The notes beneath the pieces were generated by a model. It searched no databases. It was not told the DNA's origin and saw only the letters and a list, made by a program, of their open reading frames with translations. DNA of 63,941 nucleotides, counting the filler. It is 8 parts of 8 records of this genome, joined end to end, with 100 filler letters (N's around TTAATTAATTAA, not from the genome) between each part and the next. Parts side by side here need not be neighbours in the genome. Positions count along the whole stretch, not along the records: positions 40,008 to 49,926 come from DRR723986_19050; 7 more parts are not named here. The stretch is one strand, 5' to 3'. How positions within the stretch are numbered: position 1 is the first letter of the stretch; each line of letters opens with the position of its first letter. Below are positions 1-63,941 of the stretch, in pieces. A program made the translations under genes and the position numbers.

Positions 1-27
1 GAGGTCTTACCATTACACAACGCCCGC
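1..27 (-). tRNA. tRNA-Gly, 5' fragment truncated by window start
   Basis: Reverse complement GCGGGCGTTGTGTAATGGTAAGACCTC gives a Gly-type acceptor strand (GCGGGCG) and a D-arm with TGGTA. The anticodon is outside the window. Confidence 0.65.
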
Positions 28-180
28 TCAACAAGGCCGTTGTTATTTCATAGCTGAATCGGCGTCAAGCGACCCTTGATGCACAAAAAGAAAATGCTGT
101 GATGCCTCCCCGCCCTGTCAGATTGCGGTCAGGCATCACGCCGCGATCTTACGCGATGCGCAAACAATCCGACAGCGCCA

Positions 181-1557
181 CTAACCCGACCAATCCAGGG
201 CAGACAAAGCATGGTGAACCTGTTGAAGCTCATTGCGCAAACTTTCCGGCGAAATCGGCCCGCCCAGACAAATCCGTAGCTTTTCTTGCCCTGCCCCGTT
301 TGGAATAAAAAAATCGCTTGGCAGGATGCCGATTTGTCGGCCGAATAGCCGCGCCAATGCTTCCGCCCTGTTTAGCCCGCTCGGAAGTGTCAGCCAGATA
401 TTAAACGCGTGCGGATCACTGTCAAAACTCTGCCCGAGCAGGGTTTCCCTTGCAATCAGCTGTCGTTCTCTGGCCGCGTTGCGCACAAAATCTTGCACCT
501 GCGCGGCGGTCCCGTCTTCGATCCAAGTGCTGAGCAAAGCCAGACTGATCGGCGATGTCATGACATGCGCCGCGCGGACCGCTTTTACAAACGGCACCAG
601 AAATGGCGCATTGGGCACCTGCACATAAGCAAGGCGCAAACCTGCGCCAAACACCTTGGATATGCCCGCAATGTGCCAACCAAGATCCGGCAGACTGTCA
701 CAAATCGGCGCAGGGGCATCTGCGGCCACAAACCGGTAGGCGTCATCCTCAATCAGAGGGGTGTTGTGCGCCCTCAAAACGCGCGAAATTTCGCTGCGCC
801 TTTGCGCAGGAATGGTCTGTGTAGTTGGGTTCCGCAAGGTTGGATTGAGGTACAAAACAGCGGCGGGACAGCGGGCGATTGCGGCATCTAGGGCGTCAGG
901 GGAAATCCCATGTTCATCTTCTTCGACCTCAACCAGTTCCAGCCCCAGGCGCGCGGCAATTGCGCGGATGCCCGGATAGGTCACCTGTTCGCACAGAACA
1001 ACAGTGTCCGGTTGGCGCAACACCGCAAGTGCGGCATCAATCGCAGCATGCGCGCCCGGCGCCACGGCAAATCGGTCCGGCACAAAGGACAATCCGTTTG
1101 CATGCAGCCATTTTCCGGCAATTTCCCGATCCTTGTCGCCCCCCAATGGGGTCTGATACCGCAGCAGCGGGACGATATTTGCAGCAACATGGCTGAGCCC
1201 GGCCTGCATCTGAGCTATCAATTTAGGGTCGTTGGGTTCCGGCGGCATGTTCATGCGCGAATCTTCTTCGCTTGTGCGCCGCGGATCGGCTGATGGTTTG
1301 CCTGCGCGCGGGTCCAGAACAAAGGTGCCGCGCCCGACATGAGCCTCCACATACCCACGCCGCGCGGCCTCTGCGTACCCTCTTGAAATCGCTGATATAT
1401 CTACACCCAAGACCTCTGCAATCTGCCGTTGTGGCGGCAAGCGGTCGCCAGGGTTCAATCGACCTGATGCAATGTCTGCGCCAATGGCTTCGGCAATTCC
1501 GACATAGCGCGGCAAGTCTGTTTCTCGTATTTCAGGAACCCAGTTTTTGGGGGACAT
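181..1557 (-). CDS. MocR/GabR-family regulator (GntR HTH + PLP aminotransferase-like domain)
   Basis: N-terminal GntR motif (GDRLPPQRQIAEVLGV...GRGTFV), LIEDDAY, and PLP Lys motif ISKVFGAGLR. Start placed at ATG MSPKNW. Confidence 0.93.
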   Translation of the reverse strand: MSPKNWVPEIRETDLPRYVGIAEAIGADIASGRLNPGDRLPPQRQIAEVLGVDISAISRGYAEAARRGYVEAHVGRGTFVLDPRAGKPSADPRRTSEEDSRMNMPPEPNDPKLIAQMQAGLSHVAANIVPLLRYQTPLGGDKDREIAGKWLHANGLSFVPDRFAVAPGAHAAIDAALAVLRQPDTVVLCEQVTYPGIRAIAARLGLELVEVEEDEHGISPDALDAAIARCPAAVLYLNPTLRNPTTQTIPAQRRSEISRVLRAHNTPLIEDDAYRFVAADAPAPICDSLPDLGWHIAGISKVFGAGLRLAYVQVPNAPFLVPFVKAVRAAHVMTSPISLALLSTWIEDGTAAQVQDFVRNAARERQLIARETLLGQSFDSDPHAFNIWLTLPSGLNRAEALARLFGRQIGILPSDFFIPNGAGQEKLRICLGGPISPESLRNELQQVHHALSALDWSG

Positions 1558-1632
1558 CAAGCGCACCTCATAAGGGCAGAACACAACCTAATGGTAAGCA
1601 CGCACGGCCATTGCCGCAAGTCACATCACGCA

Positions 1633-1672
1633 ATTGCATTACATTTATTCAAAATTGATTGCATTCAATTTG
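1633..1672. promoter_or_regulatory. Putative operator between divergent MocR and AraC genes
   Basis: Direct repeat ATTGCATT (1633, 1658) overlapping palindrome AAATTGA-N6-TCAATTT (1652-1671) in an AT-rich intergenic region. Confidence 0.4.
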
Positions 1673-1788
1673 CACAAAGTGTTACCATTGCAGCGACTGA
1701 CGGGCACGGAGGCCGGATATGACCGGGATTATCAGTTTACCCATTGCTACAAGGGCCGCTGCGCGGGCTCTTTCTCGGCTGCGCTAAC

Positions 1789-2799
1789 ATGCCAAGCGTC
1801 ACTGCATCATTCGTTCGCGCCACCGCACGCGTCGCTGGGCTGGCCATGACCGAGGGTGATGCCATCCTGTCCGATGGCGCGGTTGTGCATCGCGTGCGAG
1901 CGGCGGACAGCGGGCTGGCGCCGAATATGGAGTATTTCGCCCTCGTCGATTGGATCCGCGCCACTCAAGATGACGAAGCAGAGCTGGTCGCCGCCTATGC
2001 CGCAACGATCGAGCCAGAAGATCTTGGCGTGCTGGGCCTTGCCGTCAAAACCGCGCCCACCTTGCGGACCTCTCTAGAACTGCTTGCGCGATATTTCCGG
2101 CTTGTCACCGATGGCGCCGCTTACCGGTTTGACGAACGCGGCGAATTGGCGTTTCTGACCGTGGAAGAGCCAAATACACCGCACCCGACCCAGCAGTTTC
2201 GCAATGAATGTGCCTTGGCGGCGATTGCCCGCTACATCCGTTTTCACATATCGGCGGATATCCGGTTTGACTCCGTCTCGTTTCGTCACAATTGCCGCAG
2301 CACTCCGGGCGCATATAAAGCCTTGTTTGACTGCGAAGTGCGTTTTGCGACGGACCGTTGCGGCATCTCGATCCCCAAGGCGATGTTGGATACGCCCAAT
2401 AGATCAAGCGATCCGGCGGTTTGCGCCTATCTGACACAACATCTGGAACAAGAGCTGAGCAAGCTGCGCAGCGAGTCCCCCCTGGGCGTTGAACTGCTTG
2501 GCCTACTGGCAGAGGCGCTGGATGATGGGGCACCACAGGCCAATCAGATTGCCGCGCAGATGGGGATGAGCGAACGCACGCTTTATCGACGCCTTGCCTC
2601 TGAAGGGCTGACGTACCGCGATGTCTTACGGCAGGCCCAGACCACCTTGGCGCAAAAACTACTGATCGACAGTGATTTTTCCATTGCCGAAATCGCCTTT
2701 CTCACAGGGTTTTCCGAGCAAAGCACCTTTAGCCGCGCGTTTAAACGGTGGGTGGGCCAAGCGCCCGCGCAGTTCAGGCAGCAAAGATCCGCACAATAA
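1789..2799 (+). CDS. AraC-family regulator (OruR-like N-terminal ligand domain)
   Basis: C-terminal double HTH (IAAQMGMSERTLYRRL; SIAEIAFLTGFSEQSTFSRAFKRWVG) and N-terminal LGVLGLAVKTAPTL typical of this subfamily. Confidence 0.93.
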   Translation: MPSVTASFVRATARVAGLAMTEGDAILSDGAVVHRVRAADSGLAPNMEYFALVDWIRATQDDEAELVAAYAATIEPEDLGVLGLAVKTAPTLRTSLELLARYFRLVTDGAAYRFDERGELAFLTVEEPNTPHPTQQFRNECALAAIARYIRFHISADIRFDSVSFRHNCRSTPGAYKALFDCEVRFATDRCGISIPKAMLDTPNRSSDPAVCAYLTQHLEQELSKLRSESPLGVELLGLLAEALDDGAPQANQIAAQMGMSERTLYRRLASEGLTYRDVLRQAQTTLAQKLLIDSDFSIAEIAFLTGFSEQSTFSRAFKRWVGQAPAQFRQQRSAQ

Positions 2800-2818
2800 G
2801 CAGCGCAGCACCGCAAGA

Positions 2819-2856
2819 TGGCAGGAACAGCCCGAAGCTTGGCAGGCTCGGCTAAG
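2819..2856 (+). promoter_or_regulatory. Putative AraC-type tandem site 1
   Basis: TGGCAG at 2819 and 2840 (21-bp spacing). Proximal half is TGGCAG-N4-GGCTAAG. Confidence 0.55.
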
Positions 2857-2881
2857 ACCACCCCTCCTTCGATTGACTAAA

Positions 2882-2947
2882 CCAAAAGCGAAAAGCCGCT
2901 TTGGCGATTTCCCCTGCGGGAAAGACCAAAGCGGCGCTGACTTTTGG
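2882..2947 (+). other. Extended leader hairpin
   Basis: Nested pairings CCAAAAG/CTTTTGG, GCCGCTTTGG/CCAAAGCGGC, TTTCCC/GGGAAA. Confidence 0.6.
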
Positions 2948-2956
2948 AGAACTTTA

Positions 2957-3049
2957 ATGCCACTTTCAAACAAGGACGCCGCTTCAACGCCCTACCACCA
3001 CACCCGGCGGGCATCTACCTTTTCAGACCACCGCTTCCCGCTGGGCTGA
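2957..3049 (+). CDS. Possible 30-aa upstream ORF coupled to the PagL-like gene
   Basis: GGAG SD at about 2946-2949, ATG at 2957, stop TGA ends at 3049, one base (3050) before the ATG at 3051. Confidence 0.3.
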   Translation: MPLSNKDAASTPYHHTRRASTFSDHRFPLG

Positions 3050-3050
3050 C

Positions 3051-3542
3051 ATGAAACATCTGCAAATCCTCACGTTCGCCGCCTGCCTCGCTCTTGCCCC
3101 CTCGGCGCAGGCCTCTGAAGTTGTTATTGGTTTCGGTGCGGTGGAATTCAATTCGAACCTCGCCCCCAATGACCGGCAGTTCACTTTTGAATATCGGTTT
3201 GATCCTTACCGGGAATGGGACAAAGGCCAGATCGGCTGGGGCGTGGCGGTTGTCGGCCATGCGGCGGGGGATGTCTGGGCAGGTGCGGGGCTGATCGCGC
3301 AGCGCCAGCTTGGCCGTCGTTGGTTTGCCGAAGCCAGCCTGATGCCCGGACTTTACTTTGAGAATGGGCCCGCGACTGCTTTGGGGCATACCATCGAATT
3401 CCGGTCGGTGCTGGCGATAGGGTATGAGATCACAGAAACCTCGTCGATATCCCTCGCCATTGATCACCGATCCAATGCCGGTTTGTCGGAATTCAATCCC
3501 GGCTCAAACGGGTTGAGCCTCAGGTTCCATAACAAGTTTTAG
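3051..3542 (+). CDS. Acyloxyacyl hydrolase / PagL-like lipid A deacylase beta-barrel
   Basis: Signal peptide (AQA), alternating beta-strand pattern, catalytic H-x-S-N-A-G...N-P-G motif (DHRSNAGLSEFNPG), C-terminal Phe. Confidence 0.85.
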   Translation: MKHLQILTFAACLALAPSAQASEVVIGFGAVEFNSNLAPNDRQFTFEYRFDPYREWDKGQIGWGVAVVGHAAGDVWAGAGLIAQRQLGRRWFAEASLMPGLYFENGPATALGHTIEFRSVLAIGYEITETSSISLAIDHRSNAGLSEFNPGSNGLSLRFHNKF

Positions 3543-3565
3543 CGCCAATACCATGCCGCACGACG

Positions 3566-3748
3566 TCAGTCTGAAAGACCGCGGTCAATCTCACGGGTTG
3601 CCACGAATGTCGGCTGCGGCACGGCTTGCACGCTTGCATCATTGTTCCGGCCAAAAAGGGCCTTGGACATCGTAACGGGCAAGAGCAGAAGGCTGACCGC
3701 GACACCTGCGGCGATAGCTGTGAGAGCCAATGAAGTCATACTTTGCAT
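3566..3748 (-). CDS. Small single-TM hypothetical protein (60 aa)
   Basis: TAAGGA SD before ATG, hydrophobic LALTAIAAGVAVSLLLLPV, preceded by the recurring regulatory motif. Confidence 0.5.
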   Translation of the reverse strand: MQSMTSLALTAIAAGVAVSLLLLPVTMSKALFGRNNDASVQAVPQPTFVATREIDRGLSD

Positions 3749-3831
3749 TGCGAATGTCCTTAAATGTGCCGGGCGGCAGAGGTGTAATATTGTCGATGTC
3801 ACATCACTTTAGCGAATGCCCCCGGCACGTT

Positions 3832-3869
3832 CTTGTCCGCCGCTGCCAAGGGGATGGCAATTTCTGCCA
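3832..3869 (-). promoter_or_regulatory. Putative AraC-type tandem site 2
   Basis: Minus-strand TGGCAG starting at 3869 and 3848 (21-bp spacing). Proximal half is TGGCAG-N4-GGACAAG. Confidence 0.55.
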
Positions 3870-3976
3870 AATGCATGATCAATTCTGACGCTAACTCACT
3901 GATTTAAATTGCCTTAACTCGCAACAGATGGCGCTCAAAGAACCAACTTACGCAAACCCTCCCCTTCCCGCCGGTC

Positions 3977-4081
3977 TATACAGGTTAGTCTGCAAGAAAA
4001 AGTGAACAAAAACATCGTGTATCAGGTAGTTTGACTTTGCCAGACACGCCGGAATATGCAAAAAGTAGACAGAACAGTCTG
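3977..4081. promoter_or_regulatory. Two putative TetR operators
   Basis: TATACAGGTTAGTCTG (3977-3992) and TAGACAGAACAGTCTG (4066-4081), an imperfect AGAC-N6-GTCT palindrome upstream of tetR. Confidence 0.5.
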
Positions 4082-4096
4082 ATTGGTTTTGAGAAC

Positions 4097-4699
4097 ATGG
4101 CAGCCCCCCGTCGCGACGAACTCGTCGAAACAGCACTGAAGCTCTTCTATACGGGCGGTTTTAACGCCACCGGGATCGACAAGATCCTTGGCGAGTCCGG
4201 CGTGGCCAAGATGACCCTCTACAATCATTTCCGCTCCAAGGATGAGCTGATCCTTGCCGCTCTGCGACGCCGTGATGAGAAATTTCGCAATTGGCTCATG
4301 GGTGAGATGAAGAAAGCGGGCCCTGCCCCGCGGGCCCAGATTTTGGCGATGTTTGACGCACTAGAAGACTGGTTTGAAGGCAATGCATTCAAGGAATTCG
4401 GCTTTTACGGCTGTGCATTCATCAATGCGGCCAGCGAATTTGGCGATCAAAAGCATCCCGCCCACCGAATGGCCGCAGAGCACAAGCAAAGCGTTGTTGA
4501 TCACCTTGAGCAGGTTTGCCGCAAGGCGGGTGCTACCGCACCTCTCGAACTGGCAGAGCAACTTGCCCTGATCAAAGAAGGCGCGATTGCCACCGCCCAC
4601 GTGCGCGGCATGCCGGGGGCGGCGCAGACCGCTAAATTGGTCGCAGCGGCGTTGATGGATGCAACATTGGGACCGGATACCCCCGCAGGGCACCTTTGA
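4097..4699 (+). CDS. TetR/AcrR-family regulator
   Basis: HTH ALKLFYTGGFNATGIDKILGESGVAKMTLYNHFRSKDEL and C-terminal GCAFINAA motif. Confidence 0.93.
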   Translation: MAAPRRDELVETALKLFYTGGFNATGIDKILGESGVAKMTLYNHFRSKDELILAALRRRDEKFRNWLMGEMKKAGPAPRAQILAMFDALEDWFEGNAFKEFGFYGCAFINAASEFGDQKHPAHRMAAEHKQSVVDHLEQVCRKAGATAPLELAEQLALIKEGAIATAHVRGMPGAAQTAKLVAAALMDATLGPDTPAGHL

Positions 4700-4809
4700 A
4701 ACTTTGATTTGCTCTTAGGCCGTGACGCGCCTCATGCGATGCGACGACCCCATGGAAGGGGGCAGAAGACTGCGAGTGTCCCTGCCCCGTATCATCCGTT
4801 CATTGCACC

Positions 4810-5970
4810 TCAGAATTTCCAACGCGCCCCGATCACGGCAACGTCAATATCCGCGACTGGAACCGATGCTCCCGTTAGCTCGTAGTTTCGATAACCTGCG
4901 TATAGTTCAGTGTTATAACGATCCCATTTCTGAACAATACCAAGGCCATAGGATTTGGACTGAGATCCGATACCGGCAAGGTCATCCCCTTTGAACAGAT
5001 CAAAAGACACAGCCGTTTCGCCCATATCAATCCAGCGTCGTTTCAAGCCCAGTTTGAGATAGGTGTAATCGGCACCGGTATCTTGTTGCCGTCCCGTTGC
5101 AAATGCCAGGTTCAGGCCGGTCGCCTTGTGAAAGACCGCAATGGATGACGCAACTGTTGAGCGATCGGAACCCGCCCAAGCATAGCCAATCCGGCCAGAA
5201 ACTTTGAACTGATCAAGATCCCGGTCATAACGAAGCGCCAGATCGTAGTAATCCCGGTCATCCCCATGGCGCAGCACCTCTTTCCCGGCAGAGATTGCAA
5301 GGCCAAAGCCGTTGTATTGGGCGCTGTCATAACGCAGCCGAAACCGACGCGCGCCATCGAAGTTTCGGAATGCGCCATTGATGGTGGTTCCAGATCCCGC
5401 GCCGCTTGCGGTATGAAATTCGGCACTGCCTGCCAACGCATTGATACTAGAATAATGCACAACGCTGGTCCCGGAAAAGTCCGTTTCTGCAACGCCATCT
5501 GTTGCGGTGCTTCCCTGACCAAAAGACAAGGCGCCATAGGCGGGCGTGCTGTACACCACCTCCAATTTTCGCAACTCGGTACGCCGCCATTTCAGGTCCA
5601 GGTCATTGTCGTCAAGGGTTGCCGCCGCCGATCCCGAAAACCCCAGCCCGCTTTCAAAATGGAACTTCAGCCTGTGCCCATTGGCCAGTTCGGTCTGGTG
5701 GATGATGCCGATCCGGCTGTTCGAATTGTCATTGTCGGTAAGGTAGGTGTCATTGCTTTGACCATCGTCGACATGAAAAATCCCGAAGTTAAGTTGGCCA
5801 TAAAATTCGAATGCGGGCTGCTCGGCTTCTCCGGCGCGGGCCAAACCGGCCGAGGCCAGAAAGGCAAAAGCTGTTGCCACCCCAAGGCCGCGCAACCGCA
5901 GCTTGGGCCTGGCTTCAATTGGATGCTGACCTATGGCAGCGAGCGCGTTGTGATCTGGTATCTGCTGCAT
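4810..5970 (-). CDS. Outer-membrane porin
   Basis: AGGAG SD, signal peptide, FYGQLN...NSRIG N-terminal porin motif, C-terminal GARWKF. Confidence 0.85.
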   Translation of the reverse strand: MQQIPDHNALAAIGQHPIEARPKLRLRGLGVATAFAFLASAGLARAGEAEQPAFEFYGQLNFGIFHVDDGQSNDTYLTDNDNSNSRIGIIHQTELANGHRLKFHFESGLGFSGSAAATLDDNDLDLKWRRTELRKLEVVYSTPAYGALSFGQGSTATDGVAETDFSGTSVVHYSSINALAGSAEFHTASGAGSGTTINGAFRNFDGARRFRLRYDSAQYNGFGLAISAGKEVLRHGDDRDYYDLALRYDRDLDQFKVSGRIGYAWAGSDRSTVASSIAVFHKATGLNLAFATGRQQDTGADYTYLKLGLKRRWIDMGETAVSFDLFKGDDLAGIGSQSKSYGLGIVQKWDRYNTELYAGYRNYELTGASVPVADIDVAVIGARWKF

Positions 5971-6071
5971 TTCAAATGCTCCTAACTCATCGGGTTCATC
6001 GGCAAGCCGGCATTCAATCCAATGACCTGGCGCCGGGCTGACCAAGATCTAAGGATGCCTTGAGGTGATTT

Positions 6072-6109
6072 CTTGGCCCTACCGGCCAGCGATATGCCCC
6101 GCCACGCCA
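6072..6109 (-). promoter_or_regulatory. Putative AraC-type tandem site 3
   Basis: Minus-strand TGGCGT (6109) and TGGCCG (6088), 21-bp spacing. Proximal half is TGGCCG-N4-GGCCAAG. Confidence 0.5.
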
Positions 6110-6370
6110 ATCGTTGAGTTCTCTTAAGAAAATCCAGCGCTGCGTATTGCTGTTGCACGGTAGCTTGCCTGCCTTTTTGCCGCAGAGAACCTACCGTCGG
6201 CCTGATATGCAGATGAATTTGAAACCGCGCTTTCAATTTCAAAAACACCTTTATATCAAACAGAAAGGCCGCGCTTCATTTCGAAATTCACCATATTTAC
6301 ATTAGCCTTTGGCCACACAAAGCCTCCAAATCTGACCAGAAGCCGGGCAACCTATCTTCCCGTCAAAGCA

Positions 6371-6408
6371 TGGCAGGATCTGCCCAAACCTTGGCCGAAA
6401 AGGCCAAT
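6371..6408 (+). promoter_or_regulatory. Putative AraC-type tandem site 4
   Basis: TGGCAG (6371) and TGGCCG (6392), 21-bp spacing. Proximal half is TGGCCG-N4-GGCCAAT. Confidence 0.5.
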
Positions 6409-6831
6409 ATTTGCGGCGCTGCACCTCCTACATCTGGCTCATCGATCAACCGAGAGATGCCAATTGGCCGATGCCCGATTTCCCTAAGGCAAAGGCTTTG
6501 CATCTCTCCACACGGAGAAGCTGGAATGACCCATCCGGACCACATGACCTGCCCCGTCTGGCGCACTGCGGCACCGTCCACTCGCCGCAATGCATGCCGC
6601 GGTTCCGGGCGCGTTCCAGCTTCTCCGCCAGTGATGTCCCGCGCGCCGTTCAGGTCAGGCATACGCCGCCCCAATGAAAGGCTGTTTGCCATCGCAACAA
6701 CCCTCGTCATTTGGCCTGTCTTGGCCGCGTTGGTGGAAACCTACCATCAAGACAAAGCAGCCAGACAACACCTTTCCCCAAGCCACTTTCGGACCCTCCC
6801 ATCCGTCCCGACCCCAAAAGTGGCAAACTCC

Positions 6832-6880
6832 AGCGCTCCGGTTTTTCCTGTGCCTGCCGCATTGGCCGGGGCGCTTTTTT
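6832..6880 (+). terminator. Intrinsic terminator-like hairpin just upstream of the DUF1348 gene
   Basis: AGCGCTCCGGTT/GGCCGGGGCGCT stem (with G-U pairs) ending in a T6 run. Confidence 0.5.
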
Positions 6881-6901
6881 CTCAAACCACGAGGCTTTGA
6901 T

Positions 6902-7366
6902 ATGACGCGCCCACCCCTTCCTCCGTTCACATTGGAAACCGCCGAACAAAAGGTTCGGATGGCCGAAGACGGCTGGAACTCCAAGACCCCTGAAAAGGTC
7001 GCCCTTGCCTACTCCGTCGATAGCGTTTGGCGAAACCGCGCGACCTTTCTCAAAGGACGCGGCGAGATTGTGAGCTTTCTAACGGACAAATGGGCGCAAG
7101 AACTGGAGTACCGGCTGATCAAAGAGCTTTGGGCGTTCTCGGGCAACCGGATCGCCGTGCGGTTCGCCTATGAATGGCACAGCGCGGCAGGGCAATGGTT
7201 TCGGTCCTACGGCAATGAGAATTGGGAATTTGCCCCCGATGGCCTGATGAGATGGCGGATCGCGTCCATCAACGATTTGCCGATCAAAGAGGCAGACCGC
7301 CTGTTTCATTGGTCTGAGCCCGCCCGCCCGATGAGCCACAAGGGGCTGACCGAATTGGGCCTCTAG
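6902..7366 (+). CDS. DUF1348 / SnoaL-like NTF2-fold protein
   Basis: [12 protein letters not shown]...WRNR...[21 protein letters not shown]...SYGNENWEF signature. Confidence 0.92.
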
Positions 7367-7554
7367 ACCCAAGATAATACGAATTCCGGCCTGCTTTTCA
7401 TGCGGGCTGGCGCAAAAGGAAAGTGGATCAACTGCAATCGCATTCTGATCAACACGGCCCGTTTGGCCGTGAACAGGAAAGATCTGCCCAACGTTCCACT
7501 GCCCTGAAATCGCAGCGCAATCCGCACTGCACAACCAACCCAAGGAGACAATCA

Positions 7555-8175
7555 ATGACACACGAACATGACCACGGTTGCGGATGCGGCCACACGGAAG
7601 AAACCGTCGATCTGGCCCGCCGCCGCGTTCTGGCAAGTGTCGCCGCTGCTGGTGTGGCCGGTGCGGCCAGCGTCGCGGGCAGCGGCGCTCAGGCAGCAAC
7701 AGATGAAGCCAAGGCGCTTTATGCCGATCCGGAAAATCCCGGCCTGCCACAGATCGACATGACTATCGAACCGGGGCGCACCGCATTGGTGGTGACCGAT
7801 CCGCAGATCGACTTTCTGTCAGAGGACGGTGTAACCTGGGGCGTGGTCGGCGAAAGCGTCACCGAGCAGGGCACCGTAGACAACATCGAAGAGCTGTTCA
7901 AAGCGGCGAAGGCAGCTGGCATGCCGGTTTTTATCTCGCCCCACTATTATTATCCGCATGATCACAAATGGAACTTTGAAGGCACCCTTGAGGCCACAAT
8001 GCACTCCATCGGGATGTTTGACCGGCTTGGCCCGCTAAACCTCGACAATTTCGAGGGGTCCGGCGCCGATTGGATGCCGCAGTACAAGAAATACATCGAA
8101 GACGGCGAGACCATCGTTTGCTCCCCCCACAAGGTTTATAGCCCAGCGCAGAACGATCTGAACCTGCAGCTGCGC
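7555..8175 (+). CDS. Isochorismatase-family cysteine hydrolase with Tat signal (3' truncated)
   Basis: AAGGAG SD, twin-Arg leader ARRRVL...AQA, TALVVTDPQIDF and PHK motifs. Runs into the linker. Confidence 0.85.
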
Positions 8176-8275
8176 NNNNNNNNNNNNNNNNNNNNNNNNN
8201 NNNNNNNNNNNNNNNNNNNTTAATTAATTAANNNNNNNNNNNNNNNNNNNNNNNNNNNNNNNNNNNNNNNNNNNN
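8176..8275. other. Artificial contig linker
   Basis: N44-TTAATTAATTAA-N44, with stops in all six frames. Confidence 0.99.
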
Positions 8276-8738
8276 CATCGTGCCGGGCTACGGCATGGCG
8301 GTGGCGCAGGCCCAGGGCAGCGTATCCGAACTGACCCGCCGTTTGCGCGGCAAGGGCAAAGAGGTGCGTTTTGCCATCCACCCGGTGGCAGGGCGCCTGC
8401 CCGGCCATATGAACGTGCTGTTGGCCGAGGCCAAAGTGCCCTATGACATCGTGATGGAAATGGATGAAATCAACGAAGATTTCCCCCAGACAGACGTTGT
8501 TATCGTGATCGGCTCGAACGACATTGTGAACCCTGCCGCACAAGAAGACCCGAACTCGCCCATCGCGGGCATGCCGGTGCTAGAGGTGTGGAAGGCCAAG
8601 CAGGTGTTTGTTTCGAAACGTGGGCAGGGCACGGGCTATTCGGGTATCGAAAACCCGCTGTTCTACAAAGAAAACACCCGCATGTTCTATGGCGATGCTA
8701 AGAAATCGCTGGACGAGCTGTTGACCAAAATCACCTGA
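8276..8738 (+). CDS. pntB: NAD(P) transhydrogenase beta subunit, C-terminal part
   Basis: [41 protein letters not shown]. Confidence 0.96.
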
Positions 8739-8761
8739 TTGGTGGTGGATATCACAAATGC

Positions 8762-8796
8762 AAGGGGCGCCCAATGTGGCGCCCCTTTGCTGTTTT
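8762..8796 (+). terminator. Intrinsic terminator after pntB
   Basis: AAGGGGCGCC/GGCGCCCCTT stem with a T-rich tail. Confidence 0.75.
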
Positions 8797-8922
8797 GGCC
8801 GTGGGTTTTCGCGGCCCTATGCGGATGTATACAGTTGTATTCCGCCAACTTATTGAATTCTAACAAAAAAACTTTACAATCCCCGAAAACAGCGTAGCGT
8901 GCCCCAATAGCGAGAGTGTTTC

Positions 8923-10203
8923 ATGCCACCGATCACCGACCATCCTTTGCGATATGCCCTTGCCAACGAGCTGCACGCGCGCCCGTTTCCCTCGCTTGCC
9001 GCGCCGTGCACAGCGGCCTATCTGGCGGTGCAGCCCCCCGGCCATTCTGCCGCGCGCGACCGCGATGCTGATATGCGCCATTTGATTGCGCTGCTCGATC
9101 GCCATGGCGCGCCGCACCCGCAGCCGGGCGCCACGCATTATTCGGGAAAATTGGGCCGTTATACGCTGAAATGGGAAAGCCATACAGAATTTGTAACCTA
9201 TACCGCCTTTGGCGATGGGTTGTCGGCCCGGCCCTTTGACCCGATGGATTTTGATGTGTTTCCCGCCGATTGGCTGGCCCAGCTGGATGGGCAGCGCATC
9301 ACCTCGGCGTTGATCCGCGTGGAAAACTGGACCGATAAAGACAAGGTAGGCCAGGCCTTGAACGATTGGTTCGTGCCAGAAAGCTTGGCTGTTAGCCGGG
9401 TGCTGGATGATGCCGCTGTTGTGGGCGCAGATTTCCGCATTGATGCGGGCGGGCACCAGCGCTTTGCTGTGTTTGTGGCGCCCGGCACGGGGCGGCGGCG
9501 TATCGGCCGTATCGTGCAGCGCCTGTGCGAGATCGAGACCTATAAAAGCGTGTCGATGCTGGGCTTTGCGGCGGTGAAAGATATGTCTGCCAAGATGACC
9601 GAGATCGATCAACGCCTGACGCAGGTGATGGGCGATATGAGCGGGGGCGATCAGCCCGCAGATGAAACGCTGGGCAAGCTGTTGTCGGTTTCGGCCGAGC
9701 TAGAGGCGATGATCGCGCATTCGGCCTTTCGTTTTGGGGCCACAGGCGCCTACGAGGCCATCGTGAACCAAAGGATCGAGGTGCTGCGCGAGCAGCGCTT
9801 TGATGGCCGCCAAACCTTTGCCGAATTTATGATGCGCCGCTATGATCCGGCCATGCGCACCGTCAAAGCCGCCGAGCGGCGGTTGGCGGCCATGTCAGAG
9901 CGGGCCATGCGTGCCGGTAATTTGCTGCGCACGCGCGTTGATGTTGAACGCAGCGCGCAAAACCAGGCGCTATTGGAAAGCATGAATTCGCGCGCCGATG
10001 CGCAGCTGAAATTGCAGCGCACGGTCGAGGGGCTATCCGTGGTGGCGATCAGCTATTATGCGGTGTCGCTGCTGTCTTATCTGGTCTACCCGGTCAGCGA
10101 CCTGACCGGGCTATCCAAGGGCACATTGCTGGCGCTGCTTACTCTGCCGGTAGTGCTGATGGTTTGGGTGCTTTTGCGCCGTATTCAAAAGGCGCTGCAT
10201 TAA
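8923..10203 (+). CDS. DUF3422 family membrane-anchored protein
   Basis: HPLR..L.NELHARPF, WESHTEF, QRLCEIETY, QLKLQRTVEGLSVVAISYY plus two C-terminal TMs. Confidence 0.9.
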   Translation: MPPITDHPLRYALANELHARPFPSLAAPCTAAYLAVQPPGHSAARDRDADMRHLIALLDRHGAPHPQPGATHYSGKLGRYTLKWESHTEFVTYTAFGDGLSARPFDPMDFDVFPADWLAQLDGQRITSALIRVENWTDKDKVGQALNDWFVPESLAVSRVLDDAAVVGADFRIDAGGHQRFAVFVAPGTGRRRIGRIVQRLCEIETYKSVSMLGFAAVKDMSAKMTEIDQRLTQVMGDMSGGDQPADETLGKLLSVSAELEAMIAHSAFRFGATGAYEAIVNQRIEVLREQRFDGRQTFAEFMMRRYDPAMRTVKAAERRLAAMSERAMRAGNLLRTRVDVERSAQNQALLESMNSRADAQLKLQRTVEGLSVVAISYYAVSLLSYLVYPVSDLTGLSKGTLLALLTLPVVLMVWVLLRRIQKALH

Positions 10204-11197
10204 GCAGCCAGCGCATCGCCACGCCCCCCAGCGCAATCGTGGCCAGCGCCAGGATGGCCGCGAATGACAGGGTGGGCACGCCCGACAGGCCCGCACCCAC
10301 GGTGCAGCCGCCTGCCAGCACACCACCAAAGCCCATCAGCCCGGCACCGGCCATATAGCGCCCGGTCTGGCGTGGGCTGTCAAAGCTGACCCAGGCGAAT
10401 TGCCCACGCAGCACCGCCGCCAGGCCCGCGCCCAGCACCACGCCGCCCATCAGCCCCACACCAAAGCCCGGGGCGATGGCGGTCGAGGCAACAGCCCAAA
10501 ACAAGGTCTCTGTTGCCGGTGCTGTGAAAGACAGGCTTTCCAGCGCGATGGGGTCGAATTCGTCAAACAGCACAAAGCCCGTGCCAACCCAGCCCAGCGG
10601 CACCAGCAGCCCCAAAAGCGCAGCCAGCCCCAGCATGCCAGCGCCATTGCCCGACCGCCAGGCAAAGACCACGGCCGCGCCCGCAATCAGCGCGGCCCAC
10701 AGCATGGGCGCGCCGGGCAGGGTGGGGGCCAGATCTATGGTGATGGCGCTGACGCTGGTGCGCAGGCCTGATAGCACCCCTTTTAGCGTGGCATGGGCAA
10801 CAACCGCGAACACCACCAGCACCAACACCGCGCGCAGGTTGCCGCTGGCGCCCAGCACTGTCAGGCGTGACACGCACCCGCGTGTCAAAATCATGCCCGC
10901 GCCAAAGGCCAGCCCGCCCAGGGCAATGGCCAGCACCGGCAGATCTGTGACCATAAAGCGGTGATCTGCAAAATCGATCCAGCCCTGAGCAATGGCCGCC
11001 TGCGTGCCCAGCGTGGCGGTGGCCAGGGCCATCAGCCAGATACCGGCCGCTTGGCGGCGATCGGTGCCATCGATCATTCGGCGAAAGCAAAAGCGCGTGA
11101 TTTGCGCCAGCGCGCCAAAGGCGCAGCCCAATGCCAAGGCAAACCATAGGGCGGCCTGAGGGGCGGTAAGGGTTTCTAGGCCCAGCTGTTCAAACAT
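10139..11197 (-). CDS. YeeE/YedE sulfur-compound transporter
   Basis: RFCFR, FGAGMILTRGC, MGFGGVLAGGCTVG motifs, multi-TM. Its 3' end overlaps DUF3422. Confidence 0.9.
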   Translation of the reverse strand: MFEQLGLETLTAPQAALWFALALGCAFGALAQITRFCFRRMIDGTDRRQAAGIWLMALATATLGTQAAIAQGWIDFADHRFMVTDLPVLAIALGGLAFGAGMILTRGCVSRLTVLGASGNLRAVLVLVVFAVVAHATLKGVLSGLRTSVSAITIDLAPTLPGAPMLWAALIAGAAVVFAWRSGNGAGMLGLAALLGLLVPLGWVGTGFVLFDEFDPIALESLSFTAPATETLFWAVASTAIAPGFGVGLMGGVVLGAGLAAVLRGQFAWVSFDSPRQTGRYMAGAGLMGFGGVLAGGCTVGAGLSGVPTLSFAAILALATIALGGVAMRWLLNAAPFEYGAKAPKPSALPAE

Positions 11198-11349
11198 GGC
11201 AGATCCTCGCAAAAGCGGAAATTTATCCTGTTTTGCGAGGAAAACAGCCCATGGCAAGCCCCGGGAACTTTGAAAACAGGGCTGTGCGCGGAACATGCGT
11301 TCTGCAACTCGGTTCTGGGGTGAACGTTGTTCTGCCCACACCCCCGCGC

Positions 11350-11383
11350 AAAAGAAAATGGCCCACCAGATTTGGTGGGCCAT
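11350..11383 (-). terminator. Terminator after ABC permease
   Basis: ATGGCCCACCA/TGGTGGGCCAT stem with a minus-strand T-rich tail. Confidence 0.7.
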
Positions 11384-11402
11384 AACTGCGGTTCTTTTTG
11401 GC

Positions 11403-12380
11403 TTAACGCCCGCGAATGCGCGGATCTAGCGCATCGCGCAGCCCGTCGCCCAGGTAATTCACCGATAGCACCGTCAGCGAGATCATGATTCCCGGCAGCA
11501 TCACCCGCTCGGGGAATTCTTGCATGCGCGGCACGGCATCGGCCAGCATCTTGCCCCATGTCGGGAAATCCGATGGAAAGCCCACGCCAAGGAAGGACAG
11601 CGCGCTTTCGGTGATAATGGCGGTGGCCAGCCCCAAAGTGGCCGAAACCATGATGGGCGACAGCACGTTTGGCAAAAGATGGCGAAAGATAATGCCCCGC
11701 GCCGTGGTACCCGAGGCACGCGCGGCCAGCACAAATTCGCGCTCTTTCAACGCCAAGATATCGCCGCGCACGATGCGGGCGGTTTGCATCCAGCTGGTCA
11801 CGCCAATCACGCAGACAATCAGAATGAACATCCCCGTTTCCGGCCCGAAATTGGCCCGCAGCGGCTGCCTGAACAGCGTCACCGCCACCAGCATCAGCGG
11901 CAATATCGGCAGTGACAGCACCAGATCTGTAAAGCGCATCAAAGGCCCGTCGAGGCGGCGGAAAAAACCCGCCATCACGCCCACGGCGGTGCCAATCAGC
12001 ATGGTCAGCACCATCGCGGCCCATCCCACCGCCATCGAGGCGCGGCCCCCTGCCAAAATTTGCGCCAGATGATCGCGGCCCAGGTTATCGGTGCCCAAGG
12101 GGCGGGCCCAGCTGACCTTGGCATCGCCGTCCCAGATGGCGGTATAAATCGGGCGCACGTCTTTGTTGCGGATATCCAGCTTTTTGGGGTCAACATCCCA
12201 GACCAGATTGCCAAACAGCACCGCCAGCGTGATGAACAGCAAAAACCCACCACCCATCAAGGCGCCTTTGTGAACTTTGAACTGGTCCCACACATCGCGC
12301 CATTGGCTGCGTGGGGGTTTGGCGATTTCGGTATCGCGTAACGCCTCGATACGGGGGGGAGAGGAGGCTGGATTAGTCAT
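11403..12380 (-). CDS. Peptide/nickel ABC transporter permease (DppC/OppC-like)
   Basis: PLGTDNLGRD, EAA loop EFVLAARASG, ESALSFLG, LGDGLRDALDPR. Confidence 0.93.
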   Translation of the reverse strand: MTNPASSPPRIEALRDTEIAKPPRSQWRDVWDQFKVHKGALMGGGFLLFITLAVLFGNLVWDVDPKKLDIRNKDVRPIYTAIWDGDAKVSWARPLGTDNLGRDHLAQILAGGRASMAVGWAAMVLTMLIGTAVGVMAGFFRRLDGPLMRFTDLVLSLPILPLMLVAVTLFRQPLRANFGPETGMFILIVCVIGVTSWMQTARIVRGDILALKEREFVLAARASGTTARGIIFRHLLPNVLSPIMVSATLGLATAIITESALSFLGVGFPSDFPTWGKMLADAVPRMQEFPERVMLPGIMISLTVLSVNYLGDGLRDALDPRIRGR

Positions 12381-13410
12381 AGCGAATCCTCGGGTCAAGA
12401 ACGCCGTAAAGAACGTCGGCGATGATGTTGAACAGCACAATCAGCATGGCGAAGATAAAGGTCACGGTCATCACCAGCGGCAGATCATTGGCAAAAAGCG
12501 CGTTGATCAATTGCGAGCCGATGCCGTTTACCGAAAACACCACCTCGGTAATGATGGCGCCGCCAAAAATGCTGGGCACCCCCAGCGCAATGATGGTGAT
12601 CACCGGGATCATGGAATTGCGCAGCACATGCACCATCACCACCACCGCCTCGCCCAGGCCCTTGGCGCGGGCGGTGCGTACGTAATCTTGGCGCAGGTTA
12701 TCCAGCATCGAGGCGCGCATAAAGCGGCTGATCTGCGCCGTGGTTTGTAGCGCCAGCACCATCACCGGCATGATCATCTGTTTCACCTGGGTCACGAAAC
12801 TGGGCCAGTCTGTAACCCGGTGGGTGGTGTCATAGATAAAGGGAAACCACCCCAGCTGCACCGAAAAGATCACAATCAGCAGCGGGCCGGTGAAAAACGG
12901 CGGAATCGAAAAGCCGATCATCGTGACAAATGTGCCCGCCTGATCAAAGACCGAATATTGCCGATAGGCGGAATAGATGCCGACGGGAATGGCGATCAAG
13001 ATCCCCACGATATAGGCGGTGCCCACCACTGTCAGGGTTTGGGGCAGGGCCTGCACGACCAAATCCATCACCGGCGAGCGGGTTTGCCAGCTGATCACCC
13101 GCAACTCGCCCTGATAGAGCGCGGTGTCAGGCAGCCAGCCCAGCAGGGCGCTGCTGTTGGTCAGCCAATCGATAAAGACCTTAGGCTCGACCCAGAACAT
13201 CTGGACCAGCCATTTCCAATATTGCACGTGCAAGGGCTGGCCCAGCCCCAAGGCCTCGCGCATTTTTTCTTTCACTTCGGGCGGCACTGTCAGCGGCACT
13301 TGGGCCATCGGGTCGCCCGGGGCCAGCTGCAACAGCAAGAAGATTACCAGGCTGATAAACAGCAGCGTTGGCACCGATAGCACCAGCCTGCGTATGGTAT
13401 ATGTAAGCAT
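12373..13410 (-). CDS. Peptide/nickel ABC transporter permease (DppB/OppB-like)
   Basis: APGDP, DYVRTARAKGL, HVLRNS, ADVLYGVLDPRI. Confidence 0.93.
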   Translation of the reverse strand: MLTYTIRRLVLSVPTLLFISLVIFLLLQLAPGDPMAQVPLTVPPEVKEKMREALGLGQPLHVQYWKWLVQMFWVEPKVFIDWLTNSSALLGWLPDTALYQGELRVISWQTRSPVMDLVVQALPQTLTVVGTAYIVGILIAIPVGIYSAYRQYSVFDQAGTFVTMIGFSIPPFFTGPLLIVIFSVQLGWFPFIYDTTHRVTDWPSFVTQVKQMIMPVMVLALQTTAQISRFMRASMLDNLRQDYVRTARAKGLGEAVVVMVHVLRNSMIPVITIIALGVPSIFGGAIITEVVFSVNGIGSQLINALFANDLPLVMTVTFIFAMLIVLFNIIADVLYGVLDPRIRYD

Positions 13411-13510
13411 CTAGGTGCGGCCCGTCCTGTTTCTAACCGTCACAATGAATGAAATGCGGCCCCTATGGCCGCAAGGGGCTGGCGCCACGCGTATGGCGCC
13501 AGCAGTTGGT

Positions 13511-13565
13511 TTATTTGATGCGGTGCCAGTCGGCCACGTTCCACAGCTCGCTGTCCCAGGTGTTC
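13511..13565 (-). CDS. C-terminus of peptide ABC substrate-binding protein (fragment)
   Basis: NTWDSELWNVADWHRIK-stop immediately upstream of the permeases. Confidence 0.7.
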
Positions 13566-13665
13566 NNNNNNNNNNNNNNNNNNNNNNNNNNNNNNNNNNN
13601 NNNNNNNNNTTAATTAATTAANNNNNNNNNNNNNNNNNNNNNNNNNNNNNNNNNNNNNNNNNNNN
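13566..13665. other. Artificial contig linker
   Basis: N44-TTAATTAATTAA-N44. Confidence 0.99.
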
Positions 13666-14050
13666 CACCGCCTTTCACAAGGTGCGCAACCATTTTGGCA
13701 TGAACCGCGCCGCACAGGCCGGGGCATTGGCGGCATTGCAAGATCAGGAATGGCTGGCGCAAACGCTGGATCAGGTGGTGCGCGCGCGAGATCGGATCGG
13801 ACGGATCGCAGCCGAAAACGGGCTGACACCGCTGCCCTCTGCCGCAAATTTTGTGGCTGTGGATTGCGGCCGCGACGGGGCTTTTGCCAAGGCCGTGCTG
13901 GATGGTCTGGTGGCGCGGGGTATCTTTGTGCGTATGCCGTTTGCGACACCGCAAAACCGCTGTATCCGTATCAGCTGTGGCACGGATGCGCAGCTTGACG
14001 CGCTGGCCGCCGCCTTGCCCGCCGCGATTGAGGATGCAAAAAACACCTGA
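13666..14050 (+). CDS. HisC-like PLP aminotransferase, C-terminal part
   Basis: PSAANFV, GIFVRMP, CIRISCG class I/II C-terminal motifs. Confidence 0.8.
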
Positions 14051-14101
14051 CCTGTGGAATTTGCGGCCTATAGTCATTGGCAGCCAGCCAACGGATGCTT
14101 C

Positions 14102-14284
14102 ATGCGCGATACCAATGACCGCCCCGCCGCCCCCAATTACACCACCGCTTGTGTGGTGATGTTCGGTATCAATCTGACATGGATCCTCATGGCGATCTGG
14201 GTGGTTTGGGGATTGCTGGCGGCCGCCGCGACCGGCTGGGCCGTCAACCGGTTGATCAGCCGCATTGATGCGGCTCGCAGTTGA
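14102..14284 (+). CDS. Small membrane protein (60 aa)
   Basis: Hydrophobic segment after APNYT, fills the gap between two aminotransferase genes. Confidence 0.6.
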   Translation: MRDTNDRPAAPNYTTACVVMFGINLTWILMAIWVVWGLLAAAATGWAVNRLISRIDAARS

Positions 14285-14296
14285 TCCGAACGCTTT

Positions 14297-15508
14297 TTAC
14301 ACAGCCCCGCCAATCACTGCCGCCGCGGCGTCCAGCGCACCGGACCCGCGTTCGATGTTCAGCGCAGACATTCCCGCCTCAATACCGCCCAGCATGCCCA
14401 TGATCATATGTCCGTTCACATGGCCCATATGCCCCAACCGGAAGAACCCGTCACGGGCCGGATCACCGGGCGCCGCCATGCCCAGCCCGATGCCAAGCGT
14501 GAGACCAAGGTTTTGCTCCACCCAGTTGCGCAGCTCCGTCGCCTGAGGGGACTGAAGCCGCAGCGCGGTCACCGCGTGGCTGCGATGCGCCCGGTCCGCG
14601 ATATTGATGGCAAAACTGCCTTTTTCGGACCAGGCCTCGCAGGCGGCCCAAACCGCCTCGGCCAGCACCGCGTGGCGCTGCCAGATATGTTCCATGCCTT
14701 CGGCGTGGATCATGTCCAGTGCCGCCCGCAGGCCATAGAGATGTTGGGTCGGTGCGGTGCCGCAATGGTACTCAAAAAGCTCCACCCCGTTTGCACGCTG
14801 GGTCCAATCCCAATAGCGGCTGACACGGGGCAACCGCGCCCGCGCCTCTGCCGCGCGATCGTTGAAAAACACAAAAGCCAAACCGGGCGGCACCATCAGC
14901 CCCTTTTGGCTGGCGGTTATGGCGACATCCACACCCCATGCGTCCATCTCGAAACGGTCACAGCCCATGGAGGCGATACAATCAGCCATCAACAACGCGG
15001 GGTGCCTTGCGGCATCCAGAACCCCGCGCAATGCGGCCAGATCGTTGCGCACAGAGCTGGAGGTGTCGACATGAACGCCCAGTACCGCTTTGATTTCATG
15101 GGCTTTATCAGCCTCCAATATCTTCGCAATGCGGTCCATCTGTATCGGCGACTTGCGGCCAAAGCTGATCAATTCCACCTCAGCGCCCAGGGCTTTGGCC
15201 ATTTCGCCCCAACTGATGCCAAAGTGACCGGTCGCGGGCACGAGCACTTTGTCGCCCGGCGTGATGACATTGCACAGCGCCGCCTCCCAGCCCGCATGGC
15301 CATTGCCGATGTACATCGCAGCATGGTGTTTGGTGCGGGCGACCTTTTTCAGATCCTCCATCAGCCCCGGCATCATCTCGACCAGTTCACCGGCATAGAT
15401 GTTGGGTGTGGGCCGATGCATAGCCGCCAGGACCGCATCCGGCATAACCGACGGGCCGGGGATGGCCAGATAAGGACGCCCCTGCGCCAATGAGATGGAA
15501 TGTGCCAT
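14297..15508 (-). CDS. Class V aminotransferase (serine/alanine-glyoxylate type)
   Basis: IPGPS, HVDTSS, PLP Lys motif TASQKGLMVPPG, FRLGHMG. Confidence 0.92.
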   Translation of the reverse strand: MAHSISLAQGRPYLAIPGPSVMPDAVLAAMHRPTPNIYAGELVEMMPGLMEDLKKVARTKHHAAMYIGNGHAGWEAALCNVITPGDKVLVPATGHFGISWGEMAKALGAEVELISFGRKSPIQMDRIAKILEADKAHEIKAVLGVHVDTSSSVRNDLAALRGVLDAARHPALLMADCIASMGCDRFEMDAWGVDVAITASQKGLMVPPGLAFVFFNDRAAEARARLPRVSRYWDWTQRANGVELFEYHCGTAPTQHLYGLRAALDMIHAEGMEHIWQRHAVLAEAVWAACEAWSEKGSFAINIADRAHRSHAVTALRLQSPQATELRNWVEQNLGLTLGIGLGMAAPGDPARDGFFRLGHMGHVNGHMIMGMLGGIEAGMSALNIERGSGALDAAAAVIGGAV

Positions 15509-15642
15509 AGCGACCCTGATTTTATTGAGTTTCAACCGCACATTAGGCTGCTTGCTTGCCGCGTCAACCAGATGGCGGACACTTGCCCTGATCGGCCGCG
15601 TTCCGTACAACGGCCAGAGGGTTTCGAAAGGATCGTCCGGCG

Positions 15643-17505
15643 ATGAATGACCAAACCTATACGTCCGGTGATCTGCTGCGCTGGCTTTGGAAAAACTATC
15701 TGAAAAAGCATATCGGCCTTATGGCGCTGGCCACGTTCTTTATGATCATCGAAGGCAGTACGCTGGGCGCTTTGGCGCGGCTGATGGAACCGATGTTCGA
15801 TCAGGTGTTTGTTGCCGGACAAAAGGACGCCCTGCTTTGGGTTGGGCTGGTGTTGATCGGCATTTTCATTCTGCGGGCCGTGGCGGGCGTGTCGCAAAAG
15901 GTTTTGTTGACCCGCGTGGCGCAGCGCACGGCGGCGGACATGCGTATTGATCTGCTCGACCGGATGATGAAGCAGGACGGCGCGTTTCACCAATCGCACC
16001 CCCCCGGTTTCCTGATCCAGCGGGTGCAATCGGATGTGAACTCTGTCGGGGATGTCTGGCGGGCGGTGATCACCGGCGCGGGGCGCGATTTCATCGGGCT
16101 GATGGTGCTTTTGGGGGTCGCGATATCCATTGATCCGGTTTGGGCCTTGCTGGCCTGTGTCGGCATTCCGGTGATGGTGCTACCTGCCGCCGCAGCGCAG
16201 CGGTTTGTGCGCCGCCGGTCCCGCGAAGCAAAGGATCTGGGTGCCAATCTGGCAACCCGTCTGGACGAGGTGTTTCACGGGATCGTACAGGTCAAACTGA
16301 ATGCGCTGGAATCCTATCAGGCGCGGCAATACCGCGAATTGACTGACAAATTCATTGGCACCGAGGTCCGTGCCGCCTTTGGCAATTCGGCCATTCCGGG
16401 GATGATCGACATCATGTCGGGTGTCGGGTTTATGGCGGTGATCCTTTATGGCGGATCCGAGATCATCTCGGGCGACAAAACCATTGGCCAGTTCATGACC
16501 TTTTTTACCGCGATGGGCTTTACCTTTAGCCCGCTGCGCCGTTTGGGCGGGATCAGCGGCTTGTGGCAGGTCGCGGCAGCAGCGCTCGAACGCATTCGCG
16601 AATTGCTGGAGGCACCTCTGCGGCTCAAGGAACCGGCCAGCCCTGTCGCAGCGCCGACCACGAATACCGATATTGTTCTGAAAGACGTGGATCTGTCTTA
16701 TGGTGAGGCCAAGGTGCTCGATCGTCTGACCCTGACCGCAAAGGCCGGGCAGACCACGGCTTTGGTCGGGGCCTCCGGCGCAGGGAAATCGACCATTTTC
16801 AACGTATTGACCCGGCTCATCGATCCACAAAACGGCAGTGTCAGCATTGGCGGCGTTGCGGTGGACCAGATGAAGATGACCGACCTGCGCGGGCTGTTTT
16901 CCGTGGTGACACAAGAGGCGCTGTTGTTTGATGAAACCCTGCGCGAGAATATCGTGCTGGGCCGCACCGATGTCACCGAAACGCGGCTGCAGGAGGTCTT
17001 GAAAGCTGCTCATGTCGCGGATTTTCTGCCCAAGCTTGAAAAAGGCCTCGAGACCTTGGTCGGCCCGCGCGGATCGGCCCTGTCGGGCGGTCAACGTCAG
17101 CGGGTAGTGATCGCACGTGCCTTGCTGCGCGATACACCTGTGCTGTTGCTGGATGAGGCAACCTCGGCGTTGGATGCGCAATCAGAACAGGTTGTGCAAG
17201 ACGCGCTGGACCGGTTGTCGAAGGGGCGCACCACCATTGTAATCGCCCACCGCCTTGCCACGATCCGCAGCGCTGACAAGATTGTCGTGATGGATCGGGG
17301 CCGCGTGACGGACGAAGGCACCCATGATGAGCTGTTGTCGCGCGGGGGGATCTATGCCGATCTCTATCGCCTGCAATTTCAGGATGGCAAAACCGTCAGC
17401 GATGTTAAAGGGTTGCGCGCGCTCAGCGCCAAGGACCGCGCCACCAAGCCCAGCAAACCGGGGTTCATTCAACGATTGGGGCAACGCCTGTTCGGCAGCG
17501 GGTAG
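15643..17505 (+). CDS. MsbA-like ABC exporter (TMD+NBD)
   Basis: Walker A GASGAGKST, LSGGQRQR, Walker B LLLDEATSALD, N-terminal TMs. Confidence 0.93.
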   Translation: MNDQTYTSGDLLRWLWKNYLKKHIGLMALATFFMIIEGSTLGALARLMEPMFDQVFVAGQKDALLWVGLVLIGIFILRAVAGVSQKVLLTRVAQRTAADMRIDLLDRMMKQDGAFHQSHPPGFLIQRVQSDVNSVGDVWRAVITGAGRDFIGLMVLLGVAISIDPVWALLACVGIPVMVLPAAAAQRFVRRRSREAKDLGANLATRLDEVFHGIVQVKLNALESYQARQYRELTDKFIGTEVRAAFGNSAIPGMIDIMSGVGFMAVILYGGSEIISGDKTIGQFMTFFTAMGFTFSPLRRLGGISGLWQVAAAALERIRELLEAPLRLKEPASPVAAPTTNTDIVLKDVDLSYGEAKVLDRLTLTAKAGQTTALVGASGAGKSTIFNVLTRLIDPQNGSVSIGGVAVDQMKMTDLRGLFSVVTQEALLFDETLRENIVLGRTDVTETRLQEVLKAAHVADFLPKLEKGLETLVGPRGSALSGGQRQRVVIARALLRDTPVLLLDEATSALDAQSEQVVQDALDRLSKGRTTIVIAHRLATIRSADKIVVMDRGRVTDEGTHDELLSRGGIYADLYRLQFQDGKTVSDVKGLRALSAKDRATKPSKPGFIQRLGQRLFGSG

Positions 17506-17509
17506 GCCG

Positions 17510-18190
17510 CTATCTGCGATAGGCAGCGGCGAGCGTTTCGGGGTCTGCCCCGGAAAAGTAACGCAGCAAGGTCCAAAGATTGCGCCCGCCCCGGCGCAAC
17601 CATCCTTGACGGCGATATTTTTCGGCACTCGTCGTGACCTGCACCTCCAATCCAGCAAGCCGCCCTTTCAAGGCCCGCGCCAATGCAACGTCTTCCATCA
17701 GTGGAATATCTTGATAGCCGCCCTGCGCCTCATAAAGCGTTTTGGAAATGAGCAATCCTTGGTCCCCATAGGGCAATCCCATCCGGCTGCGCAGGTTGGC
17801 CCATCCGGCCACGATCCGCGCAAGCAGTCCGCCTTGATCAAACCGCAGTTGGAACCAATAGGCCTGATCGGCCTGCGCAAGCGCCCTTGCGGCCACGTCG
17901 GCCCAGCCGGGTGACAGACGGCTGTCGGCGTGCAGCACCAGCAACCAATCGCCCCTGGCGGCTGCACAGCCCCGCCGCAACTGCCCACCGCGCGATGCGC
18001 CCCCCTGCACCACCTCGGCGCCCCAGGCCTGCGCCAAGGCGCCGGTTGCATCTGTTGATCCGCCATCGCTGATCACCAATTCGCGGATCAACCCGGCCTC
18101 CAAGCCCTCCATCAGGCTTTCCAGACAGCGGGGCAAAACCGCTTCGGCGTTTAATGTCGGGATGATCACGGAAATGGGGGCGGGCATCAT
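17510..18190 (-). CDS. Family 2 glycosyltransferase (TIGR04283-like)
   Basis: ISVIIPTLN, DGGSTD, LHAD, PYGDQG, PLMED. Confidence 0.88.
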   Translation of the reverse strand: MMPAPISVIIPTLNAEAVLPRCLESLMEGLEAGLIRELVISDGGSTDATGALAQAWGAEVVQGGASRGGQLRRGCAAARGDWLLVLHADSRLSPGWADVAARALAQADQAYWFQLRFDQGGLLARIVAGWANLRSRMGLPYGDQGLLISKTLYEAQGGYQDIPLMEDVALARALKGRLAGLEVQVTTSAEKYRRQGWLRRGGRNLWTLLRYFSGADPETLAAAYRR

Positions 18191-18251
18191 TGGCTCTTTT
18201 GATGGGACGTTGCAGACTATATGTCATGGCAAAATGCCAAAGGACACACCC

Positions 18252-19001
18252 ATGACCACGCGCCGTATTCTGCGCCTGACAGGCGACGACACGACTGATT
18301 TCCTGCAAGGGCTGATCACAAATGACATTGCCAAGCTGAAAGACGGCGGGGTTTACGCCGCCTTATTGACGCCGCAGGGCAAATACATGGCCGATTTCTT
18401 TTTGCTACGCGATGGCGATGGCGTGTTGCTCGACGTGGCAGAGCCGCTTGGCGATATGCTGGCTCAACGGTTGGGCATGTATAAATTGCGGGCCAAGGTC
18501 GCGATTGAACAGACCGACCTGTATCTACATCGCGGTGTGGGCGATGTGCCTGAGGACGGTTATGCCGACCCGCGCCACCCTGCCCTTGGCTGGCGGGCCT
18601 ACCGCGATGCACTGCAGCCGGACAATGGCATTGATTGGGATGCGCTGCGCGTTGCGCATCTGGTGCCGGAGACCGGCGTGGAGCTGACACCGGACACATT
18701 CATCCTTGAGGCCGGATTTGAGCGGTTAAACGGCGTGGATTTCCGCAAAGGCTGCTACGTGGGCCAAGAGGTCACCGCGCGGATGAAACACAAGACCGAG
18801 CTGCGCAAAGGTTTGGCCACTGTTGCCATTGAAGGCACAGCCCCAGAGGGCAGTGAGATACTTGCGGGCGAGAAACCGGCGGGAACGCTCTTTACCCAAT
18901 CAGGTGGCCGCGCCATTGCCTATCTGCGTTTCGACCGCGCCAAAGGTCCGATGCAGGCCGGTGATGCGACGGTGCAATGGGATCAAAAACCGGCAGATTG
19001 A
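18252..19001 (+). CDS. ygfZ: Folate-binding Fe-S maturation protein YgfZ
   Basis: FLQGLITND, LLTPQGK, signature KGCYVGQE. Confidence 0.93.
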   Translation: MTTRRILRLTGDDTTDFLQGLITNDIAKLKDGGVYAALLTPQGKYMADFFLLRDGDGVLLDVAEPLGDMLAQRLGMYKLRAKVAIEQTDLYLHRGVGDVPEDGYADPRHPALGWRAYRDALQPDNGIDWDALRVAHLVPETGVELTPDTFILEAGFERLNGVDFRKGCYVGQEVTARMKHKTELRKGLATVAIEGTAPEGSEILAGEKPAGTLFTQSGGRAIAYLRFDRAKGPMQAGDATVQWDQKPAD

Positions 19002-19004
19002 TAC

Positions 19005-19034
19005 AAAAAAGCCCCGGATCGACCGGGGCTTTGT
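19005..19034. terminator. Bidirectional terminator between ygfZ and efp
   Basis: AAAGCCCCGG/CCGGGGCTTT stem with A/T flanks. Confidence 0.8.
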
Positions 19035-19075
19035 AAGTTGACCTGGCTATGACGCCACGTCATCCAAAGGCGATA

Positions 19076-19520
19076 TCAGGCGCGTTCGACGTATTCCATG
19101 GTTTCTGTGTTCACCACGATATCTTCATCCTGTCCCACAAACGGCGGCACGCTGACGCGCACGCCGTTGTCCAATGTTGCAGGTTTGAATGAGTTCGCAG
19201 CGGTCTGACCTTTGACGACGGGCTCCGTCTCGACGATCTTGCAGACCACTTTTTGCGGCAAGGACGCATTCAGCGCCTCGTCCTCGTGATACTCCACAAC
19301 CACCATCATCCCGTCCTGAAGGAAGGGGCGACGATCACCCAAAAGCTCTGCCGGAAGCTGCACTTGCTCATAGGTGTTGGTGTCCATCAGAACCAGCATC
19401 CCACTGTCTTCATAGAGAAATTGCTGGTCTTTTTGTTCAAGGCGCACTTTCTCAACCTTGTCCGCAGACCGGAAACGTTCGTTGAGTTTTGAGCCGTTGC
19501 GCAGGTTGCGCATCTCGACC
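19076..19520 (-). CDS. efp: Elongation factor P (5' truncated)
   Basis: [39 protein letters not shown]. Confidence 0.96.
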
Positions 19521-19620
19521 NNNNNNNNNNNNNNNNNNNNNNNNNNNNNNNNNNNNNNNNNNNNTTAATTAATTAANNNNNNNNNNNNNNNNNNNNNNNN
19601 NNNNNNNNNNNNNNNNNNNN
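19521..19620. other. Artificial contig linker
   Basis: N44-TTAATTAATTAA-N44. Confidence 0.99.
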
Positions 19621-19716
19621 CCGGGATATTTTCGGACAGAAGAAGACGGGGGCTGGGCGCCCTGCGCGAAACGGGCAGCCCGGTTTCGCTGTCGGATCAT
19701 GGCCGTTGGTGGCGCG

Positions 19717-20613
19717 TCAGGAGCCTTCGGGCACGCGGTATTCCACGAATTCCGTGCGTTGGATGGGTTGGAAGTTGTCGTCCGAGACCATGGTCAGCCG
19801 GATGTCGCCGCGCGCATCCCGCCAGACCGCGAGGCCTTCGAGGTTGTCGTGGCGCAGGGTGTGCGTGGTCAGGAGGGTGTCGGCCTCTACGATCCGGTCG
19901 CCGTCCAGAGTGAAGCGCCGCACCCGGCTGCGGAAGCCGAAGCCGGAGAAGCCGCGCTCCAGCGTGTAGAGGCGCCCTTTGTCGTCGAAATCCGCGCCGA
20001 CCATCAGGAAGCCGTTCGAGCGCGGGATGGAAAAGGGCTGCGTCCATGTCCCGCCCTCGAGCCGGTAGACCGGGAAGGGCCGCGTCAGATGTCCCGACCG
20101 TTCGGGGATTGCGTGCAGACGCCCCTGCCCGTCCACGGCAAGCGCCTCGAGTCCGCCGTTCTCGTTCGGGAGAGCCGCGAAGGCCGGGGCGACCGGGACC
20201 CATTCGGCGCGCGTCGGCGTCGGGTAGGTCCAGACGCGGTGATAGCCTTCGAAGGAGATGAAGATCCGTCCCTGCGCGTCGACGACGAGGCCTTCGGCGT
20301 CTGCCATGAAGGGGTCGACCTTGCGCCCGAAGGTGTTGCCCAGCGGCGTCAGCCGGGCCTCCTCGATCGCCGCGATGCGCCCGTCTTCGCGCCGGAAGCG
20401 GCCCGTCGCGAGGGCGCCCCTGTCAGAGATGACGGTGAACCCCATGCCGTCCGCCGAGACTTCGAGGCCGGAGAAGCCGCCGAAGCCCTCGGCCTTCGAC
20501 GTCCATCTGTAGCTGGCGATGAATTCGGCCGTCGTCACCTGTGCGGCCGAGGCGGTCAGCCACAGGCACGAGGCGAAGAGCGCCGCGAGGCGGCGTGTGA
20601 AACGCGGAAACAT
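19717..20613 (-). CDS. Esterase-like activity of phytase family protein (beta-propeller)
   Basis: Signal peptide, FGGFSGL, ISDRG, DAEGL, GLEAL, DNLEG, VSDDNF. Confidence 0.85.
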   Translation of the reverse strand: MFPRFTRRLAALFASCLWLTASAAQVTTAEFIASYRWTSKAEGFGGFSGLEVSADGMGFTVISDRGALATGRFRREDGRIAAIEEARLTPLGNTFGRKVDPFMADAEGLVVDAQGRIFISFEGYHRVWTYPTPTRAEWVPVAPAFAALPNENGGLEALAVDGQGRLHAIPERSGHLTRPFPVYRLEGGTWTQPFSIPRSNGFLMVGADFDDKGRLYTLERGFSGFGFRSRVRRFTLDGDRIVEADTLLTTHTLRHDNLEGLAVWRDARGDIRLTMVSDDNFQPIQRTEFVEYRVPEGS

Positions 20614-20620
20614 GCTGCGT

Positions 20621-21541
20621 TCAGTTCGCCGCGAGGACGTCGGCGCATTGCGCGGGCAGGTCGCCCATGGTCAGCTCACGCTTGGGCGGCGCGGGCTTGG
20701 CGTTGGGGTCGGGCGGCGGCGGGTTGAGGATGTTGTTCACCCAGGCCTGCGCGTCGGCGCAGCCGTCACCGGCGGGCGGCGCGGCCTGATCGACGCAACC
20801 CGTGGCGCCCCGGGGGCAGTTCAGCCGGACGTGGAAATGGTAGTGGTGCCCGTACCACGGGCGCACCTTGCGCAGCCACGCGCGGTCGCCCTTTTCGTCG
20901 TTGCACATCTGCACCTTGGCGCCCGGGAAAATGAAGATCCGCGCCACGCGAGGGTCGCTGGCGGCGGCCTTGACGATCTCGTGGTGCGCACGGGTCCAGT
21001 TGTTGTTGGTGTAGGCGCCCGAGGACCGCCGGGTGGAGATCGACGAGATCGCCTCGCGCTCGCGCGCCGAGAGCGACAGGTTGTTCGCGGGCAGCATCCA
21101 GACGTCCACATCCAGCCCGATCTGGTGGCTGGCGTGGCCGGTCAGCATCGGCCCGCCACGCGGCTGGCTCATGTCGCCGATGTAAAGCCCGTTCCACCCG
21201 GGCTGCTGCGCCGCCTTGCGGCTGAGGTCCTGCACGTAATCCACAAGCTCGGGGTGGCCCCAGTTGCGGTTGCGGCTGAGACGCATGGCCTGCCACGTTG
21301 GGCCGGTCTCGGGCAGTTGCATCCCGCCCGCGAGGCAGCCCCGCGCGTAGGAGCCCAGCGGCGCCGAACTTTGCTGCGAGGCGGCGGACTTGGCGCCGAA
21401 AAGCTGCTTGGCCTGCTTGGAGGACAGCACCGGGTCGATGGTGCGCCGAAGCTCCATCCGCTCGCCCGAGATGTCGCGGGGGGCCGGGCTGCACGCCGCG
21501 AGGGTGGCGGCCAGCGTCAGGGAAATCAGGGTGCGGATCAT
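20621..21541 (-). CDS. mepA: Penicillin-insensitive murein endopeptidase (lipoprotein)
   Basis: Lipobox LAAC, GSYARGCLAG, RNRNWGHP, GHASHQIGLDVD, HHYHFHVRL. ATG overlaps the upstream stop (ATGA). Confidence 0.92.
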   Translation of the reverse strand: MIRTLISLTLAATLAACSPAPRDISGERMELRRTIDPVLSSKQAKQLFGAKSAASQQSSAPLGSYARGCLAGGMQLPETGPTWQAMRLSRNRNWGHPELVDYVQDLSRKAAQQPGWNGLYIGDMSQPRGGPMLTGHASHQIGLDVDVWMLPANNLSLSAREREAISSISTRRSSGAYTNNNWTRAHHEIVKAAASDPRVARIFIFPGAKVQMCNDEKGDRAWLRKVRPWYGHHYHFHVRLNCPRGATGCVDQAAPPAGDGCADAQAWVNNILNPPPPDPNAKPAPPKRELTMGDLPAQCADVLAAN

Positions 21542-22905
21542 TCTGCTCGTGCTCCGTCTGGATGGACGTAGCGTAGCAGAAACAACCCCACGAGGAAAAG
21601 CAGGATCACCGGCAGAAAGGCCAGCTGGTTCGAATTCGTGATGACGGCGAAGACGGTGATCAGCGCGGGCGCGAGGAAGGCGGTGGCCTTGCCGGCGAAG
21701 GCGAAGAGACCGAAGGCTTCGCCCGGGTGCTGCGGGTCGGTGTGCCGCACCATCATGCTGCGCGAGGCGGAATAGAGCGCCCCGCCCGCCCCGCCGATGG
21801 CCGCGCCGCAGAAGTAGAAGAGGATGTCGGGCAGCTTCGACCCCTCGGCCAGCGGGATGAAGAACAGGTGCTCGCGCGACATGCCGACGATGATCGCGCC
21901 GACGCCGATCATGGCCCAGATGCACAGGGCGATGACCGGCTTCGGCCCCAGCCTGTGGTCCGCGATCCCGCCGAGCCACGAGATCACGGCGGCGGCCACG
22001 GCGGCGATGATGCCGAAGACGCCGATCTGGATCGTTTCCCAGTCCAGCACCTGCCGGGCGTAGATCCCGCCATAGGCGTAGAGCGCCGTCAGCGCGTCGC
22101 GGTAGAACAGCGAAGACAGAAGGAAGGCCCGGGTCGAGGGCTGTTTTGCCACCCGGCGAATGCTGACCCAGAGCCCGCCCAGAACCTCGTTGAAGCGCGG
22201 GCGCTCGCGGTCGAGTGCCGGGTTCTCGCGCGTCCAGAGGATGAAGGGGATCAGGAAGACCGCGAACCAGATCCCGATGAAGGGCCCGACGAAGCGCGTG
22301 CCCTCGCGCATCTCGGGGTCGAGACCGAAGGCGGGGGCCAGCGCGATCAGGGTCTTGCCACTTTCGTTCTCGGCGAAGAACAGCAGCATCGCGAACAGCG
22401 CGACCACCCCGCCCCAATAGCCGAAGGCGGTGGCTCCGCCGGAGATGCGCCCGATCTCTTCGGGAGTCCCGAGTTCCGGCAGGAAGGCGTTGTTGAGGTT
22501 GAAGGCGACCTCGGAGCAGACGAAGCCCAGCCAGAACAGCGCCAGCGCCAGCATCAGGTTCGAGCCGTCCGGCATCAGCGTCCAGAGCCCGCAGGCGCAG
22601 GCCACGGCCAGCGCCGTGAAGACGAGGATCCACGGTCTCTTGCGTCCCGACGCATCGGCCCATGCGCCAAGGAAGGGGGCCGAGAAGGCGATGATCAGCC
22701 CGGCCACGGTCTGCGCCGAGGACCAGAGCGTCTGCGCCTCGACCTTGGCATCGTCGACGGCGGCGCCCTGCGCGATCAGCATGTCGGTGGCGACGGCGGC
22801 GAAATAGGGCGCGAAGATGAAGGTCAAGCCCAGCGTCGCGTAGGGCTGCTGGGCCCAGTCGAAGAACATCCAGCCCCAGATGCGTTTCCTTGGTGATGTG
22901 CCCAT
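21538..22905 (-). CDS. MFS transporter (Atg22/UMF1-like)
   Basis: WGWMFFDWAQQPY, GAWADASG, NAFLPEL, EAFGLFAFAGKATAFLAP. Confidence 0.88.
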   Translation of the reverse strand: MGTSPRKRIWGWMFFDWAQQPYATLGLTFIFAPYFAAVATDMLIAQGAAVDDAKVEAQTLWSSAQTVAGLIIAFSAPFLGAWADASGRKRPWILVFTALAVACACGLWTLMPDGSNLMLALALFWLGFVCSEVAFNLNNAFLPELGTPEEIGRISGGATAFGYWGGVVALFAMLLFFAENESGKTLIALAPAFGLDPEMREGTRFVGPFIGIWFAVFLIPFILWTRENPALDRERPRFNEVLGGLWVSIRRVAKQPSTRAFLLSSLFYRDALTALYAYGGIYARQVLDWETIQIGVFGIIAAVAAAVISWLGGIADHRLGPKPVIALCIWAMIGVGAIIVGMSREHLFFIPLAEGSKLPDILFYFCGAAIGGAGGALYSASRSMMVRHTDPQHPGEAFGLFAFAGKATAFLAPALITVFAVITNSNQLAFLPVILLFLVGLFLLRYVHPDGARAE

Positions 22906-22987
22906 GCCTGCCCCCCGGGTGTCGTCGCGATAGAACATCCGCGACGGGCGGCTGTCCAGTGCGACCAGGCCGTGGGGCGCAGACCCG

Positions 22988-23524
22988 TCAGCCGCGCGCC
23001 GGGGGCCATGGCCGCCGGTCTTCCGCCTCGATCCAGCCCTGCACCCAGTCGGGCAACGGCGGCGAGGGCTCGGCATGGCCCATGGCCTGCATCACGCGCT
23101 CCGGAGGAACGATGCCGTTGCGGTCCGTGCAGGCGGCGCGGAACACCGCATGGCTGGAGCAGTCCCCGTCGGGGCGCCACATGCTCTGGTCGATGTAGCT
23201 GAAGCGCCGGTCCCAGCCGAGAAAGCGCGAGCGGATCTCGATGCGGTCGAACATCCGCACCCGGCGGCGATACCGCACCACGGACCCCGCGATGGTCAGG
23301 CCCCAGCGCTGCTCCTTCAGCACGTCGACCAATCCGGTGCGCACGGCAAAGGGGATGCGCCCGAGATCGTAGATCGTCAGCGTGCGCCCGTTGTTGAGCT
23401 CGTTCCACGGGTCGAGATCCCACGGCAGGCAGCGGTGATGCGAGACATGGGTGTCGAAAAGCCCCAGCCGGGGCTGGCCCTTGGCGCGGCGGGTGTCCTT
23501 GAGGAGGCGGAAGAACGGGTACAT
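22988..23524 (-). CDS. Acyl-CoA thioesterase-like (hotdog fold)
   Basis: PWDLDPWNELNNGRTLTIYDLGR motif. Confidence 0.85.
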   Translation of the reverse strand: MYPFFRLLKDTRRAKGQPRLGLFDTHVSHHRCLPWDLDPWNELNNGRTLTIYDLGRIPFAVRTGLVDVLKEQRWGLTIAGSVVRYRRRVRMFDRIEIRSRFLGWDRRFSYIDQSMWRPDGDCSSHAVFRAACTDRNGIVPPERVMQAMGHAEPSPPLPDWVQGWIEAEDRRPWPPARG

Positions 23525-23651
23525 GCAGGGTCTCCTTTGTGCCTTCGCTGCCGCTCTGCCGCGCCGGCGTCAACCGCAACCCTGCGGCACACTTGCCCTT
23601 TACGCCCGTCGTGCTTAGGTCTGCGCCGACCCCGCTCATGAAAGGCCCGCA

Positions 23652-23945
23652 ATGCAGTCTCTCTACCAGATCATCATGCTGATCCTCGACGTGGTGTGGT
23701 TCATCATCATCGCCCATGTCATCATGAGCTGGCTGATCAACTTCCAGGTCCTGAACTTGCGTCAGCCGCTGGTCGCGCAGATCTGGGACGGGCTGAACCG
23801 CCTGCTGGAACCGATCTATTCGAAGATCCGCCAGGTGCTGCCGCAGATGGGCGGGCTGGACCTTGCGCCGCTGGTGGCGCTGCTGGGCCTGTTGGCGATC
23901 CGCATCATTCTGCAGAACAACGCCGGGTTCTTCTACGGCCTCTGA
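23652..23945 (+). CDS. yggT: YggT family membrane protein
   Basis: IMSWL, LLEPIY..IR..LP.MGGLDLAP. Confidence 0.92.
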   Translation: MQSLYQIIMLILDVVWFIIIAHVIMSWLINFQVLNLRQPLVAQIWDGLNRLLEPIYSKIRQVLPQMGGLDLAPLVALLGLLAIRIILQNNAGFFYGL

Positions 23946-23959
23946 GCCCCGGACAGGCG

Positions 23960-24014
23960 CGAAGTCTTCGCCGAAGACTTCGGCCGCGGGCAGAGTCTTC
24001 TTCGAAGACTCTGC
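23960..24014. repeat. Pair of related palindromes (REP-like)
   Basis: CGAAGTCTTC-GCC-GAAGACTTCG and GCAGAGTCTTC-TTC-GAAGACTCTGC. Confidence 0.65.
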
Positions 24015-24101
24015 GGCGACCCACCCCGAGTTGGGGGTTGATTCACCGAATCTTAATGTGGGATTGTCGATGCTGAGCAGACACAAGATATCGACAGGCC
24101 C

Positions 24102-26156
24102 ATGCCAAAGGATCAGCCGCCCGCAGAGGCGTTTCTGAAGGACATCTTCGGATTCGACAGCTTTCGTCCCGGTCAGGGCGAGATCGTCGAAGCGGTGGCC
24201 CGCGGCGAGAACGTGCTGGCCATCATGCCCACGGGCGGCGGCAAATCCCTGTGTTTCCAACTGCCTGCGCTGATGCGCTCGGGCGTGACGGTGGTGATCT
24301 CTCCGCTGATCGCCCTGATGCGGGATCAGGTGCGCGGGCTGCGCGAGGCGGGCGTGGTCGCCGGCGCACTGACCTCGGGCAACACGCCCGAAGAGACCGA
24401 CGCGGTCTGGGCTGCGCTGCATGACGGATCGCTGAAGCTGCTCTACCTCGCACCGGAACGGCTGGCCAATGCCGGCACCCAGCGGATGCTCGCCGAGGCG
24501 GGCGTGTCGATGATCGCCGTGGACGAGGCGCATTGCGTCAGCCAGTGGGGCCACGACTTCCGCCCCGACTACCTGCGCATCGGAGAGCTGCGGCGCATGC
24601 TGGACGTGCCGCTTGCCGCCTTCACCGCCACCGCCGACGTCGAGACCCAGCAGGAGATCGTCACCCGCCTCTTCGACGGGCAGCCGCCGCGCGCCTTCCT
24701 GCGCGGCTTCGACCGGCCCAACATCACGCTGGGCTTCCAGCCCAAGAACAGCCCGCGCGCGCAGATCCTCTCCTACGCCGCCGCGCGCCGGGGCCAGTCC
24801 GGCATCGTCTACTGCGGCACCCGCGCCAAGACCGAGGGCATCGCCAAGGCCCTGCGCGACGAGGGGCACATCGCCTGCCACTACCACGGCGGGATGGAGG
24901 CGGACGACCGCCGCCATGTCGAGGAGCGCTTTGCCCGCGAGGACGGGTTGATCGTCTGCGCCACCGTGGCCTTCGGCATGGGCGTGGACAAGCCCGACAT
25001 CCGCTGGGTCGCCCACGCCGACCTGCCCAAGTCCATCGAGGCCTATTATCAGGAGATCGGGCGCGCCGGCCGCGACGGCGCCCCGGCCGAGACGCTGACG
25101 CTCTATGGCCCGGACGACATCCGCCTGCGCCGCACCCAGATCGACGAGGGCAACGCCCCGCCCGACCGCCGCGCCGCCGACCACGGGCGGCTGAACGCGC
25201 TGCTCGGGCTGGCCGAGGCGCAGGGCTGCCGCCGTCAGGCGCTGCTGGCCTACTTCGGCGAAACGACGCAGCCCTGCGGCAACTGCGACCTCTGCGAGAC
25301 CCCGCCCGAGCTGTTCGACGGCACCGAAGCGGTGCGCAAGGCTTTGTCCGCCGCGCTGCGCACCGGCGAAAGCTTTGGCGCCGGGCACCTGATCGACATC
25401 CTGATGGGCGCCGAGACCGACAAGATCCGCCAGCGCGGCCATGACGGGCTGCCCACCTTCGGCGTGGGGCGCGACCTGTCCAAGGGCCAGTGGCAGGCGG
25501 TGTTCCGGCAGATGATGGGCCTCGACCTGATGCGCCCGGATGCCGAGCGCCACGGCGCGCTGGTCATGACCGACCGCGCCCTGCCGATCCTGCGCGGCGA
25601 AGAGACGATCCAGCTGCGCCGCGACGTGCTGAAGGCGCAGGACCGCCGCCCCGCCGTGCGGGCGCTGGTGGGCGAAGAGGATGCGCCGCTGTTCTCGGCG
25701 CTCAAGGCCAAGCGCACCGCGCTGGCGCGCGAGGCGCAGGTGCCGCCCTACATGATCTTCCCCGACCGCACCCTGATCGAGATGGCCGAAAAGCGCCCGT
25801 CCACGCTGGACCAGCTGGCCCGGATCAACGGCGTCGGCGCCAAGAAACTGGACAGCTACGGCGCGGCCTTCCTGTCGGTCCTCACCGGCGACGATGCGGC
25901 GGAAGAGGTCCATCCGATGCGCCGCAGGCAGGCGGCCCGGGGCACCGGCGCGCTGTATGACGCCCTGCTCGAAGCGCAGGCGGACCTGCTGCGCGGGGCT
26001 GACGGGACCGAAAAACCGCTGTCCTGTTCCGCCTCGCTTCTGGCGAAGCTGGCGGAGCAGAAGCCCGACAGCGACGCGGGTCTGGCCCGCCTGCTGGGAG
26101 AGCGCCGGGCCGAACGCTTTGGCGCCGCCTTCCTCGACGTGCTGCGCAGCGCCTGA
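24102..26156 (+). CDS. recQ: DNA helicase RecQ
   Basis: MPTGGGKSLC, DEAHCVSQWGHDFRP, QEIGRAGRDG, CRR...CGNCDLC, HRDC domain. Confidence 0.97.
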   Translation: MPKDQPPAEAFLKDIFGFDSFRPGQGEIVEAVARGENVLAIMPTGGGKSLCFQLPALMRSGVTVVISPLIALMRDQVRGLREAGVVAGALTSGNTPEETDAVWAALHDGSLKLLYLAPERLANAGTQRMLAEAGVSMIAVDEAHCVSQWGHDFRPDYLRIGELRRMLDVPLAAFTATADVETQQEIVTRLFDGQPPRAFLRGFDRPNITLGFQPKNSPRAQILSYAAARRGQSGIVYCGTRAKTEGIAKALRDEGHIACHYHGGMEADDRRHVEERFAREDGLIVCATVAFGMGVDKPDIRWVAHADLPKSIEAYYQEIGRAGRDGAPAETLTLYGPDDIRLRRTQIDEGNAPPDRRAADHGRLNALLGLAEAQGCRRQALLAYFGETTQPCGNCDLCETPPELFDGTEAVRKALSAALRTGESFGAGHLIDILMGAETDKIRQRGHDGLPTFGVGRDLSKGQWQAVFRQMMGLDLMRPDAERHGALVMTDRALPILRGEETIQLRRDVLKAQDRRPAVRALVGEEDAPLFSALKAKRTALAREAQVPPYMIFPDRTLIEMAEKRPSTLDQLARINGVGAKKLDSYGAAFLSVLTGDDAAEEVHPMRRRQAARGTGALYDALLEAQADLLRGADGTEKPLSCSASLLAKLAEQKPDSDAGLARLLGERRAERFGAAFLDVLRSA

Positions 26157-26168
26157 GCGCAACGAAAG

Positions 26169-26196
26169 CGGCGCGCCCCGCAAGGGGGACGCGCCG
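26169..26196. terminator. GC-rich hairpin between convergent recQ and small peptide gene
   Basis: CGGCGCG-CCCC-GCAA-GGGG..CGCGCCG with a GNRA loop. Confidence 0.6.
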
Positions 26197-26216
26197 TGAC
26201 AGGAGCGGGAGGCCGG

Positions 26217-26441
26217 TCAGCGCGGTTTGCAGACCAGCTTGCTGCCGACGTAGGTCAGGAATTTGTAGGGATCGGCGCAATGCAGGCTGCCGTAGGCGCC
26301 GGCAAGGTAGGGCTTGCCCGCAACGAAGCAGAGGCCGTCCTTGCAGTAGGGTCTGGTGTCGGGATAGATCAGGTCCGCCTTGGCGGGCGCCGCCATCACG
26401 CAGGCAACGGCAAAGAGTTTGGCTGCAGTCATCATCTTCAT
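26217..26441 (-). CDS. Small secreted Cys-rich hypothetical protein (74 aa)
   Basis: GGAG SD, Sec signal ending AKA, four Cys in the 52-aa mature part, GC-rich third positions. Confidence 0.65.
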   Translation of the reverse strand: MKMMTAAKLFAVACVMAAPAKADLIYPDTRPYCKDGLCFVAGKPYLAGAYGSLHCADPYKFLTYVGSKLVCKPR

Positions 26442-26609
26442 AATTCTTCTCCGATTCGAAATAAGCGGTGCGTGCAGGATAATCGCAATTCCGTATCCGC
26501 AAACTCCTTCCCCCTTTCGGTCGGAATTCCCGCCGCCGTTCGCGTCGATTGCTGGACCTTTGCCGGGGTCGGCCCTATGTCACGGCCCGGATCGACGAAG
26601 GGAGACCTC

Positions 26610-27380
26610 ATGCTGGTGGTGATCTCTCCGGCCAAGCGGCTGGACTGGGAGGGGAGCGACGCCCTGATGACGCGCCCCGCGTTCGAAGCGGATGCGCAGC
26701 GGCTGGCGAAGACCATGCGCAACCTGTCCCTGCGCGACCTGAAGGGGCTGATGGACCTGTCGGACGATCTGGCGCGGCTGAACCGCGACCGGTTCCGCGA
26801 TTTTTCGGACATCCCGGAGGACGATGCGCTGCGCCCGGCCATGCTGGCCTTCGCCGGGGACACCTACATGGGTCTCGAAGCGGGCAGCCTCGATCCGGAC
26901 GAACGCGACTGGGCGCAAGAGCATCTGCGCATCCTCTCGGGGCTGTACGGCGTGCTGCGTCCGATGGACGGCATCCAGCCCTACCGGCTGGAGATGGGTG
27001 CGCGGCTGAAGACCCGGCGGGGCGCCTCGCTGTACGACTACTGGCGGGATGCGCCGGCCAAGGCGCTGCGGGCGCAGGCCGAGGCCCTGGGCACGGAGGT
27101 TCTGGTGAACTGCGCCAGTCAGGAATATTTCGGCGCCGTCGACCGCAAGGCGCTGAACCTGCGGGTGATCACGCCGGTCTTCCTCGAGGACAAGCCGAAC
27201 GGCCCGAAGATCGTCAGCTTCTTCGCGAAACGGGCGCGCGGCGCCATGGCCCGCTTCATCGTCCAGAACCGCCTGACCGACCCCGAGGCTCTGACGGCGT
27301 TCGACGCGGGCGGCTACCGCTACAGGGCCGACCTGTCGCAGCCGGACGCGCCGCATTTCCTGCGCGCCGCCGAGACCTGA
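26610..27380 (+). CDS. yaaA: Peroxide stress protein YaaA (DUF328)
   Basis: MLVVISPAK, ILSGLYGVLRP.D.IQPYRLEMG, NCASQEY, AKRARG. Confidence 0.94.
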   Translation: MLVVISPAKRLDWEGSDALMTRPAFEADAQRLAKTMRNLSLRDLKGLMDLSDDLARLNRDRFRDFSDIPEDDALRPAMLAFAGDTYMGLEAGSLDPDERDWAQEHLRILSGLYGVLRPMDGIQPYRLEMGARLKTRRGASLYDYWRDAPAKALRAQAEALGTEVLVNCASQEYFGAVDRKALNLRVITPVFLEDKPNGPKIVSFFAKRARGAMARFIVQNRLTDPEALTAFDAGGYRYRADLSQPDAPHFLRAAET

Positions 27381-27384
27381 CGTC

Positions 27385-29072
27385 TCAGGACACCCGCATG
27401 AACCGCGCCTGCCGTGCGTAATGCTCGAGCTTTTCGGCCAGAGCAGCCTTGCGCAGGGGTTTCGTCAGGTAGTCGGTCAGGCCCGCCTCAAGGATCGCCT
27501 CGCGGTCGCCGGCCATGGCATGGGCGGTGACGGCGATGATCGGCACCGGCGGGGCGTCCCCCTCCAGCCGGCGAATTTCGCGCGTGGCTTGCTTGCCGTC
27601 CATCCGGGGCATCGAGATGTCCATGAAGATCATGTCCGGGCGCCGCTCCCGAAAGGCGTCGACGGCCTCTATCCCGTTGTTTGCAAAGCGTAATGACAGG
27701 TCGAAGCCCGAGACCATCTTGCGAAAGACAAGCTGGTTGGTCTTGTTGTCCTCTGCAACCAGCACGTCCAGCAGATCGGTCGCCTGCGCCGTGTTGGCAC
27801 CCTCCACGGGCGGCGGATCGGCGGGCTCCAGGCTCAGCGGCGCCTCGACCCGTTCGAGCGCGGCAAACAGCGTTCGGCGGGCGACGGGCTTTTGCAGCAG
27901 GACCAGCGCCCGCTCCTCGGCGTCGGCATCGGCGGGGGCGGCACCGGCGCGGTCGGACAACAGGATCGCGGCGATGTCGCGCCCGCGCCGCGCAAGGGTC
28001 AGGAACTCCGGCCCCGGCATGTCGGGCAGCTCCTCCTCGACGATGATGAGGTCCGGCGGCGGCTGAAGCTGGTCCATCGCCTCGGCCCCGGTCTGGCAGA
28101 AGGTCACCGAGAGCCCGAGAATCGCCAGCTGCTTGGACAGGATGGAGCGGTTGGGCCCGTTGTCGTCGACCACCAGAACCCGCTTGAGATGCGGCGGCAG
28201 GTTGGCCGAGGGGTAATAGGACGGCTCTTCGCCGGGCAGCACGATGCGGAACCCGAAACAGCTGCCACGGCCCAGCTCGGACTCGACCCAGATGTCGCCG
28301 CCCATCATCTCGACCAGCCGCCGGGTGATGGCGAGCCCCAGCCCCGTCCCCTCGAACGTGCGGTTGCGCTCATCCTCCACCTGATTGAACTCGCCGAAGA
28401 CGTGGTCGACCTTGTCCGGCGGAATGCCGATGCCGGTATCCTCGACCGTGACGTGGATCGCGGTCTGGCCGCTGTCGTCCTCGACCCCCACGACCCGCAC
28501 GAGGACGTGCCCCTGCACGGTGAACTTCACCGCGTTGCCGACGAGGTTCGTCAGGATCTGCCGGATGCGCCCCACGTCGCCGACGAACCGCGTCGGCAGG
28601 AACATGTCGTAATCCAGCAGAAGCGACACATCTTTGTCCCGCGCGGTGGGTTGCAGCAGCGTCACCACCTCGTGGATCGCGCGTTCGAGATCGAAGGGTT
28701 CGGGGTGCAGGACCAGCTTGTCCGCCTCGATCTTGGAGTAGTCGAGGATGTCGTTGATGATCACCAGAAGCGCCTCGCCAGAGCTTCGGATGGTGTCGAG
28801 ATACAGCGCCTGCTCTTCGCTCAACTCGGTGTCGGACAACAGGTCGGCCATGCCGATCACGCCGTTCATCGGGGTCCGGATCTCATGGCTCATGTTGGCG
28901 AGGAAGGCCGACTTGGCGCGGTTCGCGGCCTCGGCGCGGATCGTCGCCTCCGTCAGGCGCTGCTGGTCCTGCTTGATCTGGGTGATGTCGATGCGCAGGC
29001 CGACGCGGCCACCATCGCGTGTCTCCCGCTCGTACACGCGCAGCCAGCGCCCGTCGTCGAGCTGCTGCTCAT
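27385..29072 (-). CDS. Hybrid sensor histidine kinase with two receiver domains (5' truncated)
   Basis: H-box FLANMSHEIRTPMN, NLVGNAVKFT, DTGIGI, GTGLGL, receivers VLVVDDN and VAEDN...FMDISMPRMDG. Confidence 0.93.
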
Positions 29073-29172
29073 NNNNNNNNNNNNNNNNNNNNNNNNNNNN
29101 NNNNNNNNNNNNNNNNTTAATTAATTAANNNNNNNNNNNNNNNNNNNNNNNNNNNNNNNNNNNNNNNNNNNN
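29073..29172. other. Artificial contig linker
   Basis: N44-TTAATTAATTAA-N44. Confidence 0.99.
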
Positions 29173-29196
29173 GCTCTACCGCTGAGCTACGCCGGA
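29173..29196 (-). tRNA. tRNA 5' fragment (probably Asn)
   Basis: Reverse complement TCCGGCGTAGCTCAGCGGTAGAGC gives an acceptor strand plus D-arm. U1-CC start suggests Asn. The anticodon is lost at the contig end. Confidence 0.65.
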
Positions 29197-29268
29197 ACGG
29201 TTTGCATCGTATAGCTATCGATTTTTCCAAGGTCCAGAGGGATTTTGCTCTCTTTTGGAAAAAATATT

Positions 29269-30186
29269 CTAGGCAAAAAGCTTGAACTTTGAGGTTCCTG
29301 ATAACTCCTGGATTGGTGCCACGAGTGATCTGTTCGTGAGGTCGATAAGGTGTGCGAACACGTTTCGTTCAGCTGCACCCAACAACGGTGCAGGCGTCTC
29401 GGTGTAGATGCGTTTGGCGAGCTCATAAGCCGTCGCTGATCCGTCTTTTAGCGCTTCAAGAATGCTGGTTTCACGGCTCAAACGATGTTGAATGAGCCAG
29501 TCTAATCGCGCTGCTGGGTTTGTGATGGGCGCACCGTGGCCAGGGTGGAACATCGACCACGGCCGCGCACGTAGTTTTCTGCAAGCCTGCATGAAATCGG
29601 TAAGGTCCCCGTCTGGCGGGGATACTAGTGAACTGGCCCATCCCATGACGTGATCTGCTGTAAAGCACAGCTCGCCCCATCCCAATGCAATATGATTGCC
29701 AAGATGCCCTGGGGTGTGAATGACCTCTAGCGCCCAATCGTCTCCTTTGATGAGATCCTGATCCCCAACTTCGATATCTGGTCGAAACTCAAAGTCGATA
29801 CCCTCGCCGCCGCTGCGCAAGCCGTTTTGTACAAGCTGCTGCATGATTTCGCTGCGCCCAGACTCTGGACCACCAAAGGCATAAATGGGCGCACCGCACT
29901 GTTGCGACAAAGGTTTCGCTAGGGGGGAGTGATCCAAGTGCGTATGAGTGACAATGATATGACTGACGCGCTGCGACGGATGCAGGGCATTCAGGATCGC
30001 CTCTAGATGTGGCTCACTTAAAGGACCTGGATCAATGACCGCGACATCTCGTTCACCAACCAAATATGTATTGGTTCCACGATAGGTCATGGGGGACGGG
30101 TTGGGGGCCACAATGCGTTGCAGACCAGGAGATATTTGAATCGCTTTTCCAACTGGTGGATTGAAATTGTCAGGCGGAAGTGGCAT
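29269..30186 (-). CDS. MBL-fold metallo-hydrolase (LACTB2-like)
   Basis: APNPSPMTYRGTNTY, THTHLDH, HTPGH, ADHVMG, PGHG. Confidence 0.9.
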   Translation of the reverse strand: MPLPPDNFNPPVGKAIQISPGLQRIVAPNPSPMTYRGTNTYLVGERDVAVIDPGPLSEPHLEAILNALHPSQRVSHIIVTHTHLDHSPLAKPLSQQCGAPIYAFGGPESGRSEIMQQLVQNGLRSGGEGIDFEFRPDIEVGDQDLIKGDDWALEVIHTPGHLGNHIALGWGELCFTADHVMGWASSLVSPPDGDLTDFMQACRKLRARPWSMFHPGHGAPITNPAARLDWLIQHRLSRETSILEALKDGSATAYELAKRIYTETPAPLLGAAERNVFAHLIDLTNRSLVAPIQELSGTSKFKLFA

Positions 30187-30230
30187 CGGCTCTTTCTCTC
30201 TGCTGCTCTGGTCGCTAGGTTCAACGCGTT

Positions 30231-31550
30231 ATGTTTCGCTGGCTGAAAAACTATATGCCGCGCAGCCTGTATGGGCGCGCTGCGCTCATCTTGATACTGC
30301 CAGTTGTTGTTTTGCAACTGGTTGTATCAGTCGCGTTTCTGGAACGAAACCTTGACGACGTCACGAAACAGATGACCAAGACGGTCGTTCGGGAAATTCT
30401 GATGATTTCTGATCAAGTAGATCAGGCCGAAAACCAACAGGATGTTTTGGCGCAGTTGCGACCTTATTTGTCAGCGCTGCAAATTCAGATGCGGTTTGTG
30501 AATATAGGCGACGTGCCGCAAACGTCGAGTTTGCGGTGGTACGATTATACTGGACGGATCGCCAAAGAGACGGTGATCGAACAATTGCCCACCACGCAGC
30601 AAGTGGTGTTACCAGACAATTTGATGGCCTATATCTTTGTGCAATCCGAACAGGGGATTGTAGAGCTTGCGCTAGATCGCCGCCGCCTGTCTCCGGCTGC
30701 TCCGCATCAGTTGTTTGTGACGATGGTCTTTTTTGGAGTTCTTATGACCTCTATTGCGTTCCTCTACATGCGCAATCAGTTAAGACCAATCACGCGTCTT
30801 GCGACGGCGGCGCAGGCATTTGGGCGTGGTCGTACGGTTCCTTATTCCCCGTCGGGCGCGACCGAAGTTCGCGCCGCAGGCAGTGCCTTCTTGGATATGC
30901 GGGCGCGGATCGAGCGCCAAATTGAACAACGTACTTTGATGCTTTCTGGGGTCAGTCACGATCTAAGAACCCCTTTGACACGGCTCAAGCTTGGGTTGGC
31001 CCTGTTGGATACCGAAGATGATCTTGAGCCATTGTTGAACGATGTTGATGAAATGCAGAGACTTCTGGACGCGTTCTTAGATTTCTCGCGTGGTACTTCC
31101 GAAGCGGAACCCGAACCGGTTGTGCCCTGTCAGTTCGTAAAGCAGATTGTGGATGATGCTAAACGGTCGGGCAAGGATGTCGAGCTGGTTCATTGTGAAG
31201 GGGAAGGATCTGTTTTGTTGCGCACCTTGGCCTTGCGACGTGCCATAGAAAATCTCATCGGGAATGCTGTGCAATATGGAACAAAAGCAGAGGTGAGCAT
31301 TGTTCTGACATCGAGATCACTGCGCATTCGTGTTGAGGATGACGGTCCAGGAATTTCGGCCGAAAAGCGAACAGAAGCTGTGAAGCCTTTTTCAAGATTG
31401 GATCCAGCTCGCAACCAAAATCGTGGGTCCGGAGTGGGGCTGGGATTGGCGATCGTAATTGACATCGCGCGTGCCCATGGAGGGACACTTCGATTGGGTG
31501 ACAGCACGCGTTTGGGTGGGTTGAGCGCGGATATCGTAATTGCCCGCTAA
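30231..31550 (+). CDS. EnvZ-like sensor histidine kinase
   Basis: Two TMs, HAMP, GVSHDLRTPLTR, NLIGNA, DDGPGI, GLGLAI. Confidence 0.92.
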   Translation: MFRWLKNYMPRSLYGRAALILILPVVVLQLVVSVAFLERNLDDVTKQMTKTVVREILMISDQVDQAENQQDVLAQLRPYLSALQIQMRFVNIGDVPQTSSLRWYDYTGRIAKETVIEQLPTTQQVVLPDNLMAYIFVQSEQGIVELALDRRRLSPAAPHQLFVTMVFFGVLMTSIAFLYMRNQLRPITRLATAAQAFGRGRTVPYSPSGATEVRAAGSAFLDMRARIERQIEQRTLMLSGVSHDLRTPLTRLKLGLALLDTEDDLEPLLNDVDEMQRLLDAFLDFSRGTSEAEPEPVVPCQFVKQIVDDAKRSGKDVELVHCEGEGSVLLRTLALRRAIENLIGNAVQYGTKAEVSIVLTSRSLRIRVEDDGPGISAEKRTEAVKPFSRLDPARNQNRGSGVGLGLAIVIDIARAHGGTLRLGDSTRLGGLSADIVIAR

Positions 31551-31582
31551 CAAGGGGTGTGAACGGTAAGGTACATGTTGAG

Positions 31583-32620
31583 CTATTGGTAGCCTGTCAT
31601 TTCAAGGTATCCGACGCCGGTCCGATTGCCTGAGACGTTGACAGGCCCTTCCCAATACGGAAATGAGGTTTCCATCCACGCATTGTTATTTAGGGCTGAA
31701 ATCGTGACATCAACCTGATGTTTGGGCACAGTCAAAGACCATTGGGTCGGAATTTTTCGATCCGAAACCACTGTGGTGGAAAGACGGGACAGATGAATGT
31801 CACTGGACCTTAGCAAAGTGGTTTCACCTGTTGCGGCAACCCATGTCCCTGACAAGAAATCGGATTTTTCTCCACGCAACTGAAACGCCATCAGGCGCGC
31901 GCCATCAGCAAAGGTGAGCGAAAACCAATCCCATCCTGTTTGATCTTTGGACAGCGGCTGCGACGACCATTCTCGGTCAAGCCAGGCAGACCCCGTCACA
32001 GCAACAGAGCCAGAAGGAAGGGTTAATGTGCCTCGAACCTGATAAGCGGGTTGCGCATAATAGTAGCTGGCCTGACCTTGTTCGGACTTGACTGAATACC
32101 CGTTGTCACCGTGCAAAATGATCGGATCTTGAGATGTTAGGTCTAGCTGATAGGAAAACTGCTCGGTCGTGGCTGTCATCGACAGGTTATCGAATGTGGG
32201 CCCATGCAGCTGCCATTCGTCGATCCAGGCGCTGAATGGGGAAGGGGTCACGCCCGCCTGCCCAATACCGCCACGCGCCAGGCGCTCTCCGAAAAAGTGC
32301 TGCTCTGAGGTGGTTAGCGCAGCATGTCCCATCCAAAGCGTTGGATCTTGCCATCCGCTTTGCGGGTGTGGCCGGAGTGCCGAACGGAACAGGGTCCATT
32401 GGACCCCGTATTGCGACCCTGTTTCGTCTTTCAGGTTGGCGGTGACATACCACCACTCGATGCGAAATTTTGGATGGGCACCATGGTCTGTTGGGAAGGT
32501 CAATATATGGCCTCTTACGGGCACGTCGAACCCTTTGGCATCTTGCCCCAAGCCCGCAAAGCCTTGTGCAGTAGCGGCAAAGGGAACCAACATCAGAAAT
32601 ATCAAAAGCTTAACGATCAT
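31583..32620 (-). CDS. AttH/CrtC-like lipocalin-domain protein
   Basis: FPTDHGAHP..RIEWWY, SYYY, WLDREWS, GWDW, YWEG, GYLEMTGY. Confidence 0.88.
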   Translation of the reverse strand: MIVKLLIFLMLVPFAATAQGFAGLGQDAKGFDVPVRGHILTFPTDHGAHPKFRIEWWYVTANLKDETGSQYGVQWTLFRSALRPHPQSGWQDPTLWMGHAALTTSEQHFFGERLARGGIGQAGVTPSPFSAWIDEWQLHGPTFDNLSMTATTEQFSYQLDLTSQDPIILHGDNGYSVKSEQGQASYYYAQPAYQVRGTLTLPSGSVAVTGSAWLDREWSSQPLSKDQTGWDWFSLTFADGARLMAFQLRGEKSDFLSGTWVAATGETTLLRSSDIHLSRLSTTVVSDRKIPTQWSLTVPKHQVDVTISALNNNAWMETSFPYWEGPVNVSGNRTGVGYLEMTGYQ

Positions 32621-35021
32621 TGGTAAACACCTTCAACAGATCCGCAGGTGGCGTGCGGTTCAAGCGTAGCGCGGGCAAGATAGCAGCAATGCCAGCGGCT
32701 AAGAGGGCTACCAGGCCAAGCACAATCCAGTCAGTGGGAAATAAATACAGTGGCAAGCGCCAGCCAAAGGCTTCGACATTGATGACCGTCAGTAACACCC
32801 AAGCCAACACTAAACCAAGAGGCAGGGCCAAGAGTGTTGTCATAGCTGCTAGCGCGAGACTGCGAAGCACCTCAAGTCTGGCGAGTTGTTTTCTGGTGAT
32901 CCCCAAGGCCCACACCGGCGCAACTTGGGGCAGACGCTGCGCCCACATCGTGAGCATGCTGGTCAGTATTGCAAACCCTGCTACACCCAGTGTCAGAACA
33001 TTCAAAGCCCCTGTCACAACAAAGGTTTTGTTAAAGACTGCCATCGATCGTGATTTGAGTTGCCCCTGATCAACCACGGCCTGATCCGGTAAATCAAAAC
33101 GAGAGGTCAACTCTCTGGCGAGTGCGGTAGCCTTATCTGGTGCGACACGCACCCCAAAGCGTTGATTGGGAAGCGAGGGCAGATAATTCAAAAGAAAAGG
33201 CAGGCTTGTAATCGCTTGCGCCGTTGGATTTCCGTAGTCTGAATACACCCCCACAATGGGTAGTGTCCAACTCTCTAAAATGGTTATGCGATCCCCGGGC
33301 CAGATCTGTTCGCGTCGTGCCAATTGTTCGTTGATCAATACGCCCTGACCTCGGGAAACTTTGTCCCAAACCTCGGGTGTTTTGGCAATCAAGGGCCAGT
33401 TGTCGCGGTAGGTCGGGTCATCAACAATACCATAAACAAACAGAGGCTTGTCCTGATATTGGGTTTTGCTGGACCGAATGGGCAAGACAGCATCACTGCG
33501 CGTTGACAGCCAAGCGGCGATTTCCACCCCTTGTGCGTCATCTTTTGCAGTTACATACAATTCAGAAGCCAAACGTTGATCAAGCCAGCCAATAAACGTC
33601 AATCGAAAACTAGAAACCATCGTTCCGACACCAATATTGGCCGCGAGGGCCAGCATGAGGGCCATCATCGCCAATGACAGGCCGGAGAGTTGTGCACGCA
33701 TGTCGGCCCAAATCCATTCACCCAGCGGGGATTGGGCGCGACTTTGTCCATGTCTTAAGGCCTGCTCCAGACACCATGGGAGCAATAGGGCCGTTCCCAT
33801 CATGATACCGGCGAGCATGATGAATCCTGCGATCAGCCCATCGAAAGCCCAGAAAATGGCGATACCTCCAAGGATTAATCCCAGTCCAGCGATAGCTTGG
33901 ATTGGGCGATCAATGCCCTTGGTTGCCCAGGCGTGTACCCCTGGAGCGGCCAGCAAGGGTAATTGAGACAGGCGCCACAAGGCTTGAAAGCTTGCGGCCA
34001 ACGTTCCACAGATGGCCATTCCAAGCCCGGCGGCAACCCAAGATGGACGCAAGCTAAGCGCACCCTCTATCGGAGCGCCATAGAGCCCCCGCAACGTCGC
34101 GGCCACATCGGGCAGCAAAATCCCAGCTATCCCATAGCCCAGCCCCAGACCGATCGCGCCCCCGATCACGGCGAAGACGAGCAACTCGGCCAGCAAGAGC
34201 CGCGTGAGCAGGTGCAAAGGAACGCCCAACGCGCGGAGTGTACGGATCATCCCGCGCCGTTGTTCAAACGCCAAACCGACGGTTCCATGAACGATGAACA
34301 GTCCAACCGCAAAGGACAGCAGTCCAAACGCTGTCAGGTTCAAATGAAAACTGTCCGTAAGACGTGTGGACTGGTCGGTCGCTTGCGCTCTAACACGTCT
34401 CAATTCAGGTGCGATTTCAGTTAATGATGCGCGGTTCAGTGGTTGGTTCGGGAGAACCAGTAAATAGGAAATCTGTCCCGCTTTATTCAACAGACGTTCA
34501 GCAACCCCAATATCCGTCAAGATCGTTTTCGAAGGGACTGACATGGTCTCGATTACTGGCGGCCAACTGTCTTGAGTGCGTAAATTTCGCGCCGATTCTG
34601 GACGTATGAAGAGCCTGCCCGGGGCAGTCAGCGCGTCAACAGGGGCAAGCCCGGCCGTTTGCGAAACCTCGGCAATGGCGGGCAAGTTGGGGTAAGATAG
34701 CAGATCGACCCCCAACACATCATAGGATTGCCCGGGAATCCGCAGCGTGCCAGTTAGAACTGCGGCAACCTGCCAACCATTGCGTCGTAAAGTGACATAG
34801 CGAGATAGTGGTATCGATCCATTTGCAGGGTACAGGCGATCCAACTGCCCAAAAGACAGTTGCGCGTTGGCACGTTTATAACTTGCGCGGGCTTCTGCGT
34901 TGATTGCCTGCACCGCCGACCACAACCCGGTCGCCAGCGCCAGGCCCGTTAGCAAGGTGATAAGCTGTATAGGATGTCGTCTCCAATGGGACCAGAGGGC
35001 TGAGATGACAGGCCAAATCAT
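32610..35021 (-). CDS. FtsX-like ABC permease (AttFG-like)
   Basis: Duplicated FtsX-type architecture, SFHLNLTAF, MVSSFR, INVEAFGW. In an operon with the ATPase and AttH. Confidence 0.88.
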   Translation of the reverse strand: MIWPVISALWSHWRRHPIQLITLLTGLALATGLWSAVQAINAEARASYKRANAQLSFGQLDRLYPANGSIPLSRYVTLRRNGWQVAAVLTGTLRIPGQSYDVLGVDLLSYPNLPAIAEVSQTAGLAPVDALTAPGRLFIRPESARNLRTQDSWPPVIETMSVPSKTILTDIGVAERLLNKAGQISYLLVLPNQPLNRASLTEIAPELRRVRAQATDQSTRLTDSFHLNLTAFGLLSFAVGLFIVHGTVGLAFEQRRGMIRTLRALGVPLHLLTRLLLAELLVFAVIGGAIGLGLGYGIAGILLPDVAATLRGLYGAPIEGALSLRPSWVAAGLGMAICGTLAASFQALWRLSQLPLLAAPGVHAWATKGIDRPIQAIAGLGLILGGIAIFWAFDGLIAGFIMLAGIMMGTALLLPWCLEQALRHGQSRAQSPLGEWIWADMRAQLSGLSLAMMALMLALAANIGVGTMVSSFRLTFIGWLDQRLASELYVTAKDDAQGVEIAAWLSTRSDAVLPIRSSKTQYQDKPLFVYGIVDDPTYRDNWPLIAKTPEVWDKVSRGQGVLINEQLARREQIWPGDRITILESWTLPIVGVYSDYGNPTAQAITSLPFLLNYLPSLPNQRFGVRVAPDKATALARELTSRFDLPDQAVVDQGQLKSRSMAVFNKTFVVTGALNVLTLGVAGFAILTSMLTMWAQRLPQVAPVWALGITRKQLARLEVLRSLALAAMTTLLALPLGLVLAWVLLTVINVEAFGWRLPLYLFPTDWIVLGLVALLAAGIAAILPALRLNRTPPADLLKVFTNDR

Positions 35022-35665
35022 GTGATCTGTCCATCCGCCAAGTGTATGCGATGGTCCAGCTGATCCGCGATCGCATTGGAATGGGTGACCAAAAGCAACG
35101 CCGCGCCGGTTTCTCGAACCAATTCCAACATCAGGGCCATGACAGCTTTGCTGGCGGTGCCATCTAGATTTCCAGTTGGTTCATCAGCCAACAAAAGCGC
35201 GGGTTTCAACGCAAGCGCACGACCGATTGCAACCCGTTGTTGTTGACCACCTGACAAGTGCTCAGGGTAACGCGACAACAACGGCATAAGGCCCAATCGC
35301 TCAGTAAGGTAAGCGATCCACTCTGGGCTGACCCTATGTCCAAGGCGCGCATGAAAGGACAGATTTTGTTCAACGCTAAGAGAAGGGATCAGATTGAATT
35401 GCTGAAACACCAGCGCAACCTGCGTTCGTCGTAATTCCGCCCGCCCCGCATCATCGAGCGTTGAGTATTTGGCAGTCCCAAGTGTGATTTCGCCTTTGTC
35501 AAATTCATCCAGTGCCGCCACCAGATTCAAAAGGGTGCTTTTTCCGCTGCCGCTTTCACCTGTGAGTGCCAGAGTATCGCCTTGTTCCATCGCCATTGAA
35601 ACGTTTTGCAACACCGGCCGTGATCCGGGGTATGATTTACTGACCTGGTCAACAGACAACAACAT
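35018..35665 (-). CDS. ABC transporter ATP-binding protein (LolD/AttE-like)
   Basis: GESGSGKST, LSGGQQQR, LADEPTGNLD. Confidence 0.93.
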   Translation of the reverse strand: MLLSVDQVSKSYPGSRPVLQNVSMAMEQGDTLALTGESGSGKSTLLNLVAALDEFDKGEITLGTAKYSTLDDAGRAELRRTQVALVFQQFNLIPSLSVEQNLSFHARLGHRVSPEWIAYLTERLGLMPLLSRYPEHLSGGQQQRVAIGRALALKPALLLADEPTGNLDGTASKAVMALMLELVRETGAALLLVTHSNAIADQLDHRIHLADGQIT

Positions 35666-35843
35666 GTATCGGGGCCTTTATTCGATTTCTTAAAGGGATA
35701 GTGGGGCAAATCCCCTGCCAGTCCAGACCAATTGGGCGCCATGCTGCTTTTGGGCGCGGGGTAGTACACGGATTGGGCTTGCGATCTGTTCGATACAACA
35801 GGAAGTATGTACCAAGAATAACCAAAACAGGAGCAAATCCAGC

Positions 35844-36278
35844 GTGTCGTTGCCACTTCAAATTATGTGGGGTAGTTTTTACCTTGGGGTTTGCTTTGTT
35901 GTTGAACTAGGTCTTTTGGTGTGGTGCTCGCTCACGATTCAGGCATTTGCCCATCATTGGCATCGGTATTCTCACATGATCAGAATTGCCGCGCCCATTG
36001 CATTTACTCTGTTTTGCGTTGTGCTGGCCCATACCATTCAGGTTTGGATCTGGGCCGGGGCATGGATAATCGGTGACGTGATGCCGGATTGGAATTCAGC
36101 TCTCTACTTCTCTCTCGTGACCTATACGACCTTGGGGTACGGTGACATCGTACTCGGGCCCGGACTTAGAATTTTTGGGGCGTTTGCGTCGGTCGCCGGA
36201 TTGTTGGCATTTGGGTTGTCGACGGCATATATGGTGGCCTTGATGACACGCCTGTTTGAAGGAAAACTGCCGCGTTAA
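35844..36278 (+). CDS. Two-TM-pore ion (K+) channel domain protein
   Basis: YFSLVTYTTLGYGD selectivity filter. GTG start after GGAG. Confidence 0.85.
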   Translation: MSLPLQIMWGSFYLGVCFVVELGLLVWCSLTIQAFAHHWHRYSHMIRIAAPIAFTLFCVVLAHTIQVWIWAGAWIIGDVMPDWNSALYFSLVTYTTLGYGDIVLGPGLRIFGAFASVAGLLAFGLSTAYMVALMTRLFEGKLPR

Positions 36279-37690
36279 AGAATTGGCGAAAACAATCGCG
36301 CCAATGGAGCCCCGTAGCGGATATAGGCTGGTTGTAGTGACAGAGGTTTGACCAACTCGGTGCTTTGCAGAAAATCCTGTTCCAACATAGCATGGACCTG
36401 GGTGGCAGCATCAGCATCGAAAAACAGCGCCATCGCTTCAAAATTCAAGCGGAATGAGCGGTTGTCCAAGTTGGTTGTGCCGACCGCAGCCAGAGCATTA
36501 TCAACGAGAAATACTTTTTGATGCATGAAGCCATCATCGGAATACCGAAACACCCGCACCCCAGTTTCACAAATCTCATCAAAATACGCGTAGGCAGCAA
36601 GCCATGGGGTTTTGTGATCGATTTTGTCTGGAACCAACAGGCGCACATCAACTCCGCGGAACGCGGCATTTTTTAAGGCTGCCAAAACATCGATGTCTGG
36701 CACGAAATAGGGCGAGGCGATCCAGATCCGTTCCTGCGCAGCTGCGATTGCAGAAAAGAACAACATTGATCCTGTTTCTGTTTGATCACCGGGTCCGGTC
36801 GCAACCAACAGTGCATTCTTGTCTGCAGGGTCTGTCGTTGTCTGCCAATCGAGTTGATCTAACAACTCTTCGTCGTTGGCCCAATGCCAGTCTTCAGCAA
36901 AAATTAGCTGCAACTGTAGGACGATAGGGCCAGTCAATCGCACATGCGTGTCACGCCAGTGACCCATTTCAGGATCTTGCCCAATATATTCGACACCGAC
37001 ATTGTGCCCGCCGGTAAACCCGACTTTCCCGTCAATTATTACAGTTTTTCTGTGGTTCCTATAGTTGAGCTGAAAGCGAAATTTCGGGCCGCGTTGTTCT
37101 GAAGGAATAACAACATCGATACCGGCATCTTGCATGTCTTCGTAATAAGTACGGGGCAGGGAGTAGCTGCCAACAGCGTCGGTTAGAAAGCGTACGTGAA
37201 CCCCGCGCGCCGCCGCTTCGATCAACTTATCTTGCAAATCCAGTCCCAAATCATCGTCTCGAACGATATAGAACTGAACCAGAATATAGTTTTGTGCGGC
37301 GTCTATGGCTTCAAAGATAGACTGAAAGGTCGCGTCGCCATCTATCAAAAGCTCCATGTTGTTGCCGCAGGTAACAGGTAGGTTTGAGATCGCTTCGAAA
37401 GGGCGCACGTTCATGGTTAGGGTATGAGCTTGGGGTGCCCGTTGGGCCGCAAACGTCTTGAGGCCTTGCATAACGCGCTGACTCTCGCGACGAGATATCC
37501 GATACCCTTTGAACCGGTGATGTCCAAGAAACAAATATGAAGGGACTGCAAGCCACGGAATTGTAAGCAGAAAGACCACCCATCCTACTGCGCCTTGTGG
37601 CGTTCGGGCTGTCTGAGCTGCACGGACGGCGGAAATCACCGCCGCGACGTACAGCCCAATTACAAAAAACGAGGCGAGAAAGGCCCACAT
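36275..37690 (-). CDS. cls: Cardiolipin synthase
   Basis: Two HKD motifs (RNHRKTVIID; HQKVFLVD) and N-terminal TMs. Confidence 0.93.
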   Translation of the reverse strand: MWAFLASFFVIGLYVAAVISAVRAAQTARTPQGAVGWVVFLLTIPWLAVPSYLFLGHHRFKGYRISRRESQRVMQGLKTFAAQRAPQAHTLTMNVRPFEAISNLPVTCGNNMELLIDGDATFQSIFEAIDAAQNYILVQFYIVRDDDLGLDLQDKLIEAAARGVHVRFLTDAVGSYSLPRTYYEDMQDAGIDVVIPSEQRGPKFRFQLNYRNHRKTVIIDGKVGFTGGHNVGVEYIGQDPEMGHWRDTHVRLTGPIVLQLQLIFAEDWHWANDEELLDQLDWQTTTDPADKNALLVATGPGDQTETGSMLFFSAIAAAQERIWIASPYFVPDIDVLAALKNAAFRGVDVRLLVPDKIDHKTPWLAAYAYFDEICETGVRVFRYSDDGFMHQKVFLVDNALAAVGTTNLDNRSFRLNFEAMALFFDADAATQVHAMLEQDFLQSTELVKPLSLQPAYIRYGAPLARLFSPIL

Positions 37691-37711
37691 GGCTCCCTCC
37701 TGTTACAGGCG

Positions 37712-38716
37712 TTATTTGGCTCCAGTGTAGATGCGGGACCAATCTTTTGCCATATCTACGATAAGCCATCCAAGATCGGGGCCGAGATCGAGACCGTCGT
37801 TTAAGCGACCGATGTGGCCCTCACGGTCATAGGCGTATTCCCGTTGTGCGTCGGTGTGGTGAACCAGCATACCAAATCGCGGCCCATCCCCTGCAGTGGT
37901 CCATTCCAGCATTGCAAAATCCCCATCAGAATTGCCAGCCGCAAAAATCGGACGTTTTCCAAGGGTGCGTTCAATGTTGATTGGTTTCCCTTCTTTGTCG
38001 TCAACAAAGGCAATACCGGGAGTTTTTACGAGGACAGGCTTTCCCTCGATCACCTGATACTCAACATTTGTGTATGTTCCCAACACCTGTTCGGGTGGGA
38101 TGCCGTAGGCTTCTTCGGCAAACACCCGCATGAAGTGGATGCCGCCGCCAGAAACGATGTAGGTTTTGAAATCTTCGTCGCGCAAATAGCGCAACAATTC
38201 TGTCATCGGCTGATAGGTCATGTCGTCATAGCCCATGCCCGTATCAGGATGATCGGCGGTCTTGACCCATTCGCGCACAGCAGATTGAAACGCTTGGACG
38301 GTCATACCAGAGTGAGATGCATCAAGAATTTCAAACAAGGCCTCGGTGCCGCCTTGAGCGACAGCTTTCAGATCGCCAGCAACGGCGGATCGCAAAATAT
38401 CTGTTTTAAGGACTGAGGGATCTTCGTCTGCCAATTTGCGCAATTGATCAATGGCAAAATAGAGTTGAAAATATACAGGCTGTTCTGCCCAAAGTGTTCC
38501 GTCATTGTCGAAAACGGCGACACGATCAGATGGGGTGACGTATTGGGCTGAAACGGGGTCGGTCACTTTGTCTACAAACGCTATGATCCGTGATTTGGCC
38601 TCGGTGTCGGTCCAAGACGGCAGAGGGTCTGCCAGACCAGCAGTTGCGAACAAAACTGCGATACTTGTTGAACTTGCGAGGTGTTTGAAATCGACGCCGA
38701 TCATGGAAAGCTCCAT
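37712..38716 (-). CDS. Secreted HAD-family hydrolase / nonspecific acid phosphatase
   Basis: Signal peptide, FDNDGTLW, IVSGGG, AGNSDGD. Confidence 0.88.
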   Translation of the reverse strand: MELSMIGVDFKHLASSTSIAVLFATAGLADPLPSWTDTEAKSRIIAFVDKVTDPVSAQYVTPSDRVAVFDNDGTLWAEQPVYFQLYFAIDQLRKLADEDPSVLKTDILRSAVAGDLKAVAQGGTEALFEILDASHSGMTVQAFQSAVREWVKTADHPDTGMGYDDMTYQPMTELLRYLRDEDFKTYIVSGGGIHFMRVFAEEAYGIPPEQVLGTYTNVEYQVIEGKPVLVKTPGIAFVDDKEGKPINIERTLGKRPIFAAGNSDGDFAMLEWTTAGDGPRFGMLVHHTDAQREYAYDREGHIGRLNDGLDLGPDLGWLIVDMAKDWSRIYTGAK

Positions 38717-38797
38717 TTGTAGAATTAGCTAACAGCCATAAGGGCCGGGAAAAAGAAAGAGGCGCAACATTAGCTGCGCCTCTGTTGTTTCAGTGGT

Positions 38798-39907
38798 TTA
38801 CTTGGAACCGACCTGAGACAAGATTTTTGTTTTCGCATCACCGATGGTGAAGCTGCCGGGTTTCTGGCGTGGTGGGAACGCTTCGAATGTTGCAAGGAAC
38901 TGGGAAACATAGTCAGCAGCTGGCAACAGCAGGAAGACGTGATCCAGATACCAGTCCCAATACGTGTTCGATGTAATGTTCGAACGCTCATAGGGATCGC
39001 GGCGCAGGTTGAACAGCAATGGAATACGCAGTTCGGTCCAAGGCTCGGCCCAGGCGCGCAGAGTCTGCGGGAACCGATGCTCAAGGAAGATTACCTTCCA
39101 ATCGTTGTAGCGCAGAGCTGTCAGGTCGCCATCATCCGAGAAGTAGAACACTTCTTTGCGCGGTGTGGTTTCCTCTTCACCCATCAGGTAGGGCAGGGTG
39201 TTGTAGCCGTCTAGGTGCACTTTGTATTCACGGCCAATGGCTTCGACGCCACCTTCAAGAAGCTGTTCCTTGATCTGTGGTTCACCCGCCATGGCAACAA
39301 AGGTAGGCAGCCAATCCATGTGGTGCATGATTTCGTTGGAAACCGTGCCAGATTGAACTTTGCCGGGCCAACGTACCATTGCAGGCACACGCCAGCCACC
39401 TTCCCAGTTGGTGTTCTTTTCACCGCGGAATGGCGTCATGGCCGCATCGGGCCAGCTGTTCATGTGTGGGCCGTTGTCGGTGGAATACAGCACAAGAGTT
39501 TCATCCGCGATGCCCATTTCGTCGAGCATATCAAGGAATTGGCCGATGTGCATGTCGTGCTCGACCATGCCGTCGCCATACTCATCCTGGCCAGAAATGC
39601 CACGCAATTCAGGTTTGACGTGTGTCCGGAAATGCATTCGGGTGCCAGACCACCAGACGAACCAAGGAACATCCTGCTCTTCTTGACGCTTAATAAAGTC
39701 CAAAGCTGCGGCAACGGTTTCGTCATCGACAGTTTCCATACGCTTTTTGGTAAGCGGGCCTGTGTCTTCGATGGTGCCGTCTGCTTTTGATTTGATCACA
39801 CCACGTGGGCCGAAACGTTCACGGAACGCAGGATCAGTTGGGTAATCTTCCAGTTCTGGCTCTTCTTCGGCGTTCAAGTGGTAGAGATTGCCAAAGAATT
39901 CATCAAA
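38798..39907 (-). CDS. Arylsulfatase (5' truncated)
   Basis: STDNG, FRGEKNTNWEGGWRVP, DWLPT, LDG, NLRRDPYE. Confidence 0.93.
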   Translation of the reverse strand, partial: FDEFFGNLYHLNAEEEPELEDYPTDPAFRERFGPRGVIKSKADGTIEDTGPLTKKRMETVDDETVAAALDFIKRQEEQDVPWFVWWSGTRMHFRTHVKPELRGISGQDEYGDGMVEHDMHIGQFLDMLDEMGIADETLVLYSTDNGPHMNSWPDAAMTPFRGEKNTNWEGGWRVPAMVRWPGKVQSGTVSNEIMHHMDWLPTFVAMAGEPQIKEQLLEGGVEAIGREYKVHLDGYNTLPYLMGEEETTPRKEVFYFSDDGDLTALRYNDWKVIFLEHRFPQTLRAWAEPWTELRIPLLFNLRRDPYERSNITSNTYWDWYLDHVFLLLPAADYVSQFLATFEAFPPRQKPGSFTIGDAKTKILSQVGSK

Positions 39908-40007
39908 NNNNNNNNNNNNNNNNNNNNNNNNNNNNNNNNNNNNNNNNNNNNTTAATTAATTAANNNNNNNNNNNNNNNNNNNNNNNNNNNNNNNNNNNNN
40001 NNNNNNN
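39908..40007. other. Artificial contig linker
   Basis: N44-TTAATTAATTAA-N44. Confidence 0.99.
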
Positions 40008-40323
40008 AAAGACTATGAGACTGCGCCAAGAATGACATCAGGCTGACACCTAAGAATGTTAATTCTTGCAGTGCACTCATAGAGCAACAGCTGACCAGAA
40101 GTGTCGAGTCACAGAATACTACGTTGATTTCAATCGTAGATTTTTTTGAGTGTAATAAACTTGTATAATCTGCCACAAGTCTCAATTCAGTCTCAAACTC
40201 TTGAGAATTCCGGCCCAAAAACTACCAAAAAAAATCATCGAGCCTGAGATGCGAACGTAGTGAGAAGCTCAAAGCGCTCAAGTCATAAACCACAAGTCGA
40301 ATCAGCAGATAAGTCTGTTAAAC

Positions 40324-40358
40324 AAAAAGCCGACCCGCAAGAACGGCAAGTCGGCTTT
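40324..40358 (-). terminator. Intrinsic terminator
   Basis: AAAGCCGAC/GTCGGCTTT stem with a minus-strand T run, downstream of the 126-aa membrane protein. Confidence 0.65.
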
Positions 40359-40436
40359 GAGAATTCGATAAACTGAGTGCAAATTTTAACCACAGCAGGC
40401 AAACTATAACTCTGATCGTATTTGCCCAAGGGCTAA

Positions 40437-40817
40437 TTATTCGGCAGCGGCATTGCGGGCACGGCGCGCTGCAATAAAGGACCGGACGGCAGCCACCAGA
40501 TAAATCAGACTTAACACAAATGTGATGCCCTGAGAAGTCACGGCCAGCGGACGAGCAGCATCAACACCAAACGGCATTTGTATGAAGGCCAGAAAACCTT
40601 TGCCCGTACCTAAAATACCGAGGAGCGCAATTATTGACGTAACGTGCATGGCGTGTTTACGCAGATTTTCCTTGGAGCCCATGACGGCCATGGCAATGTA
40701 AATCAAACCAAAAGCGGCGGGAATAAATGCGGTGGGGCTTTTTTCCTCCGCCACAAGATAACCGACAATTCCAAGCAAGATCAAGAGGGTGCCGACGACG
40801 TAGGTAAGACGTATCAT
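40437..40817 (-). CDS. Small 4-TM membrane protein (TMEM14-like)
   Basis: AAGGA SD, four hydrophobic helices, S.TAFIP, RKHAMH, SFIAARR. Confidence 0.75.
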   Translation of the reverse strand: MIRLTYVVGTLLILLGIVGYLVAEEKSPTAFIPAAFGLIYIAMAVMGSKENLRKHAMHVTSIIALLGILGTGKGFLAFIQMPFGVDAARPLAVTSQGITFVLSLIYLVAAVRSFIAARRARNAAAE

Positions 40818-41068
40818 TCCGTTTCCTTTCGGGAAATTTTGCTTGCGGTTAGGTAAGTTGGAGACGGCGGGTTCACCGCAGGGAGCGCCGCAATTGCTTA
40901 GGACACGTTCCAGATGATGGGACATTGTCAAAGCCGGGCGAAAATCCAGGGAATTGGCTCTGTATACCAATTCAGAGCCGGTTTAAAACAGACAGGCACG
41001 ATCACCTGGGGCGACCGTGCCTGCAAACGAAGCGAATAACTCAAAAGCTGCGTGTCACAAAAAGAAGC

Positions 41069-42613
41069 TTAACCAACCTGGCGGTCGGCAGTTGCGAGTT
41101 TGTACTCGGCAACCATCTCTTTTTCGTGTTTAAGTGTCTCGAGAATCCAGCTCCACAGTTCTTCGTAGGGCACGATTTCAGTTGGATCAACGAGGTGTTT
41201 ATAGCGTTTAAGTTTGGAAATCCACTGGCGTCCCAGGCGCTCTACGCGTCGGTAGCTCAGGTCTTCCTTGGCTACAACCATCAGCATGCGAATAAACACC
41301 TGTGTACGGTAGGTTTCATTCTTATACAGATAACGATGGCAGTAGTTGCTCAATGAATCCAGGCGATCCATGATCTTGTCAATCTCACCACGACGAATGT
41401 AGGTGATGAGCTGGAGGATCATGAGGCTCGTATTCCAACCAGCTTTATCCGTCTGCATAATCGGCGTTTCATTTAACAAACGCTCTACGCGCAGGCTGAT
41501 AACCTTTTCGGGCGTGAATTCATTGCGAAAAGCTGCCAGAGCGTAGTAGCCTTCAAACAGCTTCCAGTGCTCTTTAAGGTGATCCGGCTGATTATTAAAC
41601 TTAGGATTTTTGCGTACTACCTGCAGGCAGTTGCCGGCTTCCTGATAATCTCCCGAGTGCATGCACAGAACAAAACGATTGTGCTGGAAGTGGAACCAGT
41701 TAAGGCTGCCTTCGGTGCAATAACGTGCTGCAATTTGTGCGTTAAATTTAGCATTGACGTAGTCGTGCATTTCGCGAAATGCTGCAAATTTATCGCCGTA
41801 AAACGCAACGTAATACCCGGGGTAGGCCAAATGTGGCCTGCCGCGCAGATACTCAATCGCTTCATCGCAGTTTTTGACCACATCTTCCAATGCGCCGTCT
41901 AGCTGCAACATTACAGTTTTGGCACGGAAGTATGATAGTGCGATATTGAGGGTGTCATGTTTTTTGTAAAGGTCCGTCAGCTTGGTAAAAAGCGACTTGA
42001 TTTTACGCTGTTCCTGTTTGGAGATGCTTGCGGATTTAACATAACTAATGCCAATTTGCTGGCAGTGGGCCATGGCTTCATCCTCTGCCACGACCAAACG
42101 GCGCTGTTCGGCGGCTGCGGCAAGCGCTTCCTCAAACTGGCGGCGTTCGCCCAGAGTGTGGTACAGATCGCGCAGTAGCTGTGCGGCTTCAAACGCGACG
42201 TTGGGCATTGAATGATAAATCGCCTTTTCAAGAACGTGTCTTGCCAACTGTTCGGCACTTTTCTTGGCGCCGAGCCTTAGCAAGAGTTTAACCAGAAAAA
42301 GCTTGCGATTACATTCGACCATCGCTGTAAAAATTTCTGACTGCGCTTCTTTTGTCGGGCTAATCAACAGCAGCTTTGTGTACAGCGTTTCCTTTAGCTG
42401 CCACTTGAGACGGCGGTACTTTTCGCTGATGGTCGCTTCACCATAAACGCGCTCAGCGGCCTCCATATCGGTCTCAAACTCGTTGTCCTTGATTCCCTGA
42501 TACATCTGATACGGAAGAAATTGCTGGTTTTCCTCACTCTCAAAGTCAAGACTTGACTCTGGAACGAACTTTTCTTCCGTAACAATATTCACCAACTCCT
42601 TAAGCTTTTTCAT
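41069..42613 (-). CDS. Hypothetical 514-aa protein: putative N-terminal HTH plus TPR-like helical repeats
   Basis: Long ORF with GGAG upstream, no TM or signal peptide, amphipathic Ala/Leu/Tyr-rich helical pattern (e.g. GDYQEAGNCL, HDYVNAK). Function is inferred. Confidence 0.85.
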   Translation of the reverse strand: MKKLKELVNIVTEEKFVPESSLDFESEENQQFLPYQMYQGIKDNEFETDMEAAERVYGEATISEKYRRLKWQLKETLYTKLLLISPTKEAQSEIFTAMVECNRKLFLVKLLLRLGAKKSAEQLARHVLEKAIYHSMPNVAFEAAQLLRDLYHTLGERRQFEEALAAAAEQRRLVVAEDEAMAHCQQIGISYVKSASISKQEQRKIKSLFTKLTDLYKKHDTLNIALSYFRAKTVMLQLDGALEDVVKNCDEAIEYLRGRPHLAYPGYYVAFYGDKFAAFREMHDYVNAKFNAQIAARYCTEGSLNWFHFQHNRFVLCMHSGDYQEAGNCLQVVRKNPKFNNQPDHLKEHWKLFEGYYALAAFRNEFTPEKVISLRVERLLNETPIMQTDKAGWNTSLMILQLITYIRRGEIDKIMDRLDSLSNYCHRYLYKNETYRTQVFIRMLMVVAKEDLSYRRVERLGRQWISKLKRYKHLVDPTEIVPYEELWSWILETLKHEKEMVAEYKLATADRQVG

Positions 42614-42708
42614 CCATTTAGCTCCAGAATTTCAATTTTTCCACGTTCTTGGTTAATAGTAGCCAGAAATACGACGTAACAAAATCACCCACCGCCGTGG
42701 GCCTCTTC

Positions 42709-42729
42709 CAAAGCTAAAAAGTAGCTTTG
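42709..42729. promoter_or_regulatory. Palindrome CAAAGCTA-N5-TAGCTTTG (back-to-back TAnnTTTG boxes or operator)
   Basis: Perfect 8-bp inverted repeat between the divergent genes. Each arm matches the Bacteroidota -7 consensus. Confidence 0.6.
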
Positions 42730-42782
42730 TCATCAACGAAATTTATATGTCTTCCTGTTTAACATTGTTCGGGGAACACTTC

Positions 42783-42989
42783 ATGCATGAACTGCTGTGT
42801 GTCTTGCTATATCTAGCCTTAATTTCAAGTCCGGATGAATTCTATCAAGCAGAAATTTATCAGATTGAAAGCGATAATCAGGCCCAAGTCGATGCCGTCG
42901 AAAACAATCAGACCTTGTACAATCAGGTAATAATTGATTATGACGATGACGCCGAGTATGTCACGATTTGGGACTTCACATCGAATTAA
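42783..42989 (+). CDS. Small acidic peptide (68 aa) with hydrophobic N-terminus
   Basis: GGGGAA SD before ATG, LLCVLLYLALIS core, 14 D/E and no K/R, upstream -7 box and downstream hairpin. Confidence 0.7.
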   Translation: MHELLCVLLYLALISSPDEFYQAEIYQIESDNQAQVDAVENNQTLYNQVIIDYDDDAEYVTIWDFTSN

Positions 42990-43017
42990 TCTTGTATTGA
43001 TCGATTAGAGTGAAATT

Positions 43018-43070
43018 GCAACAGGCCAGAAGCCATCGATTTACACGATTGAGGGTTTCTAGTCTGTTGT
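43018..43070 (+). terminator. 3' hairpin of the peptide transcript
   Basis: GCAACAGGCCAGAAGCC/GGTTTCTAGTCTGTTGT stem whose G-U pairs form only on the + strand. Confidence 0.55.
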
Positions 43071-43084
43071 TGATTCAAATATAA

Positions 43085-43378
43085 ATAGTCCACTGCACTG
43101 CTTGTTGGCTGATTGACTTGCACACACTCCAGGCTCTGCAAAAGACCATAGAAAATGGAGTAAAGGCAAAACAGTTCAATGGTGATGACTGCCGGCTGTT
43201 ACGGCTTACGTTTGCCTCCGATGTGCCGTGAATACATCCAGAATTACCTGTTACAGAGCCTATCCCAGCCCCGATAATCCTGGTTCGCGCCGTATCCACA
43301 TGACAGATGGCGACCGGTTCTACTTGCCTAACCAGCTTTGTGCACAAAACACAGATTCAACTACATTTTCCGCAACAA
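43085..43378 (-). ncRNA. Candidate structured non-coding RNA (ends approximate)
   Basis: Downstream of a minus-strand TTG-N20-TACATTTG promoter. Nested stems AGGCTCTGTAA/TTGCAGAGCCT and GGAGGCAAA/TTTGCCTTT with minus-strand G-U pairs. No convincing ORF. Confidence 0.35.
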
Positions 43379-43385
43379 TTGCAAG

Positions 43386-43416
43386 CAAATGTAAGAACAT
43401 TATCAAATCGTTACAA
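43386..43416 (-). promoter_or_regulatory. Bacteroidota-type housekeeping promoter
   Basis: -33 TTG (43416-43414), 20-nt spacer, -7 TACATTTG (43393-43386). Confidence 0.5.
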
Positions 43417-43682
43417 GACATTTTTCGAAAACGGTGACATTTTTTTTGGTTTTTCGTTCCGAACAGCATCTGCACCACACTATTCCAACAATTGTCCCGC
43501 CGCTGCACAGAAAGAAACACAAGTCTTTAAAAATCAACCACTTAGAGAAAAAGCAGACAGCTACAGTTCAATAAGAAGTGTCAAATTACAATTATTTTCT
43601 ACCGCAAAAGCATCTGGAGTGACACATGCCAAGAACGGGCAACTATTACATTTTCGTAACATGAAATCAACATAAAGCTCCA

Positions 43683-43715
43683 ACAAACCTACGCGTATAT
43701 TCCACGTAGGTTTGT
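43683..43715 (-). terminator. Stem-loop after decarboxylase gene
   Basis: ACAAACCTACG/CGTAGGTTTGT 11-bp stem, weak U tail. Confidence 0.5.
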
Positions 43716-43733
43716 CGGTTCAAGACCTAATCA

Positions 43734-45230
43734 TCAGACTTCGATTGCGGTCATATGGGAAGCACAAATTGAGCGGTAGGCCGCATCCATCAACTGCAGG
43801 GCAAGGTCGATATGCCGCCGGTGGGTGCGGAAGGCAAGGATTGCCAGGCGTAAGGTGAACTGTCCATTGAGGTTAGTTGAACTCAGGAAAATGCGGCCGT
43901 CAGCTTTAAGACGCTCCAGAATCTGCCGGTTAAGTTCATTGCTCTCAATGCCTTCAGCCGTAAATCTGAATGCCACAACACTCAGGTCTGGAGCCTGAGG
44001 GACTTCAACTTCAGCACGGGCACGCAACAGCTCATAGGCATAACGCGCCAGCAGAATCTTCTCATCCAGTGCAGCGCGGAACGGTTTAAGCCCCAGTAAC
44101 TGAAATGTTAACCACAGGCGCGGACCGCGAAAGTGGCGCGTTAACTCCGGCGAAATCTCAGCGGGAGAAATATCCTCGGCAGCGGCGTCCTGCATATAGT
44201 CCGCATTATATCTGTGCGCCTCCAGCAGCGTTGTTTTATCGCGTACCAGAACCGCACCGGTGCCGTACGGAATAAACATGCCTTTATGCGGGTCCAGCAC
44301 AATCGAATCAGCACGCTCGATGCCACGCAGGCGCTCACGCACAAGATCACTTAACATGAAAAATCCACCATAGGCAGCATCAACGTGATACCACAATCCA
44401 AATTCTGCGGCGATATCGGCAATTGTGTCGAGTGGATCAATTGCGCCCGTATTGGTTGTTCCGGCGGAGGCAATAATCAGCCAGGGCTTGGCTCCGTCCG
44501 TCAGTTGATCTTTCTCGATAGCTGCGCGCAGTAGGTCGGGCCGCATGCGGTGGCCCGCATCTACATCAATGATGCGGCGCTGTACTTCTGCAAGGCCTGC
44601 ATAATGTAAGGCCTTGTCAACGCAGTGATGTACCTGCGCCGTGGTGTATACAACAGCCCGTTCAACGTCACGTGCCGGCAGCTGCGCAGCGTCACGCGCC
44701 GTCACAATTGCTGTTAAGTTGGCCAGACTGCCGCCCGAAAGCAGCGTACCGGCACTTGTCTCCGGAAAACCGACCAGGTTGGCCATCCAGCGGATCAGTC
44801 CGTTTTCCATGCGCACCGCGCCGGGTGAAGCATAGGCCACTCCGGCATAGCGGTTGCCAATCGCCGCCATGTAATCACCCAGGGCAGACGGAAACAACCC
44901 ACCTCCGGGAATATAGGCGATATGTCCGCCCGAGGCGGGGTTCAGGCCCGGCGTATCCACATGCTGCGCATAGTCGTCCAGCAGGGCGTCAATTTCCTTC
45001 TCAGCTTCTTCGGGGATAACAGACCAATCCGGCTCGGAATCATCCGGCACCGGCTTGCGGTATGCGCGGCTTGTTTCTATCGACTCCAGAAAAGACTCGC
45101 CGTACTTGCCGACGGCGTCAAGCCAGGCGGCGCGCTGCTCCGCCGGTGGTTCAAGGCCGGCAGCACCTGATTCGCTTTTTTCTAATTCCCTACGTATCTG
45201 CTCCAGTGTCCAATCCGTTAACCTGTCCAT
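43734..45230 (-). CDS. Group II PLP-dependent (aromatic amino acid-type) decarboxylase
   Basis: SGGSLAN, AGTTNTGAID, HVDAAYGG, PLP Lys in DPHKG. Confidence 0.92.
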   Translation of the reverse strand: MDRLTDWTLEQIRRELEKSESGAAGLEPPAEQRAAWLDAVGKYGESFLESIETSRAYRKPVPDDSEPDWSVIPEEAEKEIDALLDDYAQHVDTPGLNPASGGHIAYIPGGGLFPSALGDYMAAIGNRYAGVAYASPGAVRMENGLIRWMANLVGFPETSAGTLLSGGSLANLTAIVTARDAAQLPARDVERAVVYTTAQVHHCVDKALHYAGLAEVQRRIIDVDAGHRMRPDLLRAAIEKDQLTDGAKPWLIIASAGTTNTGAIDPLDTIADIAAEFGLWYHVDAAYGGFFMLSDLVRERLRGIERADSIVLDPHKGMFIPYGTGAVLVRDKTTLLEAHRYNADYMQDAAAEDISPAEISPELTRHFRGPRLWLTFQLLGLKPFRAALDEKILLARYAYELLRARAEVEVPQAPDLSVVAFRFTAEGIESNELNRQILERLKADGRIFLSSTNLNGQFTLRLAILAFRTHRRHIDLALQLMDAAYRSICASHMTAIEV

Positions 45231-45444
45231 AATTCTCTCAAACAAAGGTCAACAAGGAAATGCACGCCTGTACTCCGTACTTCGTGCTCCCGCATGCATC
45301 GGGGCCGCCGCCTTGCTCGACGGGCATTCGAATGGCTCCACAGACGATTGAAACTGTATATTCAGTTTCCCGCTGTAGACCTGACGTTCGCAAACGCCGA
45401 TACAAAGGTACGAGTTTCCGGCAGCACAATAGGGCTGGAGACAG

Positions 45445-45936
45445 TTAAGTTCTTTTTTGAGACGCGTAGGAAACAGCCGGAAGCCCCAAGGCTTTGCGCA
45501 AAAGTCCCAATTGCCCCAGGTGATATGACTCGTGCTGCAGAAGGAAAGTAATGTTGTTAACAAGTGTTTTGGGCTGCACGGGAAAGCGCGATGGAATCAC
45601 TTCCAGCAGCGCTTCCTCCTGCATGCCGGCCAGCTGACCGCCAAGGTCATCGGCAATGCGGTCCCAAATTTCAACCATGTTTTGCGGGCCCCCGTAGTCT
45701 GCATTCGGATCGTAGCTGGTAAAAGTATCCTGCAGCGGACGTTTCTGCGCCATCCCCGCCAGCTTGGCGATGTAATAACGCGCATTAACCATGTGCCCGC
45801 CGATAAAAATCATCGAACTGGTATTCGGCATTACGCTCTTATGCGCGTCTGCCTTGGACACATCCATAAACACATTGCGGAACAGGTTGTTGTTCAACTT
45901 CACAGTGCTGGTAAAAATCGACTTTTGAATCGACAT
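45445..45936 (-). CDS. DinB/DUF664-family four-helix protein
   Basis: GH near the N-terminus and HESYHLGQL.LLRK C-terminal motif. Confidence 0.85.
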   Translation of the reverse strand: MSIQKSIFTSTVKLNNNLFRNVFMDVSKADAHKSVMPNTSSMIFIGGHMVNARYYIAKLAGMAQKRPLQDTFTSYDPNADYGGPQNMVEIWDRIADDLGGQLAGMQEEALLEVIPSRFPVQPKTLVNNITFLLQHESYHLGQLGLLRKALGLPAVSYASQKRT

Positions 45937-45953
45937 GGAGTTTCCTCATAACC

Positions 45954-45987
45954 AATAGTGAGCTAAATGTGAACTAATAGTGAGCTA
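45954..45987. repeat. Three tandem 11-bp repeats upstream of the DinB-family gene
   Basis: AATAGTGAGCT / AAATGTGAACT / AATAGTGAGCT. Confidence 0.6.
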
Positions 45988-46116
45988 CAAATTAACTGCA
46001 ATTTGGCGGTACCTCCGCGCATGTGATTCGCAGAAAACTTGTCTGGCAAATCGAATAATGCGCTGCCGCCTTTTCTGGAACATGCAGCTGTTAAACACGG
46101 CTCAAATGCAGTGCGT

Positions 46117-47586
46117 TTAGATAACTTCCAGGTCAAACTCTGCGTCGTCCATTTCGAACAGAGGCAGCATCTCAACCAGTTCCGGCAAATCGATTTTTCG
46201 CAGAAAGTAGGGTGGGAAGGCACGAAACATCACACGCGAACTTAAACGCACGCGTGAAACACCTTCCAGGCTCTCAGCCGGAATCCGGTACACCGATGTG
46301 CGTCCCTCCAGCGCCGGAATCACGCGAAAGACTATCTCATGTGCCTCCCAGAAAAACGAAGTTGGTTCGCCGTTCTTCATTGGAATGCCGTTAAACAGCG
46401 TCAAGGCCATATCCGGCTCCAACTCTCCCGACTTAACATAATCACTGTTTTCGTCCAGCAGATCGCCATTCGGGTCAAGTGTACCGCTCGAATACAGTAT
46501 TTCGTCCGTGTCTGCATCCCGCGCAATTATTTCAACCCACATCTGACGCTCAAAAACTGAGCCGCTCGGGATGCTGTGACCCACATTGGTGTTAAACACC
46601 GTTGTTGTCACACGCAGGTCACTGCCGCTTTCAGCCTGTTCCGGCGCGCGCATCGTCAGAGTTATCGAACGCACCAGCTGCCGCTCTACCAGAGCGATCA
46701 TTTCATCGCGTCCTGGAAAATCAGTTAAGGGCACATCAACGCCGGCCATCGTGTGACGGTGTAGATTGTCGCGCACCGGGCCGCCCACGGCAGCCTGTCC
46801 ACTGTACGTTACCATGTGACAGGTCTGACAAAAAATTCCCTGGCCGGGATATAAAGAGGCCTCGTGTTCGGTTGAAGTCTGTTCAACTAAAACACCGAGC
46901 GGACTCACAATGTCGTGGCAGGCATTACAGACTTCACTGCGCCCAAACTCTGGGTCGTAACGCGAAGAGTGAAAAAGGTTGGGGACCGGATCCGCAATTG
47001 TGCCAATCTGCACATCATCAAGACGGAAACCATCAATCGCATGCCCCGGCCGCCAGGACTGCTGCTTGTGGCACACGTCACAGGACACACCCGCGCGCGC
47101 CAAAGCCGAGAGCGAAGCCTCCGGTGTATTCGGTGGTACTTCACCCAGCCGCGCCGCCACAGGGCTGTGGCACTTGGTACAAAAATCTCCCAGGCGCCCG
47201 CCCGAGCGTTCCTGCCCAATTTCGTTCAGACGGAAAAACACCGGATCAACAAACGAATATGCATGCATCGAAATCGACCACTCGTCATAGTGCTGCGGGT
47301 GGCAGGTACGGCAAGTCGAATTCGGATCGCTGAACACTTCACTGTACAAAGCCGAAGAATCCGGCAGTTCCTGCACCTGCGGCGGCCCCGCCACATCATC
47401 ATCCGAACAACTACTCAGCAGCACAACAGCTGCAATTAAACACAGCAAGGCACTCGCCGGCTTGTGCAGCGCAGACAGCCAGTTTAAGCTGGAGCTTAAG
47501 CCCGCAGCTGTGGACTTAACACCCTCAGGTGTAGTCCTCACGACTGCCGTATTAACATTTGAATGTATGTGCGCTGCGCTGTTCAT
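46117..47586 (-). CDS. Pentaheme c-type cytochrome lipoprotein (c554-like N-terminal domain)
   Basis: Five CxxCH motifs (CRTCH, CTKCH, CDVCH, CNACH, CQTCH), lipobox-like LSSC, GHSIPSG. Start uncertain. Confidence 0.88.
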   Translation of the reverse strand: MNSAAHIHSNVNTAVVRTTPEGVKSTAAGLSSSLNWLSALHKPASALLCLIAAVVLLSSCSDDDVAGPPQVQELPDSSALYSEVFSDPNSTCRTCHPQHYDEWSISMHAYSFVDPVFFRLNEIGQERSGGRLGDFCTKCHSPVAARLGEVPPNTPEASLSALARAGVSCDVCHKQQSWRPGHAIDGFRLDDVQIGTIADPVPNLFHSSRYDPEFGRSEVCNACHDIVSPLGVLVEQTSTEHEASLYPGQGIFCQTCHMVTYSGQAAVGGPVRDNLHRHTMAGVDVPLTDFPGRDEMIALVERQLVRSITLTMRAPEQAESGSDLRVTTTVFNTNVGHSIPSGSVFERQMWVEIIARDADTDEILYSSGTLDPNGDLLDENSDYVKSGELEPDMALTLFNGIPMKNGEPTSFFWEAHEIVFRVIPALEGRTSVYRIPAESLEGVSRVRLSSRVMFRAFPPYFLRKIDLPELVEMLPLFEMDDAEFDLEVI

Positions 47587-47615
47587 GTTCAGTACCGCTG
47601 TGGCTGATAGTCGTG

Positions 47616-48788
47616 TTAATTTGCATTGCGTGCCAGACGCAAACCAAAATGTGCGCTGTAAACACGTGGATAGATTATTCGGCGACTGCTGCTCCGCGCA
47701 CCAATCACTCCACGCGAATACGATGAACCGCGCACAATTCGCAATTCACCTTCCAGTGGGCCGGTTGGGTTAAACTGCGGGCTATTGCGATAGTATTCAC
47801 CTTCAAAATAATCCCAAACAAATTCGGCTACATTGCCGAGCATGTCGTATAACTCAAAGTCATTTGCTTCTTTCTGCCCTACCGCGTGTGTCTCGTAGTC
47901 GGAATTAAAACACAGCCAGGCAATTTTGTCCAGCTCAGGCTCTATCGCTGCGCTTTCGATACACTGGGCACGTGGATTTCCCAGGTCGCCGGCATAGGTA
48001 TCCGTATTGGTGCCTGCTCGGCAGGCGAATTCCCACTCGGCTTCCGTCGGTAACCTGTAACCATCGGCTTCCGGATTAAACGTCACATCCAGGCCGTTGA
48101 CATCATAACAGAGCTCCAGGCCCATGCGCCTTGAGAGTCGGTTGCAATATTCAACAGCGTCATACCAGTTGATATTTTCTACCGGCCTCTCTGCGCCTTC
48201 AAACCACGAAGGATTGTCGCCCATCAGCGACGTGTACTCCGCCTGTGTGACTTCATATATGCCAATCTCAAAGTCGCGTGTTAAGGTCACACGGTGTTCA
48301 GGCTGTTCCGGCACCAGAATCTCGCCGCCCATCGTAAATGACCCCGCCGCGATCTTGCGCATCTCTGAAATCTGTACGTCCGCGCGGATATTCGCCTCAA
48401 ACACAAAACGGGCGATTTCATATCCGCCGTCCTGTGCCACCAGTCGCAGCAGCACAAAGTAGCGTCCCACTTCCGCAAAGTCGTACTCCAGCGAATTGTT
48501 CGCCTGCAGCGTAATCTCGTCACTACCGTCGTCAAACAGCCAAACGTAGTTAATCCCGGCCGGAATATTTTCGCCCTCAAAACGGAATTCATACCGCGCC
48601 CCCGGCACACCTTCAGCTGCGCCCGGTGCTACGATTTGTCCGCTCGCTGGTGGCTCCCACAGGATCGGATCGGGATCGTCGTCACAGGCCGATAAACTGC
48701 ACAGCCAAACACCCACAAGCAGCCACACAAAGTGCGCACACCGCGGACTGTTTAATTCTGACCTTCGCTGTCTTAGGTGTAATTTCAT
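47616..48788 (-). CDS. Lipoprotein with PKD-like and FGE/SUMF1 domains
   Basis: Lipobox LSAC, W.FDDG PKD-like motif, FTMG, EVTQAEY, RLPTEAEWEFACRAG, LYDMLGNVAE, GLRLAR. Confidence 0.88.
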   Translation of the reverse strand: MKLHLRQRRSELNSPRCAHFVWLLVGVWLCSLSACDDDPDPILWEPPASGQIVAPGAAEGVPGARYEFRFEGENIPAGINYVWLFDDGSDEITLQANNSLEYDFAEVGRYFVLLRLVAQDGGYEIARFVFEANIRADVQISEMRKIAAGSFTMGGEILVPEQPEHRVTLTRDFEIGIYEVTQAEYTSLMGDNPSWFEGAERPVENINWYDAVEYCNRLSRRMGLELCYDVNGLDVTFNPEADGYRLPTEAEWEFACRAGTNTDTYAGDLGNPRAQCIESAAIEPELDKIAWLCFNSDYETHAVGQKEANDFELYDMLGNVAEFVWDYFEGEYYRNSPQFNPTGPLEGELRIVRGSSYSRGVIGARSSSRRIIYPRVYSAHFGLRLARNAN

Positions 48789-48809
48789 GGTCTGGGCATG
48801 ATCTGGACA

Positions 48810-49526
48810 TTATTCAAACTGCTGCCTGAAAACGGCAAATTCTTCGCGAAGCGCCTGCAATTCCTGCTGCAGCCCCACTACTTTTTCTTCCAGTGTTTTG
48901 ATGCGCTCATCTTCCATTTGCAGTTGGATTCGTGCCGCCTCAGGCCGTTCACTCTCCGTTTCCGCACTTGCTTCTGAGATTTCGGGAGTTCCGCTCAGCA
49001 GCTGCACATAACGCGATTCCTTGCGTCCCGACTGCCGTGGCAGTTGCAGCGCCAGCGCCTGGTTTTCGCGTTCCACCAGCGACTGCATTACGCTTTCACA
49101 TTCCTGCAGATCGCCAAATTCATGGATGCGTGTACAGCGTCCTTTTACTTCTCCTACCGTCTGTGGCCCGCGCAACATCAGGACACATAAAACCGCAATC
49201 TGGCTCTTTTCCAGCTCCAGAACCTCCGTCACCCGCTGGCGATATTTGTTGGCTCTACTTCCGGCGGACTGCACCAGCGTAATCAGACTCCGCAGGCGTA
49301 GCGCATCCAGCGCGCGTAACACTACAGCTTCATCCAGGGCCAGCACAGGATCGCGGTTCGATTTCTGGTTACAGGCTGCTGTCAAGGCATTTAGAGTTAA
49401 AGGGTAGTAGTCTGGCGTCGTCCACTCTTTTTCGATCAGCGCACCCAGCACGCGCAGTTCCACATCATTCAATTCAACGTGCACCGGCGCGGCCGATTCC
49501 TCATTTTGCTCAAAATCCTCTTGCAT
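48810..49526 (-). CDS. yceH: YceH / DUF480 family protein
   Basis: RVLGALIEK..TTPDYYPLTLNAL..ACNQKSNRDP, LMLRGPQTVGE, C-terminal coiled coil. Confidence 0.92.
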   Translation of the reverse strand: MQEDFEQNEESAAPVHVELNDVELRVLGALIEKEWTTPDYYPLTLNALTAACNQKSNRDPVLALDEAVVLRALDALRLRSLITLVQSAGSRANKYRQRVTEVLELEKSQIAVLCVLMLRGPQTVGEVKGRCTRIHEFGDLQECESVMQSLVERENQALALQLPRQSGRKESRYVQLLSGTPEISEASAETESERPEAARIQLQMEDERIKTLEEKVVGLQQELQALREEFAVFRQQFE

Positions 49527-49832
49527 ATTCTATCCGGCAAATTTCTCGTCAAACATCAGCACCCAAATAGATCGGGGCCGGAATTTACGTCTGGGCGCTA
49601 CCTGGTCCAAATAACTTCTGCCAAAATCTTGCAGCTGACGCACTGTTGGTGCTTTGCGGTCTCACTTGCGTGGCCCGTCTTGAGTTCTCTTGTTAGTAAT
49701 TGGGTTGGAAGCCACATGCCTCTGCGGCCTAATGCTTTTTATCGCTGAGCCCCACGCCGCAGAGACCCAATCCCGGGGCGCTCAGTCTCAATCATGGGAC
49801 GCTCAATCTTTTGGACTTGCGACTTCAAGACC

Positions 49833-49881
49833 TGTAAACATGCAGCTCACAGCCCTCAGGGCTGTGAGCTGCATGTCTACA
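49833..49881. repeat. Long inverted repeat
   Basis: TGTAAACATGCAGCTCACAGCCCT-C-AGGGCTGTGAGCTGCATGTCTACA, 24-bp arms with one mismatch. Confidence 0.8.
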
Positions 49882-49926
49882 CCTCTCAAGGGCTCTACGC
49901 TCAACTATGTTCTGGAGACGTTCATT

Positions 49927-50026
49927 NNNNNNNNNNNNNNNNNNNNNNNNNNNNNNNNNNNNNNNNNNNNTTAATTAATTAANNNNNNNNNNNNNNNNNN
50001 NNNNNNNNNNNNNNNNNNNNNNNNNN
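49927..50026. other. Artificial contig linker
   Basis: N44-TTAATTAATTAA-N44. Confidence 0.99.
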
Positions 50027-50339
50027 GATGTTCACCAAATCGGGCATCATGGTGGGATTGGGCGAAAACCGCCAAGCCGTGCATCAGGTGATGGATGATA
50101 TGCGCGCCGCCGATATCGATTTTCTGACAATCGGCCAATATTTGCAGCCCACGCCCAAGCATCACGCGGTCGATCGCTTTGTCACGCCTGACGAGTTTGC
50201 CGCCTATGAGGCTGCGGCCTATGGCAAGGGGTTCTTGATGGTTTCGGCCACGCCATTGACGCGCTCGTCTTATCACGCGGGCGATGATTTTGCCCGCCTG
50301 CGCGAAAACCGGCTGAAAAAGCTGGGGCGCAGCCAGTAG
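50027..50339 (+). CDS. lipA: Lipoyl synthase, C-terminal part
   Basis: [28 protein letters not shown]. Confidence 0.95.
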
Positions 50340-50368
50340 GCTGCGCGCGCAGGGCGATCACAGCAGAT

Positions 50369-50404
50369 ATCAGGGCAAAGATCAGGGCAAATATCAGGGC
50401 AGGG
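50369..50404. repeat. Three tandem 12-mers over the cytochrome c stop codon
   Basis: ATCAGGGCAAAG, ATCAGGGCAAAT, ATCAGGGCAGGG. Confidence 0.7.
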
Positions 50405-51287
50405 GGGGCAGCAGTTTTAGATAGGCGGCCACCGCGGCCCGGTCGCTTTCTGGCAGTTTGGCAAAATTCTCGACCACCTCGGCCATATGCCCGCCCGCGC
50501 TGTCATATTCAGGGGTAAAGCCGGTTTCCAGATAGGCCATGATATCGGCGCGGCTCCAGTCTAATGCGGCGGGGGTGATATTGGGCACCGTGCCGCGGCC
50601 ATTGGGGTTTGGGGCGCCCGCCAGCCAGCGTGCGGTTTGCAGCCCGCCGGCGATGTTGCGCGGCGTGTGACATTCGCCGCAATGGCCCAACCCCTCGACC
50701 AGATAGCGCCCGCGCGCCGCCTCGGGGGGTAAATCGCCCGCCAGCACAAACCCCCGCGGCATGAAGGCCGCTTTCCACAGGCCAAGGCCGGCACGAATGT
50801 TGAACGGAAAGCTCAAATCATGCCCGCGCGAGGGGGTGGGATCGCGGGGCAGGGTGGCTAAATAGGCAGATAAATCAGCCACATCTTGCAGGCTGGCATG
50901 TTGATAGGCGGCATAGGGAAAGGCGGGGTAGTAATGGCTACCGTCTGGTGCGCGCCCTGCCAGCATGGCATTGGCCAAATCATCCACGCCCCAGCCGCCA
51001 ATGCCTGCCACCGGATCTGGGCTGATATTTGGGGCGTAAAACGTGCCAAACCCCGTTTCAAAGGCGCGCCCACCCGCCAGCACCAGCTTGGCCGCGCCGG
51101 TGGCATTGGGGGCGCTGTGGCAGCTGGCACAGCCTGCGGCCCAAAACACCTGCTCACCGCGTGCGACATCACCGCTTTGAAGCTGCGCAAATTGGTCGGC
51201 GGGCAGGGCGGGGCTGCGTGTTATTGCCAAAGCAGCCCCCAGCGCAAGCCCCGCAAGCCCAACAAAAATGGCAAGTTTGCCCAGCAT
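50394..51287 (-). CDS. Diheme cytochrome c
   Basis: CASCH, CGECHTPR, APNISPD, YYPAFPY. Confidence 0.92.
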   Translation of the reverse strand: MLGKLAIFVGLAGLALGAALAITRSPALPADQFAQLQSGDVARGEQVFWAAGCASCHSAPNATGAAKLVLAGGRAFETGFGTFYAPNISPDPVAGIGGWGVDDLANAMLAGRAPDGSHYYPAFPYAAYQHASLQDVADLSAYLATLPRDPTPSRGHDLSFPFNIRAGLGLWKAAFMPRGFVLAGDLPPEAARGRYLVEGLGHCGECHTPRNIAGGLQTARWLAGAPNPNGRGTVPNITPAALDWSRADIMAYLETGFTPEYDSAGGHMAEVVENFAKLPESDRAAVAAYLKLLPPLP

Positions 51288-51366
51288 CTTGGCCCCTTTC
51301 CGCGCGCGTATTGGTCTGGCCCGGCACCGTGCCTGCGCCGGGCCATGTTCTGCGAAAATCGGGCGC

Positions 51367-51843
51367 TTAGTTTGCCGGCGCGCGATAGGCTTTGTGGCAG
51401 GCCCCGCAGCTGCCGCCCAGCGCGCCCATTTGGCCCTGCAGCGCCTCTAGCCCGGTGCCAGCCACAGCGGCCATGGCGCTGGCGGCCTCGGCGGTGGCGC
51501 GGCCCTTGGCGATGGCGTCGTCGATATTGTCCCACAGACCGGGCAGGGTGCGGGTGTTATCCACGCTCATATTGTCCGAGCCCTGGGGCCACAGGCGCGA
51601 CTGGTCAAGCGATGCCAACACGGCCAGATTATTGGCCGCAGCGGCGGCGGCCGATGCATCATAGGCCACGGCGCCTTTGGCCATATCGCCCAGCAAGCCC
51701 AGGTTGAACGCGTAAAGCTGCATCTGTGCCTTGCGTGCCTTGATGGCGTCTTCCACCATTTTTGTATTGTCTTGTGCCTGTGCCAGCCCAGTTGCCCCGG
51801 CGGCCAGGCCCAGACCTAGAACAAGTGCCGTAAGTCGTTTCAT
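51367..51843 (-). CDS. Cytochrome c' / c556 (class II)
   Basis: GGAGG SD, signal peptide, C-terminal CGACHKAYR. Confidence 0.92.
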   Translation of the reverse strand: MKRLTALVLGLGLAAGATGLAQAQDNTKMVEDAIKARKAQMQLYAFNLGLLGDMAKGAVAYDASAAAAAANNLAVLASLDQSRLWPQGSDNMSVDNTRTLPGLWDNIDDAIAKGRATAEAASAMAAVAGTGLEALQGQMGALGGSCGACHKAYRAPAN

Positions 51844-52024
51844 TCTCAAACCTCCCAAATAAACACGATACAAGCTTAGCAAGAATTTTGTGTCATAATG
51901 ATCATAAGTTTGTGCAAATTTGCACAAATCGGTCTGGAATTTCGAACGCAAGCCACGCGGCACAGTTTGCGCTTGCCGCGATTTCGCCATGCGCTAACCT
52001 AGCCATATCGGTTTGGTGGGTCGT

Positions 52025-52897
52025 ATGCGCGCGTTATTTGTGGTTTTCTGGTTTCTTGCCCAGCCTTTGCAGGCGCAAACGCTGGATGCGGCGCGAAATG
52101 CCTTTTTCAGCGGCCAATACGCCCAGGCGCTGGCGGTTTTGGCCCCCGCGGCAGATGCGGGTGATGCGCAGGCGCAGGCGCTGATGGGCATGGCCTATGA
52201 AAACGGTTTGGGCGTCGCCCAAGACAGCACAGCGGCGCAAAATTGGTATCAGCGCGCCGCACAGGCAGGCGATGCGCCGGCCAAAGTGGCCCTGGCGCAA
52301 TTGCTGCTGGGGCAGGGCGATGGCGCGCCCGATCGCACCGAGCAGGCCATAAATTGGCTGTCGCAGGCCATGGCTGCCGGCCAGGCTGATGCGTTTTTGT
52401 TGCGTGCGCGGATGCTGCAACAGGACATGCCGGCGCTGGCGGAAACCTATTTCATCACCGCGCTGGAATTGGGCCAGCCGAATGCGGCGCGCGAATTGGC
52501 GCCGCTTTATCTGGCCCAGGGCCCCAATGCGCAGGCCAAGGCGCGGCAGGTGCTATCGCGGGCGGCCAGCATGGGCGACGCCCCGGCGATGTTGGATCTG
52601 GCGCAGCTCTATCTGGCAGGTATGGGCGGTGTGGCCGATGCCATGGCGGGTTTTACGCTGCTGCAAGAGGCGGTGAACCTGGGCTATCCGCCTGCAGCGG
52701 TGGCTTTGGGTGAAATGATGCAATCCACCCCGGGCTATTGGGCTGACCCGGTTTTGGCGCAGGCCTATTGCCTGTGGGGCCAGGCGCAAAGCGGCGACGA
52801 TGGCATGGGCGCCTTTGCTGCGCGCTGTGCGGCTTTGGGGGCGGGGCTAAGCGCGGAACAAACCGCGCAAGCCCAGGCCATGGCACAGCGGTTTTAG
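52025..52897 (+). CDS. Sel1-repeat secreted protein
   Basis: Signal peptide and repeats such as GDAQAQALMGMAYENGLGVAQD..AAQNWYQRAA. Confidence 0.88.
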   Translation: MRALFVVFWFLAQPLQAQTLDAARNAFFSGQYAQALAVLAPAADAGDAQAQALMGMAYENGLGVAQDSTAAQNWYQRAAQAGDAPAKVALAQLLLGQGDGAPDRTEQAINWLSQAMAAGQADAFLLRARMLQQDMPALAETYFITALELGQPNAARELAPLYLAQGPNAQAKARQVLSRAASMGDAPAMLDLAQLYLAGMGGVADAMAGFTLLQEAVNLGYPPAAVALGEMMQSTPGYWADPVLAQAYCLWGQAQSGDDGMGAFAARCAALGAGLSAEQTAQAQAMAQRF

Positions 52898-52923
52898 CGG
52901 CGGTTTTAGCGGCGGTTTTAGCG
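52888..52923. repeat. Three exact 12-mers over the Sel1 stop codon
   Basis: GCGGTTTTAGCG x3. Confidence 0.85.
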
Positions 52924-52930
52924 CCTGGTT

Positions 52931-53479
52931 TCAGGCCGCTGTATCGGTAAAACGCACCTTGCCGATATAGCCCAAATTTCGGTTTCTCTGTGCAAAATCA
53001 ATACCATATCCAACGACAAATTCATCGGGAATTTCAAACCCGGTCCAATCGGCCTTTATCTGCGCCTCGCGCTTCACGGGCTTGTCCAGCAGCGCAATCG
53101 TGCGCAATTTTCGCGGCTTGCGCGCCTGCAGCAGGCCGATGACGTGAAATAGCGTATGCCCGGTATCGACAATATCTTCGACCACCAGCACATCGCGCCC
53201 CTCGATCGGTGCGCGCAGATCTTTCAAAATGCGCACTTCGCGGCTGCTTTCCATTGCGTTGCCATAGCTGGATGCCTCTAGAAAATCTACCTCGACGGGC
53301 AAATCCAACTCGCGCACAAGATCTGCGATAAACACAAACGATCCGCGCAACAGGCCCACCACAACCAGCTTGTCGGTTTTGGCAAATTCGCGCTCGATTT
53401 CCGTGGCCAGCGCCTCTATTCGGGCCGCGATCTGTTTGGCAGAAATCATTTCATCGATGACATATGGACGCTGTGCCAT
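52931..53479 (-). CDS. hpt: Hypoxanthine phosphoribosyltransferase
   Basis: GLLRGS, PRPP-binding [22 protein letters not shown]. Confidence 0.96.
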
Positions 53480-53559
53480 GTGAACCTTTTTGAACCCCTT
53501 GCAATTTTCGCCACAGAATACGAAACCGTGCAGCACTGTCACCACAAAAAAGGGGCGAC

Positions 53560-54015
53560 ATGCCAACCCATTCAGAAACCCGCTTTTTGCCTTACAGCGC
53601 GCAACAGATGTATGATCTGGTTGCCGATGTTGGCGCTTATCCAAAATTCCTGCCGTGGTGCGCGGCGGCGCGCATACGTCAGACCACCGCGCAGGGGGAT
53701 GGTAGCCAGCTGATGGAGGCTGATCTGGTGATCAGCTTTAAGGTATTTCGCGAAAGGTTTGGCAGCCGTGTTCTGCTGTGGCCCCAGGATCGGCGCATTG
53801 ATACCGAATATCTGGATGGGCCATTTCGCTATATGAAATCCAACTGGGCCTTTGCTGATACCGAGGGCGGCTGCGAGGTGTCATTCTTTGTGGATTTCGA
53901 ATTCAAGAATGCGGTTTTGCAGGGCATCATCGGGCTGGTGTTTAACGAGGCGATGCAGCGCATCGTGCGCGCCTTTGAGGCGCGGGCACAGGCCCTATAT
54001 GGCGCACAGGCCTAG
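53560..54015 (+). CDS. ratA: RatA/Coq10 START-domain protein
   Basis: [25 protein letters not shown]. Confidence 0.88.
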
Positions 54016-54251
54016 TGCAGCTTTGGGCGGCAAGGCGTTGAATATAAGCGCATAAATCATCTGCAGGGCGCAAGGGCATGGCGCCGTCGCCGCCTGCATA
54101 AGCGTATATCTGAATAGCGCATAATCAGTATTATGTTAAATATTATGCATACAAACCCAGCACCCCCGGGCGCCTGCCGCTTTTATAGCTTCACCTAAGC
54201 CAAATTGCCCGATATCATATTCAGACTGAAAAATCTTACGACAGGCAGCGC

Positions 54252-55019
54252 GTGACACCCTTTGATGGGACATATCTGTGGAAAATGACCGAGGCCCCCA
54301 GCCTCGAGCTGGTTTGGTCGATGCACACACAGAAAATGGCTGATTACGGCTTTGACAGGTTGTTCTATGGCTGCACGCGGTATCGCTCGGGCGATAATTT
54401 GGGCGACCCGGATGATTTCGTTATTCTGTCAAATCACAGCGCGGAATATACAAAGCGTTATATCGAGGATGATCATTACCGACACGCCCCGATGGTGAAT
54501 TGGGCGCGGCGCATCAATGGCGCGGCCAGCTGGCGTTTGATTGCTGAAAGCGCCGCGGCGGGTGAATTGAGCGCGCGGGAAATGGAGGTTGTGGCCTTTA
54601 ACAAGGCTCATGGCATAACCGCAGGCTATACAATCAGCTTTGCCTCGCTGTCACCGCGCCGCAAAGGTGCCGTGGGCTTGGCCGCCAGGCCCCAGCTTAG
54701 CCAGAATGATGTAGACGAGATTTGGGATGAGTTTCATCAAGAAATCATTGCCTTAAATAACATTCTTCATCTAAAGGTTCTGGCCCTGCCCTATGGCGTG
54801 CGCCGCCGCCTGACCACCCGCCAACGCGAGGTGTTGGAATGGATTGGCGATGGGAAATCTGTGCAAGATACCGCCATTTTATTGGGGCTTACGCCCGCGA
54901 CGGTGGAAAAACATCTGCGCTTGGCCCGGCAGGCGCTGAATGTGGATACAACGGCGCAAGCGGTTTTAAAGGCATCGCTGCACAACCAAATGTATTTTTC
55001 GCGCGATATTTCATCCTAG
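54252..55019 (+). CDS. LuxR-family solo regulator (autoinducer-binding domain + HTH)
   Basis: LTTRQREVLEWIGDGKS...TVEKHL HTH. No luxI on the contig. Confidence 0.9.
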   Translation: MTPFDGTYLWKMTEAPSLELVWSMHTQKMADYGFDRLFYGCTRYRSGDNLGDPDDFVILSNHSAEYTKRYIEDDHYRHAPMVNWARRINGAASWRLIAESAAAGELSAREMEVVAFNKAHGITAGYTISFASLSPRRKGAVGLAARPQLSQNDVDEIWDEFHQEIIALNNILHLKVLALPYGVRRRLTTRQREVLEWIGDGKSVQDTAILLGLTPATVEKHLRLARQALNVDTTAQAVLKASLHNQMYFSRDISS

Positions 55020-55072
55020 CTTCCGGTTTTCCTGACTTTTCTGGATCTCAAATCAAGTCCAAAGTGATACCA

Positions 55073-55256
55073 CCCCTTGAGCAAAGGCTTCGGCCTTGGG
55101 GCGCTTGGGAGGCACCCTCATTATATTCGGGGCACTGCCGACCTGGCTGTTGGTCTTAAGGTTATTTCACCTTGGGACCACGTTATTGGGGGGCCGCTCT
55201 CATCCCCACATCATTGGCCCCAAGAAGGCGCAGCGCTTTAGTGCTGCGCCTTTCTG
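55073..55256 (+). ncRNA. Candidate multi-hairpin small RNA
   Basis: AAGGC-UUCG-GCCUU hairpin, TGGTCTTAAGG/CCTTGGGACCA, GGGGCC/GGCCCC with a C-rich loop, terminal AAGGCGCAGCGC/GTGCTGCGCCTT plus TTT. Confidence 0.55.
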
Positions 55257-55312
55257 TCTATTTGCGCCCTGCCCCTGCCCCGCTGCCTGTGGCGTGGGTT
55301 GGGGGCGGCCAC

Positions 55313-55342
55313 AAAAAACGGCGCCACCCAGGGGTGACGCCG
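55313..55342 (-). terminator. Terminator of rpsB-tsf
   Basis: CGGCGTCACCC/GGGTGGCGCCG (minus strand) followed by T6. Confidence 0.75.
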
Positions 55343-55371
55343 CATGCACACCGCAAATTGCGGCGATCTCT

Positions 55372-56247
55372 TTAGCCTTGAACGGCTTTTGCAACCTCGG
55401 CTGCAAAGTCTTCTTTTTCTTTTTCGATGCCTTCGCCCACTTCCAAGCGGACAAAAGACAGAATTTCAGCGCCGGCTTCTTTGGCGGCGGCGGCAACGGT
55501 CAGATCGGGGTTGATCACAAAATTCTGGCCCAACAGGGTGACTTCGGCCAGGAATTTCTGCATGCGGCCAACGATCATTTTTTCGATCACGGCTTCGGGC
55601 TTGCCCGATTCGCGTGCGATTTCGATTTGCACGTTGCGCTCTTTTTCAACCACGGCCGGGTCCAGATCGGCCTCGGACAGCGATGCGGGGTTGGCCGCTG
55701 CAATATGCATCGCAACCTGCTTGCCAAACGCCTCGTCGCCGCCTTTCATCGCCACCAGAACGCCGATTTTGCCCATGCCCTCGCCGGCGGCATTGTGCAC
55801 GTAAGACACAACAACATCGCCCTCGACAGCGGCCATGCGGCGCAGCGACATGTTTTCACCGATCGTCGCGATTTTCGCGGTTATCGTGTCGGCCACGGTT
55901 TTGCCACCCAGATCAGCGGCGTTCAGCGCGTCCAGGTCCGCGGCAGAAACAGCGGCGCCTGCGATTTGGGAAACCATCGCTTGGAATTCAGCGTTTTTGG
56001 CCACGAAATCGGTTTCGGCATTCACCTCGACGGCAACGCCACGGTTGCCTTCAACCTTGACGGCCACAAGGCCCTCGGCGGCGGTGCGGCCCGATTTCTT
56101 GGCGGCTTTGGCCAGGCCTTTGGTGCGCAGCCAATCGATGGCTGCTTCCATGTCGCCGTTGGTTTCGGTCAGCGCTTTTTTTGCATCCATCATGCCTGCG
56201 CCTGTGGTGTCGCGCAGTTCTTTTACCAGTGCGGCAGTGATCGCCAT
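55372..56247 (-). CDS. tsf: Elongation factor Ts
   Basis: [31 protein letters not shown]. Confidence 0.98.
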
Positions 56248-56346
56248 TTGGGATCTCCTCAAATCAATGTGGTTACGGGGCGCTTATGTGCTATATGCGC
56301 GCGCCCCGTGAAAATTTTGTAACGCTTTTCAGCGCCGCGGCAGGGC

Positions 56347-57103
56347 TTAGGCCTGTGCTTCGGCCGCTTCTGCAACGGCTTCTTCAACGGGGGCTTCTTC
56401 CAAAGCGCCCAGATCCACGCCTGCGGCACCCATTTGGGCGGTCATGCCGTCCAGCGCTGCGCGCGCGGCCAGATCGCAATAAAGCGAGATGGCGCGGCTG
56501 GCATCGTCGTTGCCGGGAATGATGTAATCGACGCCTGCGGGCGAGCAGTTGGTATCTACAACCGCCACAACCGGGATGCCCAGTTTGTTGGCTTCTGCGA
56601 TGGCCAGTGCCTCTTTTTTCACGTCGATGACGAACAGCAGGTCAGGCAGGCCGCCCATTTCGCGGATGCCGCCCAGCGAGGCTTGCAGTTTCTGCTGGTC
56701 GCGCTCCATGTTCAGGCGCTCTTTTTTGGTCAGGCCATCGGCGCCCGATGCCATTTGCTCGTCGATCTGCTTTAGGCGGTTGATCGATTGCGACACGGTT
56801 TGCCAGTTGGTCAAGGTGCCACCCAGCCAACGGTGATTCATGAAATACTGTGCCGATTTTTCGGCGGCTTCGGCCACGGGGCCTGCGGCCTGGCGTTTGG
56901 TGCCAACAAACAGAACGCGGCCGCCTTTGGCCACGGTTTCACGCACTACATTCAGCGCCGCGTCCAGCATGGGCACGGTTTGCGTCAGGTCGATGATGTG
57001 AATACCGTTGCGCGCGCCATAGATGAACTCGCCCATCTTGGGGTTCCAACGCTGCGTCTGGTGGCCAAAGTGTACGCCAGCTTCCAGCAGCTGACGCATG
57101 GTG
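56347..57103 (-). CDS. rpsB: 30S ribosomal protein S2 (first codons truncated)
   Basis: [26 protein letters not shown]. Confidence 0.98.
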
Positions 57104-57203
57104 NNNNNNNNNNNNNNNNNNNNNNNNNNNNNNNNNNNNNNNNNNNNTTAATTAATTAANNNNNNNNNNNNNNNNNNNNNNNNNNNNNNNNNNNNNNNNN
57201 NNN
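57104..57203. other. Artificial contig linker
   Basis: N44-TTAATTAATTAA-N44. Confidence 0.99.
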
Positions 57204-57890
57204 CAGGTGCCCGCTCTCCAGGTGGGGTTATTGCTGGTGTTGCTAGCCCCCGGTGTCGCATTATCGCTGACCACGGTGACCCAAGCCGGCGGCGATGTGG
57301 AGAGTGTGTTGGGTGCTAAACCACTGCTCTTGGTAGGCCAACTGGTGGTCGTTCCGCTCTATGCCGTGTGGCTCAGCGGTGGAGTGTTGTCGTTTTCCGA
57401 TCTGCCCTCCACCTTCGTCGTTATTGCCACGGTCATTGTGGGCCCGGCGATTCTTGCAGTGGCACTCCAGGGTGGTGCCCGTGCTTCTGCGGCGCTATCA
57501 CGGATGAGGATTGGTCTCACGCGAGCTACTGTGCCCGTGATTGCCCTCGCCGTCGCTGCGGTCTTGTGGATGCGGGTCCCCGATCACCTGAGCGAACTAG
57601 AACTGCTGTACCGCGTCATCCCGTTGTTTTTCGCCTTCCTGGTGCTCTTGGCGCCCCTGGGACTTCTGGCCGGGATTTTGGCCGGTCTTAATCCACCGGA
57701 AAAAAGAGCGATCATGATTGTGGGGGCTGGGCGCGGCGGCGTCATCATGCTGCCCATTGCCTTAGCTCTTGATCCTGATATCTGGGGGCTCGTTCCCCTG
57801 GTCGTGATTACCCAGTTGAGTCTCGAAATTGTGGGCCTGATGGTCTATCGCTCGATTGTCCCCGAAATTGTTCCCAGCTATGCCCGGTAG
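57204..57890 (+). CDS. Bile acid:Na+ symporter / Acr3-like membrane protein (5' truncated)
   Basis: Multi-TM with LLVLLAP, PIALAL, VVITQ..LE motifs. Confidence 0.6.
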   Translation, partial: QVPALQVGLLLVLLAPGVALSLTTVTQAGGDVESVLGAKPLLLVGQLVVVPLYAVWLSGGVLSFSDLPSTFVVIATVIVGPAILAVALQGGARASAALSRMRIGLTRATVPVIALAVAAVLWMRVPDHLSELELLYRVIPLFFAFLVLLAPLGLLAGILAGLNPPEKRAIMIVGAGRGGVIMLPIALALDPDIWGLVPLVVITQLSLEIVGLMVYRSIVPEIVPSYAR

Positions 57891-57924
57891 GGAAACTCCG
57901 CCTCACCCTCGCTACGCTGTTTCC

Positions 57925-58824
57925 ATGGGCGACTCGGTCAGTGTGAGAGCACCGGGCAAAATTAACCTGGTCTTGAGGGTTGGCCCGCCTGGCGCCGATG
58001 GATATCACGAGCTCGTCACCTGTTTTCATGCAGTGGATCTCTGGGAAACCATTACGGTTACGCCAGCTGAAGAGCTCACCGTGAGTGTGAGCGGCAGTGT
58101 GGAATTAGGTGAGATTCCTCTAGGCGGCGACAACCTTGCGGTGCGAGGCGCTGCCGCGTTGGCACAGCTGCGCGGATATGTCGGTGGCGCCCACGTGGCG
58201 ATTGATAAACAAGTCCCTGTCGGGGGCGGCATGGGCGGCGGTTCCGCTGATGCTGCGGCCACGCTGGTTGCGCTCAATGAACTCTGGGACACCCGGTGCA
58301 CGCCCGGCGAGCTTCACGATCTTGCCGCCACTTTGGGCGCCGATGTTCCGTTTGCTCTCCTGGGTTCTTCGGCCGTGGGGCGCAACAGGGGGGATGTGCT
58401 CGAGAGCGTTCCTTCGGAAACTTTTCACTGGGTCATCGTGACCACACCGGTTCATCTCTCCACGCCCCAGGTGTATTCCACCCTGGATGATCTGCGAGTG
58501 GGAGTGGACGTTGCGCGCCTGCCAGAGGTGTCGCAGGCATTCCGAGACGCGCTTGCCTCCGGAGACCCTCACGCCCTGGCGCCGCTCTTGGTCAATGATT
58601 TAGCGCCCGCGGCAGTGGCTATGCACCCTGAGTTGGCGGCCACTCTGGATCTCGGCGAACAGCTTGGTGCCCTCGCTGGCATGGTCTCTGGCTCGGGTCC
58701 CACCCTGGTGTTTCTTGCCCGCGATGCGAAGCACCAAAGCCACCTGGCATCGAGCCTGAGTGATGCTGGGCACCGTGCGCTGGCTGCTACTTCGCCGGCT
58801 CCTGGGGCTCATCTGGTCCCGTAA
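57925..58824 (+). CDS. ispE: 4-diphosphocytidyl-2-C-methyl-D-erythritol kinase
   Basis: APGKINL, GYHEL, PVGGGMGGGSADAA, LGADVPF, VSGSGPT. Confidence 0.96.
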   Translation: MGDSVSVRAPGKINLVLRVGPPGADGYHELVTCFHAVDLWETITVTPAEELTVSVSGSVELGEIPLGGDNLAVRGAAALAQLRGYVGGAHVAIDKQVPVGGGMGGGSADAAATLVALNELWDTRCTPGELHDLAATLGADVPFALLGSSAVGRNRGDVLESVPSETFHWVIVTTPVHLSTPQVYSTLDDLRVGVDVARLPEVSQAFRDALASGDPHALAPLLVNDLAPAAVAMHPELAATLDLGEQLGALAGMVSGSGPTLVFLARDAKHQSHLASSLSDAGHRALAATSPAPGAHLVP

Positions 58825-59311
58825 GCTCCGAATCATTCTGGAAGATACTCAACGCCACCAGATAGATAGCACCCAGGACGAGGAAAATATCGGCCACGTT
58901 CCCGACAAAAATTCCTGAGTAGTCGATGAAGTCCACAATGTGTCCCACGGCGAAACCGGGGTCACGGAATAACCGGTCCCCAAGATGGCTGATAGCCCCG
59001 CCGAGCAAGGAGGCAATGCCAATTCCCCAGGCCGCACTGGTGTTGCGCAGGGCGAAAATAACTAACCCGACGACCGCTACTCCCGCAAAAATAGTGAGCA
59101 CCCAGGTGTAATCCGCGGCCAGACCAAAAGCGGCACCCGGATTGTACACCAAGCGCCAGCCGAGGAGATCTCCGAGCAGTGGGTGGTATTCGCGAAGAAC
59201 CAGAGTCGTTTCCGCCCACCATTTGGTCGCCTGGTCAAGAAGAACAATGGCGAGGGCAACGAACCCCACCACAAGGCGAAGTCGATGCGCTGGCGCAGTG
59301 GGCTTGGTCAC
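58787..59311 (-). CDS. lspA: Signal peptidase II (variant motifs)
   Basis: DQATK, NPGAAF, HIVDFI, NVAD. 3' end overlaps ispE by 38 nt. Confidence 0.88.
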   Translation of the reverse strand: MTKPTAPAHRLRLVVGFVALAIVLLDQATKWWAETTLVLREYHPLLGDLLGWRLVYNPGAAFGLAADYTWVLTIFAGVAVVGLVIFALRNTSAAWGIGIASLLGGAISHLGDRLFRDPGFAVGHIVDFIDYSGIFVGNVADIFLVLGAIYLVALSIFQNDSELTGPDEPQEPAK

Positions 59312-59388
59312 ACAATCTCCTGTGCCATCAAAGGGCTGGCACACGGGCCATTGGTCACTCTCGAGTATTCCATGCCTTGGGTGGGGCG

Positions 59389-59889
59389 CTATCGATTTTC
59401 TACGTCCAGGCTCAAGGCTCGAAGAGCGTTGGCCACAAGGGCTTGATCATTTTTGTCCAGTGCACCGAGGAGTTCTTGTTCGGCCTGGACCAGCGTGGCA
59501 AAGGCTGTGTCCACTGCGATAAGACCCTCCCTGGTGAGTTTCACGACAACACCCCGGCCATCATCCGGGTCGGAGGATCGAGTGACGAAACCACGTTTTT
59601 CTAGCTTGGTGAGACGGTGGGTCATGGCGCCGGAGCTGACCAGCGTCTGGGCTATCAGTGCACCGGGGCTTTGTTGATAGGGAGCTCCCGCGCGGCGCAG
59701 GGCAGCCAACACGTCAAATTCCCACGATTCGAGCTGGGAAGTTTTGAAGGCTTCTTTGCGAAACCGATCAACTCTTTTGGCAATGCGCGTCACCCGAGAT
59801 AGCACTTCTAGCGGGGAAACATCCAGATCTGGTCGCTCCCTGCGCCACGCAGAAACAATGCGATCCACATCATCACCGGGCGTAGTCAT
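59389..59889 (-). CDS. MarR-family regulator (UrtR/TamR-like)
   Basis: DDVDRIVSAWRRERPDLD, EFDVLAALRRAG, DPDDGRG. Confidence 0.9.
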   Translation of the reverse strand: MTTPGDDVDRIVSAWRRERPDLDVSPLEVLSRVTRIAKRVDRFRKEAFKTSQLESWEFDVLAALRRAGAPYQQSPGALIAQTLVSSGAMTHRLTKLEKRGFVTRSSDPDDGRGVVVKLTREGLIAVDTAFATLVQAEQELLGALDKNDQALVANALRALSLDVENR

Positions 59890-59937
59890 CACACCATTAT
59901 CCGACCTCTGGCACAATAGGGGAGGCCTTTGGGTCAT

Positions 59938-60012
59938 TCCGCCTTGGTGTAACGGCAGCACGACAGCCTTTGGAGCTGTTAGGTCTAGGTTCGAATCCTG
60001 GGGGCGGAGCCA
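59938..60012 (+). tRNA. tRNA-Gln (TTG)
   Basis: Full cloverleaf: TCCGCCT/GGGCGGA acceptor, ACAGC-CTTTGGA-GCTGT anticodon arm, TTCGAAT loop, encoded CCA. Confidence 0.96.
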
Positions 60013-60069
60013 CGGAGAGCATGTCCGTGAGTCACCACGATCGTGACCAGATGGGCTTAAATGGTGGGT

Positions 60070-61509
60070 ATGACCAAACAGGCGCTCGCAGTGGTGGTCC
60101 TTGCGGCCGGGGCCGGTACCCGAATGAAATCTGCCACCCCCAAGGTGTTGCATGAGGTAGCTGGGCTTCCCCTGATTGGCCATGTGCTCTCCACCGCTAG
60201 CGCGTTAGAGCCCGATCACATTGCGGTGGTGTTGCGTCATGAACGCGATGCTGTCGCGGCCGTGGTGGACCAGTTCGCTCCCGATGCTCTCTTGGTCGAT
60301 CAAGATGACATGCCGGGAACGGGACGTGCCGTGGAAGTGGCGCTTGCCGCGTTGCCCTCGTCGTTTGCTGGAGACGTCCTCGTGGTCTCCGGCGATGTTC
60401 CGCTCTTGGATTCCGACACACTGCGGGCGGTGCTCGATCATCACCGCACGCAGGGAGTTGGCGCAACCCTGCTCTCAACCGTGCCGGGCGACCCCACCGG
60501 GTACGGTCGTGTGATTCGTGATGATCACGGTGACGTCCTTCGCATCGTCGAACACAGCGATGCCACCGAGGCCGAAGTCGCGCTGCGAGAAGTCAATGCG
60601 GGAACTTATGTTTTCGACCGGGGCGCCCTCACCACTGCCTTGGCCGCCGTGGGGACCAAGAATGCCCAGGGGGAAAAATACCTCACCGATGTGATGGAGA
60701 CGCTTCGCTCCCAGGACGTGAAGGTGCATGCCATCCGGGTGGAAGACGACTGGTTGCTTCAGGGCATTAACAACAGAGTTCAGCTCGCCGAGGTCCACGC
60801 CCACCTCAACGCAATGATTATTCGCGGGTGGCAATTAGCGGGAGTCAGCATCGTTGATCCTTCGAGCACCTGGATTGATGTGGGTGTGGAGTTGGCCGAA
60901 GATGTGGAAATTCTTCCCGGTGTGCAACTTTTGGGCGCCACCCAGGTGGGTGCGGGAGCCACGATTGGCCCAGATAGCACCCTGCGAGACACGGTGGTCG
61001 GTCCTCGAGCCCGCGTCGTGCGTACCCACGCCGAGGGAGCTCATATCGACCAGGACGCCACCGTGGGTCCCTTCAGCTTCCTGCGCCCCGGTGCGCACCT
61101 TGGCCCCGAAGCCAAGGTGGGTGCTTTCGTCGAGATCAAGAATTCAACGTTGCACCGAGGCGCCAAGGTTCCTCACTTGAGCTACATCGGCGATGCCGAT
61201 ATCGGCGAAGGCACCAACATTGGTGCCGGTGCGATTACCGCCAATTACGACGGGGTGAACAAGAACCGCACCACGATTGGTGCTCACGTGCGCACGGGTT
61301 CCCACACTGTGTTTGTCGCCCCCGTGGAATTGGGAGATGGTTCCTACAGCGCCGCCGGCGCCGTCGTGCGCCGCGCCGTTCCCCCTGGCGCGTTAGCCAT
61401 GAGTGTGAGTTCTCAGCGCAACCTAGAAGGTTGGGTTGAAGCCAACCGAGAAGGCTCGCCGTCTGCCACCGCCGCTTCGAAGGCCCAGAGCGGTAAAAAT
61501 AAACAATGA
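60070..61509 (+). CDS. glmU: Bifunctional GlcNAc-1-P uridyltransferase / acetyltransferase
   Basis: LAAGAGTRMKS..PKVLH, YLTD, hexapeptide repeats, HLSYIGDA, NYDG. Confidence 0.97.
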   Translation: MTKQALAVVVLAAGAGTRMKSATPKVLHEVAGLPLIGHVLSTASALEPDHIAVVLRHERDAVAAVVDQFAPDALLVDQDDMPGTGRAVEVALAALPSSFAGDVLVVSGDVPLLDSDTLRAVLDHHRTQGVGATLLSTVPGDPTGYGRVIRDDHGDVLRIVEHSDATEAEVALREVNAGTYVFDRGALTTALAAVGTKNAQGEKYLTDVMETLRSQDVKVHAIRVEDDWLLQGINNRVQLAEVHAHLNAMIIRGWQLAGVSIVDPSSTWIDVGVELAEDVEILPGVQLLGATQVGAGATIGPDSTLRDTVVGPRARVVRTHAEGAHIDQDATVGPFSFLRPGAHLGPEAKVGAFVEIKNSTLHRGAKVPHLSYIGDADIGEGTNIGAGAITANYDGVNKNRTTIGAHVRTGSHTVFVAPVELGDGSYSAAGAVVRRAVPPGALAMSVSSQRNLEGWVEANREGSPSATAASKAQSGKNKQ

Positions 61510-61550
61510 ACTATCTCCCGCCCACCATCCAGCGATAAGGCGATAATCCC

Positions 61551-62528
61551 GTGAGCATGATCTCCACCACGTCAACAAAGAATCTTGTCCTGGTGAGCGG
61601 TCGCGCTCATCCCGAACTGGCGGAGCAGGTTGCCACAGAACTGGGCACCACCCTGGTACCCACGGAGGCTCGCACTTTTTCTAACGGCGAAATTTATGCC
61701 CGGTATGGGGACAGCGTTCGAGGCTGTGATGCCTTCGTCATCCAGGCTCACACCCAGCCCATCAACGAATGGTTGATGGAACAGCTGATTATGGTCGACG
61801 CTCTGAAGCGCGCCAGTGCCAAGCGCATCACCGTGGTGGCTCCGTTTTATCCTTACGCGCGCCAAGATAAAAAAGGCCGCGGCCGCGAACCTATTTCTGC
61901 TCGACTCATCGCGGACATGTTCAAAGCAGCGGGCGCTGATCGGATCATGAGCGTTGATTTGCACGCCGCTCAAATTCAAGGTTTTTTTGATGGCCCGGTG
62001 GACCACCTTTTTGCCATGCCCGTCTTGCTCGAGCATTTCAAGAAGCAGCTCGATCCTGCCACCCTGACCGTGGTCAGTCCCGATATGGGTCGGGTGCGAG
62101 TGGCCGATATTTGGAGTGACAAATTAGGTGCACCGCTAGCGATTATCCACAAGCGTCGCGATCCCCGTGTTCCCAATGAAGTATCCGTCCACGAAATTGT
62201 CGGTGAGGTAGAGGGTCGGGTGTGTTTGCTTGTCGATGACATGATCGACACTGGTCGCACAATCGCCAAGGGCGCCCAAGCCCTCAAAGACAGCGGCGCC
62301 ACTTCCGTTGTCGTGGCGGCCACCCACGCCGTGTTCTCTGACCCGGCGACCGAGGTGTTGCAATCCGACTGGATTGATCAGGTCGTCGTGACCGACACCT
62401 TGCCCTTGGCCCAGGACAAGCGATGGGATCGCCTCACGGTGCTCCCCATTGCTCCGCTGTTAGCTCGCGCTATTCGGGAAGTTTTTGAAGATGGTTCTGT
62501 TACCTCCATGTTTGATGGAGCAGCCTAA
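61551..62528 (+). CDS. prs: Ribose-phosphate pyrophosphokinase
   Basis: PYARQDK, DLHAAQIQGFFD, VDDMIDTG. Confidence 0.97.
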   Translation: MSMISTTSTKNLVLVSGRAHPELAEQVATELGTTLVPTEARTFSNGEIYARYGDSVRGCDAFVIQAHTQPINEWLMEQLIMVDALKRASAKRITVVAPFYPYARQDKKGRGREPISARLIADMFKAAGADRIMSVDLHAAQIQGFFDGPVDHLFAMPVLLEHFKKQLDPATLTVVSPDMGRVRVADIWSDKLGAPLAIIHKRRDPRVPNEVSVHEIVGEVEGRVCLLVDDMIDTGRTIAKGAQALKDSGATSVVVAATHAVFSDPATEVLQSDWIDQVVVTDTLPLAQDKRWDRLTVLPIAPLLARAIREVFEDGSVTSMFDGAA

Positions 62529-62875
62529 CTTCCGCTCACCGGTACCAGACGTGGTGCTCCAGGAATAACTCCAAGGTGCGCGACAAACGTTTCATCGCTG
62601 TCAAATCCTTCGGCGTAACAATTCCAGCCCACGAGTCGGGGGTCCATGACCTGGAAACGGGCATGAGCAGCACTCGCACGGGGTGCGTAATAGGCCACCG
62701 CAATCTCGCACGCATAGGCGGCAGTTCTGGCTTGGGTACCCCAGGTGATCAGGATTCCCGGTAGTACCAAGCCCGCAATCGCCAGGCTCACCACAATGCG
62801 CATTCCGAGCACTCGAGCAGGGGAGTGCAGCGGACGATCGTCGGCGTCGTCAAAATTCTCGTTGTCGATACTCAT
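62525..62875 (-). CDS. Hypothetical single-TM protein
   Basis: Acidic N-terminus, one TM, two Cys (ACEIAV, GWNCY), LGVIP end. Confidence 0.65.
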   Translation of the reverse strand: MSIDNENFDDADDRPLHSPARVLGMRIVVSLAIAGLVLPGILITWGTQARTAAYACEIAVAYYAPRASAAHARFQVMDPRLVGWNCYAEGFDSDETFVAHLGVIPGAPRLVPVSGS

Positions 62876-62914
62876 AGTCACCCACCAGTCTTTCACGCTG
62901 GCTATAGTGACGCC

Positions 62915-63941
62915 GTGGCGAAGTTAAGACGAACGCTGGGGCCGTGGGGTAGTGCGGGTATCGGTGCGGCGTCGATGGTGGGTGCCGGTGCGTTTTACGT
63001 CTGGTCTCCTGCTGCGAGCCTTGCCGGGCGCTTTCTCCTCATATCGCTCGCCCTTGCGGGTGTCGTAGCGTTGCTCAACGCCATCACGATGGCTCAGCTG
63101 GCCCTGCAACATCCCGTTTCTGGTGGTGTCTATCACTATGCCCGCCGATATGTCTCGCCTCGCGCAGGGTTTGTTGCGGGATGGATGTTTATGCTCGGGA
63201 AAACTGCGTCGGCGGCAGCCATCGCTCTCATCGCTGCGCAGTACCTGGCGCCGGATCGCACCCGTCTTCTCGCAGCTATTTTGATTGCCGTTTTTGCTGC
63301 GGCGAACCTGACCGGGCTTCGCACTACTGCTCGAATCAGTATTGGCCTGGTGTCCATTGTTGTCGTGGTCCTGGTGGCACTGATGGTGCAATCCCCCTGG
63401 AGGATGCCAGAGCTTGGAGTGCCCTCCGAGGTCAGTGTCTATGGTGTGGCCCAGGCGGCAGGATTAATATTTTTTGCTTTTGCCGGTTATGCCCGCATGG
63501 CCACTCTGGGAGAAGAGGTGAAAAACCCCCGCGTGGTCTTACCTCGGGTGATCGTGGGGACTCTGGGGGCTGTGTTAGTTCTCTATGCGTTGCTCGCGTT
63601 GGCGTTGCTGGGCAGTGTGGGGGTCGAAGGCCTCGCTGCTAGTGCAACACCGGTAGCGGACATGGCACCGGATTCCTGGCGGCTCATGGTCGTTGCCGTG
63701 GCGTCTTTGGCAAGCCTGGGTTCGCTGGCTGCGATTCTTGCCGGATTATCACGAACGTCCATGGCCATGGCCCAGGAAGGCGATCTGCCTTCCTTTCTGG
63801 GCCTTGTGTGGGCGCGCACGTCATCGCCTGCCCGAGCAGAAATCACCATGGCTCTTGCTGCCATGACGCTGGCGCTCCTGGTGGATCCCCTGTGGCTAGT
63901 GGCGTTGTCCTCGAGTGCTGTGTTGAGCTATTACGCCATCG
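62915..63941 (+). CDS. APC-family amino acid permease (3' truncated)
   Basis: Read manually: GTG start, AKLRRTLG...SMVGAGAF, P.SGG.YHY, FFAFAGYARMATLGEEVKNP. Open to the window end. Confidence 0.9.
   Translation, partial: MAKLRRTLGPWGSAGIGAASMVGAGAFYVWSPAASLAGRFLLISLALAGVVALLNAITMAQLALQHPVSGGVYHYARRYVSPRAGFVAGWMFMLGKTASAAAIALIAAQYLAPDRTRLLAAILIAVFAAANLTGLRTTARISIGLVSIVVVVLVALMVQSPWRMPELGVPSEVSVYGVAQAAGLIFFAFAGYARMATLGEEVKNPRVVLPRVIVGTLGAVLVLYALLALALLGSVGVEGLAASATPVADMAPDSWRLMVVAVASLASLGSLAAILAGLSRTSMAMAQEGDLPSFLGLVWARTSSPARAEITMALAAMTLALLVDPLWLVALSSSAVLSYYAI

Follow-up and report, generated by a model that had tools for sequence, protein, structure and literature searches.

The 63,941-nucleotide window, meaning the whole stretch of DNA analysed (eight parts joined end to end with filler letters between them), contains a locus where a gene for a 514-aa protein with a predicted TPR solenoid stands head-to-head with a gene for a 68-aa acidic protein. 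As judged from sequence comparison, the families of these two proteins are tightly linked and co-diverge. The best reading, by analogy, is that the two genes form a cassette which would work like an RRNPP pair (Rgg/SHP, Rap/Phr) in a Gram-negative phylum, while not being a member of RRNPP by sequence.

Locus layout and expression signals

The features of the locus, in window positions, are the following.

40992-41024, minus strand: terminator-like hairpin past the large gene, with a 15-pair stem and then a T-rich tail
41069-42613, minus strand: large-protein gene (ORF, 514 aa), of an uncharacterised family of ~500-aa proteins and its sole copy in the window
41204-42337, minus strand: predicted TPR-like solenoid, residues 93-470 of the large protein, a putative ligand-binding sensor
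42368-42613, minus strand: predicted N-terminal helical domain, residues 1-82 of the large protein, from AF2 secondary structure and conservation
42614-42782: divergent control region, 169 bp
42676-42683, minus strand: TTTGTTAC motif ~70 nt ahead of the large-gene ATG, a candidate for a promoter or control element
42709-42729: palindrome CAAAGCTA-N5-TAGCTTTG, each arm reading TAGCTTTG outward
42771-42776, plus strand: SD-like purine-rich GGGGAA, 6 nt ahead of the small-gene ATG
42783-42989, plus strand: small acidic protein gene (68 aa), kept in the related loci L002, L003, and L004 (family HMM E 5e-27)
42783-42833, plus strand: leader-like N-terminus MHELLCVLLYLALISSP, with a 13-residue apolar core and no basic residue, ending in S-P
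42957-42986, plus strand: C-terminal motif YVTIWDFTSN of the small protein, made up of a hydrophobic strand, D, and a hypervariable tail in this order
43019-43069, plus strand: 3' hairpin of the small gene, a probable terminator, with arms at 43019-43040 and 43048-43069

Both genes are real, and the preliminary description of two head-to-head ORFs (514 aa on the minus strand and 68 aa on the plus strand) separated by 169 bp stands. The longest ORF of the small gene covers 42747-42989 on the plus strand, where the first ATG gives 80 aa and the ATG at 42783 gives 68 aa. The longer form was rejected, the residues upstream of the 68-aa start not being conserved in L002, L003, and L004. These loci hold the frame only from MHELLCVLL on, so the 68-aa start, and with it the gap of 169 bp, is taken to be correct. 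Purifying selection marks the small ORF as more than a chance reading frame: when the window is compared with L002, differences affect 35.8 of 40.5 synonymous and 37.2 of 163.5 non-synonymous sites, and the small ORFs of L024 and L016 have a dN/dS of 0.047. Inside the large gene, two metatranscriptome contigs (266 and 224 nt) match the window exactly, with DNA carry-over being possible. None of the metatranscriptome contigs falls over the small gene or the intergenic region, an absence that proves nothing.

The small gene appears to be expressed independently, with its own SD-like site, promoter-like box, and terminator hairpin. The first and last of these had been noticed at the outset and are borne out, with GGGGAA placed 6 nt before the ATG and the 3' hairpin reaching -30.8 kcal/mol (z -4.39; equalled by 0/200 shuffles). 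The orthologues carry GGAG at the SD position, and an SD-like 4-mer at -17 to -5 is found for 15 of 23 small ORFs. At the same place, L002 forms another hairpin with a U run behind it (z -4.15).

The Bacteroidota -7 promoter box has the consensus TAnnTTTG, and the outward TAGCTTTG arms of the palindrome fit this box. Of the 27 intergenic regions listed, 6 have an exact TAnnTTTG at 50-66 nt ahead of the small-gene ATG. The palindrome had been described as shared by both genes; it is present at its place, but as a shared operator it was rejected, since it is not conserved in 87%-identical orthologues, where L002 and L003 keep only the arm on the side facing the small gene. On the side of the large gene, TTTGTTAC has a single match in the window, and TTTGTTA occurs at most 300 nt upstream of 13 of 50 large-family genes, with an expectation of 0.033 per 300 nt.

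The large protein and its predicted fold

The 514-aa protein matches no family in Pfam or NCBIfam. Its own family comprises 2111 representatives at E<=0.001, or ~2,100 clusters at 50% identity, and the family of ~500-aa paralogues with an EIIPYExLW ending that had been mentioned at the outset does exist. The comparison of 93 members with Pfam yields sporadic single-TPR matches only (TPR_2 in 6/93) and no HTH family. The ESM Atlas search with the whole protein matches only unnamed clusters, the neighbours being mostly Bacteroidota, while the PADLOC and PHROGs searches return nothing meaningful. Longer fused forms of the protein were not found, which is weak evidence.

Modelling supports a small helical domain at the N-terminus, followed by a TPR solenoid. 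The structure used is an AF2 model from a 140-sequence alignment, with the secondary structure assigned by DSSP; it replaced an earlier fold from 3 sequences, which had a pLDDT of 61.7 and for which the Foldseek search was uninformative. The protein has no signal peptide, and the confident model is all-helical, with zero beta strands in DSSP. Foldseek against the PDB finds generic TPR proteins only for the 140-sequence model (E about 1e-3, TM 0.2-0.4), and a profile search of PDB sequences to E 10 likewise gives generic TPR proteins and no RRNPP protein. The best structural matches are RRNPP-type peptide receptors, which surfaced with VIA-align only. The TPR-like helices first read from the sequence agree with this model.

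The helices of the N-terminal domain are predicted at residues 2-13, 33-42, 49-57, and 64-81, the last having a net charge of +4 and containing the nearly invariant K70, and the domain may be a DNA- or partner-binding module. Its segment TDMEAAERVYGEATISEKYRRLKWQLKETL had been likened to an OmpR/SARP-type HTH, for which no identification was obtained. A winged HTH of this type at the N-terminus is not supported: the model has no beta strand and therefore no wing, and there is no Trans_reg_C or BTAD match. Searching the N-terminal domains of 41 members with Pfam and by profile against PDB sequences reveals no HTH and chance-level matches only, and the best ESM Atlas score for residues 1-92 (0.80) is uninformative. 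The previously expected superhelix of HTH and TPR is found for its TPR solenoid, with no family matched for the HTH.

The small protein and its pairing with the large protein

The small protein of the window has 14 D/E residues, no K/R, a hydrophobic start, and the C-terminal end DYDDDAEYVTIWDFTSN, all of which can be read directly from the ORF as originally noted. The acidic and K/R-free character does not hold as a general family trait, being found in only 22 of 59 members, with the net charge ranging from -16 to +2. Family members are 41-74 aa long, with 40 database relatives of 68-74 aa, and follow a common plan: the N-terminus is hydrophobic, carries no charge, and ends in S/T-P-G, the middle varies, and the C-terminal motif is specific to each paralogue. 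This makes the small protein precursor-like in its apparent build.

The N-terminus is the most conserved stretch of the family. Its apolar core has a median of 13 residues (n=59) and is followed by P-G/N/D; K or R ahead of the core is found in 0/59 members, and position 2-3 is usually E, D, or Q in the same set. By its sequence, the putative leader is unlike Sec signal peptides, with no basic n-region and usually an acidic residue or Q at 2-3, and its conservation at the sequence level hints at a specific partner more than at a general route of export.

At the other end of the protein, the column entropy of the alignment peaks after the conserved D64, the tail differing paralogue by paralogue, and the C-terminal motif is proposed to be the specificity element. 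The C-terminal unit is present in 4-7 tandem copies in L052 and L053, and L046 has three small genes in tandem. For RRNPPA propeptides, two publications (PMC11343458, PMC9765709) report both features, repeated C-terminal units as well as several small genes. The middle region is dispensable, since members of 41-45 aa exist (L006, L007, L014, L018, and L043). In the clade of the window, the small protein has 67-71 aa and keeps the hydrophobic residues I25, I28, I36, I39, V49, and Y53 at distances of 3-4 residues, a helix-like periodicity of the conserved middle that fits a folded partner protein.

In the genomes G001, G002, and G003, 29/29 small-gene matches adjoin a large-family match (27 divergent upstream, 2 downstream on the same strand). 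A further 13 metagenome loci were retrieved by another small-protein clade alone, the large protein not being used; the large gene is divergent ~490 nt upstream in 10 of them, 2 are truncated where the contig stops, and 1 is without it, so that 10/11 testable loci have the large gene beside the small one. One orphan small gene, L074, has no large gene within 3 kb, and about 21 of the 53 large-family genes examined are without a detectable small gene. All-against-all clustering of the flanking ORFs indicates the small ORF as the only widely recurring neighbour, and the survey of flanking genes found no linked transporter or peptidase. The pairing is kept across lineages with large proteins only ~25% identical. 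Over 20 large/small pairs, the Mantel r is 0.58, reached by 0/5000 permutations, and the nearest neighbours are concordant in 13/20. The preliminary description had looked for homologues with adjacent short ORFs and for receptor-peptide co-variation; homologues do have divergent small ORFs with a hydrophobic start, the pairs co-diverge, and of the computable observations that it had named as speaking against its claim, none was made.

The genomes G001-G003 have 12-18 large-family matches each, many near full length, and orthologous paralogue pairs are common to G001 and G003, so the paralogous copies arose long ago and have been retained. Of 301 sampled Bacteroidota genomes, 16 contain the family, and the relatives that carry a name are Candidatus Kapaibacterium, Saprospiraceae, Phaeodactylibacter, and Hymenobacter. 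A tblastn search finds nothing among 50,697 phage records and a single match among 72,556 plasmid records, this Hymenobacter plasmid copy being next to an integrase and without a small gene. The copy at L023 is followed by a CHAT-domain protein.

Known systems and possible functions of the cassette

With RRNPP(A) systems, the cassette shares a cytoplasmic receptor with a TPR-type solenoid, matched by the modelled large protein, and an adjacent small propeptide gene, matched by the linkage and co-divergence given above (29/29; 10/11 in metagenomes; Mantel r 0.58). The receptors Rap, Rgg, NprR, PlcR, PrgX, and AimR, however, have no detectable sequence homology with the large protein, and RRNPP(A) is found in Bacillota and their mobile elements, whereas the cassette here occurs in Bacteroidota-type relatives. 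The effector domain of RRNPP(A) receptors is an N-terminal XRE-type HTH or the three-helix bundle of Rap; the N-terminal domain here has predicted helices at 33-42, 49-57, and 64-81, the last one basic, and 41 such domains match no HTH family. RRNPP(A) propeptides have an export signal, are trimmed to a short mature C-terminal peptide, and bind the receptor after re-import; the small proteins here have the apolar core followed by P-G/N/D and, in L052 and L053, repeated C-terminal units, but a basic n-region in 0/59 members. The earlier proposal of an RRNPP-like system therefore stands for the TPR fold, the structural matches, and the linked small gene, but has no link at the sequence level.

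The closest known systems include NprR/NprX, PlcR/PapR, and AimR/AimP, which have HTH plus TPR receptors, and domain III of MalT, a STAND activator sensor domain. In Rgg/SHP and PrgX/PrgQ, a cytoplasmic repeat-domain receptor is combined with a divergently transcribed short hydrophobic peptide gene, which is the same gene order as in the cassette. Rgg and PrgX carry a Pfam-recognised XRE-type HTH, whereas none is found in 41 N-terminal domains or 93 full proteins here, and the SHP precursors are shorter than the small proteins described here and have a basic N-terminus. For Rap/Phr, to our knowledge described only for Bacillota, the phr gene sits downstream in the same orientation, the Sec signal of Phr includes a basic n-region, and Rap, which is not known to contain a DNA-binding domain, targets response regulators. 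No sequence similarity to the large protein is detectable, and relative to the Rap alignments the large protein has ~135 extra N-terminal residues (model ranges start at 136-189). MalT, a sugar sensor, combines an ATPase domain with a LuxR-type HTH at the C-terminus; neither the P-loop NTPase nor the LuxR-type HTH of MalT/STAND proteins is matched by the large protein, which has only 514 aa and is all-helical in the model. SARP/AfsR follows the same general plan of a DNA-binding domain and then TPR-like helices, differing by its winged HTH and BTAD, of which the large protein has neither the strands nor a domain match.

We propose a two-gene cassette, of which this locus is one copy, composed of a TPR sensor and its own divergently transcribed small-protein ligand. 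The sensor would be cytoplasmic, with an N-terminal basic helical domain and a TPR solenoid, and the small protein would be a precursor, with the conserved, hydrophobic, and uncharged N-terminus as its leader for export or membrane insertion. The C-terminal unit (hydrophobic strand, Asp, variable tail), probably processed, would bind the concave TPR face of the neighbour and thereby switch what the N-terminal domain puts out. This output would most likely be transcription, with the shared divergent promoter region and unlinked genes as likely targets. The steps that we infer are export, processing, and re-entry of the small protein, its binding and the site of this binding, and the contact of the large protein with DNA. 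The large and small proteins are probably a cognate binding pair. The full version with an exported signal is a realistic possibility that falls somewhat short of probable. RRNPP-type cell-to-cell signalling in Bacteroidota, with an independent or very ancient origin relative to Firmicutes and maybe a dozen or more orthogonal channels per genome, is a tentative reading. Several observations speak against the exported-ligand mechanism: export and re-entry would be costly because of the diderm envelope, no transporter or peptidase is linked, the leader is unlike Sec signals, the conserved middle in the clade of the window fits a folded partner, and about 21/53 large genes are without a small gene. 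If the signalling reading is true, the uncharged conserved leader would imply a dedicated, novel export and processing route. Co-folding of the 514-aa and 68-aa proteins scored 0.00 in two ESMFold2 runs without supplied alignments, which speaks neither for nor against binding.

A possible, if doubtful, alternative is an intracellular partner switch without a cell-to-cell signal, where the small protein stays in the producing cell and binds the TPR protein directly. It would be soluble or held in the inner membrane and act as an anti-regulator, tether, or adaptor, with its amount, set by its own promoter or by proteolysis, determining the activity of the large protein. The same linkage and co-divergence account for the pairing in this case, and the all-helical large protein without a signal peptide is consistent with it. 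The constant length of 67-71 aa and the hydrophobic spacing in the clade of the window resemble a folded mini-protein, and a leader conserved in sequence is what a protein-binding epitope would look like. The basic n-region of exported proteins is found in 0/59 leaders, no transporter is linked, and the acidic partner (charge to -16) could be set against the basic helix 64-81 (+4) of the large protein. However, the apolar core, at a median of 13 residues, is rather short to anchor a protein in the membrane, the middle is dispensable, as the 41-45-aa members show, and the acidity is not general, with net charges up to +2. The tandem C-terminal units of L052 and L053 and the triple genes of L046 are more typical of processed precursors.

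The distribution of the cassettes raises the question of a function other than regulation, in which the small protein would be membrane-active or harmful (a toxin, bacteriocin-like peptide, or defence effector) and the TPR protein a chaperone, immunity factor, or trigger, in the manner of addiction or defence modules with two genes. There are multiple copies of the cassette, distributed patchily (16/301 genomes) and standing alone among unrelated neighbours, the Hymenobacter plasmid copy lies beside an integrase, and the CHAT-domain protein follows the L023 copy. We consider this function unlikely, as PADLOC and PHROGs give no match, the tblastn search finds 0 copies in 50,697 phage records and 1 in 72,556 plasmid records, and this plasmid copy is without the small gene. 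The paralogues are also old and orthologous between genomes, not recently mobile, and the small proteins are acidic or neutral instead of cationic amphipathic. Neighbours without a shared function, with an independent small-protein gene merely using the same promoter region, would explain the orphan L074 and the about 21/53 large genes without a small gene, but are very improbable given that 29/29 small genes and 10/11 testable metagenome loci adjoin a large gene and that the pairing is kept at ~25% large-protein identity in co-diverging families.

Cytoplasmic peptide receptors with adjacent propeptide genes are presented as a hallmark of Firmicutes and their phages in the literature consulted (PMC10075063, PMC9765709, PMC11343458, PMC12998947). 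Literature searches gave no such Bacteroidota system, and the supplements of PMC10075063 and PMC9765709 might list non-Firmicutes candidates. We found no description of the two-gene unit in the literature.

Under the reading by analogy with RRNPP pairs, a large unannotated family would show RRNPP-like logic in a diderm phylum, with a predicted TPR sensor and a linked, co-diverging, precursor-like gene. If the pair signals between cells, this would open up a phylum with a prominent place in gut, soil, and marine communities to the study of peptide communication and provide ready-made orthogonal receptor-ligand pairs. If it acts inside the cell only, it would still be a new, widespread class of sensor/small-protein switch. 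In both cases, two protein families acquire a function that can be tested, with the cognate and non-cognate paralogues in one genome as built-in specificity controls.

The cassette and its small gene

The locus consists of two head-to-head genes and the palindrome between them, and a scan of the window found this single copy of the cassette.

41069-42613, minus strand: large gene, an ORF of 514 aa
42709-42729, no strand: palindrome, 8+8
42783-42989, plus strand: small gene, 68 aa, head-to-head with the large gene, its start set by relatives

The size of 68 aa and the 169-bp gap to the large gene given in the preliminary description are upheld by frame conservation in the window's relatives L002, L003, and L004, whose large proteins share 87%, 87%, and 63% identity with that of the window. 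An 80-aa product from the first ATG of the small ORF was rejected, as the three relatives keep the frame only from MHELLCVLL; the real product is therefore 68 aa, starting at 42783. By its substitution pattern the small ORF is a genuine coding gene: in the comparison of the window with L002, differences affect 35.8 of 40.5 synonymous sites and only 37.2 of 163.5 non-synonymous sites, and another orthologous small-gene pair has a dN/dS of 0.047. The hairpin described 3' of the gene is confirmed and stable, at -30.8 kcal/mol (z -4.39; 0 of 200 shuffled sequences reached that stability), and L002 carries a different terminator hairpin in the equivalent position. SD-like 4-mers occur at -17 to -5 in 15 of 23 small-family members.

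The window copy has the composition initially reported, with 14 D/E, no K/R, and the quoted tail. A scan of paralogue loci revealed that it belongs to its own family, built from four parts.

Part 1: N-terminus such as M-E/Q/D-x-L-L-x-I-L-L-Y-L-x-V-I-x-S-P-G
Part 2: Y-Y-x-x-E-I
Part 3: variable middle, Q/N/D/E-rich
Part 4: hydrophobic strand ending in D, then a hypervariable tail

A search of a collection of 5.8 billion proteins yielded 40 relatives, all of 68-74 aa, six of which carry a source name, each "hypothetical protein." The 59 distinct members used for statistics range from 41 to 74 aa, with an apolar core of median 13 residues (range 9-19) that is usually followed by P-G/N/D and in no member (0/59) preceded by K or R. 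Their median net charge is -6 (range -16 to +2), and 22 of the 59 are of the K/R-free, very acidic type seen in the window. In the family alignment A3, L8, L9, Y10, and L11 are conserved in at least 90% of rows, and S16 and P17 are invariant; in the window's clade, the middle is also conserved, with a helix-like periodicity. Each paralogue inside one genome has its own C-terminal tail, and distinct tails are what orthogonal receptor-ligand pairs would need.

Each palindrome arm reads TAGCTTTG outward, which we take to fit the Bacteroidota -7 promoter box TAnnTTTG. The palindrome was previously described as shared by the two genes; it is present in the window, but L002 and L003 retain only the arm facing the small gene, and it does not stand as a conserved operator. 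With one arm kept and the other lost, it is better read as candidate back-to-back promoter boxes, in this genome only. In 6 of 27 intergenic regions, an exact TAnnTTTG stands 50-66 nt ahead of the small gene's start codon. On the other side, TTTGTTAC lies about 70 nt before the large-gene ATG in the window, L002, and L004, and 13 of 50 family genes have its 7-base core in the 300 nt preceding them (expected, 0.033 per 300 nt). The large gene's presumed 5' leader also contains, just upstream of TTTGTTAC, a hairpin rich in G+C with a T-rich tract behind it (42687-42702, minus strand), which could be an attenuator or a chance structure; as a whole, this leader folds only modestly better than its shuffled versions (z -1.86).

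The genes on either side are ordinary, unrelated ones, encoding a PLD-type enzyme, a HAD hydrolase, a sulfatase (interrupted by an N run at about 39.9-40.0 kb, just left of the locus), a small membrane protein, a PLP-dependent decarboxylase, a DinB-family protein, a multihaem cytochrome, and an FGE-type enzyme. Paired N runs break genes at several window positions, this sulfatase included, so some neighbouring ORFs are incomplete in the record. In the spacer that runs from the small-gene terminator to the decarboxylase gene, two non-coding blocks, 43338-43469 and 43604-43663, are shared with L002 at 76% identity across 133 nt and 77% across 60 nt, although the sequence around them cannot be aligned. 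They may represent an sRNA, another small ORF, or a regulatory element; the Rfam scan of the window matched only a tRNA, with none at these blocks.

Linkage and co-divergence of the two genes

Linkage from the small gene to the large gene is very tight. In three related genomes (G001, G002, and G003), the small-protein profile has 9, 13, and 7 matches, and all 29 adjoin a large-family match. Of these, 27 lie upstream in divergent orientation, and the other 2, orthologues of each other, lie downstream on the large gene's strand. This bears out the proposal that homologues have an adjacent small ORF with a hydrophobic start. Scanning metagenome contigs with a different small-protein clade (MQIILSILLYLN...) returned 13 loci: 10 have a divergent large-family gene about 490 nt upstream, 2 end at a contig edge within 600 nt, and 1 (L074) has no large-family gene within 3 kb. 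Linkage from the large gene to the small gene is looser.

Small genes beside 53 large-family genes
Strong HMM match, divergent: 19/53
Strong HMM match, downstream or shared with a tandem neighbour: 3/53
Weak HMM leader match, divergent: 7/53
Small gene by leader rule, one doubtful: 3/53
No small gene found: 21/53

Two of these 21 carry a leader-type ORF by eye, at loci L006 (42 aa) and L051 (72 aa). The orthologous paralogues L026 (about 4810-5218) and L038 (about 2287-2559) lack a leader-type small gene and instead carry a divergent ORF of 90-135 aa with no hydrophobic leader and a family-like tail, Y-V-E-I-(F/I)-E-Y, which may be an alternative partner. At loci L022 and L031, ORFs lack the leader but keep a C-terminus like that of the family, and they are perhaps decayed small-gene copies.

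All-against-all clustering of flanking ORFs shows the small ORF alone to be a widely recurring neighbour, the others (a CHAT-domain protein, a LexA-like S24 peptidase, an integrase, and a TonB-type barrel) varying by locus. Downstream of some large-family copies, on the same strand, comes the CHAT-domain gene (region L023:4586-6991) or the LexA-like HTH_3 plus peptidase S24 gene (region L048:4083-4847, also in L049 and L051), and these may be lineage-specific outputs or chance neighbours.

The two partners co-diverge, with a Mantel r of 0.58 across 20 pairs (0 of 5000 permutations as high) and agreement of the nearest neighbour for 13 of the 20. The small protein evolves faster, diverging by 37% between the window and L002 versus 13% for the large protein. 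Paralogues of G001 have orthologous counterparts in G003; the expansion is therefore old and has been kept.

Fold and distribution of the large protein

A model from 3 sequences was poor (pLDDT 61.7), whereas that from 140 relatives is confident (pLDDT 91.9, pTM 0.88) and all helix, with zero strands.

Residues 2-13, 33-42, 49-57, and 64-81: predicted N-terminal helices
Residues about 93 to 470: predicted repeat solenoid, then a long last helix

Structural matches of the model (score)
MalT domain III: 18.9
Rap of phage phi105 with its peptide: 18.8
RapI: 18.3
Rap of pLS20: 18.0
NprR-NprX: 16.5
LGN: 16.5
AimR: 15.4 and 14.7
RapH: 15.1
PlcR: 12.2

Profile positions 249-333 match consensus TPR proteins (E 1.9e-8). 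The margin of the structural matches is modest, LGN reaching 17.0 and rank 50 scoring 11.2-14.8, and the model thus shows a predicted TPR solenoid of the Rap/NprR-like kind, with homology not implied. The OmpR/SARP-type HTH suggested for this protein is not borne out: the strand-free model excludes such a winged helix at the N-terminus, and 41 N-terminal segments and 93 full-length large proteins gave no match to any HTH family. The last helix of the N-terminal domain (residues 64-81) has a net charge of +4 and contains the nearly invariant K70; it could bind DNA or the acidic partner.

The 514-aa protein has no match in Pfam, NCBIfam, PADLOC, or PHROGs. A word-indexed search gave only two close relatives, and a full HMMER scan of 1.84 billion cluster representatives gave 2111 matches at E<=0.001, 1671 at E<=1e-10, and 620 at E<=1e-30. 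Among the 150 matches listed, most have 490-545 aa and align end to end, a few being shorter (minimum 410 aa). The consensus of the family has EIIPYExLW at its C-terminal end, in agreement with the EI(I/V)PYE.LW-like ending named beforehand for a family of ~500 aa. The window's nearest relatives carry many copies: G001, G002, and G003 have 16, 18, and 12 matches at E<=1e-5 (about 11, 14, and 9 near full length, from match ranges), and one Saprospiraceae genome has 6. Across the phylum its distribution is patchy: when 301 evenly sampled genomes were scanned, with no more than five candidates scored in each, 16 had a match at E<=1e-10.

Named carriers are Candidatus Kapaibacterium (Bacteroidota), Saprospiraceae, Phaeodactylibacter, and one Hymenobacter plasmid. 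The record of L002, the closest relative, is titled "uncultured Hyphomicrobiales," which conflicts with these carriers, and its genome has the same paralogous cassette set as that of a Candidatus Kapaibacterium; the bin may have been mis-assigned. The plasmid copy (L001; Hymenobacter sp. BRD128, NZ_CP053909, 62156-64678, 141 kb) is a distant member with 23% identity, with a tyrosine recombinase gene 22 bp downstream and a TraM-recognition-domain gene nearby; a small leader-type ORF was looked for there and not found. Contigs from two marine metatranscriptome libraries, and one from a sponge metagenome, are identical to parts of the large gene (window 41302-41567 and 42200-42423), the RNA-library contigs covering only two short stretches of it. 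The gene may be transcribed, and there is a hint of a marine habitat for the organism or a very close relative.

Readings of the pair

Several small proteins look like precursor peptides. Saprospiraceae-type loci have proteins of 41-45 aa reduced to the leader and a C-terminal strand with tail. On the divergent strand upstream of large genes, ORFs at L052 (12125-12298 region) and L053 (about 6337-6540) encode a leader followed by 4 and 7 tandem copies, respectively, of a short D-P-(N/A)-G unit and look like multi-copy peptide precursors. At L046:448-2240, three leader-type small genes in tandem precede one large-family gene, all three with an I-D-R-x-E-D-type ending; L047, L050, and L051 each have a single small gene ending likewise. 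The shrinkable middle, tandem units, and tandem genes look more like precursor peptides than a folded partner. Accounts of RRNPPA, the peptide-receptor quorum-sensing family, describe multi-copy pheromone propeptides and several propeptide genes per receptor (PMC11343458; PMC9765709).

Export of the small protein is opposed by a leader that lacks a basic n-region and is conserved at the sequence level, by the conserved, helix-like middle in the window's clade, by the diderm host, and by flanking genes that include no linked transporter. In view of these points, we consider that the large and small proteins probably form a cognate binding pair; that the small one is a putative exported, processed signal is put forward tentatively, and an intracellular partner switch with no exported signal is only a little less likely. 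A toxin, immunity, or defence module seems improbable. Mere adjacency of two genes is very hard to credit.

By analogy, the cassette would work most like RRNPP(A) pairs. Rgg/SHP has the same gene order, and Rap/Phr shares the fold, paralogue number, and propeptide tricks. By sequence the cassette lies outside RRNPP(A), and its host lies outside the taxon of the described family. PMC10075063, PMC9765709, PMC11343458, and PMC12998947 describe this family for Firmicutes/Bacillota only, and RRNPP_detector was applied to complete Firmicutes genomes only (PMC10075063). Full-text literature searches yielded no comparable system for Bacteroidota. Two large unannotated families gain a concrete, testable relationship, and the boldest reading, Gram-positive-type peptide signalling in a Gram-negative phylum, would be notable if true.
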